From a virus (taxonomy: Duplodnaviria; Caudoviricetes), in the IMG/VR virus record IMGVR_UViG_3300032954_000018, positions 1 to 54,164 of that record: a stretch of DNA of 54,164 nt; one strand, written 5' to 3'. Positions 1 through 54,164 of the stretch are shown piece by piece; the first letter of the stretch is position 1; every line of letters starts with the position of its first letter. Made by a program: the position numbers and the translations under genes. The notes beneath the pieces are model-generated. The model made no database searches, was not told the origin of the DNA, and saw only the letters and a list, made by a program, of their open reading frames with translations.

Positions 1-6
1 TTTCTC

Positions 7-180
7 CTATTTAGAATGTACCCGTCCACAAACTGTGCAGCGATATCCACCCTGCTTGTTGTTTCCGTTACGAGCGTAGTTAGCTACCCTACGCCATGCC
101 CCGTGCAGTTCGTCCTGTGCCTTATGAATACAGTCACAACGAACAATTTCGGAACCTCCGGTTAATGTCTTTGTCTTCAT
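7..180 (-). CDS. Small Cys/His (zinc-binding-like) phage protein, 57 aa
   Basis: Hand translation MKTKTLTGGSEIVRCDCIHKAQDELHGAWRRVANY...YRCTVCGRVHSK; GAGG SD; below ORF-track cutoff. Confidence 0.7.
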   Translation of the reverse strand: MKTKTLTGGSEIVRCDCIHKAQDELHGAWRRVANYARNGNNKQGGYRCTVCGRVHSK

Positions 181-195
181 AAGTCCTCAAAAATT

Positions 196-263
196 TTCTG
201 AGAGAACAAGACGTGGGGAAAGGAAATAGTATAAAATAAACCCACACCATGCGCTACTCAGAA
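196..263 (-). ncRNA. Y RNA-like unit C (no tRNA cargo)
   Basis: Minus strand TTCTGAG-TAGCG...GTTCT-CTCAGAA closing stem; inner GTGGG/CCCAC stem; same scaffold as the other units. Confidence 0.6.
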
Positions 264-271
264 GGATTGAA

Positions 272-353
272 TTAGGGGAACTAGCGGAACGGAGACTGCC
301 CCGAGGGGCGGTTTTCACATTGAAAGAAGTATCCGTTTCCTATCGCCACCTAA
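272..353 (-). ncRNA. Y RNA-like unit B
   Basis: TTAGG-TGGCGA-TAGGAAACGG-ATACTTC...CCGTTCC-GCTA-GTTCC-CCTAA. Confidence 0.7.
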
Positions 354-364
354 ACTTTATTGAA

Positions 365-432
365 TATCGAGGAATAAGCGGAACAGTTTGTTTTCTTTTT
401 CATAGAAGTAACTGCTTCCTTCGCCATCGATA
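365..432 (-). ncRNA. Y RNA-like unit A
   Basis: TATCGA-TGGCGAAG-GAAGCAG-TTACTTC...CTGTTCC-GC-TT-ATTCC-TCGATA; contains GNCGAAG motif; begins at the predicted TSS. Confidence 0.72.
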
Positions 433-437
433 AATAC

Positions 438-466
438 ATTGTCTCACAAATTAATTAATTTGTCAA
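438..466 (-). promoter_or_regulatory. sigma70-type promoter driving the left Y RNA-like array
   Basis: TTGACA-17 nt-GACAAT; predicted +1 about 432. Confidence 0.7.
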
Positions 467-836
467 GGGGATTATCTTGCTTAAATAACCCCTCAGGAGG
501 ATTCTCAAGAACATCAGCTATCTGCTCAAAGGTATAGTCTTGTTGGTCATTGAGGTACGCAAGAGATTCGCTAACAACTCCCCATTTACCTGAGTGATTG
601 CGTAGCCCAACCCATTCCCTGACGCTTTCTGGAAGACTAACGAAACTATCCTCAAAAAACGCTTCAGAGGTTTCGGTGGGAGCTTTGTATTTGGTTATGA
701 TCCCTTCTTCAAGAGCCAGAGCACACAACACGCCTAAGCAGCAATACCCCTTCGTGGTTTGTAGACGCCACTTTGCTTGTTTATACTTCCCGCATCTTAA
801 AGCTGAGATCCATTTTTCCAATGTCGTACACTCCAT
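444..836 (-). CDS. CCLGV-family hypothetical protein, paralog 1
   Basis: W..ALR.G.YKQ, CCLGVL, W.GL, LND, F.QIAD motifs; GGAGG SD before ATG 836. Confidence 0.85.
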   Translation of the reverse strand: MECTTLEKWISALRCGKYKQAKWRLQTTKGYCCLGVLCALALEEGIITKYKAPTETSEAFFEDSFVSLPESVREWVGLRNHSGKWGVVSESLAYLNDQQDYTFEQIADVLENPPEGLFKQDNPLDKLINL

Positions 837-978
837 TGTTTCCTCCATGTTTTTTCATTACATGATTACTTAATTTCATAAGTGCCTTACTTGCAGTTTT
901 GCTACGGTACTTCTTATCGCAAAACGCGCATAATGCCTCAAATCGAATTTCCTCATTCCAGAGAGGTAGGCCTTTCAT
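781..978 (-). CDS. Small C2H2 zinc-finger-like protein
   Basis: CAFC...HVMKKH spacing. Confidence 0.55.
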   Translation of the reverse strand: MKGLPLWNEEIRFEALCAFCDKKYRSKTASKALMKLSNHVMKKHGGNNGVYDIGKMDLSFKMREV

Positions 979-1169
979 ACTAGCTCACTCAATCTATCTA
1001 CGGCGTTTTCTAAACTAAAAAGAGCTTCCTCCGCAGAATCGCCCAACCCTTTTATTTCCGCTTCAAGATCACGCAACTCGTCTCTAAGTTCCGCAAGCGC
1101 AACTTGCTTTTTCTTGATTAGATTTTGAATCTTTCTGATTTGCGTTTTGGCTATCACGCTCCCTCCCAA
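975..1169 (-). CDS. Small coiled-coil hypothetical protein (start uncertain)
   Basis: Heptad pattern; tight packing with neighbours. Confidence 0.6.
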   Translation of the reverse strand: MGGSVIAKTQIRKIQNLIKKKQVALAELRDELRDLEAEIKGLGDSAEEALFSLENAVDRLSELV

Positions 1170-2233
1170 TAGAGAACCTCAGTATCAGGCAACACGTTAC
1201 GGTTAGTACTGGTGCTCTGGACGAACACATCGTAATCGCCATGGTTTCCGGGGTAGACTTTTACTTCTCCCCCTGCCGGGATGCCCAACAGTTTACGAGC
1301 GTTGTCACCCTCAAAGACCTTACCGCTGAACTTGTGGCGAATGCAGATACGCTTATGCCCTTGGATTTTCTCAGGTTTGGTAAGCTGGTAGAACGCAGCA
1401 CCCATCTTCATCTCTTTGTTCTTGCCAAGCTTCGATTCCACAAATGGACGAATCTGCTCTTTGTCTTTCACCTTAAAGACACGGTATCCTTTAATCTCAT
1501 CAAGAGTCTTCGCCACGTCCGCAACCTTCACGTTGTGAAGATCGGAATAGAAGCGAGTTGAACCACGCACACCTTTCGCCCGAGCCGCATAATAATTCTG
1601 CGTCGCGCCCATCGTAGCAACAGTACTACGCTCAAGATCGCGCTCCGTCTGCTCCCACTCAAAGACGTTCCCCTCAGGAATGCCCAAGTTCCTAACCAGA
1701 GTGTACTTAAACCCACGCGGAACGCGCAACGCAAACGTCCAACGATCCGTGCTCTGAAGTTCCTTGATCTTTTTACCGAGCCTCGTTGCATCCCAATTCT
1801 TACTAGAATTTTCTATACCATCCGTTACAGCCAGCACCAAGAAAGAAACATCCTCGTTTTTCGCATCCGGAACTTTCTCAAGGCTCTCAATCAATTCTCC
1901 GAGCGAATCGAAAAGAGGAGTGGAACTACCGTTTGCGGCATAGCTCGTTAATTGCTTCAAACTATTGACGGACGAGTTTTGCACTACGAACCTATATGTA
2001 GCCTGACTACCGTAGTATGAGTACCCTCCCCCGCCTACCTTAGCTGCGTAACTAGTATGGGGCATAGGCATATCTACACCGCATTCAATCACGCTAACAA
2101 TGGTGTCAATATCGCTGTCATGAGCACCCTGTTTAATACCCTCGATGTTCTGGTTATAGTCTTTCATAGCCGCAGTACGCAACGTGGCCATGCTTCCTGA
2201 ATGATCTCGTGAAATTCCAATGTATTGTTTCAT
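1154..2233 (-). CDS. vWA (MIDAS) domain protein with C-terminal extension
   Basis: DHSGS (DxSxS), TPLFD, VTDG.EN motifs; AGGAG SD. Confidence 0.88.
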   Translation of the reverse strand: MKQYIGISRDHSGSMATLRTAAMKDYNQNIEGIKQGAHDSDIDTIVSVIECGVDMPMPHTSYAAKVGGGGYSYYGSQATYRFVVQNSSVNSLKQLTSYAANGSSTPLFDSLGELIESLEKVPDAKNEDVSFLVLAVTDGIENSSKNWDATRLGKKIKELQSTDRWTFALRVPRGFKYTLVRNLGIPEGNVFEWEQTERDLERSTVATMGATQNYYAARAKGVRGSTRFYSDLHNVKVADVAKTLDEIKGYRVFKVKDKEQIRPFVESKLGKNKEMKMGAAFYQLTKPEKIQGHKRICIRHKFSGKVFEGDNARKLLGIPAGGEVKVYPGNHGDYDVFVQSTSTNRNVLPDTEVLYWEGA

Positions 2234-2239
2234 AATCTC

Positions 2240-2452
2240 CTAGTTTGCTCCATATTCTGATTCTTCCGGATAGTGGAAATTTTCGTTAAGCTCCGCTACT
2301 TGTGCAGCTAACTCCCCCAGATTCCAAGCTATCAAAGCTAAAAGTCCGTGAAATCTTTTCTCCGCTTCTGGATGCTGTCGAACATTCTCAAGGTTCATTT
2401 CGTTGATAGCTCTGATAAAATCTGGGTCAGGTCTCATGGAAGTAGCTTCCAA
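2240..2452 (-). CDS. Hypothetical protein
   Basis: ORF in operon-like packing. Confidence 0.55.
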   Translation of the reverse strand: MEATSMRPDPDFIRAINEMNLENVRQHPEAEKRFHGLLALIAWNLGELAAQVAELNENFHYPEESEYGAN

Positions 2453-2631
2453 TCTTCCAAGAGACTACCGTCCAATCCCTCTTCTACTTGTTTGGTTGTT
2501 TTATATTTCATTGCCAACAGAGTTGCCATTGCTTTGCCAACTTCTGTATTTTCAAAGGGATAGAATAACTTACCGTCGCTAAAACCCCAAGACGTTGCGT
2601 TTGTTTTTATATTTAATCTAAGTTCTACCAT
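2434..2631 (-). CDS. Hypothetical protein
   Basis: First ORF after promoter 2668-2696. Confidence 0.6.
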   Translation of the reverse strand: MVELRLNIKTNATSWGFSDGKLFYPFENTEVGKAMATLLAMKYKTTKQVEEGLDGSLLEDWKLLP

Positions 2632-2658
2632 GTTTTTCTCAATTTGAGAAATTTAAGC
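2632..2658. repeat. 27-bp palindromic operator-like site (copy 1)
   Basis: GTTTTTCTCAATTTGAGAAATTTAAGC; exact reverse complement at 24949-24975; near copy at 23277-23297. Confidence 0.8.
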
Positions 2659-2667
2659 AACAAACCC

Positions 2668-2696
2668 ATATTACCACAAATAATTAGCTTAGTCAA
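2668..2696 (-). promoter_or_regulatory. sigma70-type promoter
   Basis: TTGACT-17-TAATAT with TG extension. Confidence 0.65.
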
Positions 2697-3007
2697 GTAG
2701 CATGGCAGGGGCAGGTACACTTCCTAGAGAAGCAGCGAGAGTGGTGATTGCGGGTCTCTGTGCAGGGGAGGCTTCGCCAGTTAGGGGGGTGGCCCTTGGG
2801 TACCTTCCGGGGCTTCCGAGGGCAGGGCGGGGCCTCTACGCGCCGGGAAATGGCATCCTGTGCCTTGGTTAAATCCCCCAAATGCCAGCGTTCTTTGTGG
2901 GCTATGTAGAATCCCATACCCAAATAAGACACACAACGCTGACCAACTTTGGCGGCACACACAGGACAATCGACTTTAATAGCAGAATAATTTTTCCATG
3001 GTTTCAT
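2693..3007 (-). CDS. Cys-rich zinc-finger-like hypothetical protein
   Basis: CPVC.A..GQRC...H.ER and C-terminal CFSRKCTCPCH. Confidence 0.7.
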   Translation of the reverse strand: MKPWKNYSAIKVDCPVCAAKVGQRCVSYLGMGFYIAHKERWHLGDLTKAQDAISRRVEAPPCPRKPRKVPKGHPPNWRSLPCTETRNHHSRCFSRKCTCPCHAT

Positions 3008-3014
3008 TTATGTA

Positions 3015-3043
3015 TTGACTTTCTAATAAATATATGGTACTAT
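3015..3043 (+). promoter_or_regulatory. sigma70-type promoter (rightward)
   Basis: TTGACT-17-TACTAT with TG extension. Confidence 0.65.
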
Positions 3044-3124
3044 AAAAGCATAAGCAAGAATATAAGGAGCTAACGGTCTTAAGGGAACCTTCGCTATTCG
3101 CTCAGGTCCAACTACGAGCTTCTT

Positions 3125-3153
3125 ATAATACGTATTATTCTATACTTTGTCAA
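3125..3153 (-). promoter_or_regulatory. sigma70-type promoter (leftward, convergent with 3015)
   Basis: TTGACA-17-TATTAT. Confidence 0.65.
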
Positions 3154-3306
3154 CCCCCTAATACATAGATAAAAACGCAGCAAGGGAGATTCACTCACAG
3201 AAGTTAGAGGCTTACCGAGGCTTCCGAGGTAAACGACGATATCGCCGGGAGAGAGCGATAGCGAACGACCTAACAGATTATAGGAAGAGAGTATGAGAGA
3301 GGGGAA

Positions 3307-3621
3307 ATGCCAGAAAACGAAACACAAGAAAAACCTGATTGGAAAGAAAAGATCGGGGAAAAGGACCCTGCCAAGCGCAAGAAGCGTACCGGCAAGCCGG
3401 GGCAGAGTTTTCCCAACAGGCTATTACAGGCCTTAGCAGAAATTTTTGAGGGGGAAGATGCCAGCACTCCGGAGAAGCTTCAGGCCATGGAACTGTCGAT
3501 CAAAGTTCTACCTATGCGCAAGACTCCTAAGCGCAAAACCGACAAGGAAAAATTGGTAGAGCAAGCCATGAAGAAATCGATAGAAACTAAAGAAAAGAAA
3601 GAAGATAGCAGCAGTGAATGA
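3307..3621 (+). CDS. Basic hypothetical protein in plus-strand island
   Basis: GAGG SD; Lys/Glu-rich 104 aa. Confidence 0.75.
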   Translation: MPENETQEKPDWKEKIGEKDPAKRKKRTGKPGQSFPNRLLQALAEIFEGEDASTPEKLQAMELSIKVLPMRKTPKRKTDKEKLVEQAMKKSIETKEKKEDSSSE

Positions 3622-3769
3622 AATAGAAAAAATAGAATACCGCATCTTAGAACTTCAGACCAAAATGATTACACTTCCAGAGGCACAAAAGGAGTATGCC
3701 AAAGGATATCTCGATGCTCTCCAAGACACAATCAGATTGTTAAAGCGGGATTCAGGCACAAAGAACTAG
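3614..3769 (+). CDS. Small hypothetical protein, 51 aa
   Basis: Hand translation MNEIEKIEYRILELQ...YAKGYLDAL; overlaps previous stop; followed by hairpin. Confidence 0.6.
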   Translation: MNEIEKIEYRILELQTKMITLPEAQKEYAKGYLDALQDTIRLLKRDSGTKN

Positions 3770-3797
3770 CCCCCAGCTTCTCACCGGGGGCATAGTT
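3764..3797. terminator. Hairpin between convergent genes
   Basis: GCCCCC...GGGGGC stem with AACTA/TAGTT extension. Confidence 0.55.
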
Positions 3798-3814
3798 GCT
3801 TCAGCGGCACGGGT

Positions 3815-4819
3815 TTAGGCTACTACTGCGATGTTTTGTGCTTCGCCTGTAAGCACAGTCGGTAGGTCCTTGTGATCCTCAGCCCAGTTCTTGAGTTGAG
3901 TATCCTGTGATACCTTGAGATGGTAACACATTACCGCGATCTGTTCGGCGTATTCAAGAGCGACCAGTTTGTCACCATGTACCTTGAACTTGCCATTCAG
4001 AGCTAGGGTCTCGTAGGACAGAGCAGAAGCGATCTCTGCCATCTTCTTGAACTTCTCAAGCAGCTTCGCAGGAGTGTTCTCAGAGATAGGAGTCCGGGTT
4101 TTCCCAGTCACTTCAGCCTTGGCTTGCTTGACCGCCTCTACCTGAAGGGTCTTGTTCCCTGTTTTGGGATTAGTCTTCTTCGAGTAGTTCTCTGCAATCT
4201 TCGCCACCTTCTCCTGAGTCAAGCGGGAAGGAATGCTGGCAAGCTGTTGTGCGGCAGACGTAGGAAGATCACCCGTCTGAAGCTTTTCCTTAAGGTCCTC
4301 GGAAAGTTCAAGAAGCTGCAAGGTATCTTCCACCTTCTTTACAGCCTTCTTGATATCTTCTCCCTTGATACCGGGAAAATACTTTTTCGCAATCTGCTCC
4401 ACACTCAGATTGAACCGGGTCTGATAGACGTGCATATTGTATGCATCGTCCATAGGCGTAGGTTCCATACGGTTGCGGTTTTCGCGGATTGTGTAGTCGA
4501 AAGCCTCTTCCTCAGTCTTCGACTCGTTGTAGATAAATTCAAGCTGAAGACGGTTCTCTTCCCGCTTGCCTTTGTTGATGGTTGCTATGGCACGATACCT
4601 ACGGTGACCAGCAAGAAGCACAGGGAAACCGTGCTCGTTCTTCCAGCAGATAGCTGGCTGAAGTTGACCATTAACCGCGATATCTGCGGCAAGTTCCGTA
4701 ACATCAGTTGCCTCACTACGACCACTGATTTCTGGAAGAGTGATAATTTTCTCCGGAGGAGCCGCATACCCATGACGAGTACGGACTACGCCAGATTCAG
4801 GATGCCATTGAACGGCCAT
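3815..4819 (-). CDS. ParB/Srx N-terminal domain protein
   Basis: LAADIAVNGQLQP, LLAGHRRYRA, IREN.NR motifs followed by an HTH-like region. Confidence 0.85.
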   Translation of the reverse strand: MAVQWHPESGVVRTRHGYAAPPEKIITLPEISGRSEATDVTELAADIAVNGQLQPAICWKNEHGFPVLLAGHRRYRAIATINKGKREENRLQLEFIYNESKTEEEAFDYTIRENRNRMEPTPMDDAYNMHVYQTRFNLSVEQIAKKYFPGIKGEDIKKAVKKVEDTLQLLELSEDLKEKLQTGDLPTSAAQQLASIPSRLTQEKVAKIAENYSKKTNPKTGNKTLQVEAVKQAKAEVTGKTRTPISENTPAKLLEKFKKMAEIASALSYETLALNGKFKVHGDKLVALEYAEQIAVMCYHLKVSQDTQLKNWAEDHKDLPTVLTGEAQNIAVVA

Positions 4820-4853
4820 TCATTTCTCCTTTGCGGCTTTTGCCGACAGTTCA

Positions 4854-4882
4854 AATGTATCGCACCAAAAAATTTTTGTCAA
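4854..4882 (-). promoter_or_regulatory. sigma70-type promoter
   Basis: TTGACA-17-TACATT; A/T tract in spacer. Confidence 0.65.
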
Positions 4883-5277
4883 GCCCCCTCGGAAATTGTT
4901 GATTCCACAGAGGTTGCTGGTGGGTCACAAAAAAGCCGATCTGGTGGATTTTCGATCACGTCAGCTATATACTCAAACGTGTGCCCACCATCGTTCAAAG
5001 AAGAAAGACAGTTGATGCTGACACCACCGTACTGTCCATTTCTCGCACAGAGTCCTGCCCATTCTTGAACTTTTCTTGACAGAACTTTTCCGTTATCGGT
5101 ATCGCCCTCGTAGAATTCCGATATAACCCCCTCTTTTAAAGCAATATCGGTCAATACTCCGAGGCAGCAATAGTGTTTGATATTGTCATATATGCGGCAC
5201 AGTTTGCCGTAAGCTTGTTTGTAGTTTCCACTCCTAAGAGCATCCGCCCATATCTTGCGTACTTCTTGCGGTGTCAT
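4879..5277 (-). CDS. CCLGV-family hypothetical protein, paralog 2
   Basis: WADALRSGNYKQ...YCCLGVL...LND...FEYIAD. Confidence 0.85.
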   Translation of the reverse strand: MTPQEVRKIWADALRSGNYKQAYGKLCRIYDNIKHYCCLGVLTDIALKEGVISEFYEGDTDNGKVLSRKVQEWAGLCARNGQYGGVSINCLSSLNDGGHTFEYIADVIENPPDRLFCDPPATSVESTISEGA

Positions 5278-5678
5278 TTATCCTCCTCGAATAATCCCTC
5301 GGGTTCTGATTCAATGATATCAGCAATCTGCTGGAAGTCAAACTTGTAAGAATCGTTTTTGAATACTAAAGACGTGAAACCGTTCTTTTTATTCTTAAAC
5401 GATCCTACCTCATCTGTGAGTCCCGCCCACTTTTGAATACGCAAAGGAAGTGTATGTGCTTCTCCTTCGTACTTATACCTATAACCACTACCCACCTTAT
5501 TAGGTTCCGGAATTACCTTAGCTTTGACAGCCAGTTCGCACAATACTCCAAGGCAGCAAAACCTATCTTCGCCAGATATTTCTTTCCTCAGATATCTTCT
5601 GCCTTGCTTATACTTCCCACTTCTTAGTGCCCGCACCCATTGCCTGCGTATTTTTTGTTTCTCAGTTAGCACAGTCAT
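5274..5678 (-). CDS. CCLGV-family hypothetical protein, paralog 3
   Basis: WVRALRSGKYKQ...FCCLGVL...FQQIAD; AGGAG SD before ATG 5678. Confidence 0.85.
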   Translation of the reverse strand: MTVLTEKQKIRRQWVRALRSGKYKQGRRYLRKEISGEDRFCCLGVLCELAVKAKVIPEPNKVGSGYRYKYEGEAHTLPLRIQKWAGLTDEVGSFKNKKNGFTSLVFKNDSYKFDFQQIADIIESEPEGLFEEDK

Positions 5679-5860
5679 CTCCTTCCAACATGGTACTTCT
5701 GACAATACTCGCAAAGGTAAGCATATAGCTCATTCCCCTTCGCCTTTCCCCTGTAGATCATATTGAATACTACGTTATCTGCTTTTCTTTTGCTGTAAGG
5801 TTCTTTCCGCCAGCACTTTCTCCACTTTCTGGAAATCTCCTGCTTCTCCTCCTTGTTCAT
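5675..5860 (-). CDS. Small Cys/His zinc-ribbon-like protein
   Basis: C..K..Y...YLCEYCQKYH; AGGAG SD. Confidence 0.65.
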   Translation of the reverse strand: MNKEEKQEISRKWRKCWRKEPYSKRKADNVVFNMIYRGKAKGNELYAYLCEYCQKYHVGRR

Positions 5861-6007
5861 TTTGCTCCTGTTCTCGTCTACGTATAGCGGCAAAGTACCC
5901 AAATGGATAAGTCTGCCTACAGTTCGGGCAGGACCAATTGGACATACCTTCCACAAGATAAGCCCCACAGCAAGGACTATCCATGTCCCATAAATCTCCC
6001 TTTTTTG

Positions 6008-6080
6008 TGGGCCTGCTAGGATTTGAACCTAGAACCAAAGCATTATGAGTGCTTCGCTCTAACCGTTGAGCTACAGGCCC
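6008..6080 (-). tRNA. tRNA-CAT, Ile2 (lysidine)-like
   Basis: GGGCCTG-TA-GCTC AACGGTTA GAGC-G-AAGCA CTCATAA TGCTT-TGGTT-CTAGG TTCAAAT CCTAG-CAGGCCC-A; CCA not encoded. Confidence 0.9.
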
Positions 6081-6086
6081 GATTGA

Positions 6087-6590
6087 TTATAGGTACTGAA
6101 CCTCGGTCAGGGTGTTTCGCTTCTCCCTATCCACCTTACGACGATTGTGGTTACGGATTGCGTCTATCTGGTGCTTAAGCAGACCATGGGCTTTACCGAC
6201 ACCTTTGATATACCGATAGTCGGAAATTGTCGTGCCGTTGATCTGTATTTCTTCACCCCACTGTCCACCCAGTTTATTCTTTTCCTTGTTGGGTTCAAAG
6301 CCCAACCTCTTATCCTTCAGAGCAGCACTCTTGAGGATTTTTGTGTGGACAAATAGTACCCAGCTTCGAGGCTTGTTGTTTCTGGTTTTCTCCTCCACCA
6401 GAATAAAGGGAGTCCCCTGAGGGGCTTCACGGACGATGCGGATATAATCCACATCATCGCTGCCTGAAACAAAGCGATATTGCTTCTCAGTGTCTTTTTT
6501 CGGCATTGCGTACTTTCCTCTTACACCTTTACTCCAATCCCTGACTTCAGGAATGGATAAATCACAATCAGGTTGACCACAGCCACACAT
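6087..6590 (-). CDS. Hypothetical protein with N-terminal BrnA-antitoxin-like peptide
   Basis: DLSIPEVRDWSKGVRGKYA at N-terminus; alternative start at MPKK. Confidence 0.7.
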   Translation of the reverse strand: MCGCGQPDCDLSIPEVRDWSKGVRGKYAMPKKDTEKQYRFVSGSDDVDYIRIVREAPQGTPFILVEEKTRNNKPRSWVLFVHTKILKSAALKDKRLGFEPNKEKNKLGGQWGEEIQINGTTISDYRYIKGVGKAHGLLKHQIDAIRNHNRRKVDREKRNTLTEVQYL

Positions 6591-6628
6591 AGGGTTACCA
6601 CCTACGGGTTAATTTTTCTGGGATCATA

Positions 6629-6886
6629 CTAATTAACGTCACAAACATTCCCTTCTGGTTGATATGTTGTTGATCCAGATAATTCCCACGGATCAGTACA
6701 CCCGAAAGGACAGCCATATTGGGCAGCTAACGATTTCCCCACTTGCTCTGCTTCCTCTCTGGTATGGGTTTTGTTTGATCTGCTCCATAACACAACAGAA
6801 CCTTCGTCATCCACCTTTCCTAAGACGAAAAGATTTCCTGCGTGTAGATGAGCACAAATGAACCGAAACTGCATGTCGGTGTCCAT
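6629..6886 (-). CDS. Hypothetical protein
   Basis: First ORF after promoter 6896-6924. Confidence 0.65.
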   Translation of the reverse strand: MDTDMQFRFICAHLHAGNLFVLGKVDDEGSVVLWSRSNKTHTREEAEQVGKSLAAQYGCPFGCTDPWELSGSTTYQPEGNVCDVN

Positions 6887-6895
6887 CTTAACTCC

Positions 6896-6924
6896 ATCAT
6901 ATCACAGCGGTTAGTGGTTGTCAA
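6896..6924 (-). promoter_or_regulatory. sigma70-type promoter
   Basis: TTGACA-17-TATGAT with TG extension. Confidence 0.75.
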
Positions 6925-6945
6925 GTTCTGAGCGGAAAAATTTTT

Positions 6946-7167
6946 TCAGACGAGATTCGCCTTACGGCACTCGCAGGTACAGAAGTGGGAAAAGCACTGT
7001 CCATGCTTAGGCGGATTTTGTCTACATCCCCAACATTTAAATGTATCAGTGTGTAGCTTAGTTTTACGTGGAGCTAAATAAAGGCCCTTCGGACCCTGAG
7101 AACCAAGCTGAGGGTCCGAAGCTTTTCTGCCTTTTCTACTTCGTAAATACTTAGGTGCGCTAAACAT
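6946..7167 (-). CDS. Small Cys-rich protein
   Basis: CWGC...HGQCFSHFCTCEC, a tail similar to that of 2693-3007. Confidence 0.65.
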   Translation of the reverse strand: MFSAPKYLRSRKGRKASDPQLGSQGPKGLYLAPRKTKLHTDTFKCWGCRQNPPKHGQCFSHFCTCECRKANLV

Positions 7168-7168
7168 C

Positions 7169-7354
7169 TTAACCCCCTACATCTCCTTCCGCAAGGTCTA
7201 TAACCGGAGCCTCTTCGAGAGGAGAGTCCCTAAGAAAAGTAGTAGGCAATACAACCTCCGGGGTTCCCCCCGGATTTTGTATGCAGTGAAAATCAGCAGT
7301 GTGAAGACTGTAGCGGTGGCCACAGTTCAAACATAGAGGATCAAACCCAATCAT
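7169..7354 (-). CDS. Small Cys/His protein
   Basis: CLNCGHRYSLH; ATGA overlap with upstream gene. Confidence 0.6.
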   Translation of the reverse strand: MIGFDPLCLNCGHRYSLHTADFHCIQNPGGTPEVVLPTTFLRDSPLEEAPVIDLAEGDVGG

Positions 7355-7821
7355 ATTCCATGCTCGATAAAGTGAATGATTCTCTTTGCCGCATCTTTGG
7401 GGTCTCTCGTGTTGTACTGCGCAGGCCATTGGCCGGGGAGAAATAGCAAATTGGCCTCATCGGTCTCCAGACCAAGAGTCTTCTCCGCTACTTCAGAAAC
7501 ATGGCCTAAAACCTTCTTAGACCGTGCGGACTTGTAAACATTTTGCTTCGGGTCAACACAGTACCCTATTCGCATGATCTGCCAACCCGCGAGACAACAA
7601 GCAGTCCCACAGAATTCTCCTTTCTCCTCCTTCTTCATTTCGGTTTCGCAAATTCTACCTTGTGGTTCTTCACCATACCACTTATCGCTTTGGAACCAGT
7701 TACTCATGTTGAACTGGAAACCAGATACCTTCTCCATGAACTTTGCCAGTTTCCTGAGTTCGGAGATTGTCTTTTTGCTAAGGCCCAGAGGATTGCTCTG
7801 CTTGTTCGGTTTCTGCTTCAT
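7351..7821 (-). CDS. CGTACCLAGW-family hypothetical protein, paralog 1
   Basis: FNMSNW...CGTACCLAGW...LGL...EA..LF; AGGAG SD before ATG 7821. Confidence 0.85.
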   Translation of the reverse strand: MKQKPNKQSNPLGLSKKTISELRKLAKFMEKVSGFQFNMSNWFQSDKWYGEEPQGRICETEMKKEEKGEFCGTACCLAGWQIMRIGYCVDPKQNVYKSARSKKVLGHVSEVAEKTLGLETDEANLLFLPGQWPAQYNTRDPKDAAKRIIHFIEHGI

Positions 7822-7822
7822 G

Positions 7823-8299
7823 TTATTCTCCTGTCTTGATGAGATGGCGAATCCGTGCTGCTGCGCCCTTAGGGGTACCCTTGAACTTACTTGGAGAGGA
7901 ATGCTCCCAGCGTCCTGTTTCGAAGTCGTAATACCCTCTAGAATAACCCGGCCATCTATCACGAAAAAAGAGTTTACTAGCCTCTCCAGAAGATAGGCCA
8001 AGACTCTCTCTTGCAAAGTTAGCGGCAGACGATCTAATGCTGCGGTTCTTCTTATATACATTGCCAGAATCATCAAGGCAGTACCCCCGCCTTAGCACTT
8101 CCCATCCGGCAAGACAACAAGCAGTTCCACAAGCATTGCCTTTCGGCTCAAGCACATCTGCTTTACAGACTACGGGGTCAAGGTCTGTTCTGTTTTTTAT
8201 CTTTATATTCGCCCAAGATTCCATGTTTATAACTTTGCGAGGAAGCTTTTCAATGAACTTAGCAAAAGCTTCCAACTTTCTGGCAGTAGATTTCTCCAT
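7823..8299 (-). CDS. CGTACCLAGW-family hypothetical protein, paralog 2
   Basis: INMESW...CGTACCLAGW...LGL...EA..LF; AGGAG SD. Confidence 0.85.
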   Translation of the reverse strand: MEKSTARKLEAFAKFIEKLPRKVINMESWANIKIKNRTDLDPVVCKADVLEPKGNACGTACCLAGWEVLRRGYCLDDSGNVYKKNRSIRSSAANFARESLGLSSGEASKLFFRDRWPGYSRGYYDFETGRWEHSSPSKFKGTPKGAAARIRHLIKTGE

Positions 8300-8315
8300 G
8301 TTATCTCCTTGATAC

Positions 8316-8344
8316 ATAATAACTTAGCCCCGGAGATTTGTCAA
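8316..8344 (-). promoter_or_regulatory. sigma70-type promoter
   Basis: TTGACA-17-TATTAT; -35 lies in the loop of an inverted repeat. Confidence 0.7.
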
Positions 8345-8508
8345 CCTCCGAGGCATAAGGTTAGTCGATTTCGTTAACGCGGGAGAGAAGGGACTCGATT
8401 GCCGGGACAGTTATGACCTCCGCAAAGAACTTGCAGATTTCAACCCTCCAAACAATAAAAATTATCAGACTTACTCCCCCGCACATGAAGGTATACTCCA
8501 TACGCCGC

Positions 8509-8706
8509 TTACTGACGTGACGGACTACCCGGATTCTGAGGGTTTGTTTTTTCCTGTGCAACCGAGTTCACCCCCTCTTCCTTGGATATGGCAATGCTGA
8601 GAGTTTCGTTATTGGTTGATCTAAGAAACTCCTCGACTTGTTGGGGAGTATCTAAGACGGTTGATTCCGTCCTCCGGGAAGTGGAATACGATACTTTGTA
8701 TCTCAT
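8509..8706 (-). CDS. Hypothetical protein
   Basis: GGAG SD, operon packing. Confidence 0.55.
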   Translation of the reverse strand: MRYKVSYSTSRRTESTVLDTPQQVEEFLRSTNNETLSIAISKEEGVNSVAQEKTNPQNPGSPSRQ

Positions 8707-8815
8707 CGCTTCTCCAGTAGATGGATTCCAATGAGGATGACCACTGGAATAAGGCTCAACATAACCTGATTAATCCAGCGGTCTACGATGTTCTTTTCCT
8801 TCATTGTTTCTCCCT

Positions 8816-9052
8816 TCAGAAAATTGGACTTGGGCTGATCTCGTTGTAAGCGATCTGAGTAAAACCCTCGTTAAACAAACGGTCCCACTCATCGGTTAAC
8901 TGCTCGTTGTAATCAGATACCCGCTTGCTCTGATCGTCTATGCAAGTGTTGATAAAGAAATCGGCGGTCACAAGCTTTTGGGTTTTATCGAGATAGGTAA
9001 AAGACCCTACCTTGACCTGACAGTCGTTTTTTTCTTCGACAAACTCCAGCAT
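8816..9052 (-). CDS. Hypothetical protein
   Basis: TAATG coupling with upstream gene. Confidence 0.6.
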   Translation of the reverse strand: MLEFVEEKNDCQVKVGSFTYLDKTQKLVTADFFINTCIDDQSKRVSDYNEQLTDEWDRLFNEGFTQIAYNEISPSPIF

Positions 9053-9192
9053 TAACCCTCCAGATGGCGCAGATACGGAATGGCAGCTATTACGGCAACA
9101 GCTATTCCGTACATGGGGTTAAGCTCGTTATCGATAATGAGATAAGCACCGAATCCCATTACCAATGCTGAGAAAACGATTCTGCGGTTCAT
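9052..9192 (-). CDS. Small two-helix membrane protein
   Basis: MNRRIVFSALVMGFGAYLII...GIAVAVIAAIPYL; GGAGG SD. Confidence 0.6.
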   Translation of the reverse strand: MNRRIVFSALVMGFGAYLIIDNELNPMYGIAVAVIAAIPYLRHLEG

Positions 9193-9575
9193 TGCTCCTC
9201 CGGTAGATATCCGCCCGGTACGGGCTGGTTTAAAGGATGATGAGTGGGAGCAGCCAACTGAACGTTGATATCCTCCCGCATCTGATCCGTTCTCCAGTCG
9301 TAGAACCAATCCTCACCCGGCTCATACCGCTGGATAATAGGATGTTTGGTTTCGTGGAAATGTTGACGGGAGTGCCGATTTGGGGAGTTATCGCAGCATC
9401 CCACGTGACCACACTCCGCACAGCGGTTAAGGTGCATCCACCATCCCTTGATTTCCAAGCACTCTTTACAGCCTGCGCCGGATGGTTTAGCTTTGGGGTT
9501 AATCCCCTCTATCAGCTTAGCTTCACGTTCCGAATGAGCTAACTTCGGAGTAGAGGCTCTATGGGTTTTAGTCAT
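9189..9575 (-). CDS. UBP-type zinc finger (zf-UBP) protein
   Basis: CKECL...W.HL.RC..CGHVGCCD.SP.RH...HF..T.HPII...EPGEDW motif. Confidence 0.88.
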   Translation of the reverse strand: MTKTHRASTPKLAHSEREAKLIEGINPKAKPSGAGCKECLEIKGWWMHLNRCAECGHVGCCDNSPNRHSRQHFHETKHPIIQRYEPGEDWFYDWRTDQMREDINVQLAAPTHHPLNQPVPGGYLPEEQ

Positions 9576-9786
9576 TTTCCCTCTCAAGATGGAGAAGCGT
9601 TGTGGTTGTGGTAATTTCCTCACAGTGGAGTTCAGTTACCCGGATAAAATCACTGTCTACCAGAGATCGGGCTGCTTCGTATGTGGCCGGTTTTACATTG
9701 GTCTCATAGTGCTTGATGTAATCATCACTCACCATACCCCGAATTTGCCCTTTCACATAGATTCGGTAGATTGTGTGTACCATCAA
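9568..9786 (-). CDS. Hypothetical protein
   Basis: First ORF after promoter 9820-9848. Confidence 0.6.
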   Translation of the reverse strand: MMVHTIYRIYVKGQIRGMVSDDYIKHYETNVKPATYEAARSLVDSDFIRVTELHCEEITTTTTLLHLEREND

Positions 9787-9819
9787 ACCCCCTAACGCCC
9801 CGATTTCCTTCGTTTTACG

Positions 9820-9908
9820 ACAATAGCGCCGAATTCGAGTCGTGTCAACAAAAATCGTAACTCCAATTTTTTCAACGACATAAAACGTTTACAAAAATTT
9901 TTTCCACA
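9820..9908 (-). promoter_or_regulatory. sigma70 promoter with upstream DnaA-box-like site
   Basis: TTGACA-17-TATTGT (9848-9820); TTTTCCACA at 9900-9908; module resembles 23033-23133. Confidence 0.65.
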
Positions 9909-9920
9909 GGACGTTTGAAT

Positions 9921-9965
9921 AAAAAAATACCCCCACCGGCCCGCTCAGTTTAGCCAGTGGGGGTA
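9921..9965 (-). terminator. Intrinsic terminator
   Basis: TACCCCCAC/GTGGGGGTA stem followed by T-run on minus strand. Confidence 0.75.
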
Positions 9966-9985
9966 GGGGAAAAAATTACACAAAA

Positions 9986-10477
9986 CTAGACTACATCCCT
10001 GCTCATCAGATTGGAGCGGATATCAGTCGTAACGTGACGGAAACGCTTGGAGAGATTGCCGTTGTTAACTCCGCTCAGGAGAGGAGCATTGCCACGGTTT
10101 CTTCCCAACCTCGCGGTAGAAGTCGGAGCCTTTAAAGCGTAAGACCCCGCAGCAAACTTGCCTCCACGATCAAAGGCTACGATCTCCTTTGATACAGAAG
10201 GGGGCATGATATACCGGGTTGCCTTAGTACCCTTGACGAGGTAGGCAACGCTACGTGCAACGATGGCACCGTCAAGACTCATTCCTCGTTTGCAGGCTAC
10301 AGCCAGCGCACAGTCTTTGTGATTACGAACTGCCGCTGAGGAGTTGTCTTTGCCGGTAACATCGATGTGGATATCATCATCTCCGTCAACCACCTTGGTT
10401 ACACCGGGATATAACCGTTGTACCATGGCAAGGGCTTTCTGCATTCTCTCTTTCTTCACTTTCTTCACTTTTGGCAT
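9986..10477 (-). CDS. Phage hypothetical protein
   Basis: AAGGA SD; CALAVACKR...RY..P...FD pattern. Confidence 0.8.
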   Translation of the reverse strand: MPKVKKVKKERMQKALAMVQRLYPGVTKVVDGDDDIHIDVTGKDNSSAAVRNHKDCALAVACKRGMSLDGAIVARSVAYLVKGTKATRYIMPPSVSKEIVAFDRGGKFAAGSYALKAPTSTARLGRNRGNAPLLSGVNNGNLSKRFRHVTTDIRSNLMSRDVV

Positions 10478-10501
10478 AGCTTTCCTTTCTGGTTATGGGG
10501 C

Positions 10502-10693
10502 CTAAGCCCGGTTTTCCTCGTCCCACTTATCCCGAACATGATTGGGAAGATCATAGTAGTTCGGGATTTTGCTATAGTTCAAGTGAAACCCATGGGTTCG
10601 CAACCATGTTTCCTTGTACCTGTGGCTAGATGTTACCCATGTAACTCTGGGGTCCAAGTCATGGTTGTCATCGTAGATTGTTTGGAACATCAA
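10502..10693 (-). CDS. Hypothetical protein
   Basis: AGGAGG SD. Confidence 0.6.
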   Translation of the reverse strand: MMFQTIYDDNHDLDPRVTWVTSSHRYKETWLRTHGFHLNYSKIPNYYDLPNHVRDKWDEENRA

Positions 10694-10698
10694 ACCTC

Positions 10699-11442
10699 CT
10701 AGTTGAACTTTGAAATGTCTTCCTTCTTGAGGTCTTGCTTGATGTGGTTTTCGATGTAAGCATCGATCTCTTGCTTAGTCTTAAGGTCCTTAGGGACCGC
10801 GACACCCCTAAAGTTGCTCACAACAAATCTGTCACCAAACAATTTCTTAGCCGAGGCATTAAAAGCATTGGTTGCGCCGGATTGGTCCTGTAAAAAGCAC
10901 TTCTGGCAAACCTCTTCGCCATTAGGACCCATAGCCTTGAGATTGCTGAGATTTCCGCACTTCTCGCATATCCCTTTGCCTCTGTCAAGATCGTGCATTA
11001 CTGCACCCACCACAGAGCTAATTTCCTGCTCGTGGCTATCTCCATCTCCGCTAATAATTTGGGCAAGCATCTTGGGATTGATTTTTTCCGCTACCAACGC
11101 CCCGGTAATGGTAACCCCGAGCATGATGAGTTCCACCATATCCTTAACTGCATCGGGTTTTATCTGGGCAGAGAATTCGCTGAGAACTTTTCTTCTCTCG
11201 TTTTCTTCAAGCTTTTCCCAGTCCTCGAATTTGTCCTTGAAAAATCCCAGCTTGTGGACGTTGTTGGACATTTCATGAGTAGCCAGCAACGCCATGGTGA
11301 TAAAAACATTTCTCAAATCGGGGTCCGATAAGAGGGTTGTGGTGATCTTCTCCCTGATGGTTGACAATCCAATCCCGCCAAGTTCTGTGTGGTCTGCCGC
11401 GAGAGAGGACAGCGCATGTCCTACTATCTGTCTGAATTCCAT
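10699..11442 (-). CDS. Hypothetical protein with CxxC-CxxC zinc ribbon
   Basis: CEKCG...GPNGEEVCQKC. Confidence 0.8.
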   Translation of the reverse strand: MEFRQIVGHALSSLAADHTELGGIGLSTIREKITTTLLSDPDLRNVFITMALLATHEMSNNVHKLGFFKDKFEDWEKLEENERRKVLSEFSAQIKPDAVKDMVELIMLGVTITGALVAEKINPKMLAQIISGDGDSHEQEISSVVGAVMHDLDRGKGICEKCGNLSNLKAMGPNGEEVCQKCFLQDQSGATNAFNASAKKLFGDRFVVSNFRGVAVPKDLKTKQEIDAYIENHIKQDLKKEDISKFN

Positions 11443-11623
11443 GTTTCCCCCTAAAGGTTGTTGCTACATTCGCAACTGGAAAGCTGCAAACGTTTGCAGG
11501 GATTGAATGGTATAGTGGATTAGGAGATGAAATAATCTCATGTCCACTCCTCAAAACAACACGCAGATAACAAATATGATCGCACTTAGAATGACCACAA
11601 ATGTTCCTGCGCCTACTACTTCC

Positions 11624-11824
11624 TCAAGGCTGTTCGCTGCTACCTTTGTCTTTGTCAATTTCCTCCTCCATTCTCGTCTTTAATTCCTGACAAGCAGGGC
11701 ATTCCGGATCAAACTCGCCGTTATGACACGCCTTCATGTGGCTATAGAGAGCATCCCCCTCCTTGAAAGCCTTTTCCCTGTTCCCGAGATTGAGTATGAA
11801 TCTGCTTTTCATCGCCAGTACCAA
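11624..11824 (-). CDS. Small Cys/His protein
   Basis: HMKACH...CPACQ. Confidence 0.55.
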   Translation of the reverse strand: MVLAMKSRFILNLGNREKAFKEGDALYSHMKACHNGEFDPECPACQELKTRMEEEIDKDKGSSEQP

Positions 11825-11942
11825 TTTGTAACTTGCGCATCAACAACACGAATTCTTGGTGAGTGAGAACTTGTTTGTCTCGCTTCCAGTTCTTGATGCG
11901 GTTCCAAACCTGTCTAAACACGAATCGCCTCCGGTTCGAACG

Positions 11943-11971
11943 ATTACAACACGGAAAAAATTTTTTGTCAA
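11943..11971 (-). promoter_or_regulatory. sigma70-type promoter
   Basis: TTGACA-17-TGTAAT; A/T tract spacer like 4854-4882. Confidence 0.65.
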
Positions 11972-11994
11972 ATCGGCGTTTAACTCGTTTCGAA

Positions 11995-12192
11995 TCAATC
12001 TTTTGCGATGTTTTCGAAAATCAATGTTACGAAAATCATCAGCAAAGATATGACAAATCCAGATAGAAGTGTTTTCCAGATCATAGCCTCCCAAGGGTAT
12101 ATACCGAAATCCCAAATTAAAGTAAATAACATAAACAAAAACATAAAAATCATTGAGACCGCGAAAAACAACAAAGTCCTAAACCAGAACAT
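11995..12192 (-). CDS. Small two-TM membrane protein
   Basis: Two long hydrophobic stretches; GGAGG SD. Confidence 0.6.
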   Translation of the reverse strand: MFWFRTLLFFAVSMIFMFLFMLFTLIWDFGIYPWEAMIWKTLLSGFVISLLMIFVTLIFENIAKD

Positions 12193-12361
12193 TATGCAGC
12201 CTCCAATTCCTTGCGATGCTCTTGTAGCTTGGCAAGCAAGTCTAGGTATTTGTTCTTATCCTCATCAGACCCACCGGATATAGTGGGTCTGGTAGGATCG
12301 TTAACCAAAGCAATTGTGAGAGCATATAGCTCGTCCAAATTAAGAAGTACTTGTGTCTGCT

Positions 12362-12799
12362 TCATTTCTGTCTCCATGACTTCTCCTGTGTGCCCTGTGC
12401 GACCCGTGCAGCGATGATTCGATTTACGATTTGCAGATAAGAATGCGATGCGCTTACATTGCGGTTCCACTCCTCATCGCTCACCGGAGCCTTCAGCCGC
12501 TCTATTAGCTCATTGAGTCTAGTGTTCTCAGTGTCTAATGACAGACAGTCAAGAGCAGAATGGGTTAGCTTGGCTTGAGTTTCTTTCTCCTTCTGCCTGA
12601 GCGCATCGAGTTCTGCCTGTAGCTTCCCAATCACTTCATTCGCATGATTGAACGCCAGTGTGTCATCGGCTGCTTCCTGCTGAAGCCGCTCATTGTCTGC
12701 CTGTAGAGCAGCGATGCGTTCACGGCATTTAACATGCAAATCCAGCGTCGTCACTTTTGGTGCAGGCCATTCAATGTCATCTTCCGGTATCTGGCTCAT
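12362..12799 (-). CDS. Coiled-coil hypothetical protein
   Basis: GGAGG SD; heptad pattern. Confidence 0.7.
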   Translation of the reverse strand: MSQIPEDDIEWPAPKVTTLDLHVKCRERIAALQADNERLQQEAADDTLAFNHANEVIGKLQAELDALRQKEKETQAKLTHSALDCLSLDTENTRLNELIERLKAPVSDEEWNRNVSASHSYLQIVNRIIAARVAQGTQEKSWRQK

Positions 12800-12872
12800 C
12801 TCTCCCCTCCCCTATCTGGGCCTGTTTCATTTCTGCCTCAAAGCCTCTCTCGCCCATCCCTGCTTGCTGGTT

Positions 12873-13142
12873 TCAGAGATTATATACCAAGAGTGAATCA
12901 TCTCTAGATTCCTTGACTTGTACCAATTTTCTCGGTACTCTCTGCCCTTTTCGAGGTCTTCCTCTGTTAATACTTTCATCGGTAAATCCTTTCTCGAAAA
13001 ATCCGCCCAAGGCTAAGATTCTCCAGTTTTGTTTGATACGTTCCGGTATTAATTCCCAAGGACATACAGCCACTTGCTTTGCGTGTTTTCTGGCAAACCA
13101 ATCCCTTCTTAGTTTGTCAGCTTCTATGTCTAATTCATTCAT
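12873..13142 (-). CDS. Hypothetical protein
   Basis: GGAGG SD. Confidence 0.6.
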   Translation of the reverse strand: MNELDIEADKLRRDWFARKHAKQVAVCPWELIPERIKQNWRILALGGFFEKGFTDESINRGRPRKGQRVPRKLVQVKESRDDSLLVYNL

Positions 13143-13425
13143 TCACTTCCCTCCCCTCTTACGTCTGCGCCACTGCCAAGTACAGAAAAAGGCCGTTGCT
13201 AGGCCAATAAGCCAGCCTATCCAGAAGTTCAGATTTGGATCATTACCGTCGATTATCACGACAATCCTTGTTGCTGCTTGTACCTCTTGAGCATGTTATG
13301 GAAGTTTTTCGCAGCATCTTCCAGTTTGTGGAAGTTATCAACCTCTTCCCTCACATCACTCTTCTGCCAGTTGTTAGTGAGGTAAGCAAGTTCCATAACT
13401 TGGTTGATAATATCACGATCATTGA

Positions 13426-13656
13426 TTAGCCTTCGGTTTTGACCCATAAATCCCCCTGCTTTTCATATCTCTGGCCCAAACCAGTACCTAGGCCATAACC
13501 ATACGACTCAAAGCAAGCAGGACACATACATCCCCACTTACCGTTTATCTGGTTTCTACCATCGATAAACACATCGATGATAGGTTCCCCTCGGATATCA
13601 CACTTCTCCGGAGGGGGACTCATCCACACGTTGGGTTGTTTCAGTGCTCTGTCCAT
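13426..13656 (-). CDS. Small Cys-containing phage protein
   Basis: CD...FIDG...G.W.CMCPAC...G.GLGTG.GQRY pattern; start uncertain. Confidence 0.7.
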   Translation of the reverse strand: MDRALKQPNVWMSPPPEKCDIRGEPIIDVFIDGRNQINGKWGCMCPACFESYGYGLGTGLGQRYEKQGDLWVKTEG

Positions 13657-14104
13657 CGATGAATAATCCTTTCGGTCTGCTGCGGATAACTTCCGCGATC
13701 TGTTTGAATGTGTAGTTCTTCGCATCATTTAGCTCCGTCAATGATCTCCAATGAACCATTCCGGTTACGTCTGGCGGGGTTTGAAATCCACCATTAGCAG
13801 TACTCAATCCAACCCATTCCCGTAGGGTGCCATTCAACACGCCCGTAGAGTTCCAACTCTTACTGTCTGTGTAGTTGTAACCCTCACCTACGTAAACCGG
13901 GACAGCAGGAACAGGAATAACCCCCGCTGATACAGCAAGTTCCGCTACCACTCCTAGGCAGCAGAACGTATCTTTGGTTTCGCCTCTTTCGCGCAGACGA
14001 CTCTTGCCCTGCTCGAATTCTCCGGATTCCAAAGCCGCAATCCATGCGGCTTGGACTTGTTCCGGGGTAGACGTTGGTGTTAATCCTTCAGCAAAATTGG
14101 TCAT
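13598..14104 (-). CDS. CCLGV-family hypothetical protein, paralog 4
   Basis: WIAALESGEFEQG...FCCLGV...LND...FKQIAE. Confidence 0.85.
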   Translation of the reverse strand: MTNFAEGLTPTSTPEQVQAAWIAALESGEFEQGKSRLRERGETKDTFCCLGVVAELAVSAGVIPVPAVPVYVGEGYNYTDSKSWNSTGVLNGTLREWVGLSTANGGFQTPPDVTGMVHWRSLTELNDAKNYTFKQIAEVIRSRPKGLFIDGQSTETTQRVDESPSGEV

Positions 14105-14565
14105 TTTGTCCTCAGAAGTTTGGCCGTTTTAGCCTTAGCTTTTCTTACACCAGAAGTTGAGGCCGCTACCTGCTTAGCCCGCTGTTCCGGGGTACGGCTA
14201 GCCCACCATTTGCGCCGAGCATCGGAGATACGCTTCCGAGCTTCGGCACTCATGGTAAAAGACTTGCCCTTATCCTCTACCCCGGAAATCTTTTCTCTAC
14301 GTTTGTAGGGACCCCGTGTCTTACGGTCTGGTGAACGTTTACCCACTTCCACCGCCCTCCCCACGACTTCACGTAGTCTGGTGGAGTCTTCCCGCACACC
14401 GGACACTCTATCCTCACTCCCGAACCCCTCCGGTGATAGTAGTTCTGCCACCCTCTGGGCAACGAGTTGAGGAGCGAGATTGTTCGCGTTGGCGAAGGTT
14501 TCGATTTTTGCTTCGACGTATCCGGCGAGTCTGTGGATGAACTCACTGTTTATTACCCCCTTCAT
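14101..14565 (-). CDS. Basic putative DNA-binding protein
   Basis: C-terminal MSAEARKRISDARRKWWA; GAGG SD before ATG 14565. Confidence 0.7.
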   Translation of the reverse strand: MKGVINSEFIHRLAGYVEAKIETFANANNLAPQLVAQRVAELLSPEGFGSEDRVSGVREDSTRLREVVGRAVEVGKRSPDRKTRGPYKRREKISGVEDKGKSFTMSAEARKRISDARRKWWASRTPEQRAKQVAASTSGVRKAKAKTAKLLRTK

Positions 14566-14770
14566 ATTTTTCCTCTTCATATCCATCGAACCAAGGTCCA
14601 TGGACGGCTGTATGGTTGCGGTTAAAACCAAGCTTGCAAGTATCAGAGCTTGATTCAGGATCACGACACCATTTATGGGCATTAGCCAAATTCTCATCCC
14701 TGAATAGAACCATATTCATGGACCTGTTCTGGTAATACCTCACCACGCGATATTTGGTTTCAGGAATCAA
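14543..14770 (-). CDS. Small phage hypothetical protein
   Basis: Y.VVR.Y...A..WC.DPE.SS.TC...GPWFDGY pattern. Confidence 0.7.
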   Translation of the reverse strand: MIPETKYRVVRYYQNRSMNMVLFRDENLANAHKWCRDPESSSDTCKLGFNRNHTAVHGPWFDGYEEEKYEGGNKQ

Positions 14771-14964
14771 TAGAGAGGTTCCTCCTCAGTGCGAGTTAAC
14801 GTACCATCAGAATTTGCTCTGGTTCTGAGCATGTTGGCGTAGAATTTTATTCTTTACCCTAACCAGATCACCCGGTTTGAGCGAAGTCTTTGGGTCTAAG
14901 ATATCCCAACCTACCGGATTGTATTTATAAACTCTGCCCGGTATAACTCGCCAAGCCTTACTTT

Positions 14965-15177
14965 TCACAGTGGTCCACCTATTACAACATTCTCCCAAAC
15001 TGAGCCATCCGATGATACTACCCAGCCCTTTTGGTTAGAATCCCAATATACGATTGGTTCCGTACCTCCTGCTACCTGAAGCTGCAAGAAGTCGAATCTT
15101 ACCCAAGCGAAAGTTCCTACTTGGAACTTAGGAGCAGTAGGGTCAGAAATGTTCTGCATTGTTACAGTTACGCTCAA
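14965..15177 (-). CDS. Hypothetical protein
   Basis: AGGAGG SD, TTG start. Confidence 0.6.
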   Translation of the reverse strand: MSVTVTMQNISDPTAPKFQVGTFAWVRFDFLQLQVAGGTEPIVYWDSNQKGWVVSSDGSVWENVVIGGPL

Positions 15178-15431
15178 TTTACCTCCTTCACGATACTAAC
15201 AATCGGACTAGTTCTAATCATACGAAACTTAGCACAGGGGTTCAACGGAGGGGCAGTAAGGATCATTGGCTCACCTACGACCATTGGTTCAAGATAATCG
15301 TAAGTACCATCCTCCGTGCGCAGAGGAGCAGTAGGATGTTGATCTCCGTGGTTTTTCACCCTATTCCACGTCTTGTTAACAGGATCAATAACGTAAACAC
15401 TGTTTACAGTGGTTATAGTTATCATCGCCAT
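15174..15431 (-). CDS. Hypothetical protein
   Basis: GAGG SD; T.NS.Y...IRTSPIVSI pattern. Confidence 0.65.
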   Translation of the reverse strand: MAMITITTVNSVYVIDPVNKTWNRVKNHGDQHPTAPLRTEDGTYDYLEPMVVGEPMILTAPPLNPCAKFRMIRTSPIVSIVKEVN

Positions 15432-15685
15432 TCATACCTCATGACTTGAGAGAAATCAGGAGTTAGGGACACTTCAAAACCATTCGGAGTCTCACGAATC
15501 TGCTTAGCCGATGGGAAGCGAAGCCAGCTACCACCTGAAAACTGTACGGCGTTAGTCTGGACTCTTGTTACTATTCTGATTCCAGACACTTTAGGCAAAG
15601 GCTTTTTATCTGGTGACCAATCGTGGTAGACCATTTCTACAGCCTGCCCAATGCTGAGTTTACGTTTGATGTTGGCAAGGCTCAT
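15422..15685 (-). CDS. Hypothetical protein
   Basis: GAGG SD; ATGA overlap. Confidence 0.65.
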   Translation of the reverse strand: MSLANIKRKLSIGQAVEMVYHDWSPDKKPLPKVSGIRIVTRVQTNAVQFSGGSWLRFPSAKQIRETPNGFEVSLTPDFSQVMRYEWR

Positions 15686-15921
15686 AGATTACCTCTCATC
15701 ATCACATACTCTATAGCGTAAGCAAGGTACATAGGATCGTTCTTTTGTCCTAGCTTACGGTTAATCTCTTTGATGTTTGGTTGGATTATTTCATGGCAGA
15801 TTGTTCTAGCGTAGGAGTTCAGAGATTTTTTCTCCTTGTTGTACTGCTTCCATAGCAATACACACCGCTTAATCTGCGCTTCGGTTAGGAAATCCGGTAA
15901 TGTGATCTGCTTCAATGCCAT
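15682..15921 (-). CDS. Hypothetical protein
   Basis: GGAG SD before ATG 15921, downstream of promoter. Confidence 0.65.
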   Translation of the reverse strand: MALKQITLPDFLTEAQIKRCVLLWKQYNKEKKSLNSYARTICHEIIQPNIKEINRKLGQKNDPMYLAYAIEYVMMRGNL

Positions 15922-15957
15922 TCTTATCTCCCCGGCTGCTGTCGAACCGTTGCATCT

Positions 15958-15986
15958 ATCACAGCACAAAAAAACGCCGCTGTCAA
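15958..15986 (-). promoter_or_regulatory. sigma70-type promoter
   Basis: TTGACA-17-TGTGAT with TG extension. Confidence 0.6.
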
Positions 15987-16050
15987 GTCGGCGTCGAAGT
16001 CGTTTGTTTTCAACAACATGCCCGATTGTTGTTCGAACAACTGTTTTCGA

Positions 16051-16093
16051 CAAAAAACCCCCAAACCAGTCGGTTAACTGTTGGGGGTCTTTG
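16051..16093 (-). terminator. Intrinsic terminator
   Basis: ACCCCCAA/TTGGGGGT stem with T-run on minus strand. Confidence 0.7.
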
Positions 16094-16122
16094 TTGCCCC
16101 TAGGATTGCTGTCCTAGACAGG

Positions 16123-16845
16123 TTAAGCTGCGACTTTGGTTTCAGTGTCCTTGCGAGGAGCACCACGATGAACCACGAAACTCTCAGGTATAGCAACCGG
16201 AGCCACCTTAAGCTCTGCCGCAATCCCCAGCTTAGTGAGAAACATACCCACCACGTTGAGAGTCCATGACTGCATGAATCTTGCATCCTTACCGGAAGCC
16301 TTTAACCGATCCATACGGATACCGGCAAAGTTAACTACTTCCTTTGCCAATATTTCAGGATTAGTTTCAAGGGCAGCTTGCGGTCTGCGAATCGGCATCT
16401 CCTCCAACTTCGTCAGATACTCAGAAATTTTCTGAGGATTGGTCGTATTGGGTGGAGGATTTTGCGCAATTACTTCCTTACGGATTGGAGTACCACGCTC
16501 AATCGCTGCTTCAAATACAGGACCGGGCAAGATGCTTTCCGCAACTTCCGCAAGGTCCATGTATCGATAGGCAGTAGCCCTCGACCACTTGAAGAAGTAC
16601 TTAATCGAAGAAACAAAAATTCTCTTCGGTTCAAGTATATCCTTCATGTTACGCAGATGCAGCCCAATAGCTTCCTTGGACTTGGCTTCGCTTTTGCGGG
16701 CTTCGAGTACTGCTTTGACCTCATGCTGCACGACTTGCTGTTCTGCATCGCTAAGTTTCGTCGCATTCAGTTTAGCCCAGCCCGCAAAGCTTTCAGTTAG
16801 GGGAGTCGCTTCAACTTGCGCTTTCGTTCGGGTTCTGGTCTTCAT
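16123..16845 (-). CDS. DUF3102-like domain protein
   Basis: IG..L...K...F......F..SRATAYRYM.L pattern; AAGGA SD. Confidence 0.6.
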   Translation of the reverse strand: MKTRTRTKAQVEATPLTESFAGWAKLNATKLSDAEQQVVQHEVKAVLEARKSEAKSKEAIGLHLRNMKDILEPKRIFVSSIKYFFKWSRATAYRYMDLAEVAESILPGPVFEAAIERGTPIRKEVIAQNPPPNTTNPQKISEYLTKLEEMPIRRPQAALETNPEILAKEVVNFAGIRMDRLKASGKDARFMQSWTLNVVGMFLTKLGIAAELKVAPVAIPESFVVHRGAPRKDTETKVAA

Positions 16846-17031
16846 ATTGTCCTTTCCGCATCCATACTTCGGGATGCAAGTCCATCATGACACACCTGTA
16901 CCAAGGTTGTCAACCCCCTTCGAACGGCGTCCATAACATCATATATATGAAGGGTTTAGATGCCCGGAAAAATTTTTTTCGTTCGAAAGCAGCCTCAAAG
17001 AATCGAAACGGCATCGGACCATGCTACCCCC

Positions 17032-17060
17032 TTGACAACCAATGTGATCTGTGTCACAAT
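17032..17060 (+). promoter_or_regulatory. sigma70-type promoter, divergent from a leftward promoter at 16884-16913
   Basis: TTGACA-17-CACAAT with TG extension. Confidence 0.6.
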
Positions 17061-17069
17061 GCTCCAATC

Positions 17070-17258
17070 ATGTCTCTACAAGTGGTGAAGGCTTCCCAAA
17101 CAGGCTTCGCCCAAACCTTGGCAAAGCTCAACCTCTACGCAGAACTAACCGGCAAGACTATAGATCAATGCGTTATTGAGGCATTGACAGACTATGTAGA
17201 TACAGTAGTCGCGGCTAAAATTTCTCATTTTGAGAAACTGGAAGGCATAGCTGTCTAA
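17070..17258 (+). CDS. Ribbon-helix-helix-like small regulator (near-leaderless)
   Basis: L..YAELTGKTIDQCVIEALTDYV helix pair. Confidence 0.6.
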   Translation: MSLQVVKASQTGFAQTLAKLNLYAELTGKTIDQCVIEALTDYVDTVVAAKISHFEKLEGIAV

Positions 17259-17387
17259 ATGATTAACGCAAAGAGGGCTGGGTTGGTATGTGTGCTTTGA
17301 GCCTAAGCTTATCGGCATAGCTGCCTAGATGCTTCTAGGGAGTCGCTCTAGACAGACCGTACCAACCTTATCCTTCAGGAGACACCT

Positions 17388-17558
17388 TTGGCAAACAGAA
17401 CTCAGGCATTCGCTTTATTGCGCAACGAGGTAATAGAAAAAATAGCGGAGTGTGACACGACTCTAGATGTGCTCCGTAAAAAGGCAGGAGTCGTGCTCAA
17501 CAGGCGCGACGATCTTCTGGCTACCCTACGGGTGATCGACAGCCTCCGCATCAAGTAA
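17388..17558 (+). CDS. Small coiled-coil protein, 56 aa
   Basis: Hand translation MANRTQAFALLRNEVIEKIAEC...; AGGAG SD, TTG start. Confidence 0.55.
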   Translation: MANRTQAFALLRNEVIEKIAECDTTLDVLRKKAGVVLNRRDDLLATLRVIDSLRIK

Positions 17559-17595
17559 AACGTTTTATCTTGCCGGGAAAGTTCCACTAAATGGA

Positions 17596-17628
17596 AAATG
17601 CCCTAGAGCGGGAAACTCTAGGGCATTT
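17596..17628. terminator. Bidirectional terminator
   Basis: AAATGCCCTAGAG/CTCTAGGGCATTT perfect stem between convergent genes. Confidence 0.75.
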
Positions 17629-17677
17629 CATTGGGCGAGGAGTATAGAAGTGAGTCTATAGGCAGGAAAGGTTTAAA

Positions 17678-17890
17678 TTACCCGATATCGTCGGTATCGT
17701 CATCTACTCCATCGAGGATATCCGATATTGTATCGTCATCCATTTCATCTTCTTCGGAGTCCTCTCCTGCACTGCCGAGCAGTTCACGCTCCGCTGCTTC
17801 GAGCTTGGCTTCCTCGGTGTCAGGAGGGGTGTTTTCCGAAGCTAGATCGGGAATTGGTTGATCGTTGACCACTTCACGGGAAGTTTTCAT
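17678..17890 (-). CDS. Highly acidic small protein
   Basis: AGGAG SD; Asp/Glu-rich tail. Confidence 0.7.
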   Translation of the reverse strand: MKTSREVVNDQPIPDLASENTPPDTEEAKLEAAERELLGSAGEDSEEDEMDDDTISDILDGVDDDTDDIG

Positions 17891-17964
17891 GTTTTCTCCT
17901 TTAAGGTTAAGGGTTAAAGGTTATGGGGCTGTTATATAAACCAGCCCCATTCGGGGAGAACCCG

Positions 17965-18339
17965 TTACGCTGCGGAGAGTGCAGATTCGAACTGCGACTC
18001 CAAAGCGTTGATCTTGGCCGTCTCCTCGGGAGTAAGTGTCTCACCCGAGAAAAGCTTCTCCAAGATTGCGCTTCCCTCCTCCTCGGATACCGGAGCATCC
18101 GCAATCACCTTCTTTGCGGCTTGCTGCTTGGCAACGTGCTTGATGACCGTTTCCTTTGCAGTCCGGGGCGTGAGCGCAGCCTGCATTTCGAGAACTCTGG
18201 CCGTTTGTGCCGGATAAAGTTCCACTCCGAATACCAGACTGACGTAGATTTCGCAGTCCGGCCCGCTGATTGTGTTTCCTGCGGTTTGCTGCTGATCGAA
18301 GTAACGCTCCACAACGAGCAATTGTGCTTTCCTGTCCAT
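17965..18339 (-). CDS. Hypothetical protein
   Basis: GGAG SD before ATG 18339. Confidence 0.7.
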   Translation of the reverse strand: MDRKAQLLVVERYFDQQQTAGNTISGPDCEIYVSLVFGVELYPAQTARVLEMQAALTPRTAKETVIKHVAKQQAAKKVIADAPVSEEEGSAILEKLFSGETLTPEETAKINALESQFESALSAA

Positions 18340-18472
18340 GTTTTTCTCCCTTAACCGTTTCGCGCTTAGGCTATCTCTGAAGCCGCGCTTATTCAGCATA
18401 GAGACCTATTACTCTATGGACGGCAAAGGGGGGGGGGACCGTTTAACCAGTCCCCCCTTCCCCCCTTGAGCC

Positions 18473-18679
18473 TCAATGAACAGGGTTACGAGTGGCATGA
18501 GTCGGATGGATTTCAGAGTGCATCTCCTTGACTCGCGCTTCCTGATCGGGTCGAAGGTCTTCCAAGCAGTTGATAGCAAAGAAAAGATCACTGTCACTGG
18601 CCGATATGTCTTTACCGGCCTTACGCTGCTTCTCAGCCCACTCGTTGACGATGTTGCGCTCTGATTCACGATTTGCCAT
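18473..18679 (-). CDS. Hypothetical protein
   Basis: GGAGG SD; followed by G/C-rich hairpin at about 18425-18468. Confidence 0.65.
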   Translation of the reverse strand: MANRESERNIVNEWAEKQRKAGKDISASDSDLFFAINCLEDLRPDQEARVKEMHSEIHPTHATRNPVH

Positions 18680-19245
18680 GTTTTCCTCCAAATGCCGTTT
18701 CGCGCTTAACCTCTGGTTGCGCTCTTTCAGGATAGGAACCTATTATCCTATCGACGGCGGGGCCACAGTTAAGCGGCCCCTAAAAGCTACCGTGTGCAGA
18801 TTACCTTCATCGGATCATCCCGATCTTCAGGCTGTTTGAATATGAGTTTGCCGGGGCAGGGAGGGCCAAACAGATACATCTCCCAACTCCCATCAAGATG
18901 CTCTCTTACAAGAACATCGGCATCAGACTTGCGAGTAGCTGGATGCGCTGGAATAGCCATCAGAGTACAGGCTACAATCAGCAGCAGCAACAGCACGATA
19001 TACAATCCAACCATCTTATTCACGCTGGTCCCTCCTGTTTCCACCAGCATGTCTCGCAAAGATTCTTGGGATTCGGCTGGAGGATGGTTTGTCCGCAATT
19101 GCATACGGTCTTGACGTTGGTACGCTTCAGACCGGCGCGGTAAGTGGTAATGTATTCAGCAGGATATGCCGTGTGCTTGGCATCCATCTTGCCGATTTTG
19201 ACGGTCGGCACTTCAGCACTGCCCATGCGGATAGTGAGAACTGGT

Positions 19246-19518
19246 TTAGGCTTCATTCGGCCCTCCCATCTTCATGCCCGCTATGATTCCCAAAGCCAGA
19301 GTGTGGACGAGGAATATTTTCCATACTTCCTCACTATTTCGACCATCTTCTTTGAATACAGCCATAGCAGCGGATACAATGCTGCCCATTCCGCTGGCCT
19401 CTATGTTCTGTTCCAAGTCTAGGAGCAATAGTGGTTTTCCTGCATATGCACCACGCAGGTATTGCTCAGCCGCATTGAGTTGCTCGATGGTTATTTCTGG
19501 CATGTTTTGCACTCGCAT
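19246..19518 (-). CDS. Hypothetical protein
   Basis: Operon packing. Confidence 0.55.
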   Translation of the reverse strand: MRVQNMPEITIEQLNAAEQYLRGAYAGKPLLLLDLEQNIEASGMGSIVSAAMAVFKEDGRNSEEVWKIFLVHTLALGIIAGMKMGGPNEA

Positions 19519-19766
19519 CCTTCCTGCTTACCAAAGTGTGCATGGTAGCGGGCTATGGCATCGAAAACTTCATTCCGGTGAGCGTGATACTCTTCCGGAG
19601 ATACGTACTCAGTGAGCGTGACTTCACCAGAGGTATTACGTACAATGCTGTACAGACTAGGGTGAAGGCTAGACTGACGCAGTTTGGAATGGTTGTGGAA
19701 GGCAATTTCCTTCCTCATGGGTCGGTGGACCCCGTTATGTGCGCGGATAATGCTTCTAGTTTCCAC
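19491..19766 (-). CDS. Hypothetical protein
   Basis: Operon packing; H...H...CECKTC tail. Confidence 0.55.
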   Translation of the reverse strand: METRSIIRAHNGVHRPMRKEIAFHNHSKLRQSSLHPSLYSIVRNTSGEVTLTEYVSPEEYHAHRNEVFDAIARYHAHFGKQEGCECKTCQK

Positions 19767-20040
19767 TGGTCACTATTTCTCCATTCGCGATTTGTTCTAC
19801 AGCACCAACCAAGGTATCTGCGATGTTTGACTCGTAGTCAGAAACAGCAAGGCCATTCAAACTACAGAGTTTGTAAAGTATCAGCCGGACGATTGGATTC
19901 TGATTAACCCAATCAGTTCCTTTGCCGTACCCTTCTATCCAGATAGCGTCCATAACCTCGGGGAGATCATGGACGACACCTGAAAGATTCGAGGCATCCT
20001 GCACTTGCAATGCCAGTTGAGCAGCCTCACGGTAAGTCAT
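19756..20040 (-). CDS. Phage hypothetical protein
   Basis: GGAGG SD; A..AL.VQDA.NLSGV pattern. Confidence 0.7.
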   Translation of the reverse strand: MTYREAAQLALQVQDASNLSGVVHDLPEVMDAIWIEGYGKGTDWVNQNPIVRLILYKLCSLNGLAVSDYESNIADTLVGAVEQIANGEIVTSGN

Positions 20041-20236
20041 TCTTTCCCTCCATCAGCCCTCCGGATAGAAAACACCCGATGAGCAGGAAAGTTGTAAGGC
20101 CTTGTTTGCCCTTGGATGGCCAGAGTAAGCCATCCAGATAGATGAGCATGAGTCTGGATGCCAATGACTAACAGCCATCGGCCTCCAAACTCAATCCTGT
20201 CCCCTATATTGACAGTTGAGAGCATGTCGGTGTCCA

Positions 20237-20545
20237 TCAATGCCTCACGTTTCTTTCGATCTTTTCCCAATCGATAGGGCCGATAGTACGCAGGTTGTTT
20301 TGCCCATGGTCGGCACTCAATCTGCGATTAACCGGATGCTTGTTGACGTTGAAGTTCCAAGCAGTAGGCAGGATGATCTTGTCATTCCGCTTGGATTTTG
20401 GCCAACGGGCATTAGTCCATTGGGCTATTGTTTCAAGCAATCCAAATCCATAGAGGATTGCCACAGCGATAACACCAAGGCAGGTTAACTGCCCTATTGT
20501 TATCAACGGTGCTGCTTGTACGTAATCCCGAACAACGTCTAACAT
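20237..20545 (-). CDS. Membrane-anchored hypothetical protein
   Basis: GGAGG SD; one TM segment. Confidence 0.6.
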   Translation of the reverse strand: MLDVVRDYVQAAPLITIGQLTCLGVIAVAILYGFGLLETIAQWTNARWPKSKRNDKIILPTAWNFNVNKHPVNRRLSADHGQNNLRTIGPIDWEKIERNVRH

Positions 20546-20570
20546 GTTGTCCTCCCCTAGCTAGATATTC

Positions 20571-21068
20571 TTACTCCCCCTCCTGCCTAACAAAGTCAAA
20601 GGTTGAGAAAATATCATCCTGCCAGTCTACGCCGAATAGTTGACGGAATGGATAGTCTTTCAGCATTCTGTCCTGCACCATCTTACCGGCCCGGTAGAGG
20701 CCAGACAGTTGACTTGTCAGTTTCTCGACAATCATCCACTGTCGTTCTCTTTCAGCAGTTTGTTTTTCCGTAGTCTTTTCGGCAAAGATAGTTGCCAAAG
20801 ACAGCATTACATCCCGATCTCGCCAGTCGATAAACTGGAGACCTTTGACGGGACGGAACATCCGCAGACGTGCAGCCTGTTCGTAGAAAGGTTTGTTATC
20901 CAAGATGTAGGTAATGCGGACTTCAGCAGGCTCAGTTAGAGCCTCGATTATCCGCCCATGGTGGCAGAAATTCACCAGATCGCCTATCTCGCTGAGTTGG
21001 AAGGCTTTCCGGCAATCCTCTGCCTCTTCTGCGATGGACTTCAGTACGATTGGTTCCATTGGTTTCAT
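20571..21068 (-). CDS. Hypothetical protein
   Basis: AGGAGG SD; CHH...E.LTEP...RI.YI...KP..E...RLR.F pattern. Confidence 0.75.
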   Translation of the reverse strand: MKPMEPIVLKSIAEEAEDCRKAFQLSEIGDLVNFCHHGRIIEALTEPAEVRITYILDNKPFYEQAARLRMFRPVKGLQFIDWRDRDVMLSLATIFAEKTTEKQTAERERQWMIVEKLTSQLSGLYRAGKMVQDRMLKDYPFRQLFGVDWQDDIFSTFDFVRQEGE

Positions 21069-21078
21069 TACTTCCTCC

Positions 21079-21429
21079 TTAGCTATGGGTATAGCCGTCT
21101 TTCTCTATCCCCAAGAACATTCCTGCCCATGCCAAACCACAGTAATCGCCGTAGTTTTCGACGGAGTTAAACATCCTGACAAAATTACCTATGGTGCTGG
21201 AACGAAAATAGATAGCTATAATCGCTCCAAACTGCTCAACTGTCATCCAGTCGGGTTTTTCCACAAGTGGAGAATCTTTACGCCAGTAGTCCAATCCTAC
21301 AGACCATCCCAGCGTATAAGTGGCCAGAAGATCACGCCGGATGTGCTGCGGATCAAGAATACAACCCGCAGCACCCTGCTTCTGGCCAGCCATAAAAGCC
21401 TCAAATCGAGTGGTCATTTCGCAATTCAT
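21079..21429 (-). CDS. Phage hypothetical protein
   Basis: C-terminal W.GMFLGIE.DGYTHS. Confidence 0.7.
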   Translation of the reverse strand: MNCEMTTRFEAFMAGQKQGAAGCILDPQHIRRDLLATYTLGWSVGLDYWRKDSPLVEKPDWMTVEQFGAIIAIYFRSSTIGNFVRMFNSVENYGDYCGLAWAGMFLGIEKDGYTHS

Positions 21430-21567
21430 CGTTAAACTCCAGCTTATACATCCGGTTGATTTGTTCTTGCTGTTCCATGCGGTCCTTTAGCTGAGTAGCC
21501 GCAGGACCTTGCATGTCATCTAGGAAACGCTTAATAGCGTTCCATAGGGCTTTGTCAACGGGCAGAA

Positions 21568-22401
21568 TCATACCAGAACCTCCATTGTGATGTGGTCAAT
21601 GATTTGCTTGGCAGTATCCCGAATTGTTTGGAGAGAATCCTTAATCTGCGTAGCTGTAGCATTCCACGCAGCAAGGTAGAATTGGGAGGGCTGCTCAACG
21701 CCGAAATACTGCATAACCATATAGCTTACAGATTCGGCCTCAAGTTCACGCTGTTCTTTGCTTGGCGGTCTCTCCGGGTTAAAATGGCGATGGTGCAATA
21801 ACTCATGGGCTAACTCATGGGCTAATGTGCCAGCCTGTTCCATGCTGAGCATGGATTTTCTAATCTTGATTTGGTGGTTCGAAGAGGAGGAACCTTTGGT
21901 ACCCTCGGGGAGATTGTCTGTATATTCAATATCAGCACCAATCTCCTTAGCCGCTGATTCTAAAGCAGCTACAATCATCGAACCATCCCCATCAGCCCGA
22001 TACTTAACATCAAGATCAGGCAAAGGCTCACCCTCGGTATCTGATACGTCGAAAACGTACACAGCCCGAAACCCATACAATCTGCTGGATTTAGGATCGT
22101 TGGGGTCATAGTTTGGGTCATCGGGCTTGATCTTAGCCAGCAACGGGGCTAGGATAGAAATACCCTTTGCACCCTTCTTAACATTCCGGTTAAGAGTCTT
22201 CCAAGTATTAAATTCCGCAACCCGCGTAGCATCGGGACGTTGCATCCAGATAAGTATCTGGTTACCCCATGAATACTCATGGAATGCCGCGCTAGTACGC
22301 AGATAAGCTTTAAACAACTCAGTCTGCGCAGCAGCATCGGTCATGCTAGCCAGATTCTCTATCCAGCCGTCGATTTTGGCTAGAAGAATCTTACTGTCCA
22401 T
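21568..22401 (-). CDS. ArdC-like ssDNA-binding domain fused to zincin metallopeptidase
   Basis: YS..N..LI..Q.P.AT.V..F..W....R.VKKG.KGI.I..P, VFDVSDT, HELAH and E.EAE motifs. Confidence 0.88.
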   Translation of the reverse strand: MDSKILLAKIDGWIENLASMTDAAAQTELFKAYLRTSAAFHEYSWGNQILIWMQRPDATRVAEFNTWKTLNRNVKKGAKGISILAPLLAKIKPDDPNYDPNDPKSSRLYGFRAVYVFDVSDTEGEPLPDLDVKYRADGDGSMIVAALESAAKEIGADIEYTDNLPEGTKGSSSSNHQIKIRKSMLSMEQAGTLAHELAHELLHHRHFNPERPPSKEQRELEAESVSYMVMQYFGVEQPSQFYLAAWNATATQIKDSLQTIRDTAKQIIDHITMEVLV

Positions 22402-22588
22402 TGGCCACCCTCTCAATCATCCGGATCAATAGGCTCATCCACATCATCCTGAGAATACGGCCTATCCATAATCTCAGGGCGATACTGCGATCTCTTCTTA
22501 CTCTCGCAGTCCTCGCAGACATAATCACAGAAAATTCCGTTACCATCGTAGAGTGGATAACGAAACTTTCCAGACCCACACCGGCAAG

Positions 22589-22819
22589 TCATTCTGCATC
22601 CTCCTTAGACAGCGTGTTTGTCAGTTTCCTGAAATAATATTCAGAAAAAGCAAACAGCATCATGATTACTACCCACACAACCATACCACCAGCAACCTTG
22701 AAGATCACCAAAGCCTGAATGTCATCAGCGGTCAGCAGGTAATAAACCAGCCAACCAATCAAGGTCCAGTGGCCTAAGTTCGTTGCTTGCACCCACTTAC
22801 GAAACATTCGAACCTCCAT
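22589..22819 (-). CDS. Small membrane protein
   Basis: Two hydrophobic segments. Confidence 0.55.
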   Translation of the reverse strand: MEVRMFRKWVQATNLGHWTLIGWLVYYLLTADDIQALVIFKVAGGMVVWVVIMMLFAFSEYYFRKLTNTLSKEDAE

Positions 22820-22994
22820 CCTTTACAGGACGAATTTCAATGAGCTTACCGTTCCTGTATTCATAGGTAAGCCCATGCATCTTGGCAACTTGAGTAGGGA
22901 TGGGCAACCACATATTCACAAACCGCAAGGGAGGAACACAGATCATGCGCGACCCAATCCCATCGGCCCAATGAACTCGCAGATTTATTTTCAT
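22797..22994 (-). CDS. Hypothetical protein
   Basis: First ORF after promoter 23033-23061. Confidence 0.55.
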   Translation of the reverse strand: MKINLRVHWADGIGSRMICVPPLRFVNMWLPIPTQVAKMHGLTYEYRNGKLIEIRPVKDGGSNVS

Positions 22995-23032
22995 GCTGTT
23001 CCGGCTCCCGTCCGAAGAAACGTGCTCCGGAT

Positions 23033-23133
23033 ATCACAGCACGATTTTTTTTCGATGTCAACAAAAATCGTAAACGACTGAAAACAAAACGTTTATGAAG
23101 CGTTTACAAAAGATTTCCACAACGTTTTCCACA
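23033..23133 (-). promoter_or_regulatory. sigma70 promoter with upstream pair of DnaA-box-like sites
   Basis: TTGACA-17-TGTGAT; ATTTCCACA 23113-23121 and TTTTCCACA 23125-23133. Confidence 0.6.
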
Positions 23134-23276
23134 TTTCACAAATGCAAATAATTATGGCACTGCACTCTGAATGATTTGGCACGGCACAGCTTGCTATACG
23201 ACTCTGGCCGCGCAGGCAGGGCAAGGTAACCAGCCGGGGTAACCAGTAACCACGTTACCCTATTACCATGCTAAAG

Positions 23277-23297
23277 TTCTCAGATTGAGAAATTTAA
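23277..23297. repeat. Operator-like palindrome (degenerate copy)
   Basis: TTCTCAGATTGAGAAATTTAA versus TTCTCAATTTGAGAAATTTAA. Confidence 0.65.
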
Positions 23298-23476
23298 ACT
23301 AAATCGATTTACCTCGTTTTAGAACGTGCTACCCTACATTCGGACCCGTAGAAATGCAGCTAAAACGTTTTACCGTGCGTCTAATCTGTCCTGTAGACTC
23401 GGATCACACCCTACAAATCCCTTGCCGACTGTACCTCAGATATAATCAAGTAGAATACTACATAGGGTATACAGGC

Positions 23477-23512
23477 AAAAAAAATAGCCTAGGCTTTGAG
23501 GGCCTAGGCTTT
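23477..23512 (-). terminator. Intrinsic terminator
   Basis: AGCCTAGGC/GCCTAGGCT stem with T-run on minus strand. Confidence 0.7.
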
Positions 23513-23527
23513 GGAGTTTTGATTGTT

Positions 23528-24031
23528 TCAGCCGATGGTAATTGGCTTGATCGACTTGAGAACTGATTCGGGTGATTCCCACTTTTCATTTTTCGGGTAG
23601 AGCATAACGTCTTTCGTGGCCATGTCCTTGCCCGTTGTCCAAGCTGCTTCCCACGCTAGCCGTGCTTGGCTCTTTGGTGCTGACTTGCTTTTTTGCTCGG
23701 GTATGTCATCGAAACCTGTAACCTTCGATGCATATTCGTAAGCAAAGGCCCCGATGCGCAACGCGTTAGCCTTTTTCGGGTCTTTCAAAGCCTCAACTGC
23801 AATTTGTGCGGCTTTGATAAGCTTCGGAACCCCGGCAGGATGCAACGACAAAGGCATTCTACCCGTCACATTCCGGAGAGCTAAAGCACCCTTGCCGAAG
23901 TCCGGAACATCAGCGGTGATGTTCGCAGTCTGTTGCTCTTCCAAGGCAGCAAGCTTAGCTTTGGTTTGCTCCAGTTCCGCCATTACGTCATCGATTGTAC
24001 GACGCTGATTCGATTGATTTTGCTGTGACAT
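23528..24031 (-). CDS. Hypothetical protein, first gene of left arm
   Basis: Long Ala-rich ORF with N-terminal coiled coil, followed by terminator. Confidence 0.75.
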   Translation of the reverse strand: MSQQNQSNQRRTIDDVMAELEQTKAKLAALEEQQTANITADVPDFGKGALALRNVTGRMPLSLHPAGVPKLIKAAQIAVEALKDPKKANALRIGAFAYEYASKVTGFDDIPEQKSKSAPKSQARLAWEAAWTTGKDMATKDVMLYPKNEKWESPESVLKSIKPITIG

Positions 24032-24064
24032 AAAAGGAGTCTCCTTTGTGCTGTAAGGTAGCAC

Positions 24065-24948
24065 TTACCAGTTAGTTAGCGGGATGCTAACAGGGGAGAA
24101 TAACTCCCCATTGAGCACGATAGACTGTAAGAACATAGTGAATTAGATCACTAAGTTCTTGGGAATCTATCACTTGGCTTGATTCCTGATACTCTTGAGA
24201 ACTACAGGTATCAGAACCCAAACCACGACTAAGTACAAGGGATTGTGGAACATACACTGTTTTATCCTCCCCTGTTATCATCCCACTAGTTTTCAAACAT
24301 CGGTACGCCGTCACCCTAGGGTGGAGCGGAAAAAATTCTGAGGAAACAGTACCGGAATTCGAGAAACATTTTCAAGTGTTTTGTTCGAAGTACATGTCGA
24401 ATCAATCGATTGCGACGAAATGTTAAAGGAGATTTCCACAGGTTTTCCACAGCAACTTTTTTAGGGGACGTAAGTTGTTTAGAATCAATGACTTGACTTC
24501 AGTGATATACGAATTTGGCTGATTTTCGCAGGATGAGATCGATTTGAGTATGTATGTTCCTAAATTGTGTTGATAACAAACGACTTAGCAGGATGCAACC
24601 CAAGCAAATAGGCTAGTCTAGGCCAGATTGTGAGGTTATAGGCTAGATAGATAGCTTAGGATGTGAGATTACTGAGTCTTAAGGTGCCTGATAGCTAAGT
24701 TGAGTGCCTTGAGTGCTTTAGATAGGCTGAGATGGTACCTTACCACCCTTTTTTAGCTTAGGGGGTATGCCGAAGCCCCCTCGCCTGTCGCGCCAGTGAT
24801 CTCACTGACTTGACACCCCACACTCCTTTTTTCCTTTATCTACCTGAAAACAAACGATTTACGCCTAAAAGACACCAAAATACGCCCATATACGGACTTA
24901 ACATTATTAGGTGACTCTCGGGACCGTACTTAACAATGTTAAGTGGTA
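24065..24948. other. Non-coding divergence zone (candidate origin or genome end)
   Basis: No credible ORF; DnaA-box-like pair 24432-24451; IHF consensus AATCAATGACTTG 24483-24495; short degenerate repeats 24609-24730. Confidence 0.5.
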
Positions 24949-24975
24949 GCTTAAATTTCTCAAATTGAGAAAAAC
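24949..24975. repeat. 27-bp palindromic operator-like site (copy 2)
   Basis: Exact reverse complement of 2632-2658; just upstream of -35. Confidence 0.8.
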
Positions 24976-24988
24976 CCTTCTTCCCTTC

Positions 24989-25017
24989 TTGACAAAACCT
25001 CCTAACTCCTGTATAAT
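24989..25017 (+). promoter_or_regulatory. Consensus sigma70 promoter, leaderless transcript
   Basis: TTGACA-17-TATAAT; ATG 25024 at the expected +1. Confidence 0.85.
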
Positions 25018-25023
25018 GTAAGT

Positions 25024-25233
25024 ATGCTTAGAATAGAGTGGATTTGTGACAAGTGCAGTAAGCAGATTTGTTTGGAGTCTCCCCCTGTGTCTGATTCCTA
25101 CGAGCTATACCATCCCGATGGGGTTCACTGGTTTGCCGAGGAGGATAAGGAGTTTGAGTACTGTGAGGAGTGTTTTAACCTCTGGTGGGAAGAAGAACTT
25201 AGAAAAAATCCAGATTCGGTGTGGATAGCATGA
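25024..25233 (+). CDS. Small CxxC zinc-binding protein
   Basis: CDKC...CEEC. Confidence 0.7.
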   Translation: MLRIEWICDKCSKQICLESPPVSDSYELYHPDGVHWFAEEDKEFEYCEECFNLWWEEELRKNPDSVWIA

Positions 25234-25469
25234 TAATAGGACGACACGATCCTTCTTCTCTTTCCCATGCTTATTGGAAACTTAAACACGGCGAACTTGA
25301 GGAAAAATTCCAGAAAGTGGAAAAAGAACTCAAACAGGCACAGGATAAGATTGCCGAACAAGAACAGGTCATACAGGGGATGAAGACCATTATGGAGGGG
25401 TTTGGGATTGTGTTTGGGGCGACTTTCGAGAAAAAGGAGCAAGAGGATTATCCTTTTGATAAACTATGA
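25221..25469 (+). CDS. Coiled-coil hypothetical protein
   Basis: Overlapping operon packing. Confidence 0.65.
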   Translation: MDSMIIGRHDPSSLSHAYWKLKHGELEEKFQKVEKELKQAQDKIAEQEQVIQGMKTIMEGFGIVFGATFEKKEQEDYPFDKL

Positions 25470-25690
25470 AAGTGACCCAAGTTAAACTCCAGACTTACCC
25501 AGAGCCATTCTACAAAATGGTGACTTGGCTCAACGGAACCCAGAAATCTCTTCGAAAAGGAATGATGGTTACCCTCGAAAATGACCGATCTTGGAAGGGT
25601 ATGTGGAAGATACTGGAGGTTTACAGCACCCAAGATTACTACGAGATCAACCACAAATGGGGAGTTGGGGGACGAAAGAAAAAGAAATGA
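25466..25690 (+). CDS. Hypothetical protein
   Basis: ATGA overlaps at both ends. Confidence 0.7.
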   Translation: MKVTQVKLQTYPEPFYKMVTWLNGTQKSLRKGMMVTLENDRSWKGMWKILEVYSTQDYYEINHKWGVGGRKKKK

Positions 25691-26316
25691 TTTGGTTTAC
25701 GGCAGACGAACATTACGGCCACGAGAACATTATCAAGTTCTGTCACCGGCCTTTCAAGGATACCTCCCACATGCGGGAGGAGCTAATCCGCAGGAACAAT
25801 CTGGTCGTCAAGGATGGGGATATTGTCTACCATGTCGGGGATATGTTCTGGAATACACAGAGTTTAGAGGATTGTTTGGGGATCATGGACCGGCTAAAAG
25901 GGGACCATGTGTATGTTTTTGGGAACCACGAAAAGCCGATGAAGGCGTATGAGGAACTCAGGAATAGGTTTATCGGGGTCCGTGATGTGGAAATCTTGCA
26001 TCCTAAGGACACCCCCTCGATCCATCTATACCACTTCGCTCTAAGGGTATGGGAGCAATCTCATCGCGGCGGGTACCATCTCTACGGGCATACCCACGCG
26101 GCTTTGGCTCCCTACGGTCTGAGTTTCGATTGTGGGGTAGATGCCCACAGTTTCTATCCAATCTCCCTTACTGAAGTGCATAACACTATGCAAAGAAGGA
26201 AAGCAATACTCAACGTTACCATCCTTACCTGCGAAACCTGCGGGAATCAGTACGAGGCGATAGGGGATCATAAGGGAGCAAAATCCTGTACTAAATGCTG
26301 TGGAAAGATGGTCTAA
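25687..26316 (+). CDS. Calcineurin-like metallophosphoesterase
   Basis: D.H.GH, GD, GNHE, H, GHTH motifs; C-terminal zinc ribbon. Confidence 0.9.
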   Translation: MIWFTADEHYGHENIIKFCHRPFKDTSHMREELIRRNNLVVKDGDIVYHVGDMFWNTQSLEDCLGIMDRLKGDHVYVFGNHEKPMKAYEELRNRFIGVRDVEILHPKDTPSIHLYHFALRVWEQSHRGGYHLYGHTHAALAPYGLSFDCGVDAHSFYPISLTEVHNTMQRRKAILNVTILTCETCGNQYEAIGDHKGAKSCTKCCGKMV

Positions 26317-26454
26317 TGAGACGGGAAGCCTCAGATTGGTGGATGTTGGCCTTAATAATCTGTCTTGCCATTACCATTTTTGCTCACATAATGCAGATGC
26401 TTGGATTTAACTAAAGTTTGGGACAGCAGGCGGAACTTGTACAATGTCCCAAGT

Positions 26455-26551
26455 AGCGGGTATGGTGTGTGGTTCACCCGAGGTAGCTCCTCGATGCGGT
26501 TCGAATCCGCTTAGTCCATGGAGGGCACGGGGTTCAAATCCCCACCCGCTA
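26455..26551 (+). ncRNA. tRNA-like RNA with two T-arms and no canonical anticodon loop
   Basis: AGCGGGT/ACCCGCT-A acceptor; GGTG/CACC D-arm; GCGG-TTCGAAT-CCGC and GGGG-TTCAAAT-CCCC. Confidence 0.7.
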
Positions 26552-26559
26552 CAAAAATC

Positions 26560-26588
26560 TTGACAAAACAAAACACTTAGTGTATAAT
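26560..26588 (+). promoter_or_regulatory. Consensus sigma70 promoter
   Basis: TTGACA-17-TATAAT. Confidence 0.85.
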
Positions 26589-26638
26589 GTATATAAATAG
26601 AAATCTCGGGACAAGAGATTGTCTTTGGGGGTTTCTGA

Positions 26639-26914
26639 GTGGAACTATCACTATTCAAGCCCTCCCCTGAAAAAAATTATTGGATTATGAGTTTTCCTTA
26701 CTACTATACGTTTGTTTTCTATGGTACGGAAACCGAAGCTAAAGAGCTATTCATCCATAAATGCGAGTGGGAAGGCACCGGGACCATGCGAAAAGCCGAT
26801 CCTAGTAACGAACAGGATTCCGCTCTGGTCCGAGAAGAAATCATTAATGTACGGCTAGACAGAGACGCGGGAATCCCTAACCTGCCTTTCTTGCCGGGAC
26901 GAGGTTGGTTATGA
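26639..26914 (+). CDS. Hypothetical protein
   Basis: First ORF after promoter; ATGA overlap with next gene. Confidence 0.65.
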   Translation: MELSLFKPSPEKNYWIMSFPYYYTFVFYGTETEAKELFIHKCEWEGTGTMRKADPSNEQDSALVREEIINVRLDRDAGIPNLPFLPGRGWL

Positions 26915-27273
26915 AGCCAAAAACTATATCGAACGATGGTGCAAAACCAGTCTTGACCCTAACAGCTAAAGACTTTGTTTTCCAGACTTTCTGTACTGGC
27001 GGTAAAGGCGGTCAGCACCGGAATGCTAAACAGAATGGTGTGCGGTGTATCCATCCCCCTTCCGGGGCTAGAGGAGAGCACAGAGACGGGCGAGATCAAC
27101 ATCTAAATAAACGGGAAGCTTTCCGTAAATGTGCAGAATCTCCTGAAATGCAAGCATGGTTGAAGATCGAAACACTTAAAAGAGTGGGAAAAATAAGAGA
27201 TATCGAAAGAGCGGTAGAGGAGCAAATGGCTCCTGAAAACTTAAAAATAGAGGAAATTGATGGAAGTTGTTAA
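26911..27273 (+). CDS. Peptide chain release factor-like protein (GGQ domain only; ArfB/PrfH-like)
   Basis: GGKGGQHRN...VR..H.PSG...R.Q..NK..A. Confidence 0.9.
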   Translation: MKPKTISNDGAKPVLTLTAKDFVFQTFCTGGKGGQHRNAKQNGVRCIHPPSGARGEHRDGRDQHLNKREAFRKCAESPEMQAWLKIETLKRVGKIRDIERAVEEQMAPENLKIEEIDGSC

Positions 27274-27943
27274 TCTTATTCTGTACGACGACTGCCAGAA
27301 AGATCAATGGCATAGTAATTATGGGCCAAGTATAAACTCCGTAGAGCCTGATAACTATTTGAGCTATAATACTGCCGAAGGGCTTTACATAATCAACGCA
27401 GCCAGCAAAGAGATGGCAGGCGGGTTGATATCGAATGATTATCCTTTTCCGCAGAATTGTACGTATTTTGGAATGGATATCATGTATAAGATATCCGAAT
27501 ACGATTTCCCACATCTGGCCAGAAACGAGATGGATTTGAAGATTACCGTCAAATCCGGAGCCTCAGGAGCTATTAAGAATCAGGCTAACGGGTCAGCGCA
27601 GCAGAATTTCTCAAAGAATGGAATGTGGCAATTCGATCCTACCGGAACGGGATGGGTAGATACGGGGTTCGATCCCGGACTTCCAAGCATGTACAGCGAG
27701 AATATTATGCAGTTCAGGTACTTTACGGATGGAGAAACGTGGAGTGTAACAGGACTGAACTTTAACGGAGAGACTTTTACTCCCGGCAAAACTTTCCAAA
27801 ACTTGCCGATGATTTCAACCAACTGGGGAGCAGGCCTCCACCCCCAGCTACAAACTGAAGTCCAAGGTGCTCCTTGGTTTCTGAGGCAGAATTACACTAA
27901 GATTCGTATCTTAGCAAGCGCAAATCCCATTTCTTGGATATAA
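27260..27943 (+). CDS. Hypothetical beta-rich protein
   Basis: GAGG SD; aromatic/Gly/Asn-rich composition. Confidence 0.75.
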   Translation: MEVVNLILYDDCQKDQWHSNYGPSINSVEPDNYLSYNTAEGLYIINAASKEMAGGLISNDYPFPQNCTYFGMDIMYKISEYDFPHLARNEMDLKITVKSGASGAIKNQANGSAQQNFSKNGMWQFDPTGTGWVDTGFDPGLPSMYSENIMQFRYFTDGETWSVTGLNFNGETFTPGKTFQNLPMISTNWGAGLHPQLQTEVQGAPWFLRQNYTKIRILASANPISWI

Positions 27944-27944
27944 A

Positions 27945-28223
27945 ATGATTACATTACTCTTAGCAGCAGCATTATTGCAGGCACCAGCACCAACCCCCAA
28001 ACCAGCAGAACCAGAGCTTAGTTCTCTTGAGAAGCAGGGTTTGATATCGATTTTGAAGGAATATCAGCAGGTTATGCAGGAGCTTTCTTCGGCAAACATT
28101 GATATTGCCAAAGCCCATCCGGGGTATCATCTGGACCCCCAGAACCCTTTTAACGGTAAGTTGGTTAAGGATATGCCTAAAAAGGATGCGCCTGCTCCGG
28201 AGAAGACTACAGAGAAGAAGTAA
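27945..28223 (+). CDS. Putative exported protein
   Basis: MITLLLAAALLQA signal-like N-terminus. Confidence 0.65.
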   Translation: MITLLLAAALLQAPAPTPKPAEPELSSLEKQGLISILKEYQQVMQELSSANIDIAKAHPGYHLDPQNPFNGKLVKDMPKKDAPAPEKTTEKK

Positions 28224-28627
28224 TGGACGTAGCTTCTCGGGATATCCGGGGGTGCAAGTTCTCAGCTAGATATACTAAGTACTTTAACAGAGCTAACTTA
28301 CTATACTTCGACGGTCTTCTTCCCCCGACAAAAGTTTATACAGCCCCACTTCTTAAGATAACTGCGCATGGGCAGAAGGAACTGGAAGCACACGGAGAGC
28401 TTTGGCTCGATCCGGGGGAGTACGGGCTCATAGGGCAGGAACCAAACGGGGAATGGTGCATTGTGGTAGACAGGGCTACTGCCCTATATCACTCCATTCT
28501 AACCAAGCAAACAGTCCTCCACGAAGCCATACACCTATATCTTCATCCTTACCGTGGACACGGGATGATCTTTAAGAAACAAATCCGCAGGATAGCGGCA
28601 ATGGGGGCGTTAGACACCCTGATATGA
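28223..28627 (+). CDS. SprT-like zinc metalloprotease
   Basis: FN...FDG.LP, TVLHEAIH, HG..FK. Confidence 0.8.
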   Translation: MDVASRDIRGCKFSARYTKYFNRANLLYFDGLLPPTKVYTAPLLKITAHGQKELEAHGELWLDPGEYGLIGQEPNGEWCIVVDRATALYHSILTKQTVLHEAIHLYLHPYRGHGMIFKKQIRRIAAMGALDTLI

Positions 28628-28863
28628 AACTAGTTTTAGATACAGACCCAACTCAAGAACCTTTTCCTATTGTGTATGAAAACGTTAAGGGCTACATTCT
28701 AATAGCTTTAACTGAAAAAGACGGCAAATACCACATGGGAACACAATACGGATATGGTGATCTTACCGGAGAGGAATACGATGATGCAAAGATTCAAGCG
28801 ATGGTGGAACAGTTTGGTATGTATTGGCAAGACGCCAAGATGTGGATGAAGGACATAGGCTAA
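28624..28863 (+). CDS. Hypothetical protein
   Basis: ATGA overlap. Confidence 0.65.
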   Translation: MKLVLDTDPTQEPFPIVYENVKGYILIALTEKDGKYHMGTQYGYGDLTGEEYDDAKIQAMVEQFGMYWQDAKMWMKDIG

Positions 28864-29105
28864 TGCGCAACCAAGATACTTTTTCCAAAAATCTTTATGT
28901 GGTAGTTTGGGCAGGCTGTACTATTCCACTTTCTGGAAGAAGTTTTGATAACGAAGAAGAAGCAATAGAGATGTTTAAAGTTTGGATAGATCAACCGGGA
29001 ATACGGATTGAACGGATGATGGCGGCTTTCGTGTTTGATACTCTTTTTACAAAAACTACTTTTGAGAAATATATTGATGAAAACAATAGAAAATCTGGAA
29101 GCTGA
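28863..29105 (+). CDS. Hypothetical protein
   Basis: TAATG coupling. Confidence 0.6.
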   Translation: MRNQDTFSKNLYVVVWAGCTIPLSGRSFDNEEEAIEMFKVWIDQPGIRIERMMAAFVFDTLFTKTTFEKYIDENNRKSGS

Positions 29106-29520
29106 AGAATGGAGACAAGTTAAAAATAGTCTTGATCTTTATCAAGTATCAAATAAAGGAAGAATAAAGAGAATATGTGAAACCCATGAACGATTGCTTA
29201 AAACCCCTCCTACTGCGTTAGGATATCTAAGATTTAATATTAGCATAAACAATAAATCAAAATCTAAGTACGTTCACGTAGCCGTAGCAGAAGCTTTTAT
29301 ACCAAATCCTGAGAAAAAACCCACAGTGAATCACAAAGACGGAGACAAGACTAACAATTGCGTAGGCAATTTAGAATGGGCTACCCGAAGTGAAAACAGC
29401 CAACATGCTTGGGACACCGGATTGTTTAGTCACGAAAAAATGAAATCTTCTCAATTATTAAGGCGGAAAAAAGAAAAAAGTTTGAAAGAAAACCTCATAA
29501 CACAGATTTTGGGTGTATAA
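29077..29520 (+). CDS. NUMOD4-HNH homing endonuclease
   Basis: EEWR....Y.VSN.GRIK; VH..VA.AF; VNHKDGDKTNN...NLEW.T..EN..HA. Confidence 0.9.
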   Translation: MKTIENLEAEEWRQVKNSLDLYQVSNKGRIKRICETHERLLKTPPTALGYLRFNISINNKSKSKYVHVAVAEAFIPNPEKKPTVNHKDGDKTNNCVGNLEWATRSENSQHAWDTGLFSHEKMKSSQLLRRKKEKSLKENLITQILGV

Positions 29521-29527
29521 TAGATAC

Positions 29528-29694
29528 TAGGAGAAAATATGACGTAGAAGAATGTGAAATACTTCTATATATTTGTTACTTCCCGCATGTAGGTTCGACT
29601 CCTACCAGACTGTTGTAAGGTCTGTTCTCCTGTATCGGAAAAGGGAACCCGTAAGGGTGCTGAAAGATTAATTCCTGTATCTTGTGTTCTCCTA
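29528..29694 (+). ncRNA. Y RNA-like unit 1 (permuted T-arm/acceptor/D-like cargo; divergent closing stem)
   Basis: TAGGAGAA/TTCTCCTA stem; GTTACTTC; GTAGG-TTCGACT-CCTAC; CAGAC/GTCTG; starts 7 nt after TATAAT 29516-29521. Confidence 0.6.
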
Positions 29695-29701
29695 TTTAAG
29701 T

Positions 29702-29815
29702 TTCGAGTAGCGATAGTTACAATTCCATCATTAGTTCGAATCTAATAAGCCCCCCAAAATTTATGGGGCTTACGCCTAGTTGGTTAGGCAGTATTGTAGC
29801 GCAAGTTCTCTCGGA
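29702..29815 (+). ncRNA. Y RNA-like unit 2, YrlA topology
   Basis: TTCGAG-TAGCGA...ATTAG-TTCGAAT-CTAAT (T), AAGCCCC/GGGGCTT (closed acceptor), GCCT-AGTTGGTT-AGGC (D)...GTTCT-CTCGGA. Confidence 0.8.
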
Positions 29816-29903
29816 CAGTTTCGCAGGCCGTTTTGGTGATTCTGAGCGTTTTGCAAACGGGAGCAGCCCGATATAGCTGCTTAAGTTATAACCGCTTCGG
29901 CGG

Positions 29904-30043
29904 ATTCAAATAGCGATAAAAACAGTTACTTCTTTCGCCGCCATCTTTGGCGAAATAGCTCAGCGGTAGAGCATCCACTTCATACGTGGAAGGTCGTGGG
30001 TTCGAATCCCATTTTCAGTTCTGTTTTGCCTGTTCTTTTGAAT
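29904..30043 (+). ncRNA. Y RNA-like unit 3 carrying a circularly permuted tRNA-Met(CAT)
   Basis: ATTCAAA-TAGCGA...AGTTACTTC-TTTCGCC-G-CCA-TCTTT-GGCGAAA-D-anticodon CAT-T...GTTCT-TTTGAAT. Confidence 0.8.
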
Positions 30044-30050
30044 AATTTTC

Positions 30051-30096
30051 GGGAGTGTCCCTCAAGACTATCGGGTAAAAACCGAAACTCCCACCA
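30051..30096 (+). ncRNA. Mini tRNA-like element ending ACCA
   Basis: GGGAGT/ACTCCC-ACCA enclosing GTC/GAC and TCGG/CCGA hairpins. Confidence 0.45.
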
Positions 30097-30099
30097 AGT

Positions 30100-30199
30100 T
30101 TGGGTAGTGTTCATTACGAGTACATCAACTGGATAGATGAATTGTCATAGACAATGTGTTGCCGATTCAATCCCGGCCTCGTATGTTTTGTTCTCCCAA
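30100..30199 (+). ncRNA. Y RNA-like unit 4 carrying a non-permuted cloverleaf with a 3-nt anticodon loop
   Basis: TTGGG-TAGTG...TACGAG/CTCGTA, CATC/GATG, ATTGTC-ATA-GACAAT, GCCG/CGGC...GTTCT-CCCAA. Confidence 0.68.
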
Positions 30200-30243
30200 T
30201 AATTTTAAAGCCTGAGTAAATCCAAAGTGTAGTGGCTTTAATA

Positions 30244-30323
30244 GCAAGTAGTGAAAGTGTCAGTTACTTCTATATTTACTCAAAAATAAACAGAAAAAAC
30301 AACTGTCACGCTAGTTCTCTTGC
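30244..30323 (+). ncRNA. Y RNA-like unit 5 (no tRNA cargo)
   Basis: GCAAG-TAGTGA-AAGTGTCAG-TTACTTC...CTGTCAC-GCTA-GTTCT-CTTGC. Confidence 0.72.
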
Positions 30324-30520
30324 AACAATTTAACCCGACTCGCGTTGGGTTTTCCCCGGCTCCGAGGGAGAGTGAGATCGCAGGTACTACCTGCAAAAGA
30401 TGCTTACCAATCGGGCAAATCTTCAGGGGCGCAATGCCCCGAATCAATACGTTCCGGAACGTAATAAATCCTGAGGTTGATCTATCGATTAATCTATCCT
30501 ACCTTTAAGAGGCTACTCTC

Positions 30521-31123
30521 ATGGCTAATGTAAATTCCAGTAATGGATTTTCTGGGCTTCCCGCACAGAGCATCACTACCACCACAGAAACTACTCTGCT
30601 TGTTCCCGCTGCTTCTGCACTTTATCAGGGCCTTCCTTCCCCGATATTTGCTGCTGGTGCGGGTCTTTATCTTGCGCTTGATCCTGATTTCCAGTCTGGG
30701 AATCCCCAAGCCGCTTCTCCTACCTACGTCAATTCAAGCGTAGATGGAAAGCAATTCCGTATTCGTGTGGTCGGTCTTGTTACCGTTGGCGCATCCAGCA
30801 CCTTCGTTTGCAAGCTCTATCAGGGTACCAGTTCGACAGTCGGTAACGATACCGTGGTTGCGGCTTCCGCTTCCTACACTATCACCACTGCCTCCACTAT
30901 CAACTTCGTCGTAGAGAGCAATTTCCTCTGGGACAGCACTTCGAGCAAGCTTAACGGCTGGTTCTTCACTGATGTTAATAACGTGTTTACTGGTGCGGCT
31001 GCTACTACTGCGATTGCATCTCTCAGCGTTACTTCCCTTCAGTTTATTCCCAGCTTTACTTTCGGCACTTCGAATGCCGCGAATACTGTCACCGTGAAGG
31101 AATTCCTGCTCGAAAAGGTGTAA
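30521..31123 (+). CDS. Putative virion (decoration) protein, paralog of 43843-44529
   Basis: Thr/Ser/Ala-rich; shared G..FR.RV.G and NFV.E....WD.TS..L.GW motifs. Confidence 0.7.
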   Translation: MANVNSSNGFSGLPAQSITTTTETTLLVPAASALYQGLPSPIFAAGAGLYLALDPDFQSGNPQAASPTYVNSSVDGKQFRIRVVGLVTVGASSTFVCKLYQGTSSTVGNDTVVAASASYTITTASTINFVVESNFLWDSTSSKLNGWFFTDVNNVFTGAAATTAIASLSVTSLQFIPSFTFGTSNAANTVTVKEFLLEKV

Positions 31124-31169
31124 TTAAAGATGCTAGATTGGGGTCAAGTATTCCAATCTAGCATAACTT

Positions 31170-31532
31170 ATGGCGGTACGTAAATATTCAGACCGAAAAG
31201 CCTACCTAATACGTAAAGTATCAGAACGTAGACAAGAACTTAGGAAAAAGATCGTAAATGTTCTTGGAGGTAAGTGTATTTTTTGTGGATATTCATCCTA
31301 CGTAGGAGCGTTAAACGCACATCACATAGACCCTTCGACCAAAACTTTTGGCCTCAGTAATAAGGGATTATGTAGAAGTTGGGCGAAGATTTTATCAGAG
31401 CTAAAGAAGTGTGTTTTACTTTGTTCTAATTGTCATGCTGAAATTCATGCCGGACTGAAAATAATTCCGGAAGAAGATATACAATCGGCAAAAGCAAAAG
31501 TAGAAGCCGCAGAAAAATCTCTGAAGGAGTAA
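31170..31532 (+). CDS. HNH endonuclease
   Basis: LGGKC..CGY...L..HHIDP...EL.KC.LLC.NCHAE.H. Confidence 0.88.
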   Translation: MAVRKYSDRKAYLIRKVSERRQELRKKIVNVLGGKCIFCGYSSYVGALNAHHIDPSTKTFGLSNKGLCRSWAKILSELKKCVLLCSNCHAEIHAGLKIIPEEDIQSAKAKVEAAEKSLKE

Positions 31533-31537
31533 TAAAT

Positions 31538-31729
31538 ATGACTACAATTCTTGTTCTTGCTGCACTTGGCGGTGTTGGTTATGCCGTAGTGAAGCATTTT
31601 GGTCTGTCGAATCTTAAGGCCGATGTTCTTGCTGAAGTCGCGAAGCTTGAAGCTTCTGCGGCTAAGGTTGAATCGGCTGTCAAGGCCGATATCGCGGCCA
31701 GCATCGCAAAAATCAAGTCACTGCTGTAA
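31538..31729 (+). CDS. Small membrane-anchored Ala/Lys-rich protein
   Basis: AAGGAG SD; N-terminal TM segment. Confidence 0.7.
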   Translation: MTTILVLAALGGVGYAVVKHFGLSNLKADVLAEVAKLEASAAKVESAVKADIAASIAKIKSLL

Positions 31730-31944
31730 TGTACAGGGTCTATATAGAGGATTTCAATCCTCCTATATGGGCAATAGATGACGGAAATCCAGACAACCAG
31801 CAACGTTTCGAACAAGTTGTTTGGCATTGCGCAGGTTGTACTGTATACGATCTCAATGCGGATAATGTAAAAAATCCTAAATGCTGGTTAGAATTTCCAG
31901 ATGCAACTCTAAAAATAATAAATAAGACGGCGGTCTTAAAGTAA
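31729..31944 (+). CDS. Hypothetical protein
   Basis: TAATG coupling at both ends. Confidence 0.65.
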   Translation: MYRVYIEDFNPPIWAIDDGNPDNQQRFEQVVWHCAGCTVYDLNADNVKNPKCWLEFPDATLKIINKTAVLK

Positions 31945-32279
31945 TGGCAAATTCTTATACAACGCAGCCTATTGTCCTCGATACTGATATTACATCTTTT
32001 CGAACCGCTGCTAACGTTGCGAATGGTATCAAAGTACAGAAGCTTATCCTTGTGGTCGGAACCGGAAGTGCGGGTGTCGCGGGGGCTGTTACTATAACTT
32101 TGCCTTCTGCCCGTGGCGGTTCCGCTCTTTATGCCCCGATTCTTGTGGGTACACAAGCAGCTAACACAACTATCTTGAACGATAACCCCTACAGTGATGC
32201 AATCTTGACTTGGACTGATTTTGCAGTTACAGGCCTTACTGCCACTAAAACCGTTCTATACATTTGGGTAACATACTAG
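31944..32279 (+). CDS. Putative small virion protein
   Basis: Thr/Ala/Gly-rich beta composition. Confidence 0.65.
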   Translation: MANSYTTQPIVLDTDITSFRTAANVANGIKVQKLILVVGTGSAGVAGAVTITLPSARGGSALYAPILVGTQAANTTILNDNPYSDAILTWTDFAVTGLTATKTVLYIWVTY

Positions 32280-32295
32280 GCTTAAAGGAGCTAAT

Positions 32296-32424
32296 ATGGC
32301 AACAAAAATGAGCAAGAAAGCTGAAGAAGCTAAAGAAACTCCAGCGCAAGAAGCTAAATTTCACTCAAAAAATTTCTTGAAAAAGGCCGAAAAGTTGGCC
32401 GGGAAAAAGAAAAATGGCAAGTAA
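32296..32424 (+). CDS. Lys-rich micro-protein, 42 aa
   Basis: Hand translation MATKMSKKAEEAKETPAQEAKFHSK...; AAGGAG SD. Confidence 0.65.
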   Translation: MATKMSKKAEEAKETPAQEAKFHSKNFLKKAEKLAGKKKNGK

Positions 32425-32578
32425 ACATCCCGGTTTTGAGGCCGTAAAAGAAAAAATCGCTAAGAAAGAAGGCATTCCCGCGAAGAATGCCGGTGCTATT
32501 CTGGCTAGCTCTACGCGGAAAGCTTCCGCTAAGGCGAAGGCTGCGAACCCGAACCTTAAGAAAGTCAAGGGTAAGTAA
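32414..32578 (+). CDS. Lys/Ala-rich micro-protein, 54 aa
   Basis: Hand translation MASKHPGFEAVKEKIAKKEG...AGAILASSTRKAS...NPNLKKVKGK. Confidence 0.7.
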   Translation: MASKHPGFEAVKEKIAKKEGIPAKNAGAILASSTRKASAKAKAANPNLKKVKGK

Positions 32579-32901
32579 TGACAAACAGAGAAGTAAAACA
32601 GCTTAAGGAACGGATCGAAACTCTTGAAAAAGAGTTGAAGGATATCAAGCAAAAGACTGGATATTGTTCGGAGTGTGGGAGACATAATTATATGCATCCC
32701 TATCCGTACTACTATCCTTATCCTTACCCGTACTATTACCCGTATCAGACTGTTTATTATTATTATCCTTCGTCCACGATTTGTAGTGGACTCGCTGGTG
32801 CGCAGAACTCGTATTATACGACTTCAGTTGGTACGGCAAGTACGACCACAACCACGGGAACATTTACGTTAGGAGATACTACCTATGGCCAAGAGTCCTA
32901 G
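32578..32901 (+). CDS. Protein with CxxC and Tyr-Pro repeat tract
   Basis: CSECG followed by PYPYYYPYPYPYYYPY. Confidence 0.65.
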   Translation: MTNREVKQLKERIETLEKELKDIKQKTGYCSECGRHNYMHPYPYYYPYPYPYYYPYQTVYYYYPSSTICSGLAGAQNSYYTTSVGTASTTTTTGTFTLGDTTYGQES

Positions 32902-33193
32902 CGGTCTTTCAAAGAGTCTTAGCAGCGGTAAAAAGTCTTCTAAGAAATCTAGCAAAAAGAAGTCTCATCGCATCAAGCATACTCACATCGAGCATGGTGA
33001 GGATGGTAGTCATGTAATCCGTCATAGCTTCGATCAAGACATGGGTCCAGAACCATCCGAACCTATTCCCGATTCAGTTCATGGAGTTGGCGATAGTGAC
33101 GGATTGCTGGCACACATGCAAGGTCAGTTCGGTGGACAGCTTCCCCCGGCTGCTGGCGGGGCGGGTGCTCCTGCTCCCGGTGGTGGGATGTAA
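32885..33193 (+). CDS. Lys/Ser/His-rich hypothetical protein
   Basis: AGGAG SD. Confidence 0.7.
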   Translation: MAKSPSGLSKSLSSGKKSSKKSSKKKSHRIKHTHIEHGEDGSHVIRHSFDQDMGPEPSEPIPDSVHGVGDSDGLLAHMQGQFGGQLPPAAGGAGAPAPGGGM

Positions 33194-33238
33194 TGATATC
33201 TCCCGAGTTTGGTTGGTGGAGAAGTTGGGTTAGTAGTT

Positions 33239-33391
33239 ATGCCGTACAAAAGTAAAGCACAGGCCGCATATTTCAACATTCATAAGAAGCAACTTGAAAA
33301 GCAAGGTGTGGATGTGAACGAATGGAATGAAGCCAGTAAGGGGAAGAAACTCCCAAAGAAGGTTAGTAGTGGCAAAAGCAAAACCAAGTAA
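33239..33391 (+). CDS. Basic micro-protein
   Basis: MPYKSKAQ..YF...EW...SKGKKLP.KV pattern. Confidence 0.65.
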   Translation: MPYKSKAQAAYFNIHKKQLEKQGVDVNEWNEASKGKKLPKKVSSGKSKTK

Positions 33392-33473
33392 GCCTGAGGT
33401 AAAGCTCAAGCTCAAGGTAAAGGGTGCGTCTCCTGAAGCCGTAAAGAATGCGGTAAAGAAGATCGTAAAGTAA
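33369..33473 (+). CDS. Lys-rich micro-protein, 34 aa
   Basis: Hand translation MAKAKPSKPEVKLKLKVKGASPEAVKNAVKKIVK; abuts terL start. Confidence 0.5.
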   Translation: MAKAKPSKPEVKLKLKVKGASPEAVKNAVKKIVK

Positions 33474-35423
33474 GTGAATATAAATGCGATAGACGATTGG
33501 GATAAAATCTCGGATTGGGATTTATACAAAGCGTTAGACGATAATAGAGAACTTTGGAAGACCTTACAAGAAGAAGAATGTCTAAAAGGTCACTTTCTCT
33601 ATGATGTAGTCCGAGATCGAACTATCCGCAGTCTCTACTTCCTGAATCTTTTCCTCTGGGATGCCAATCCCTTTGGTGGTCCGGATACTCCTATATCAGA
33701 GAACCTGATGACCTTGGAGAATCACCAGCATATCATCGATATGTTCGTGAAGAAGGACCCTACTAAGTCTGTAGCCAATCAGTCAAAGATTAAAACAAGA
33801 TTGATTTTATACCCTCGTGGTAGCCTAAAGTCTTCTTGGGGTATCTTCGATGTGATACAATGGGTGCTTTTAGACCCTAAGATTCGTATCTTGGTGCTCA
33901 GCGCGGCAGATGACCTTGCCGCTGCTATCGTGGATGAAGCTCGTGGTTTCTTTATTATAAAAGAAGAAACTCCCACGTTGATGAACCTTTTCTGGCCGGA
34001 ACACTGCCTTCAAGAGAAGGATTTAGGCCCCTCAGGTAGTTATAACTCTCCCGCATGGGCGAGAATGCAGATTAAACGCAGGGAAACTACCATCATGTCG
34101 AGGGGGTTAACCTCGGCAGTAAGCGGATTCCACTTTGAAGTATTCCATGCAGACGACGCAGTTGAAACACGTAACTCCGGAACTGATGAAATTTGTCTTG
34201 GAGTTAAGAAGCGTTATGGAATCACACGCAAGATTCTTCGCACCTTCGGTTACACGAACCTACTCGGAACGCGATATCATGAAGCTGATCTCTATGGGGA
34301 CATTATATCCAAGTCAGAACTTGGAGAAGCCCACACCGAAGAGTTCTCAATAAGCGAAAAGAAGATTTCAAACCCCGGCAAGGGTGTTGAGATTCTTATC
34401 GGCGCGGCAATGACGATAAAGCCTGATGCCGAAATGGACATGGCAAACCACAATCTTGCTAAGCATCTGTGGTTTAGGAAAGCAGGGCCTAACGGCGTAC
34501 ATCTGCTCATGCCAAAAGTCCTTACATACGATACCTTACTGGTTAACTATGAGGACGATCCTGAGGCTTTCGAGACGCAGATGCGTCAGAATGTAACTCC
34601 TCCTACCGCTCAGATGTTTACTAGGGAGATGATCCTGAAAAACACCGTGAACTGGATGGACCTTCCACTTTACGGAAGAATCACCCATACATGGGACCTA
34701 AACGGCGGTAAAGGAAAAAGAGATAATGATATGTCCGTTGGTACGGCATGTCTATGGGATGCTAAGGGAACAGGGTACATTATAGACCTTATAGCCCAGA
34801 ACTTCCCCAATCCAGTTTCCACAGCACAAGCTATTGTAAGATTTGCAGTAAAACATCATCCAGACGTAATAAGCATCGAAGATTCATTAGGTGTAAGAAG
34901 CCTCTCCCCCACTATCGAAGCAGAAGCCGACAAAACTGATGATGCGTATGTCAAGCAACTCGTCCGAAGAATTTACTGGAGACCTGTTGATGTATCCAAG
35001 GATGCAAAGAAAAACAGAATCTCCGCGCTTTACCCATTGGTCCTTTACGGAAGAATTAAGTTTACGAGTACTCTCCCAGAAAGAGAAAAGCTCATCGAAC
35101 AGTTCATCCGACCAGTAACTAAAAGCTCAAAAAACGACATACCAGATTGTATTAGTTTCCAGACTTTCTTTCTTCCAGTTCCACCGGCCAATCCGGAGGA
35201 GCTTAAAAAGATGGAAGCCGAACGAAAAAATATGATCGAATATCAACGGGGCCGGTCCCAATGGGACATGATTTTCAACGAAAGTTGGCAGAACCCGTAC
35301 AGGGAGTACATACCAGAAGAACGGTATGAGATTCCAATAGACGAATCCTCGTTCTTAGATCAACGTCCTTACATAGATAATGAAGGATTGGATAACATTC
35401 TAGGAGCAGGCTTAATAGGATAA
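33474..35423 (+). CDS. terL: Terminase large subunit
   Basis: Walker A variant LYPRGSLKSS, Walker B VFHADD, GTRYH..D coupling motif, RNase H-like WD...D.S and NDIPD. Confidence 0.92.
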   Translation: MNINAIDDWDKISDWDLYKALDDNRELWKTLQEEECLKGHFLYDVVRDRTIRSLYFLNLFLWDANPFGGPDTPISENLMTLENHQHIIDMFVKKDPTKSVANQSKIKTRLILYPRGSLKSSWGIFDVIQWVLLDPKIRILVLSAADDLAAAIVDEARGFFIIKEETPTLMNLFWPEHCLQEKDLGPSGSYNSPAWARMQIKRRETTIMSRGLTSAVSGFHFEVFHADDAVETRNSGTDEICLGVKKRYGITRKILRTFGYTNLLGTRYHEADLYGDIISKSELGEAHTEEFSISEKKISNPGKGVEILIGAAMTIKPDAEMDMANHNLAKHLWFRKAGPNGVHLLMPKVLTYDTLLVNYEDDPEAFETQMRQNVTPPTAQMFTREMILKNTVNWMDLPLYGRITHTWDLNGGKGKRDNDMSVGTACLWDAKGTGYIIDLIAQNFPNPVSTAQAIVRFAVKHHPDVISIEDSLGVRSLSPTIEAEADKTDDAYVKQLVRRIYWRPVDVSKDAKKNRISALYPLVLYGRIKFTSTLPEREKLIEQFIRPVTKSSKNDIPDCISFQTFFLPVPPANPEELKKMEAERKNMIEYQRGRSQWDMIFNESWQNPYREYIPEERYEIPIDESSFLDQRPYIDNEGLDNILGAGLIG

Positions 35424-35440
35424 TCAGACTGAGGTTGATT

Positions 35441-36157
35441 ATGGCAGAAACAGATATCGCAATAGGCCTTCCGTTTGGCGGAAGATTGATTCATCCCCGA
35501 TGGGCCGCAGGCTTCTATATAATGGATTTCCCCCTCCACACTAAAAAATCTTTGATTATGGTGGAGAAAAGGCCTATAGATCAGGCTCGTAACGCTATCG
35601 TACAAACAGCCTTAGAACAGAACGCTAAGTACCTGTTCTTTCTTGATGATGATGTTATCTGCCCCAAGTATACCCCTCTAGCTCTAGGAAGTATTTTAGA
35701 GACCATGAAAGATGATGGGGTAATGCTAGCTACCGGGATATATTGCACCAAGAATAAAGCCGCTGCTCCTGTAATTTTTAGGCACGGCTTTCCGGGAAGT
35801 TATCTTGATTGGACCGTTAATCAAGAGTTCGAAGTAGACCAATGTGGTGCGGGTTGTTTGATGATTAACATGGAAGTGTTTAAACATCTAACTCCACCGT
35901 ATTTCAAGTTTACCCAGAAGTACGAACAGCTAGAAGGCGATATCCTCCTTACCGGAGTCAGTGAAGATGTATATTTCTGCGACTCTGTAAAGAAGGCGGG
36001 ATTTAAAATATACGCACACGGTGCCGTTCTTTGTAAGCATTACAGCAACGAAGACGATAAGTTTTATGAACTGTCCGAAGATAGTCCTCCCTATAAGCGA
36101 GAACTTCAACGACAGCAAGAAGAAGTTGAAAGACAAAAAGAGAAACAAGAGGTTTAA
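35441..36157 (+). CDS. Glycosyltransferase family 2 (GT-A)
   Basis: ARN, LFFLDDD, GAGCLMI, SED.YFC motifs. Confidence 0.85.
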   Translation: MAETDIAIGLPFGGRLIHPRWAAGFYIMDFPLHTKKSLIMVEKRPIDQARNAIVQTALEQNAKYLFFLDDDVICPKYTPLALGSILETMKDDGVMLATGIYCTKNKAAAPVIFRHGFPGSYLDWTVNQEFEVDQCGAGCLMINMEVFKHLTPPYFKFTQKYEQLEGDILLTGVSEDVYFCDSVKKAGFKIYAHGAVLCKHYSNEDDKFYELSEDSPPYKRELQRQQEEVERQKEKQEV

Positions 36158-36158
36158 A

Positions 36159-36467
36159 ATGGGCGATATCGTAAAAGCTCCAGAAAATATGCTTCACCCC
36201 CGCGACTATGTTGCTCCCAGCATGGATAACGCTCAGACTGAGGGCGCAGGCAAAGGAACCATCCTTAAGCAGGGTGACGGTCAGATTTTTAATAACGAAT
36301 CGCAGGGTACTGGCATTGCCGGTCCTGCTGTTTGGGGTGGGCCTTCGGGCATGTCCGGCTCCACGTCTAGCGCAGAGGCAGGCTCGAAGCAGGCCAATAG
36401 TCAGTCAGTCGATCTTAACACCGGCCAGAATTCTTGCTGGGACGGTGGTCGTCCCTATAAGGGCTAA
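36159..36467 (+). CDS. Gly/Ser-rich hypothetical protein
   Basis: GAGG SD before ATG 36159. Confidence 0.65.
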   Translation: MGDIVKAPENMLHPRDYVAPSMDNAQTEGAGKGTILKQGDGQIFNNESQGTGIAGPAVWGGPSGMSGSTSSAEAGSKQANSQSVDLNTGQNSCWDGGRPYKG

Positions 36468-36474
36468 GTTTTAA

Positions 36475-36552
36475 AGCTGGGTAGAGTAGTCCGGTCCAAC
36501 TCGCCGTCCTCATAAGTCGGAGACATGGGTTCAAATCCCATCCAAGCAACCA
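36475..36552 (+). tRNA. tRNA-CAT, degenerate initiator-like
   Basis: AGCTGGG...GAGT/ACTC D-arm, CCGTC-CTCATAA-GTCGG, ATGGG-TTCAAAT-CCCAT, CCAAGCA-A-CCA; mismatches at 1:72, 5:68 and in the anticodon stem. Confidence 0.8.
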
Positions 36553-36559
36553 ATTAAAA

Positions 36560-38668
36560 ATGGCACAAATCGAAAATCCGGGGAATGATAACACTCCGAT
36601 CTTAACACCGGAAGTTATCAACCAGATTCTACACACTGGTAAGTGGGCCGAAGACCCTGCACTAACATTAGTGGTCAGGGACGCGCAGATGGCCGAAACC
36701 GCGAAAGCGGCGAAGCAATGGATTGCGGGATGGAATTCCGCGTCTATCGTTTACCAGAGTACCACGGTTCCTAAATATTGGGAAGGAACACAGGTAGAGA
36801 GGGCTAATATCCCTTTCTATACGGTTGCCAAAGCGGTAAACTCTCTCACGCCGCAAATCATCAATGGATTGTTTTATGATGACCCCCCGTTTATTTTCCA
36901 ACCTCGTCCGGGTACTAGACAGAATACTGTTGAAGCTATATCCAATATTATTGAATATCAACTCCATGATATAAATTTCAAGGAAGAAGTAAGGCGAGGA
37001 GTACTCAATGCCTGTCTGTTTGGAACTAATATATGGAAATGGGGTTGGGACAGTTACACCCGCAAAGAAACCTACTATACTCGTAAGGACGAAAAAACCG
37101 TTCTTCCCTCAGGTGTTCCCGGTCAGCCGGATATAGAATACCACAATCCCGATAGTCCTCTTGAAGAGAAGACTGATGAGTATAAAGTAGAACGTCCAAG
37201 ATTTGAGAACATCACTAGCATCAAGGATGTTCTCATTGATCCAACTCTTCGCACTCCCGATATCCGCGAAGCAAAGTATGTCATCCATCGGATGTACATG
37301 ACTTTTAACGATCTAGAAAAACTACGAGATCGTCCCGGATATGATATCCCTAGTCGCGATGAGGTAATGAGTTGGTTCATGCCCCCAGCGGAAGAGGCTA
37401 TTCCGGCTCTTGATGAACAAACAGGAATTAACGCTGTCTGGGATATGCGGTCAAACCCCCGCTGGATGGTAGCGACGGAAGACCCTTTCGAACGTCCTCT
37501 AGAAATTCTAGAGCGTTGGGATAAAGACAAGATCATAATTGTTGTACAACAGAAGAAAGTTATCTGTAATGGAAAAAATCCTTACGGCGAAATTCCTTTC
37601 TTCTCTATCAACTGGTGGGACGTTCCCGGAGCCTTCTACGGGCTGGGACTGGCAAGAACCATCGGATCAGAGCAGAGGCTTCAGCAAGGCATTGTCAACA
37701 CTTGGCTAGACTCTACTGCTCTAGCTCTGGCCGGTGTTTATCTCCGGAAGCGTACTAAAAGCATTCCCACACAAAGCCTGCGAATCCATCCCGGTAGAGT
37801 GCTCGAAGTCGATGAAGTTACCGATATTCAGCCACTAGAGCGCACCCCTGCGGTACCAGAAGCCGGTCAACATATAGCCTTATCACAGGCTAGAGTTGAG
37901 CAAAATTCAGGCGCAGGAGAGATTACGACGCAAGGTATAGCGGGGTCCACAGGACACTCCAATCTTGCTCGTACTGCTACCGGAGCTAGTGCTATTACCT
38001 CCGGACAAGGCATACAGATATCAGAATTCATCGATAAGTTTTCTACTCAGGTATTCATACCTTTCCTTTACCGAGTAGATGAAATGAATCGAAGACTACT
38101 TCCCGCACACACGGTCCAGCAAATTCTTAACGAAGAACTTCAGAATCAGTACTTTTCAACTGGTGGTAGTATAGAAGAACTTCGTAATGCTAGAGTTAGC
38201 TTCGACGTTCAAGCCGGTGCAAAACTTTCCGAACGCAGAGCAATGGCGCAAAGCTTGCCTCTGTTGAGTCAATACCTTCAAAATCAGTTCATCTTACAGG
38301 GTATTGCCGCAGAAGGAAAGAAAGTACAGACCACTCAAGTACTCAAGATGATATTCGCTTCCTCTGGATGGAAGACATTCTACGATGTTATCGTGGATCA
38401 GACTCCGGAAGAGAAGCAGCAGTACCAAGCCAATCAGCCCGCCTCGCTTCAGCAAGCTAAAATGCAGAACGACAACGCGCAGATGGAAGCCAAGTTCCGG
38501 CATCAACAGGAACTTGCCGAACAGAATAACATGGCTCGTGCTGCAAATGAAGTGCTCAGACGTTCGCTTGAGCAGACCGCAACCCCTGAAGCCCTAACCG
38601 GAGCACCCGGAGCAGGCGGGGAGGGTTTCGGCAGCGAAGCAGGACTTGAACCCGGATCAGAATTCTAA
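36560..38668 (+). CDS. Portal protein
   Basis: 702 aa after terL; FG..I.K.GW, D..IDP, YV.HR, PG.FYG.G, RTATG motifs; Gln-rich tail. Confidence 0.88.
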   Translation: MAQIENPGNDNTPILTPEVINQILHTGKWAEDPALTLVVRDAQMAETAKAAKQWIAGWNSASIVYQSTTVPKYWEGTQVERANIPFYTVAKAVNSLTPQIINGLFYDDPPFIFQPRPGTRQNTVEAISNIIEYQLHDINFKEEVRRGVLNACLFGTNIWKWGWDSYTRKETYYTRKDEKTVLPSGVPGQPDIEYHNPDSPLEEKTDEYKVERPRFENITSIKDVLIDPTLRTPDIREAKYVIHRMYMTFNDLEKLRDRPGYDIPSRDEVMSWFMPPAEEAIPALDEQTGINAVWDMRSNPRWMVATEDPFERPLEILERWDKDKIIIVVQQKKVICNGKNPYGEIPFFSINWWDVPGAFYGLGLARTIGSEQRLQQGIVNTWLDSTALALAGVYLRKRTKSIPTQSLRIHPGRVLEVDEVTDIQPLERTPAVPEAGQHIALSQARVEQNSGAGEITTQGIAGSTGHSNLARTATGASAITSGQGIQISEFIDKFSTQVFIPFLYRVDEMNRRLLPAHTVQQILNEELQNQYFSTGGSIEELRNARVSFDVQAGAKLSERRAMAQSLPLLSQYLQNQFILQGIAAEGKKVQTTQVLKMIFASSGWKTFYDVIVDQTPEEKQQYQANQPASLQQAKMQNDNAQMEAKFRHQQELAEQNNMARAANEVLRRSLEQTATPEALTGAPGAGGEGFGSEAGLEPGSEF

Positions 38669-39012
38669 TGGATACCAAAGATTATTCTCCCGAGCAACTA
38701 GCTCAAATCATTGAAACTGCTCAGGATGACGTAAGAAAAGCAACTGCACTAAAGATCACGATTTCTACAGAAGGATGGGGCATTCTGCTTAGTACTTTCG
38801 AGGAGATGAAAGAAAATCAACTCAACGAACTTCGTAAGCAGTCACCGGGAGATGAGAAAGCTATCCTAGCCGCACATGCTGTTTGGGCTGCTACAGAGCA
38901 TACCATCGATCAAATTCTTTCTGCAATCAACACTACGATACGGCAGGGAGCGGAATCGGAAGCCTTTTTAAGCGCAGACGTACACGACTTGCCACAAGAA
39001 GACTGGTCCTAG
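38668..39012 (+). CDS. Portal-adjacent helical hypothetical protein
   Basis: TAATG coupling; T..GW..L pattern. Confidence 0.7.
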   Translation: MDTKDYSPEQLAQIIETAQDDVRKATALKITISTEGWGILLSTFEEMKENQLNELRKQSPGDEKAILAAHAVWAATEHTIDQILSAINTTIRQGAESEAFLSADVHDLPQEDWS

Positions 39013-39034
39013 GATTTAGGACAGTAGAGGACAA

Positions 39035-40219
39035 ATGCCAGCCGAAGAGAATGATCTCTATAAAGAGTGGGCTAGTGGAGTTTCACTAGCTAACCGTAAC
39101 GAATATTTTGAAGAAATTCCGATGGAAGTAAACAAGCCAGCGGAGTTTGAAGTAAAGCCAGAACAGATTCCGTCCGGACCACCACAAGCAAATCCTGACG
39201 TACCATCACAAGTAGTTCCTGCACCAGACCCAATTCCAGAACCGGAAAAGAATATAGAGGTTAGGCAGGGCAAGCATGGTGGAACTATCACTCTAGAAAA
39301 GACTAGCAGGGGATGGAGAGCGATTCTGGAAAGTGGCGAAAAGAACACCCCGGCAGAAAATTTCTACGGGGCAAATAAAGATGATCTCATCTTCCAAGTT
39401 CTAGACGGAAAGCTAGAAGCCACTAGAGCAATACATAGACTTAAGAAAGAAAAGCTTTTAGGTGGAGAGGAAAGAACTCAACTACCCTCTGCTCCTTCTA
39501 TTCAGCCTACCCCAATCCCTGCTTCTACTCTAACAGCAGACGATGTGGTAGAAATTAGAACTAAACTTCAGGACAACCCCGCTGAAGGTATTGAAACGTT
39601 CCTTAAGAAACGATTCGGACTCGATCCTGATAAGTTCGCCGCAGCCTTAAACGCAGCAGAGGAAGCCAAATCTATCCTTGCTGCTCAGACAGCCAAGGCG
39701 GATATAGAAGATGTAAATAGAGAATTCAATCGGGAGAATGTTGATTGGTCGTCAGACTATTCAATGAATCCCGAGAATGTTCGAAAGCTTATCGCACGTA
39801 TGGCGAAGGCTCATTTGAACAAAAAAGTTTCCCCCAATTCCCCGCAAGCAGTAATTGATAACACTATATACGATTTGTATACTAGGGGACTTTGGACAGT
39901 AGAAAATCTTGAGACAGCTAAAGACGAGTTGATCGATGGCGGATTGCTAGAGAAAACAACCCCGGTTAGCCCAGTTCCCACTCCGCAACCCGAACAAGTG
40001 GCCCCGCTTCCTGCGAGTGGCCCATCCGTGACAGAAGCCCCGCGTATTGCGACTCAGAGCGGACAGCCAGTGGGCTTAGGTCTGCCAGCTAGGACTTCAA
40101 CTCCTGCTGTGATACCAGACGAAAAGCCACTGTCAGACGTAGACCTTGAAAAACTTTCCATGAGCGATCTCAGGCGAGTTGCTGCTGCACAGCTTCAGGC
40201 AATGAAGAATCAGCGGTAA
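39035..40219 (+). CDS. Putative capsid scaffolding protein
   Basis: Acidic Pro-rich protein directly before the capsid gene; function inferred from position. Confidence 0.6.
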   Translation: MPAEENDLYKEWASGVSLANRNEYFEEIPMEVNKPAEFEVKPEQIPSGPPQANPDVPSQVVPAPDPIPEPEKNIEVRQGKHGGTITLEKTSRGWRAILESGEKNTPAENFYGANKDDLIFQVLDGKLEATRAIHRLKKEKLLGGEERTQLPSAPSIQPTPIPASTLTADDVVEIRTKLQDNPAEGIETFLKKRFGLDPDKFAAALNAAEEAKSILAAQTAKADIEDVNREFNRENVDWSSDYSMNPENVRKLIARMAKAHLNKKVSPNSPQAVIDNTIYDLYTRGLWTVENLETAKDELIDGGLLEKTTPVSPVPTPQPEQVAPLPASGPSVTEAPRIATQSGQPVGLGLPARTSTPAVIPDEKPLSDVDLEKLSMSDLRRVAAAQLQAMKNQR

Positions 40220-40251
40220 GGTCGGCAAAACGTTTTGAAGGCACATAACAA

Positions 40252-41996
40252 ATGGCCTATTCACCAGCAGTAAACACGGTTGCATCTGGCAACTTCCCTA
40301 ACGCTTTGGCGATTTATTACGAGCGGAAGGCGATTCCTAACCTTAAGGCTTCGACTCCTTTCCTCGGTTGCACAAAGCAGTGGCCGCTTCCCATGCACAG
40401 CGGTAACACCATTCAGTTCTTCTCCTACAACCTGCTTGGGGCTAACACCCAGCAGTCCACCGAAGGTTTCGTCGGTTCGCCGGTTCCTGAGTCCGCAGTT
40501 AAGATTCAGGCGGTTATTGGTCAGTAAACAAAAGCTGCTGACCTAAACAAAAATTCGGCTAAATCGGTTAAAATCTGAAATAGTTATGGTATAATGTCTA
40601 TATAGGAGATTATACATGACTCAGACAATCCCGAGGAAAGACCCCTTACTTATACCCACCGAAACAGATTGGGCTTATATAGCAGCAATAATGGATGGAG
40701 AAGGAAGCTTCTCCATAACCAAAGCTACTATAAAAGATAGAAAAGGAAATCCTTACAACGCATTTGATTGCAAAGTGATGGTTTCTAATACTTCTAAAAC
40801 CCTAATTGATTGGATTTACGAACGTTTCGGCGGTACCTCAAGACTAACCATCAAACACATTAGTAAGAAAGCAAAAGCTAACGGACAGGTTTCACAAAAA
40901 CCTTGTTACAGATGGACAGTTGAGGGATACGAAAATCAAGTAGATTTTATACTTCGAATTCTTCCGTATCTAGTAATTAAGTTAGAGCAAGCTAAAATCG
41001 CCTTGGAATTTGCCAGCATGAAAGGCAAATCAAATCCAAGTAAAAGGCTTGAACTTCATTATAAAATGAAGGCTCTGAACAAAGGGGAATCCGTAACGAC
41101 TAATACGCCGAACGCATTCGAGAGCGATCTGAATGTAAAGATAGAGTCTGACCTTACTGGTGACAGTAAGAGTGGTCCGGGGGTGATCCCGGAAGAGATT
41201 ATAGAATGCGGGAACGCAATAGCTAAAAATCTCCTAGCCTCACTTAAGAAAGCAATTGAGCTAGCCCAAAACAATAAGTGACGCTGACTACACGAACTCG
41301 TCTGATCTTCTGATGGATACCGCGCTCGATGACAAGGGTCTGCTTTCGAGTCTTGCGGAGGAAATGAACTATCGTCTTGCGCTGACCCTTAACACCTTGG
41401 TTTCGACTGCGGCTGATTCCACGACTGGTATTGACAGTACCGTTCTGCAACAGCTTGCTCCCGGTACCTATCTGACTGCCGCGAACCTTCGTACTATCGC
41501 GCAACAGCTTTCCAGCATCAATGCCCGTTTCTTCGAAGCGGACACCTATGCCGGTGTGATTAACCCTCTGGTTACGCACGATATCTACAATGATGCCAGC
41601 GTTAACGGTATCACCGATATCATGAAGCGTAGTCCTGATATGGCTAAGAAGTTGTTCTCCGCGATTGACCGCGATGCTCCTTTAGAGTTTGCGGGTATCA
41701 AGTTCAAGGAAACCACGACTGCTGCTCCCACCACGATCTCGGGTAACCTGTACTACCCCACCTACATCTTTGCCGATGATGCTTTGCTGAGCATCTTCCT
41801 TGGTCCTAACCCCTCGGGCGGGAACAAGAAGAACTACTCACTCAACATCCAGATGGCTCCTGAAGGTGGTTCGGTGTCTGACCCGGCTCGTATGATCGGT
41901 GGCTGGATTTCGTATAACGTCAAATTTACCATAACCCCGCCTCCCGGTACGGTTATGCGTTTACGCAAAATACTCTCAATGACGAGTTCCAGCTAA
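40252..41996 (+). CDS. Major capsid protein, spliced join(40252..40525,41281..41996), 329 aa, N4-gp56-like
   Basis: Splicing restores ...VIGQ-Y-ADYTNSSD...; exon 1 has LP..SG.TI.F and EG..G motifs; 990 nt in frame. Confidence 0.88.
40526..41280 (+). mobile_element. Group I intron
   Basis: P1 GGTCAGT/GCTGACC with U.G at splice site; P3 TTCGGC 40554/GCCGAA 41107; GTAACGACTA and AAGATAGAGTCTGA core; P9 GNRA loop; terminal G. Confidence 0.92.
40587..40608 (+). promoter_or_regulatory. Intron-internal extended -10 promoter and SD for the endonuclease
   Basis: TGgTATAAT 40587-40595; AGGAG 40604-40608. Confidence 0.7.
40616..41281 (+). CDS. Intron-encoded LAGLIDADG homing endonuclease
   Basis: WAYIAAIMDGEGSF; SNT...LI.W....FGG; ILPYLVIK..QA. 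Confidence 0.9.
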   Translation: MTQTIPRKDPLLIPTETDWAYIAAIMDGEGSFSITKATIKDRKGNPYNAFDCKVMVSNTSKTLIDWIYERFGGTSRLTIKHISKKAKANGQVSQKPCYRWTVEGYENQVDFILRILPYLVIKLEQAKIALEFASMKGKSNPSKRLELHYKMKALNKGESVTTNTPNAFESDLNVKIESDLTGDSKSGPGVIPEEIIECGNAIAKNLLASLKKAIELAQNNK

Positions 41997-41998
41997 AA

Positions 41999-42529
41999 TT
42001 GTATAGCATCTATTTGGTTACCAACACAATAAATGGAAAGAAATATGTGGGACAGACCAAGCGCAAGGTTTCCGAACGCTGGTCTTCCCACAAACATGAT
42101 TCTAAAAAAGTTGATAATTATTTTTATAGAGCTATACGAAAATATGGGATTCAAAACTTTGAACTTGTGATCTTAGAAACTTGGGATTCACTTGACGAAG
42201 CCAACGAAGCCGAAAGATGGTGGATAAAGATTCTTGATACCACCAATAGAGACTTCGGTTATAACGGTCTCCTAGGCGGTGCTTTTCAACCTACAGTAGA
42301 AACTGGACGGAAGATAAGCGAAGCCAAGAAAAAATCTTTTCAGAATAATCCACAGCTAAGAGAAAATATCCGTCAGTCAAAACTTGGGAAGAAGCTTTCG
42401 CAAGAACACGCGGATAAGGTTAAGAAAAACTTAACTAGAGGATGGTGGACTGGAAAGAAACATACCGATGAACAAAAGGCACATTTAAGTTTAGTGATGA
42501 AAGAGATTCGATCAAAAGGAATAAATTAA
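41999..42529 (+). CDS. Free-standing GIY-YIG endonuclease with NUMOD3 repeats
   Basis: SIYLVTNTINGKKYVGQT, R, E, GYN; GKK.S.E and GKKHTDE. Confidence 0.9.
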   Translation: MYSIYLVTNTINGKKYVGQTKRKVSERWSSHKHDSKKVDNYFYRAIRKYGIQNFELVILETWDSLDEANEAERWWIKILDTTNRDFGYNGLLGGAFQPTVETGRKISEAKKKSFQNNPQLRENIRQSKLGKKLSQEHADKVKKNLTRGWWTGKKHTDEQKAHLSLVMKEIRSKGIN

Positions 42530-42648
42530 TGGCTGACGAAAAAACTCAAGCTCCTCCGGTTGCACCCGCTCCTGAAAAGTCTCTCGAAGATAGGTTTAAC
42601 GATCTTTTGAAGCACTTGGCCGACCACGGCATTCACTTTAAGGGCTAG
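42529..42648 (+). CDS. Micro-protein, 39 aa
   Basis: Hand translation MADEKTQAPPVAPAPEKSLEDRFNDLLKHLADHGIHFKG; AAGGA SD. Confidence 0.6.
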   Translation: MADEKTQAPPVAPAPEKSLEDRFNDLLKHLADHGIHFKG

Positions 42649-42649
42649 T

Positions 42650-42798
42650 AGGTTTTGAAGTAGAATTCCGAAAAGTGGACCCTTGGCCGGGAAAACTCGT
42701 AGGATTATGTGGATTCGCTAAATTAAATGAGGAAATACTAATACACATCGTTGCGGTATTTTTTCACTAACGATGCGGGCCAAATCTACTTAAGACCT
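42650..42798 (+). ncRNA. Candidate structured RNA
   Basis: Closing stem AGGTTTT(G)AAGTAGA/TCTACTTAAGACCT; inner TTGGCC/GGCCAA and ATCGTT/AACGAT. Confidence 0.4.
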
Positions 42799-42842
42799 TC
42801 TACAGAAATACATCCCCCTACTAGCAATTTTTTGAGGTAACC

Positions 42843-43229
42843 ATGTCCGTTACAGCAGGCTTAAAAGGAACAATCACACTTACCGATAACTTGACTGGGA
42901 GTACAAGTCTCTCTAAGCCAGTAAATAACTATTACACTGGGGACTTGTCGGTGTTTGCGCAGGCAGTAATCGTAGGTACTACTCCTTATGTAGTTTCCCT
43001 ACCAAACAATCTCGCGCAATTCATGTATGTGAAAAATCTTTCTTCTAACACAGGAACTACGTTAACCGTAACGTGGACTCCAAACACGGGTAGCGCGGCA
43101 ACCATTTTGACGCTAGACCCCGGAGCGATGATTCTCTTTGCGGAGAACACTACCGCCTATGGAATATCCGGACTGAGTTTGATATCTAATCAGCAAGGAA
43201 CTCCTACTGAATTTATCCTAGCTGGTTAA
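42843..43229 (+). CDS. Putative small virion protein
   Basis: GAGG SD; Thr-rich beta composition. Confidence 0.7.
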   Translation: MSVTAGLKGTITLTDNLTGSTSLSKPVNNYYTGDLSVFAQAVIVGTTPYVVSLPNNLAQFMYVKNLSSNTGTTLTVTWTPNTGSAATILTLDPGAMILFAENTTAYGISGLSLISNQQGTPTEFILAG

Positions 43230-43231
43230 TA

Positions 43232-43834
43232 ATGAATCCTGTTTTATACGTAATACGACACGGAAGAACGTCCTACAATCAAAAAGGACTGTTCCGTGGA
43301 GAAGCTGATATCCCTCTCACAGAAGAGGGAGTCACAGATTCAGAAGAAGCTAAAAGCCAATTAGAAGATATAGAACCGGCTTTCATAGTTTCTTCTGATA
43401 AGAAGAGGGCTGTACAGACCGCAAAGCTAATAGCAGACGGTCTTGAAGTACAGACTACTCCGCTTCTCAGAGCGTGGAACTTAGGGCATTTTTCCGGAAA
43501 ACCGAAAAACGAAGAGAACCTTAAGGAACTGCAAAAATATATAGATGATCCTAATCTACCAGTTCCAGACGGAGAAAGCCTAGAAGATTTTCGCAATCGC
43601 GTACTCCCCACTCTTGCTGAAGCATTCGAACATGCCACGAGAGTAGGGGCAGGGTTTGTTGTAGCCCATAGCTCAGTAATTCATGAGATTGGTAATCAGC
43701 TATACGGAGATCATAAGAGCTTAGTAGTTAAACCGGGAGGTATCGTTGTCATAGGAATAGACAACGGGGAAATCTCGGCAGATCGAATTTTTAAACCGTT
43801 GCGGGACAAAGAAAGTGCCGCAAGTGTTTCCTAG
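43232..43834 (+). CDS. Histidine phosphatase (phosphoglycerate mutase family)
   Basis: RHG.T..N, D.PL...G, SSD..RA.QTA, P.GES, VVAH. Confidence 0.92.
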   Translation: MNPVLYVIRHGRTSYNQKGLFRGEADIPLTEEGVTDSEEAKSQLEDIEPAFIVSSDKKRAVQTAKLIADGLEVQTTPLLRAWNLGHFSGKPKNEENLKELQKYIDDPNLPVPDGESLEDFRNRVLPTLAEAFEHATRVGAGFVVAHSSVIHEIGNQLYGDHKSLVVKPGGIVVIGIDNGEISADRIFKPLRDKESAASVS

Positions 43835-43842
43835 AGGACAAT

Positions 43843-44529
43843 ATGAGTAATTTTGACACAATTGCAATTCTGAAGGGGCCGGGTACTGGCCGCGATCAGA
43901 TCAATGCACTTACCCTTACTTCCACGACTGAAACCGTGTTTGTAAAGGGTACCGATACTGTGGGTACCACTGTTGCGGCGGTTTTGGTACTTCCCACTGG
44001 CGTTCCCTCCGGTTCTAACCTTGTTGGTTCTGGGTCGGCAATGGACTATAACCAGAACCCAGCGTACAGCTTCCAGTCTTACGGACGTAAGACCATGATT
44101 GGCGTGGGTACCGAGGCTCCGTATTTTAGTTCGACTACGTTTGATGTGGGTCGTCCTTTCCGCGTTAGGGTCGCAGGTAATGCCACTCTGAATGCCGGTG
44201 CGGGTAATACCGCTGCGATCAACTTGTACGTGGGTACGTCTACCACCACAGGTTCCGATACCAAGATAGCTGCTCTTACCGCTGGTGGTGCTCCTAGCAC
44301 GAGTTTTAATTTCGTGCTTGAGACCGTTGTGCAGTGGGATGCCACTTCTCAGGTTTTGGGTGGATGGTATACCGGACAGTGCGCCAATACCCTTACCGCT
44401 GCTCACGCGCTTTCGAACGCGGCTTCGGTAACTACGGCTGGTAACCTTCAGTTCGTGGTCTCGGGTACGTTTGGCAATGCTGGTGGCGGGACTATCAACA
44501 TTGCGGAGTTTAGCGCAGAACAAGTCTAA
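43843..44529 (+). CDS. Putative virion (decoration) protein, paralog of 30521-31123
   Basis: Shared motifs and Thr/Gly/Ala composition. Confidence 0.7.
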   Translation: MSNFDTIAILKGPGTGRDQINALTLTSTTETVFVKGTDTVGTTVAAVLVLPTGVPSGSNLVGSGSAMDYNQNPAYSFQSYGRKTMIGVGTEAPYFSSTTFDVGRPFRVRVAGNATLNAGAGNTAAINLYVGTSTTTGSDTKIAALTAGGAPSTSFNFVLETVVQWDATSQVLGGWYTGQCANTLTAAHALSNAASVTTAGNLQFVVSGTFGNAGGGTINIAEFSAEQV

Positions 44530-44555
44530 AGTAAAGGTGCTATTGAGGATTCCTA

Positions 44556-45212
44556 ATGCACGAATACAACCTACCCGAGAATATACTCGACCATGAACTA
44601 GCATTCTCTAAGACACTACTGGGCAAAGAATGCGAACGCTGTCGTCGGGCTTATCACTATAACTATTTCGATAGAGATTCGTCAAGCCGAGATGGTCGCG
44701 CCCACATTTGTCCAAAATGTAAGCAGACTCCTCGGCTTTCGATTGGAGAGAACGTAGCAAGATACAAGGAAATGAACGATAATTCGTCAGCCGTTGAAGC
44801 CCAACGTAGACCGGATGAACTGGATTATCTTGAAAGAGATTCTGTGGGCAGAGCACTAACGCACACTGAATTCATTCGCAAACTCCGCAGTCTTCTAGGA
44901 ACAAAACTAATTGTCGGAGACGCATATTTCCTTAATGAGTTTTCTCTCTACATCGAAGATAGCACTTGTACCGATACTAATGGTGTCCGTTACATAGGAT
45001 ATATACCTACCGGAGTCATACAAGAATTTTCCAGTTACGCTTACAACGATCACGGAGTGGCTGTCGATGAAACGCACAGAGGCTATCGTGGTCTACTCAT
45101 GAAGCTAATTCTAAACAAATACATTACTGAGGAGCAGTGCAACCGAGTATTCGGACGAACGGACGAAAAGGTTTGGTGCAAAACCCTCTACAACCTAAGG
45201 AACATAAAGTAG
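44556..45212 (+). CDS. Hypothetical protein with N-terminal zinc finger
   Basis: K.C..C...F..D....DG....C..C. Confidence 0.75.
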   Translation: MHEYNLPENILDHELAFSKTLLGKECERCRRAYHYNYFDRDSSSRDGRAHICPKCKQTPRLSIGENVARYKEMNDNSSAVEAQRRPDELDYLERDSVGRALTHTEFIRKLRSLLGTKLIVGDAYFLNEFSLYIEDSTCTDTNGVRYIGYIPTGVIQEFSSYAYNDHGVAVDETHRGYRGLLMKLILNKYITEEQCNRVFGRTDEKVWCKTLYNLRNIK

Positions 45213-45235
45213 GGTGTATTACCTACTAAGTTAAC

Positions 45236-45820
45236 ATGGCAAAAGAAAAAGAAGTATCAACAGACCTTAATCTCGACAACGTAAATGTCAGCGCAAAAGA
45301 CCTTCTAACCATCATTGGACTTCTCCAACAGGATAATTCCAAGTCACTAGCAGAGGCACTAAGTGCTGCTCTTGAAAAACTCCAACCCGGTTATCGCAGC
45401 CCCGAACAAAAGGAATTTGATAACAAGCTTCGGGGGGATCAGCGAAATATCGAGATCATGAAGCTCAAGAACAATAAACGCAGACAGCGTTTTTGTGAGC
45501 ATGAAGTTGGTCAATCGGGTCGGCATCGTAATGGAGAAGGGGCTTTCTGTGGATTGAAACTTCCTACCGGAGAAATGATTGGAGTCTGTCAGTATTGCCA
45601 GATGGTCATCTCTTCAGCCAATCCAGAACATCAGAAGTTCTTTCGAAAGATCAATGGTACTCCTGCGGAAGCAGGACAGACTGAAGGCATTCTCGATCCC
45701 GTAAAAGCACAGTTGGCTCGGCTCAGTCCAGACCAGCGTGAAAAGGTTCTTAAAGCTCGTGCAGAATATTTTGCACAGGACGCGGCTAAGGAACTGATAA
45801 CGGACGAGGATATCATCTAA
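45236..45820 (+). CDS. Hypothetical protein with C.H/CxxC motif
   Basis: CEH...CQYC. Confidence 0.75.
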   Translation: MAKEKEVSTDLNLDNVNVSAKDLLTIIGLLQQDNSKSLAEALSAALEKLQPGYRSPEQKEFDNKLRGDQRNIEIMKLKNNKRRQRFCEHEVGQSGRHRNGEGAFCGLKLPTGEMIGVCQYCQMVISSANPEHQKFFRKINGTPAEAGQTEGILDPVKAQLARLSPDQREKVLKARAEYFAQDAAKELITDEDII

Positions 45821-45960
45821 TGACTCCGGAAGAAGAGATAGCAACAAACAATATCATACAAAGATATCTTTGGAGAGTCTGGGCAGATACGGCAGAAGAC
45901 AAATGGGAAAAGCTTCGCTGGCGTGAATACCAAGCAAACTTAGACCTTTCTGAGTACTAA
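45820..45960 (+). CDS. Micro-protein, 46 aa
   Basis: Hand translation MTPEEEIATNNIIQRYLW...; TAATG coupling. Confidence 0.5.
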   Translation: MTPEEEIATNNIIQRYLWRVWADTAEDKWEKLRWREYQANLDLSEY

Positions 45961-45975
45961 GAAGGAAGCAGAAGC

Positions 45976-46707
45976 ATGGCTTCGAATATAACGCTAAAAC
46001 GAACTATAGATATGACCCAACGGTTTATCTATGATGCCCCCATAGTCTATGTGAATAGTGGGGATTTAGCGTATTCAATCGGGGATTGGGTTAGGCAGCT
46101 TATACTCTCCCCTCCCTTTGTATGGCGATGGAACCGTGGATTTGTTCCCCCCATAGTCTGTATTGCCGGACAAACTGACTATCAGACATATCTTCCTGAT
46201 TTTGGGTTTCTCGAAAGAGCTACCATCATAATGCCTCCCGGTGTAGGGAACATCAACCAATACTCAAAAGAACTTACGATTGAGCAAACGCTGGTAGGGG
46301 AAACTATCCTTGGCCAGCCAGCTTTTATATCCGTCATTGCCGATGATAACAACGGTAATATTACTTTTCGATTGATGGGTGTTCCGGATCAGCCTTATGC
46401 GATTAACTTAATTTATCAAAAAGCTGCTCCAAATTTTAGCTCCACTACCGATACTTGGGCACCAATTCCAGACTACTACAACTATCTTTATAATCAAGGA
46501 TTTCTAGCTAAAACGTATGAATATAAAGGAGATGAGCGGTTTGCATTTGCTCATCAAGAATTTTTAAAAATGCTTGTCTCTGCCAGCGATGGATTGACCG
46601 AAACACAGAAAAACATCTTCCTCGACCAGAGACTCACTTACAACCGCGAGATTCAAGGATCACAGCAAACAGGAGCATTGGCGAGGCAAGGTAGAAGCGG
46701 TGCGTAA
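45976..46707 (+). CDS. Putative head-tail adaptor protein
   Basis: W.W......GQTDY...P.DF..L, G.P, PDQ.Y...Y, IPD.Y pattern and position. Confidence 0.65.
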   Translation: MASNITLKRTIDMTQRFIYDAPIVYVNSGDLAYSIGDWVRQLILSPPFVWRWNRGFVPPIVCIAGQTDYQTYLPDFGFLERATIIMPPGVGNINQYSKELTIEQTLVGETILGQPAFISVIADDNNGNITFRLMGVPDQPYAINLIYQKAAPNFSSTTDTWAPIPDYYNYLYNQGFLAKTYEYKGDERFAFAHQEFLKMLVSASDGLTETQKNIFLDQRLTYNREIQGSQQTGALARQGRSGA

Positions 46708-47027
46708 TGGCCTTTCTCCTATACATAAAAAATTTTCTAGATCAACTTTTCCGGTTCGTTAGAGACGCATACAGCGACAACGGTAATCCTTCTAGCAGCC
46801 GAATTCTTACGTTTATTTTGGCTTTGGTATCATCTAAAGTCGTTCTGAATGTTTTCAATCATATCATCGCACTCAGCGATGCAGCAGCCCTAGCAACTTG
46901 GCTTGGCGCATTGCCTTTGATAATCTCTGCTCTCGTTCTTTTCTTCACTGCTCCCTACGGTGTAAATGTTGGTTCTGGTACGGTTTCTGATCTTCTCAAC
47001 ACGCTAAAGGGTAAAAATCAACCGTAA
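46707..47027 (+). CDS. Two-TM membrane protein (holin-like)
   Basis: S..G.PSS.R followed by two TM helices. Confidence 0.55.
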   Translation: MAFLLYIKNFLDQLFRFVRDAYSDNGNPSSSRILTFILALVSSKVVLNVFNHIIALSDAAALATWLGALPLIISALVLFFTAPYGVNVGSGTVSDLLNTLKGKNQP

Positions 47028-47035
47028 ACCTATGA

Positions 47036-48034
47036 GTGGACATGATCTTATTTATTCTGAAAAGCCATCTAACGAGCGGAGGGCCGGGAAGAACACCGTC
47101 TAGCGGCCTAGAAAATTCCGCTACTCTAGTTGCGGACGTACTCCGCGACTTCGGTATTTATACAAAAGTTGTAACCGTTGTTGATTCCAACAGCATTGAT
47201 AGGGAGGTACATCAAAACAAACCTAGGATTGTTATCTTAGAAGCGATTTGGTGTCCTCCCTATAAACTCAAAGAACTAGCCAAACTATGGCCCGGTATTC
47301 GGTGGATAGTAAGGATACACTCCGAAATCCCCTTCCTCGCTAACGAGGGACAAGCCATGGATTGGCTTTTTCAGTATAAGGACATACCTAACGTTATCAT
47401 CGGAGCTAACTCTTTTAGAGCTACTGAAGATTTGATAATTGCGGGCATACCCGCTGTATATCTCCCTAACTACCATCCTATCAACTGTTTCAAAGCTTTT
47501 AGGATAGAAGATAAAGAACTGAATATAGGATGCTTCGGGGCTATCCGGCCCATGAAGAATCAATTAGCTCAAGCTCTTGCCGCTATAGAATACGCCAAGT
47601 TACAGGGAAAGTTTCTGAATTTTCACATGAATACTTCTCGTGTAGAACAGGGCGGGCAGCAGACTTTAAAGAACCTTAGAGCATTACTTTCTTCCGACCC
47701 CACTAGATTCCGTTTAGTGGAATTTCCATGGATGCTTACCAGAGATTTTATGGAAATGGTTAGGAACATGGATGTTTGTTTGAACGTTTCTTTCACCGAA
47801 ACATTCTGCATTACTGCGGCAAATGCTGCGGCTCAGAACGTCCCCATAGTAGTTAGCCCCGAAATACCGTGGGCTTCAAATGAAATTAAAGCCGACCCTA
47901 CCAGTGTTAAGGATATCCTTCATAAGTTAGAAGTAGCGTTAGGTCATCACCGTAGAAAGATCATTGACGACAATCTAGAAGGTCTACAAATCTACGACGA
48001 GATTAGCATAAGGAAGTGGTTAGAGGTAGTATAA
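47036..48034 (+). CDS. GT-B (GT4-like) glycosyltransferase
   Basis: GCFGAIRP.KN; MD..L.VS..ETF.I; VP.V.S. Confidence 0.78.
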   Translation: MDMILFILKSHLTSGGPGRTPSSGLENSATLVADVLRDFGIYTKVVTVVDSNSIDREVHQNKPRIVILEAIWCPPYKLKELAKLWPGIRWIVRIHSEIPFLANEGQAMDWLFQYKDIPNVIIGANSFRATEDLIIAGIPAVYLPNYHPINCFKAFRIEDKELNIGCFGAIRPMKNQLAQALAAIEYAKLQGKFLNFHMNTSRVEQGGQQTLKNLRALLSSDPTRFRLVEFPWMLTRDFMEMVRNMDVCLNVSFTETFCITAANAAAQNVPIVVSPEIPWASNEIKADPTSVKDILHKLEVALGHHRRKIIDDNLEGLQIYDEISIRKWLEVV

Positions 48035-50055
48035 TGAAGAAATTTTTATCAACTTTAGCATTAATAGGAATGTTGCTCCCGGTAGCGGCAATGGGACAAA
48101 GCTCCCAGCGTCAATATACCGCCATGCAGGTAGGTGGCAAAGACTTTGCTGTCGTAGTTCCTAATGCGTATGTGTATGTATGTCAGTACAATACACAACT
48201 TGCCTGTACCACTCCGGTTGCGATTTATGCCGATACAGGTCTCACCCAGCGCATAACTCAGCCCCTTCGTGCCAACGCTGCGGGCGTGTATTCCTACTAC
48301 ATTCCTAACGGATCACAAGTCGTAGAAAAGGTTTGCACCATATATGGTCAGTGTTCTTTTGGTGGAGTGCAGATTGGTCCTACCGGAACAGCTACGTCTA
48401 CTATTTTCGAGATAGGCGGAACTGCTCTACAAAACCAAACCACCATCAACTTCCAAGCCGGGTCTAACATCACCATCACTAACCCCAGTGCGGGTAATGT
48501 TTTGATTTCTGCTACTGGCGGGGGAGGCGGGGGCAGTGTTTCTAGTGTGAGTACCCCCAGCGGCTCTTGGCCGACTTGGTTAGTTCCTACGACCACGAAT
48601 CCAACCAGCACTCCATCTATTTCAGTCGCGGCTTCTCCGATTCCGAATAGCGCACTACAGAACCCATCCTTAACCTTGGGATCGACAGTGCTTACTCTAG
48701 GGGCCACATCGAGTTCTGTTACCGGATTAACGATTGACGGAGTATCGCCTAGCACGATGGCATTCGTTGATCCTACAAGTTCGATTCAAACTCAGATTAA
48801 CAGTCTTCTTTCGAATACAGTAACTAGTATCAACGGCACGTCTGGCGTATTTACTTTCAACTTTAGCGCGGGAGCAGGAAGCTGCTCAGGGACTAGCTGT
48901 ACCTTTACTGGGTCTGGGTCCGGTGGTGGATCGGTAACCAATTTCATTGCTCTTACCGGCAACTGGCCTTCATGGTTGATTCCCTCGGTTACCAACTCGA
49001 CTACGACTCCTTCTCTTTCTGTAGCCATCGGCGGAAGCATCGCACAGTACGCCGTGTTTGCTGCTCCTCAGGGAGGGGCCGGTGCTCCTTCTTTCCAGAC
49101 TACACTAGCAGGATTGACTCTTGACGGAGTAAGTCCTACCACCATGGGATACCTTGATGCTACCTCTAGCATCCAGACGCAGCTTAACAGCAAGGCTTCT
49201 AGCAGTGCGACCTTCACTCTCGGTAGCACTACTGTAACCCTTGGCGGGACTACAACGTCTGTTACCGGGTTAACCGTTGATGGCGTGTCTCCGACCACCT
49301 TCGGGTATGTCGATCCCACTTCTAGCATTCAAACCCAACTTAATAGCAAGCAGCCCAATCTTGGATACACTCCCGCACACTCTGGGGCCAACTCTGATAT
49401 TACCTCTCTGACGGGGCTTTCTACTCCGCTAGCGGCTTCGGAAGGCGGTACCGGGGCTACTAGTCTCGGCGGAACACTTAGCGTTATGGCCGGTGTTCTT
49501 AACTGTAATGCGGCTACTACTTCTGTACTTGGTTGTGTCAAGCCGGATGGAACAACCATCACCATCTCTGGTGGGGTCATTTCTTCAGTCGGAGGCGGGG
49601 GAGGCATTACTCAGCTTACAGGAGATGGTACTGCCGGTCCCGGTTCGGGAAGTCAGCCCTTTACGCTGGCTACGGTTAATAGCGGACCCGGTAGCTGCGG
49701 AGACGCTACCCACGTATGCCAGATCACTACCAACGGAAAAGGATTGGTTACCGCGCAGTCTGCGGTAGCTATTACTTCGATTGCCAATATTCAGGTCACC
49801 ACAGGTACTAGCACTATCAACGCTAATTCCTGTACCGCTGATCTTGGTCCGGTAACGGTCACAGGTCTTGCGACTACTTCCACTATCAACTTTACCGGAA
49901 GCACGGATACTAGTGGCTCTACTGGATGGGGTTCTACTGGCGGTCTTCAGATCAATCCATGGCCTGCCGCTAACGCTCTCCACTACAAAATCTGTAACCC
50001 CACTAGCAGCAACATTACTCCATCTTCCGTAATCTGGAACGTGAGCTTTAAGTAA
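48034..50055 (+). CDS. Tail-fibre-like protein with signal peptide
   Basis: MKKFLSTLALIGMLLPVAAMG-Q; 3x DGVSP.T...D.TSSIQTQ.NS; GANSDITSLTGL; ATT...G.VK. Confidence 0.75.
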   Translation: MKKFLSTLALIGMLLPVAAMGQSSQRQYTAMQVGGKDFAVVVPNAYVYVCQYNTQLACTTPVAIYADTGLTQRITQPLRANAAGVYSYYIPNGSQVVEKVCTIYGQCSFGGVQIGPTGTATSTIFEIGGTALQNQTTINFQAGSNITITNPSAGNVLISATGGGGGGSVSSVSTPSGSWPTWLVPTTTNPTSTPSISVAASPIPNSALQNPSLTLGSTVLTLGATSSSVTGLTIDGVSPSTMAFVDPTSSIQTQINSLLSNTVTSINGTSGVFTFNFSAGAGSCSGTSCTFTGSGSGGGSVTNFIALTGNWPSWLIPSVTNSTTTPSLSVAIGGSIAQYAVFAAPQGGAGAPSFQTTLAGLTLDGVSPTTMGYLDATSSIQTQLNSKASSSATFTLGSTTVTLGGTTTSVTGLTVDGVSPTTFGYVDPTSSIQTQLNSKQPNLGYTPAHSGANSDITSLTGLSTPLAASEGGTGATSLGGTLSVMAGVLNCNAATTSVLGCVKPDGTTITISGGVISSVGGGGGITQLTGDGTAGPGSGSQPFTLATVNSGPGSCGDATHVCQITTNGKGLVTAQSAVAITSIANIQVTTGTSTINANSCTADLGPVTVTGLATTSTINFTGSTDTSGSTGWGSTGGLQINPWPAANALHYKICNPTSSNITPSSVIWNVSFK

Positions 50056-52054
50056 TGAAACTGTTAAAACTGTTACTACTTCTCACTTTTGTTTTCAAAG
50101 GAGAGGCACAGATAACAGCCCCTATGCATACGGGGGCTTTAGCATCTCCTTCAACCTCGAATCTATGGACGGGGTTGCTTGCCCCTGCTAGGGCTGTTAA
50201 TTGGAGTACGGCAGGAGCAGGCCCCATTCCTTCGCGCTCCGTGTGTACCACTCTCGGAACCGCAGGCCAATCTTCTAGTTTTGCACAAAGCGTAACTACT
50301 GCAAACATCGTATCTGCTTTGAATTCTTGTGCGTCCGGTCAGATGGTACTTCTGAATCCGGGAACGTACACAATGACCCAGACTCTTATTATAAGCAAAT
50401 CCAATGTCGGCCTAAGGGGTTCCGGTCCCACTCAGACTATTCTTAAGTGGACAGCAACTTCAAGCAATTGCAATGGTTTTGGACCGACAGCATTTTGTGT
50501 AACCAACGGTGATTCGGGAACTGTTAACGGTTCCTCTAATATATGTTCCGTTACTGGCGGAACTTCACGTGGGTCAACAGCAATAACTATTAGTTCCTGT
50601 TCCACGGGAGCGTTGTCAAACCTAAAAATTGGTTCACTTCTTCAGCTTGAAGCCAACGATGAAGCAAGCGATAACGGTCAGTGGTGGGCTTGTGGAAGCA
50701 CAGGAAGCAACGGAACCTGCTCCCAACAAGGCTCACAGAACTCATGGAGTGGTAATACCACAACCCAGATGGTAGTTGTCACTGGAATATCAGGAACAAC
50801 CATCACAATCTCTCCCGGAATATACGCTCCTGATTGGGCCTCGGGAAGGACGATTCATCTACACTACCCGTCTCCGCATTTGGGATTGAGAATCTTGATA
50901 TTGATACTGAATCCCTCGGATCGATTGAAGCCATGATCGAATACCAGTGGGGATATAATGATTGGGTCAAGAATGTTTCTCTCATAAACTCTATTCAAAA
51001 TAGTGCAGCCACAAAAAAGCATATTCTGATCGGATCGTCTGCTCATATCACCGTTCGCGATTCTTATGTCTATGGCTCAAGTCCAACAATGGAGGGATAT
51101 GGCATAGATGTAACAATCGGATCGGGAGATAATCTGGTTGAAAACAATATCTGCCAGCACGTCGCCACTTGCACAATTCTTGAAAATGGTATGGGAAATG
51201 TCTTTGGATACAACTATTCCGTAGATAATGCCTATAGCGGTAACCCAGCGGGATCGGCTCCTAATTGGCAGGGAAGCGATGCGGCCCATCATGCGGCGGG
51301 TGATGTTTATAATCTGTGGGAAGGTCATGAAGGAATCCAATATTCAGCAGATGACATTCACGGTACGTCCTTCTCTAACACGGTATTTCGTTCCTATCTC
51401 AATGGACGGGACCCAGCTAATACCTGCCCCCCGGCAAATCCTTCTTGCGGAACCGGCGTAAAAAACCAGAACACGGGAGCAGTACACGAAGCAGCAAATA
51501 ACCGCTATGATAATATTGTAGCCAACGTCCTTGGCTCTGGTACGTATTTTACGACTTATCAGAATCAAGGACTATCGGGAAGTCCTAATACGTGTACAAG
51601 TTACAACTGGACTGCAATCTATACTCTAAATTTTAGCGACAATCAGGTTCCTTTTTCACCCACTTGCGCGGGTTCAAGCTTCACTATTGACAACGATCCT
51701 TTAGTCTCTACTGCTTTAATGCGTTGGGGGAACTACGATACTGTAAACGCAGCAGTTAGAACCAATGCTGGTGAGACAGGATCGGGAGCATCGACCTATC
51801 CCGGCTTGGTTACTCCATCAACTTCATGGTCTAGTTATCCTTCTTTCTATTACTCATCTAGGCCCTCATGGTGGAATATCTCTATTGCTCCATGGCCCCC
51901 GATTGGTCCCGATGTTACTGGCGGTAATATCAGCAACTCAGGTGGTCATGCCAACCATAACATGGCAGGGAATTGCTATCTTGTAGTTCTCGGAGGGTCT
52001 GTTACTGGGTCAAGCGGAGCACTTCCGTTTGATGCGAGTACTTGCTATCCTTAA
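50055..52054 (+). pseudogene. Beta-helix (pectin-lyase-like) protein with signal peptide, split by a -1 frame change near 50850
   Basis: ORFs 50055-50936 and 50834-52054 read as one continuous protein; L.PGTY, LRG.G...T.L, IENL.ID and NLVENN.C repeats. Confidence 0.7.
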
Positions 52055-53439
52055 TGAAAAAATTTCTAGCACTTCTCCTATTCCCATTTATAGCTGCGGC
52101 TCAAGTAACGGTACCTAGGCATAGCGGGGCATTGGCTTCTAATCCTAGCATCCCAGTAGCTACTATCAACGGAAGTACTACATATCAGGTAATTGACGGT
52201 TTCGGGGCCGCGACTGCTTTTCTTGCCACGGTCCCTACGTCTGTTATCAATACCGAATACTCTCCGTCACAGATAGGACTAAAGTACATTCGAGTACAAA
52301 TCTATCCCGATTACACCGATTGTAATAACGTCTGGGGATCATGCGTTACAGGTCCGTCAGGATGGACCGGGGCAGTAATCAATAACAGCGATCTGGCTAA
52401 CATACAGGCCGCAGTCGCTAACGGTGCAGTATTATGGGGAGCGATGTGGTCTCCTCCGGGTTCGATGAAGTCTAACGGTAATTTTAACTCGGGGGGAGCA
52501 TTTATCGGCAATCCTACGAATTATACCAACCTTGCCAACATTCAGACTTCGTTTGTTACCCTGATGCAGAACACCTACGGCATAAGTGTCTACGCTATTA
52601 GCGTTCAGAATGAACCTGATTATTCTCCTCCATCTTATGCGGGTTGTACGTGGACAGCCACACAATTCCACGATTATGTACCGTATCTACGTAGTGCTTT
52701 GAATGCCGCTGGATACACAAGCGTCAAAATTATGATTCCGGAATCTGCGCATTGGTCTAGCTTGAGTGGATTCGCTACTACATCTATGAACGATGCGACG
52801 GTAGCAGCAGATATAGGTATCCTTGGTGGACATGCATACGGGATGAATGGTGCGGCTCCCCCTCCATCGGTCCCAACACTACTAAGCTTTTCCAACGTCA
52901 CTAACCAGCATTTCTGGGAGACAGAAACCTCTGACCAAGAGCCTAATGGTAATACAACCTATGACGGAACTATGGTAAGCGGATTGGTATATGCACAGCT
53001 TATCCACCAGTACCTAACCATAGCTAAAGTCAACGCATGGCATTATTGGTTGATCTCGGGAGCAGATCGCGGAGAGAATTCCGGACTTACCGACTCTAGC
53101 AATAACTTTGCTAAACGTGCTTACGTTATGGGTAACTGGGCTAGGTTTGCGACTGGCTTAACAGAAATTTCCGCTACAGCCAATCCCCAAACTGGGGTTT
53201 ATGTTACGGCCTTTAAAAACCTCGTATCGGGTAAGTTTGTAGTCGTAGCCATAAATACAAACAGCGGCTCTGTAGCACAGAATTTTACCTTTGCAGGCGG
53301 ATTGTCCGCTAGCACGGTCACCCCTTATATAACCGATCCTACCCACAATCTCGCAGCCCAATCCGCTATCAGTGTCAGCGGTAGCGGGGTAAATGTTACC
53401 CTCACCGGGCAGAGTGTAACGACCTTTGTGAGCAATTAA
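52054..53439 (+). CDS. Glycoside hydrolase family 30 with signal peptide
   Basis: Q.IDGFG, WSPP..MKSN, SVQNEP (acid/base), WETE (nucleophile), C-terminal beta domain. Confidence 0.88.
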   Translation: MKKFLALLLFPFIAAAQVTVPRHSGALASNPSIPVATINGSTTYQVIDGFGAATAFLATVPTSVINTEYSPSQIGLKYIRVQIYPDYTDCNNVWGSCVTGPSGWTGAVINNSDLANIQAAVANGAVLWGAMWSPPGSMKSNGNFNSGGAFIGNPTNYTNLANIQTSFVTLMQNTYGISVYAISVQNEPDYSPPSYAGCTWTATQFHDYVPYLRSALNAAGYTSVKIMIPESAHWSSLSGFATTSMNDATVAADIGILGGHAYGMNGAAPPPSVPTLLSFSNVTNQHFWETETSDQEPNGNTTYDGTMVSGLVYAQLIHQYLTIAKVNAWHYWLISGADRGENSGLTDSSNNFAKRAYVMGNWARFATGLTEISATANPQTGVYVTAFKNLVSGKFVVVAINTNSGSVAQNFTFAGGLSASTVTPYITDPTHNLAAQSAISVSGSGVNVTLTGQSVTTFVSN

Positions 53440-54164
53440 TGAAGAAGATACTATTACCGTTGTTGCTGCTGTTTCCACTTATTGGAAATGCACAGTCTGC
53501 TCAAAGATGGTATACGGCTTTGCTGCCCAACACGCAAGGTCAAAATTTCGTTTCTGTGATTCCCAACGCACAGATTTATGTATGCAGCTACAACGAGCAA
53601 TCGGAGTGTCTGAGCGAAACTTCTGTTTACTCCGATACGGAATTACATACTCCCATCCCGCAACCATTCTCGGCGGACGCAAGTGGAGTCTACCACTATT
53701 ATGTCCAATCCGGAACTAGGGTAGTTGAAAAGGTCTGCGCTCCATACGACCAATGCTCTAGCTATATCGTTCAAATAGGAGATGATGTTACCGGAGGGGG
53801 AGCAGGGCAGTGTAATCCATTCGGCATCGGAAGCTATACGGTATGGTGGAACGGAACGCAATGTCTGACTGAATTTACGAATTACGGTGTAACACAACCC
53901 CGATTCATCTCTACAGAAGTACCTACGGATGCTACCGGCATTAACGGATGGGAAGTAGACGTAGCGACCAATCATCCCTACAAATCGAGGATAGTTCTCA
54001 ATCCCGGCGCGATAGCTGCAACCGATGCTGAAAGTAATGAGACTTGGATTTTCGGATCGCAGGAAGACTATCCTGTGGTTCTTGATGCCTATGGCCAGAT
54101 AAAGATTGCAGGTACTTCCTTGGTTCTTTGCGCTAGCGGAGGTACTGGTGGGTCCCAGCCTTTG
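53439..54164 (+). CDS. Signal-peptide protein sharing its N-terminal domain with 48034 (runs off window)
   Basis: Hand translation MKKILLPLLLLFPLIGNA-QSAQRWYTA...PNAQIYVCSYN...VVEKVCAPYDQC; open to window end. Confidence 0.8.
   Translation, partial: MKKILLPLLLLFPLIGNAQSAQRWYTALLPNTQGQNFVSVIPNAQIYVCSYNEQSECLSETSVYSDTELHTPIPQPFSADASGVYHYYVQSGTRVVEKVCAPYDQCSSYIVQIGDDVTGGGAGQCNPFGIGSYTVWWNGTQCLTEFTNYGVTQPRFISTEVPTDATGINGWEVDVATNHPYKSRIVLNPGAIAATDAESNETWIFGSQEDYPVVLDAYGQIKIAGTSLVLCASGGTGGSQPL

Follow-up and report, generated by a model that had tools for sequence, protein, structure and literature searches.

A candidate tRNA-mimic RNA with a circularly permuted tRNA-Met(CAT) cargo on a covarying phage RNA scaffold

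In the 54,164-nucleotide viral contig analyzed here (Caudoviricetes; IMG/VR record IMGVR_UViG_3300032954_000018; the window), we found a complete tRNA body with a CAT anticodon in circularly permuted order, carried at the tip of a conserved RNA scaffold (unit 2, U2; Table 1). U2 looks like a tRNA mimic, not a working tRNA gene, and it would belong to a family of small structured RNAs, encoded by the phage, that combine a common scaffold with variable apical cargo. We consider the chances about even that U2 is a tRNA-mimic noncoding RNA of a new phage family with a YrlA-like design, possibly opened by RNase P; the main rival to this reading is neutral, recent capture of a tRNA segment. While tRNA mimicry by Y RNAs is already known, its purpose and origin are not understood. 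Here, one short array joins the same scaffold to tRNA-like modules at three cloverleaf positions, including one full cloverleaf with CCA encoded in the closed loop.

Permuted tRNA cargo and its predicted fold

The first-pass annotation had placed a complete circularly permuted tRNA at 29933-30016 (+). Direct reading confirmed these coordinates and the permuted order: TTTCGCC-G-CCA lies 5 nt upstream of GGCGAAA, and the arms follow as closed acceptor, D, anticodon and T in both sequence and fold. From 29933 to the second TTTC (30013) there are 80 nt, equal to a 75-nt tRNA (GCCA included) plus the 5-nt spacer UCUUU. The cargo thus corresponds to a single, exact 80-nt period of a tRNA arranged head to tail, with TTTC at both bounds, running from tRNA position 66/70 round to 65/69, and the scaffold exits between the T stem and the acceptor 3' strand.

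ARAGORN called a tRNA-Met(cat) at 29949-30021. The Rfam tRNA model (RF00005) scored 56.2 bits (gathering score 29) over model positions 4-67 of 71 only, indicating that the first and last three acceptor positions are absent in ordinary order. The D, anticodon and T arms of RF00005 were present, as were its conserved tertiary nucleotides, and all 14 conserved tRNA positions checked were canonical (U8, A14, G18, G19, A21, U33, A37, C48, G53, T54, T55, C56, A58, C61). A free NCCA acceptor stem built from the 5' end and a downstream 3' end was absent; with the downstream strand, four Watson-Crick pairs and one G-U pair are possible, and two of the seven positions are unpairable. A 7-nt complement with NCCA 3-10 nt before G1 arose in 1 of 200,000 shuffles of the 40 upstream bases. 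No ORF of at least 50 aa was found on either strand in 29521-30279. The G73 of this cargo is atypical for Met or Ile tRNAs. Duplication of the tRNA 3' end at an att site was rejected by inspection, since the copied 3' end sits just 5 nt before the tRNA it belongs to.

The RNAfold minimum free energy (MFE) structure of 29905-30045 was exactly the proposed fold (−38.5 kcal/mol; z −2.92; equalled by 2 of 200 shuffles). Pair probabilities of the closed acceptor, in which GGCGAAA pairs with the upstream strand, were 0.60-0.83, compared with at most 0.0002 for the ordinary order, and explicit structures were evaluated at −32.4 (closed), −25.5 (mixed) and −20.5 kcal/mol (ordinary). The cargo is thus predicted to fold as a full cloverleaf whose acceptor stem is a hairpin closed by G-CCA-UCUUU, and the description as a complete permuted tRNA is borne out by the sequence, the Rfam score, the MFE structure, the pair probabilities and the canonical positions. 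The T/acceptor junction is broken on both strands, which makes coaxial stacking, and hence RNase P recognition, uncertain.

Table 1. Features of unit 2 and of the other scaffold units in the window
Feature	Position	Strand	Basis
U2 whole, scaffold plus permuted tRNA cargo	29905-30042	+	MFE fold; scaffold model R1 59.4 bits over 29906-30041
U2 outer stem 5' strand TTCAAA, pairs with 30037-30042	29905-29910	+	6 of 6 pairs; pair probability 0.66-0.98
U2 conserved 5' internal-loop motif TAGCGATA, with a bulged U followed by AG, which pairs with CT at 30035-30036	29911-29918	+	Invariant T, G, G in alignment A1; pair columns 8-141, 9-140
U2 inner stem 5' strand AAAACAG, pairs with 30021-30027	29919-29925	+	7 of 7 pairs; in MFE
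Scaffold apical motif TTACTTC, continues into TTTC	29926-29932	+	(N)TACTTCT common to U2, U4, Ua, Ub, L017 X, L017 U4'
Acceptor 3' strand TTTCGCC (tRNA positions 66-72), placed upstream	29933-29939	+	7 perfect pairs with 29949-29955
Acceptor-closing loop: discriminator G (29940), CCA (29941-29943), TCTTT (29944-29948)	29940-29948	+	Sequence
Acceptor 5' strand GGCGAAA (positions 1-7)	29949-29955	+	Sequence, ARAGORN, pair probabilities
TA between acceptor 5' strand and D arm	29956-29957	+	Sequence
D arm GCTC-AGCGGTA-GAGC	29958-29972	+	Rfam tRNA alignment
Single A between D arm and anticodon arm	29973	+	Sequence
Anticodon arm TCCAC-TTCATAC-GTGGA; loop TTCATAC, CAT at 29981-29983	29974-29990	+	ARAGORN, Rfam tRNA
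AGGTC between anticodon arm and T arm	29991-29995	+	Sequence
T arm GTGGG-TTCGAAT-CCCAT; loop TTCGAAT	29996-30012	+	Rfam tRNA
Second TTTC, ordinary-order positions 66-69, right-hand junction; AGTT next	30013-30016	+	Sequence
U2 inner stem 3' strand CTGTTTT	30021-30027	+	Stem pairing
U2 conserved 3' internal-loop motif GCCTGTTCT	30028-30036	+	Alignment, invariant TTC
U2 outer stem 3' strand TTTGAA	30037-30042	+	Stem pairing
U1, same scaffold; T arm (29730-29746) - closed 7-bp acceptor - D arm cargo	29702-29815	+	Fold z −2.60; R1 55.7 bits
U3, same scaffold; inner stem is the acceptor stem of ordinary-order tRNA-like cargo	30100-30199	+	Fold, stem pairing, R1
U4, same scaffold; 35-nt A/U-rich cargo	30244-30323	+	R1 69.4 bits; ortholog L017:873-943 with compensatory changes
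Second array, three scaffold units: Ua 366-431, Ub 272-353, Uc 198-261	198-431	-	R1 52-61 bits

A covarying scaffold with variable cargo

All units share one layout. The outer stem has 5-6 bp and is followed by a bulged U and 2 bp, then by an internal loop, and the inner stem measures 6-9 bp; the internal loop is conserved and asymmetric (5' YGAWA, 3' GCNNKUU). The units are intergenic, oriented with the local genes, and occur at two places. We aligned ten of them (alignment A1), seven in the contig (29702-30323 on the + strand and 198-431 on the − strand) and three in its closest relative (L017). In this alignment, 92.8% of 152 cells were paired, compared with 66.3% after shuffling and at most 55% in slid controls, and both sides had changed in 14 of the 16 pairs. 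The covariation score of 0.847 (0.318 shuffled) was reached by none of 500 shuffles. Pairing of a unit's own strands was 100% in the outer and 97% in the inner stem, compared with 59% and 49% across units. The covariance model R1 recovered all ten units and, outside its training set, an 11th in a more distant relative (44.1 bits, E 1e-7; L001:2628-2703, identical in sequence to L018:2128-2203). With 11 units and strong covariation, the scaffold is a candidate new phage RNA family, for which a partner protein could be fished out.

Rfam scans by gathering score and by E-value returned tRNA only, with no match for the scaffold and no Y RNA family. R1 searches of four genomes (G001-G004) gave matches in G001 only, and a sample of 151 Bacteroidota genomes gave none, which shows little given the strict filters and no positive control. 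Of 18 viral matches to a 16-mer of the U3 leader, none had a unit. A K-turn in the internal loop was rejected by inspection, the 3' strand having no tandem G-A.

Cargo length ranged from 28 to 95 nt in the seven units measured and was about 22 nt in Uc by our reading of the fold. Three of the four units of the + strand array (U1, U2 and U3) carry tRNA-like cargo, with the scaffold attached at three different cloverleaf positions; in U1 it joins at the anticodon-stem position, and the arm order is YrlA-like. The U3 ortholog (L017:662-759) is 87% identical, has a covarying inner stem and is called a tRNA by ARAGORN. The recurrence of tRNA-like cargo at three cloverleaf positions, together with the conservation of U3 in L017, argues for selection for tRNA-likeness.

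Origin of the cargo and competing explanations

U2 is known from one contig, and L017 does not have it. L017 carries scaffold unit X, with unrelated cargo, in the interval bounded by the same two landmarks, namely its homologs of U3 and of the 29855-29888 hairpin. In IMG/VR viral contigs, the pattern TAGCGATA..TTTCGCCGCCA had four matches, all apparently coding and without the RNA, and a pattern of scaffold, T loop and GTTCT had none. The anticodon-arm 19-mer had no viral match and three matches in genome contigs, none called tRNA by ARAGORN and all apparently coding, so the unpermuted ancestor that the first-pass annotation had suggested seeking in related phages was not found at that stringency; the L017 slot holds the same scaffold with different cargo. 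A blastn search of the 1-kb region against 50,697 INPHARED phage records matched five of them, with ordinary tRNA bodies only. A SprT-like protein is encoded in the neighborhood, and no relatives were found through it. Given that these searches found no homolog of U2, its cargo is without comparative support, and its tRNA body could be intact merely because it is young.

Decayed tRNA pieces in the surrounding 1 kb, together with the HNH endonuclease genes that flank the region, fit turnover of the locus: an isolated T arm (29588-29604) has its match in the tRNA-Pro of relatives, 29819-29839 is a partial copy of the acceptor hairpin with 71% identity, and the T stem of U3 has an A-C mismatch. 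The upstream TTTC of U2 has scaffold-native counterparts in the alignment, namely CTTCTTTC in Ub and CTTCTTTTC in L017 U4'. The earlier suggestion of recent capture through a tandem or circular intermediate gains support from the single 80-nt period, the overlap of TTTC with this scaffold-native motif and the other cargo in the L017 slot. A tandem or circular tRNA segment was probably copied into a pre-existing scaffold unit at the TTTC microhomology. With the array, the different cargo of L017 and the microhomology-like junction, the emergence of a tRNA mimic out of a tRNA array can be tested directly.

As a tRNA mimic, U2 would be made within a + strand array of noncoding RNAs and, following the design principle of YrlA, would be displayed on a protein-binding scaffold; a promoter scan with a sigma-70-like consensus returned nothing. 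Host RNase P would probably cut before G29949, given the 7-bp acceptor, the U at −1 and the G73-CCA, although recognition is uncertain because of the broken T/acceptor junction. If UCUUU were then trimmed, the product would be a tRNA-like RNA in two pieces that stay attached through the acceptor stem and the scaffold and expose a free CCA end, the processing route of M. smegmatis YrlA and of two-piece tmRNAs. Should RNase P open the closed acceptor, U2 would be a natural phage example of a two-piece tRNA-like RNA. Decoding seems unlikely, and the RNA would more likely titrate or recruit a factor that binds tRNA, for example a synthetase, an enzyme of modification or processing, or an anticodon nuclease of the host. 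In a bolder version, which we regard as speculative and clearly unlikely, the phage lineage may own a modular noncoding RNA system, in which the scaffold shows swappable tRNA modules cut at different points from tandem or circular tRNAs and U2 is an RNase P-opened, two-piece, CCA-ended and possibly chargeable tRNA(CAU) mimic. The mimic would be active while the phage infects its host, for example as bait for an anticodon nuclease or for some other defense directed at tRNAs. If this were true, the array would reveal the birth route of YrlA-type tRNA mimics.

The possibility that the cargo is functionless deserves serious weight, even if we find it doubtful on balance. A scaffold unit could recently have acquired a stretch of tRNA through illegitimate recombination or template switching, in an array of tRNAs and noncoding RNAs that changes fast, with the tRNA shape intact only because it is young. 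This agrees with the restriction of U2 to one contig and the different cargo in L017, with the TTTC microhomology around an insert of exactly one period, with the decayed fragments, partial copies and HNH genes nearby, and with a scaffold that tolerates cargo of such different lengths. Such neutrality fits less well with tRNA-like cargo in three of four array units, in three permutations and with one kept in L017, which argues for selection; moreover, all arm pairs and all conserved tRNA positions checked are intact, and the insertion makes a perfect 7-bp closed acceptor by using the scaffold's own TTTC. An explanation in which the content of the tip is irrelevant, the units being RNase III-type sites or protective or terminator hairpins in polycistronic transcripts, appears improbable to us. 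The units are intergenic, follow the local gene direction and occur at two places, and phage T7 RNase III sites have a similar stem - internal loop - stem design. U-rich TAATTTT runs lie 3' of U2 and U3, and AAGTTT, which fits the preference of RNase E, precedes several units as well as tRNAs in relatives. However, three or four tandem units exceed what processing needs, the repeated tRNA-like cargo is left unexplained, and the terminator scan returned only the T arm itself. In addition, the stems of 11 units covary around a conserved loop sequence, a pattern suggestive of a specific ligand.

Two further explanations rest on known RNA classes. We judge it highly improbable that U2 is a permuted tRNA gene of the kind found in Cyanidioschyzon and Thermofilum, with a transcript that is cut at both TTTC junctions, circularized and then opened by RNase P to release a normal tRNA(CAU). 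A perfect tRNA would result if C30016 were joined to G29937, but no splicing endonuclease is known from bacteria or phages, the flanks form a scaffold common to non-tRNA units, and RtcB (PF01139) had no match in the contig or two relatives (G000, G001 and G002). By inspection of the predicted folds, the U2 termini form a 3-bp helix with bulges of 1-2 nt followed by the scaffold, with no bulge-helix-bulge at the junction, and the proposal that U2 is a precursor yielding a tRNA by cleavage and ligation is accordingly not sustained. On the side of such a gene, U2 shares the order of the parts, the encoded CCA and a short intervening loop with the Thermofilum-type cases described in PMC3978253. 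A true Y RNA, which overlaps with the tRNA-mimic reading, seems rather unlikely: here a divergent scaffold would bind Ro60/Rsr, and U1 and U2 would be YrlA-type RNAs tethering a Ro protein of the host or of the missing genome half to an effector such as PNPase. The layout resembles phage Y RNA arrays beside Ro genes (tandem units, terminal stem, 5' motif, UUAY element, cargo), and U1 has the YrlA arm order. The published Y RNA motif near the 5' end, GNCGAAN0-1G as given in passages of PMC4201824, is fitted exactly by the Ua loop UGGCGAAG (GGCGAAG; 366-431, − strand), and the other units come close (consensus URGYGAWAG). The + strand of 29300-30700 has no exact match, and U1 and U2 carry AGCGATA(G/A), with four of the six specified letters; real phage Y RNAs also deviate, for instance GCCGAGAG and GTCGGATG. 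Against this reading, YrlA and other bacterial Y RNAs are encoded within about 4 kb of a Ro gene on the same strand, and a six-frame search for TROVE/Ro (PF05731) found none in the 54-kb contig (47% complete), in G001 or in G002 (98% complete and also without the scaffold), while the Deinococcus and B. thetaiotaomicron controls were positive. A covariance model from four phage YrlAs (R2) gave 64.2, 60.8 and 51.5 bits to three YrlAs on which it had not been trained, including one of a Bacteroidales genome, compared with 12.9 bits for U2 (anticodon and T arms only) and 9.3 bits for U1, both scored with filters off. Conversely, R1 found no real Y RNA in six Ro-phage loci and one bacterial Ro locus, the Rfam E-value scan named no Y RNA family, and the scaffold 3' loop GCNNGUUCU is unlike the CAUG/CAACUU of real Y RNAs. 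Of the original label "Y RNA scaffold", the conserved, covarying scaffold, its Y-RNA-like layout and the YrlA order of U1 stand, whereas membership among Y RNAs gains no clear support from these comparisons.

Comparison with permuted tRNA genes, two-piece RNAs and Y RNAs

The permuted tRNA genes of red and green algae and of Thermofilum pendens resemble U2, as portrayed in parts of PMC3978253, in having the 3' part upstream of the 5' part, a short intervening sequence and, in Thermofilum, an encoded CCA. According to the same portions, those genes use a bulge-helix-bulge, a splicing endonuclease and a ligase to yield a normal tRNA, whereas the U2 termini are buried in a shared scaffold and that machinery was not found. 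A tandem-duplication or circular-RNA origin has been proposed for permuted tRNA genes, and permuted bacterial tmRNA genes and RNase P processing of closed acceptor loops provide precedents (PMC3978253, in part). In the two-piece tmRNA encoded by permuted ssrA (Keiler et al., 2000, cited in the relevant passages of PMC3978253), the CCA strand lies upstream and excision of the acceptor loop leaves two paired pieces, which is a bacterial precedent. Unlike U2, tmRNA is without an anticodon arm, has an mRNA module and works with SmpB; ARAGORN called no tmRNA, and no tmRNA homology was detected.

Among Y RNAs, Yrn1 of D. radiodurans, compared by description only, has a possible anticodon-like arm and a Y stem in place of the acceptor end, which is the arrangement of U3, but it has a 6-nt loop and is without a full D arm, unlike U3 (excerpts of PMC4201824). 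Y-like RNAs of Thermus phage phiLo were identified by means of the CGAA motif (PMC12135203). YrlA is among the closest in design. U2 has the long stem in which the two ends of a Y RNA pair, interrupted by an internal loop or bulge, and YrlA likewise has a terminal stem and internal loop bearing a tRNA-like module with the acceptor as a closed hairpin, and occurs in tandem units within or beside phage tRNA arrays (PMC4201824; bioRxiv 10.1101/312249). Closed acceptor loops with CCA occur in phage YrlAs (Myrna, by alignment), and the YrlA of M. smegmatis has a 7-bp acceptor that RNase P can open, with RNase P cleavage and a CCA end recorded in passages of PMC4201824. The YrlA module order of (hairpin) - T arm - closed acceptor - D arm is present in U1 and absent in U2, in which the D arm and a canonical anticodon arm are contiguous; the scaffold sequence is unlike YrlA (9-13 bits with the YrlA model), and no Ro gene was found nearby. 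Retention of the anticodon arm had been put forward as the departure from YrlA, yet real YrlAs have a 7-nt-loop hairpin before the T arm, with the loop CUCAUAA in one from Bacteroidales. What distinguishes U2 is where the cloverleaf is interrupted: YrlA breaks at the anticodon stem or before the pre-T hairpin, whereas the break point of U2, between the T stem and the acceptor strand, appears to be new.

The permuted tRNA and its fold

Our analysis establishes the sequence and fold preference of U2, the second unit of its array, and the scaffold family that it shares. Direct reading of the sequence confirmed every element of the permuted tRNA(CAT) that the first-pass annotation had named at 29933-30016. 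The upstream TTTCGCC forms seven Watson-Crick pairs and is followed by G, CCA, five bases and then G1; the downstream strand leaves two of the seven positions of the acceptor unpairable and turns one into a G-U pair. ARAGORN called a tRNA-Met(cat) at 29949-30021, and the Rfam tRNA model matched with 56.2 bits, over model positions 4-67 of 71 only. All 14 conserved tRNA positions checked in the body are canonical, and the scaffold exits at the junction of the T stem with the 3' strand of the acceptor, with all four arms kept.

The RNAfold minimum free energy structure of 29905-30045 (-38.5 kcal/mol, z -2.92, equalled by 2 of 200 shuffles) is the permuted cloverleaf within two more stems, and ensemble pair probabilities were 0.60-0.83 for the closed acceptor vs ≤0.0002 for the ordinary one. 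Explicit structures scored -32.4 (closed), -25.5 (mixed, with GGC paired to upstream GCC and GAAA to downstream UUUC) and -20.5 kcal/mol (ordinary). When the 40 upstream bases were shuffled 200,000 times, the complement with NCCA at 3-10 nt before G1 came back once. In the modelled fold, both strands are interrupted where T stem and acceptor meet, which may cost these two helices their stacking.

Around the permuted tRNA, neither strand of 29521-30279 has an ORF of at least 50 aa. The 54,164-nt window is a whole viral contig, whose estimated completeness is 47% and whose gene direction from ~24 kb onward is the plus strand.

Features of the window and of related loci
Feature	Position	Strand	Remarks
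HNH endonuclease gene	29035-29520		left of ORF-free stretch
200-aa gene, family unassigned	30521-31123		right of ORF-free stretch
Second HNH gene	31170-31532		right side
Terminase large subunit gene	33474		beyond second HNH gene
Portal/adaptor gene	36560		beyond terminase large subunit gene
Units U1-U4	29702-30323	+	U1, 29702-29815; U2, 29905-30042
Units Ua-Uc	198-431	-	second array of three units, between two minus-strand genes, contig left end
Extra unit	L001:2628-2703 (same sequence as L018:2128-2203)		R1 44.1 bits, E 1e-7
122-aa ORF	26905-27273	+	RF-1 (GGQ) domain, PF00472, 36.9 bits; ArfB/peptidyl-tRNA hydrolase kind; 2.6 kb upstream of RNA array
ORF	21568-22416	-	ArdC N-terminal (anti-restriction) domain joined with IrrE/M78 peptidase domain
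Other tRNA(CAT) gene (one of two)	6007-6080	-	
Other tRNA(CAT) gene (two of two)	36475-36552	+	acceptor and anticodon stem mismatches, 51.5 bits
Putative minihelix (by eye)	30051-30095		GGGAGT...ACTCCC-A-CCA, encoded CCA, just 5' of AAGTTT and U3
Putative tRNA-like element (by eye)	L017 590-656		longer, CCA-ending; place equivalent to minihelix
tRNA with CTA anticodon (relatives)	L001 2148-2222; L005 2318-2392; L018 1648-1722		amber-reading; Pyl by ARAGORN; in array upstream of 200-aa gene
Bacteroidales YrlA	L026 288-430		beside TROVE gene
Rhodococcus phage Trina locus	L030 2021-2370		annotated 209-nt 'tRNA-OTHER' pseudogene just upstream of Ro gene, overlapping two YrlA-model matches; Band-7-like gene 3' of Ro gene

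The scaffold family and its cargos

A repeat search placed unit starts at 29702, 29905 and 30099, spaced by ~200 nt, and a motif-plus-complementarity scan gave 10 matches in the window vs a mean of 1.6 in shuffles; reading, folding and the motif scan yielded seven scaffold units in the window. Three further units lie in L017, the locus of the closest relative, which shares 89% amino acid identity with the window in the 200-aa protein. All ten units follow one plan: the outer stem has 5-6 bp and is followed by a bulged U and a helix of two pairs (AG/CU or GG/CC), and inward of these lie an internal loop (5' YGAWA, 3' GCNNKUU) and an inner stem of 6-9 bp. The cargo often starts with (N)UACUUCU and is 28-95 nt long in the seven units measured.

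In the scaffold alignment A1, 92.8% of 152 cells are paired vs 66.3% when shuffled, and no shuffle out of 500 reached the covariation score (0.847 vs 0.318). When the partner was shifted by 1-3 columns, at most 55% stayed paired, a comparison biased towards our structure, which was derived from the same ten sequences; independent of this bias are the compensatory counts (changes on both sides in 14 of 16 pairs) and the cross-unit control, with strand pairing of 100% and 97% within a unit vs 59% and 49% between units. R1, the covariance model of the scaffold, recovered all ten units and one outside its training set, directly 3' of tRNA-Trp in a more distant relative, and Rfam gave no match to the scaffold in any unit. 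U2 belongs to a genuine, recurring RNA element, the scaffold, which is a candidate new phage RNA family.

The sequence AAGTTT stands immediately 5' of scaffold units (29698, 30096 and, on the minus strand, ~350) and of tRNAs in relatives (L001 2143; L003 2775-2850); L003 also holds ~8 tandem copies of TAAGTTTTA. AAGTTT may mark a processing site, as it is compatible with the preference of RNase E, or may belong to a promoter.

The tRNA-like cargos of U1, U2 and U3 are predicted to have three different attachment points. The inner stem of U1 is at the place of the anticodon stem and its cargo is ordered T arm, 7-bp closed acceptor, D arm, as in YrlA (a bacterial and phage Y RNA with a tRNA-like domain), while that of U3 is the acceptor stem of a tRNA-like cargo in ordinary order; this stem covaries between the window and L017 phages, and ARAGORN reports a tRNA for the L017 ortholog. 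The cargos of U4, Ua, Ub and Uc are short, and A/U-rich or hairpins. Additionally, U1 has a loop, TAGCGATA, identical to that of U2, and a run of six C before AAAA, so that its acceptor strand is followed by a CCA-like string.

Origin and possible role of U2

The distance between T29933 and T30013, 80 nt, is that of a 75-nt tRNA including GCCA together with TCTTT (5 nt); the cargo thus spans exactly one period of a tRNA that is repeated head to tail or circularised. Inter-tRNA spacers in the arrays of relatives are usually 1-6 nt. Since the upstream TTTC of U2 aligns with scaffold-native CTTCTTTC (Ub) and CTTCTTTTC (U4' of L017), the left junction looks like microhomology, and the TTTC native to the scaffold supplies the remaining part of the 7-bp acceptor. 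Tandem-duplication and circular-RNA routes, proposed for permuted tRNA genes in PMC3978253, are compatible with U2.

The corresponding locus of more distant relatives holds conventional arrays of tRNAs (Pro, Ala, one with a CTA anticodon, and Trp), and a lone T arm of the window, at 29588-29604, matches their tRNA-Pro. Over 57 nt, the U2 body shares 79% identity with the relatives' CTA tRNA; over 56 nt, it shares 85.7% with the tRNA-Ile of a Caulobacter phage. The suggested comparison with relatives for an unpermuted ancestor gave no exact source in collections searched by exact patterns or neighbouring proteins, which weakly supports absence elsewhere. Partial copies (71-90% identity) of the U2 acceptor hairpin and acceptor/D junction, at 29819-29839 and 29869-29878, sit ~100 nt upstream, and their sequences suggest an older, decayed copy.

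On the favoured reading, U2 would be a tRNA mimic displayed on a ligand-binding scaffold. With an acceptor of 7 bp, a U at -1 and G-CCA, it would be a plausible substrate for RNase P, which may cut it; in M. smegmatis YrlA, an acceptor of 7 bp goes with RNase P cleavage and a CCA end (PMC4201824), and permuted tmRNA genes give two-piece RNAs (work cited in PMC3978253). A precursor that yields a tRNA by cleavage and ligation, as had also been proposed, is unlikely, given that the RNA ligase RtcB was not found in the window or in the relatives' genomes G001 and G002, and inspection of the U2 folds revealed no bulge-helix-bulge. The main rival to a displayed mimic is a neutral recent insertion, which would be consistent with tRNA decay in the surrounding region and with the lack of an ortholog of U2: the window and L017 share the hairpin 29855-29888 and U3, and between these landmarks L017 has a scaffold unit, X, with a cargo unrelated to that of U2, while neither U1 nor U2 has a counterpart in L017. 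Overall, the initial interpretation of U2 was partly supported.

Comparison with Y RNAs

Our comparison set comprised the Ro-like genes of six phages and the RNAs beside them. These RNAs form tandem units with a terminal stem, a 5' G-Y-C-G-R motif and a UCGGUUAYC element, followed by a cargo, tRNA-like (YrlA) or otherwise, a layout parallel to that of our scaffold units. The 5' loop of Ua, GGCGAAG, exactly fits the YrlA motif GNCGAAN0-1G published in PMC4201824, and the other units fit approximately; a 'CGAA motif' is also used in PMC12135203. R2, a covariance model trained on four phage YrlAs, scored 64.2, 60.8 and 51.5 bits on three YrlAs outside training, the last adjoining a TROVE gene of a Bacteroidales genome; with filters off, it scored 9.3 bits on U1 and 12.9 bits on U2, the latter over the anticodon and T arms only. 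R1 matched none of the real Y RNAs at the six Ro-phage loci and one bacterial Ro locus, and a TROVE gene, which encodes the Ro protein, was absent from the window (47% complete), G001 and the 98%-complete G002, which also lacks the scaffold. The 'Y RNA scaffold' of the first-pass annotation thus holds as a real scaffold with a parallel layout, whereas its Y RNA membership is unproven: because the layout resembles Y RNAs but the R2, R1 and TROVE tests failed, we file it as a new family that probably functions in the manner of a Y RNA scaffold.

In the Bacteroidales YrlA, the acceptor loop ACAUCUUUU resembles GCCAUCUUU of U2, and the loop CUCAUAA is tRNA-Met-like. This loop belongs to the hairpin before the T arm; real YrlAs have such a hairpin with a 7-nt loop, so that retention of the anticodon arm sets U2 apart from YrlA only in part. 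The YrlA of phage Myrna has CCA within the closed acceptor loop, as in U2. U2 is novel in its break point and in having contiguous D and anticodon arms, and it adds to the theme of tRNA-mimic noncoding RNAs with a new variation.
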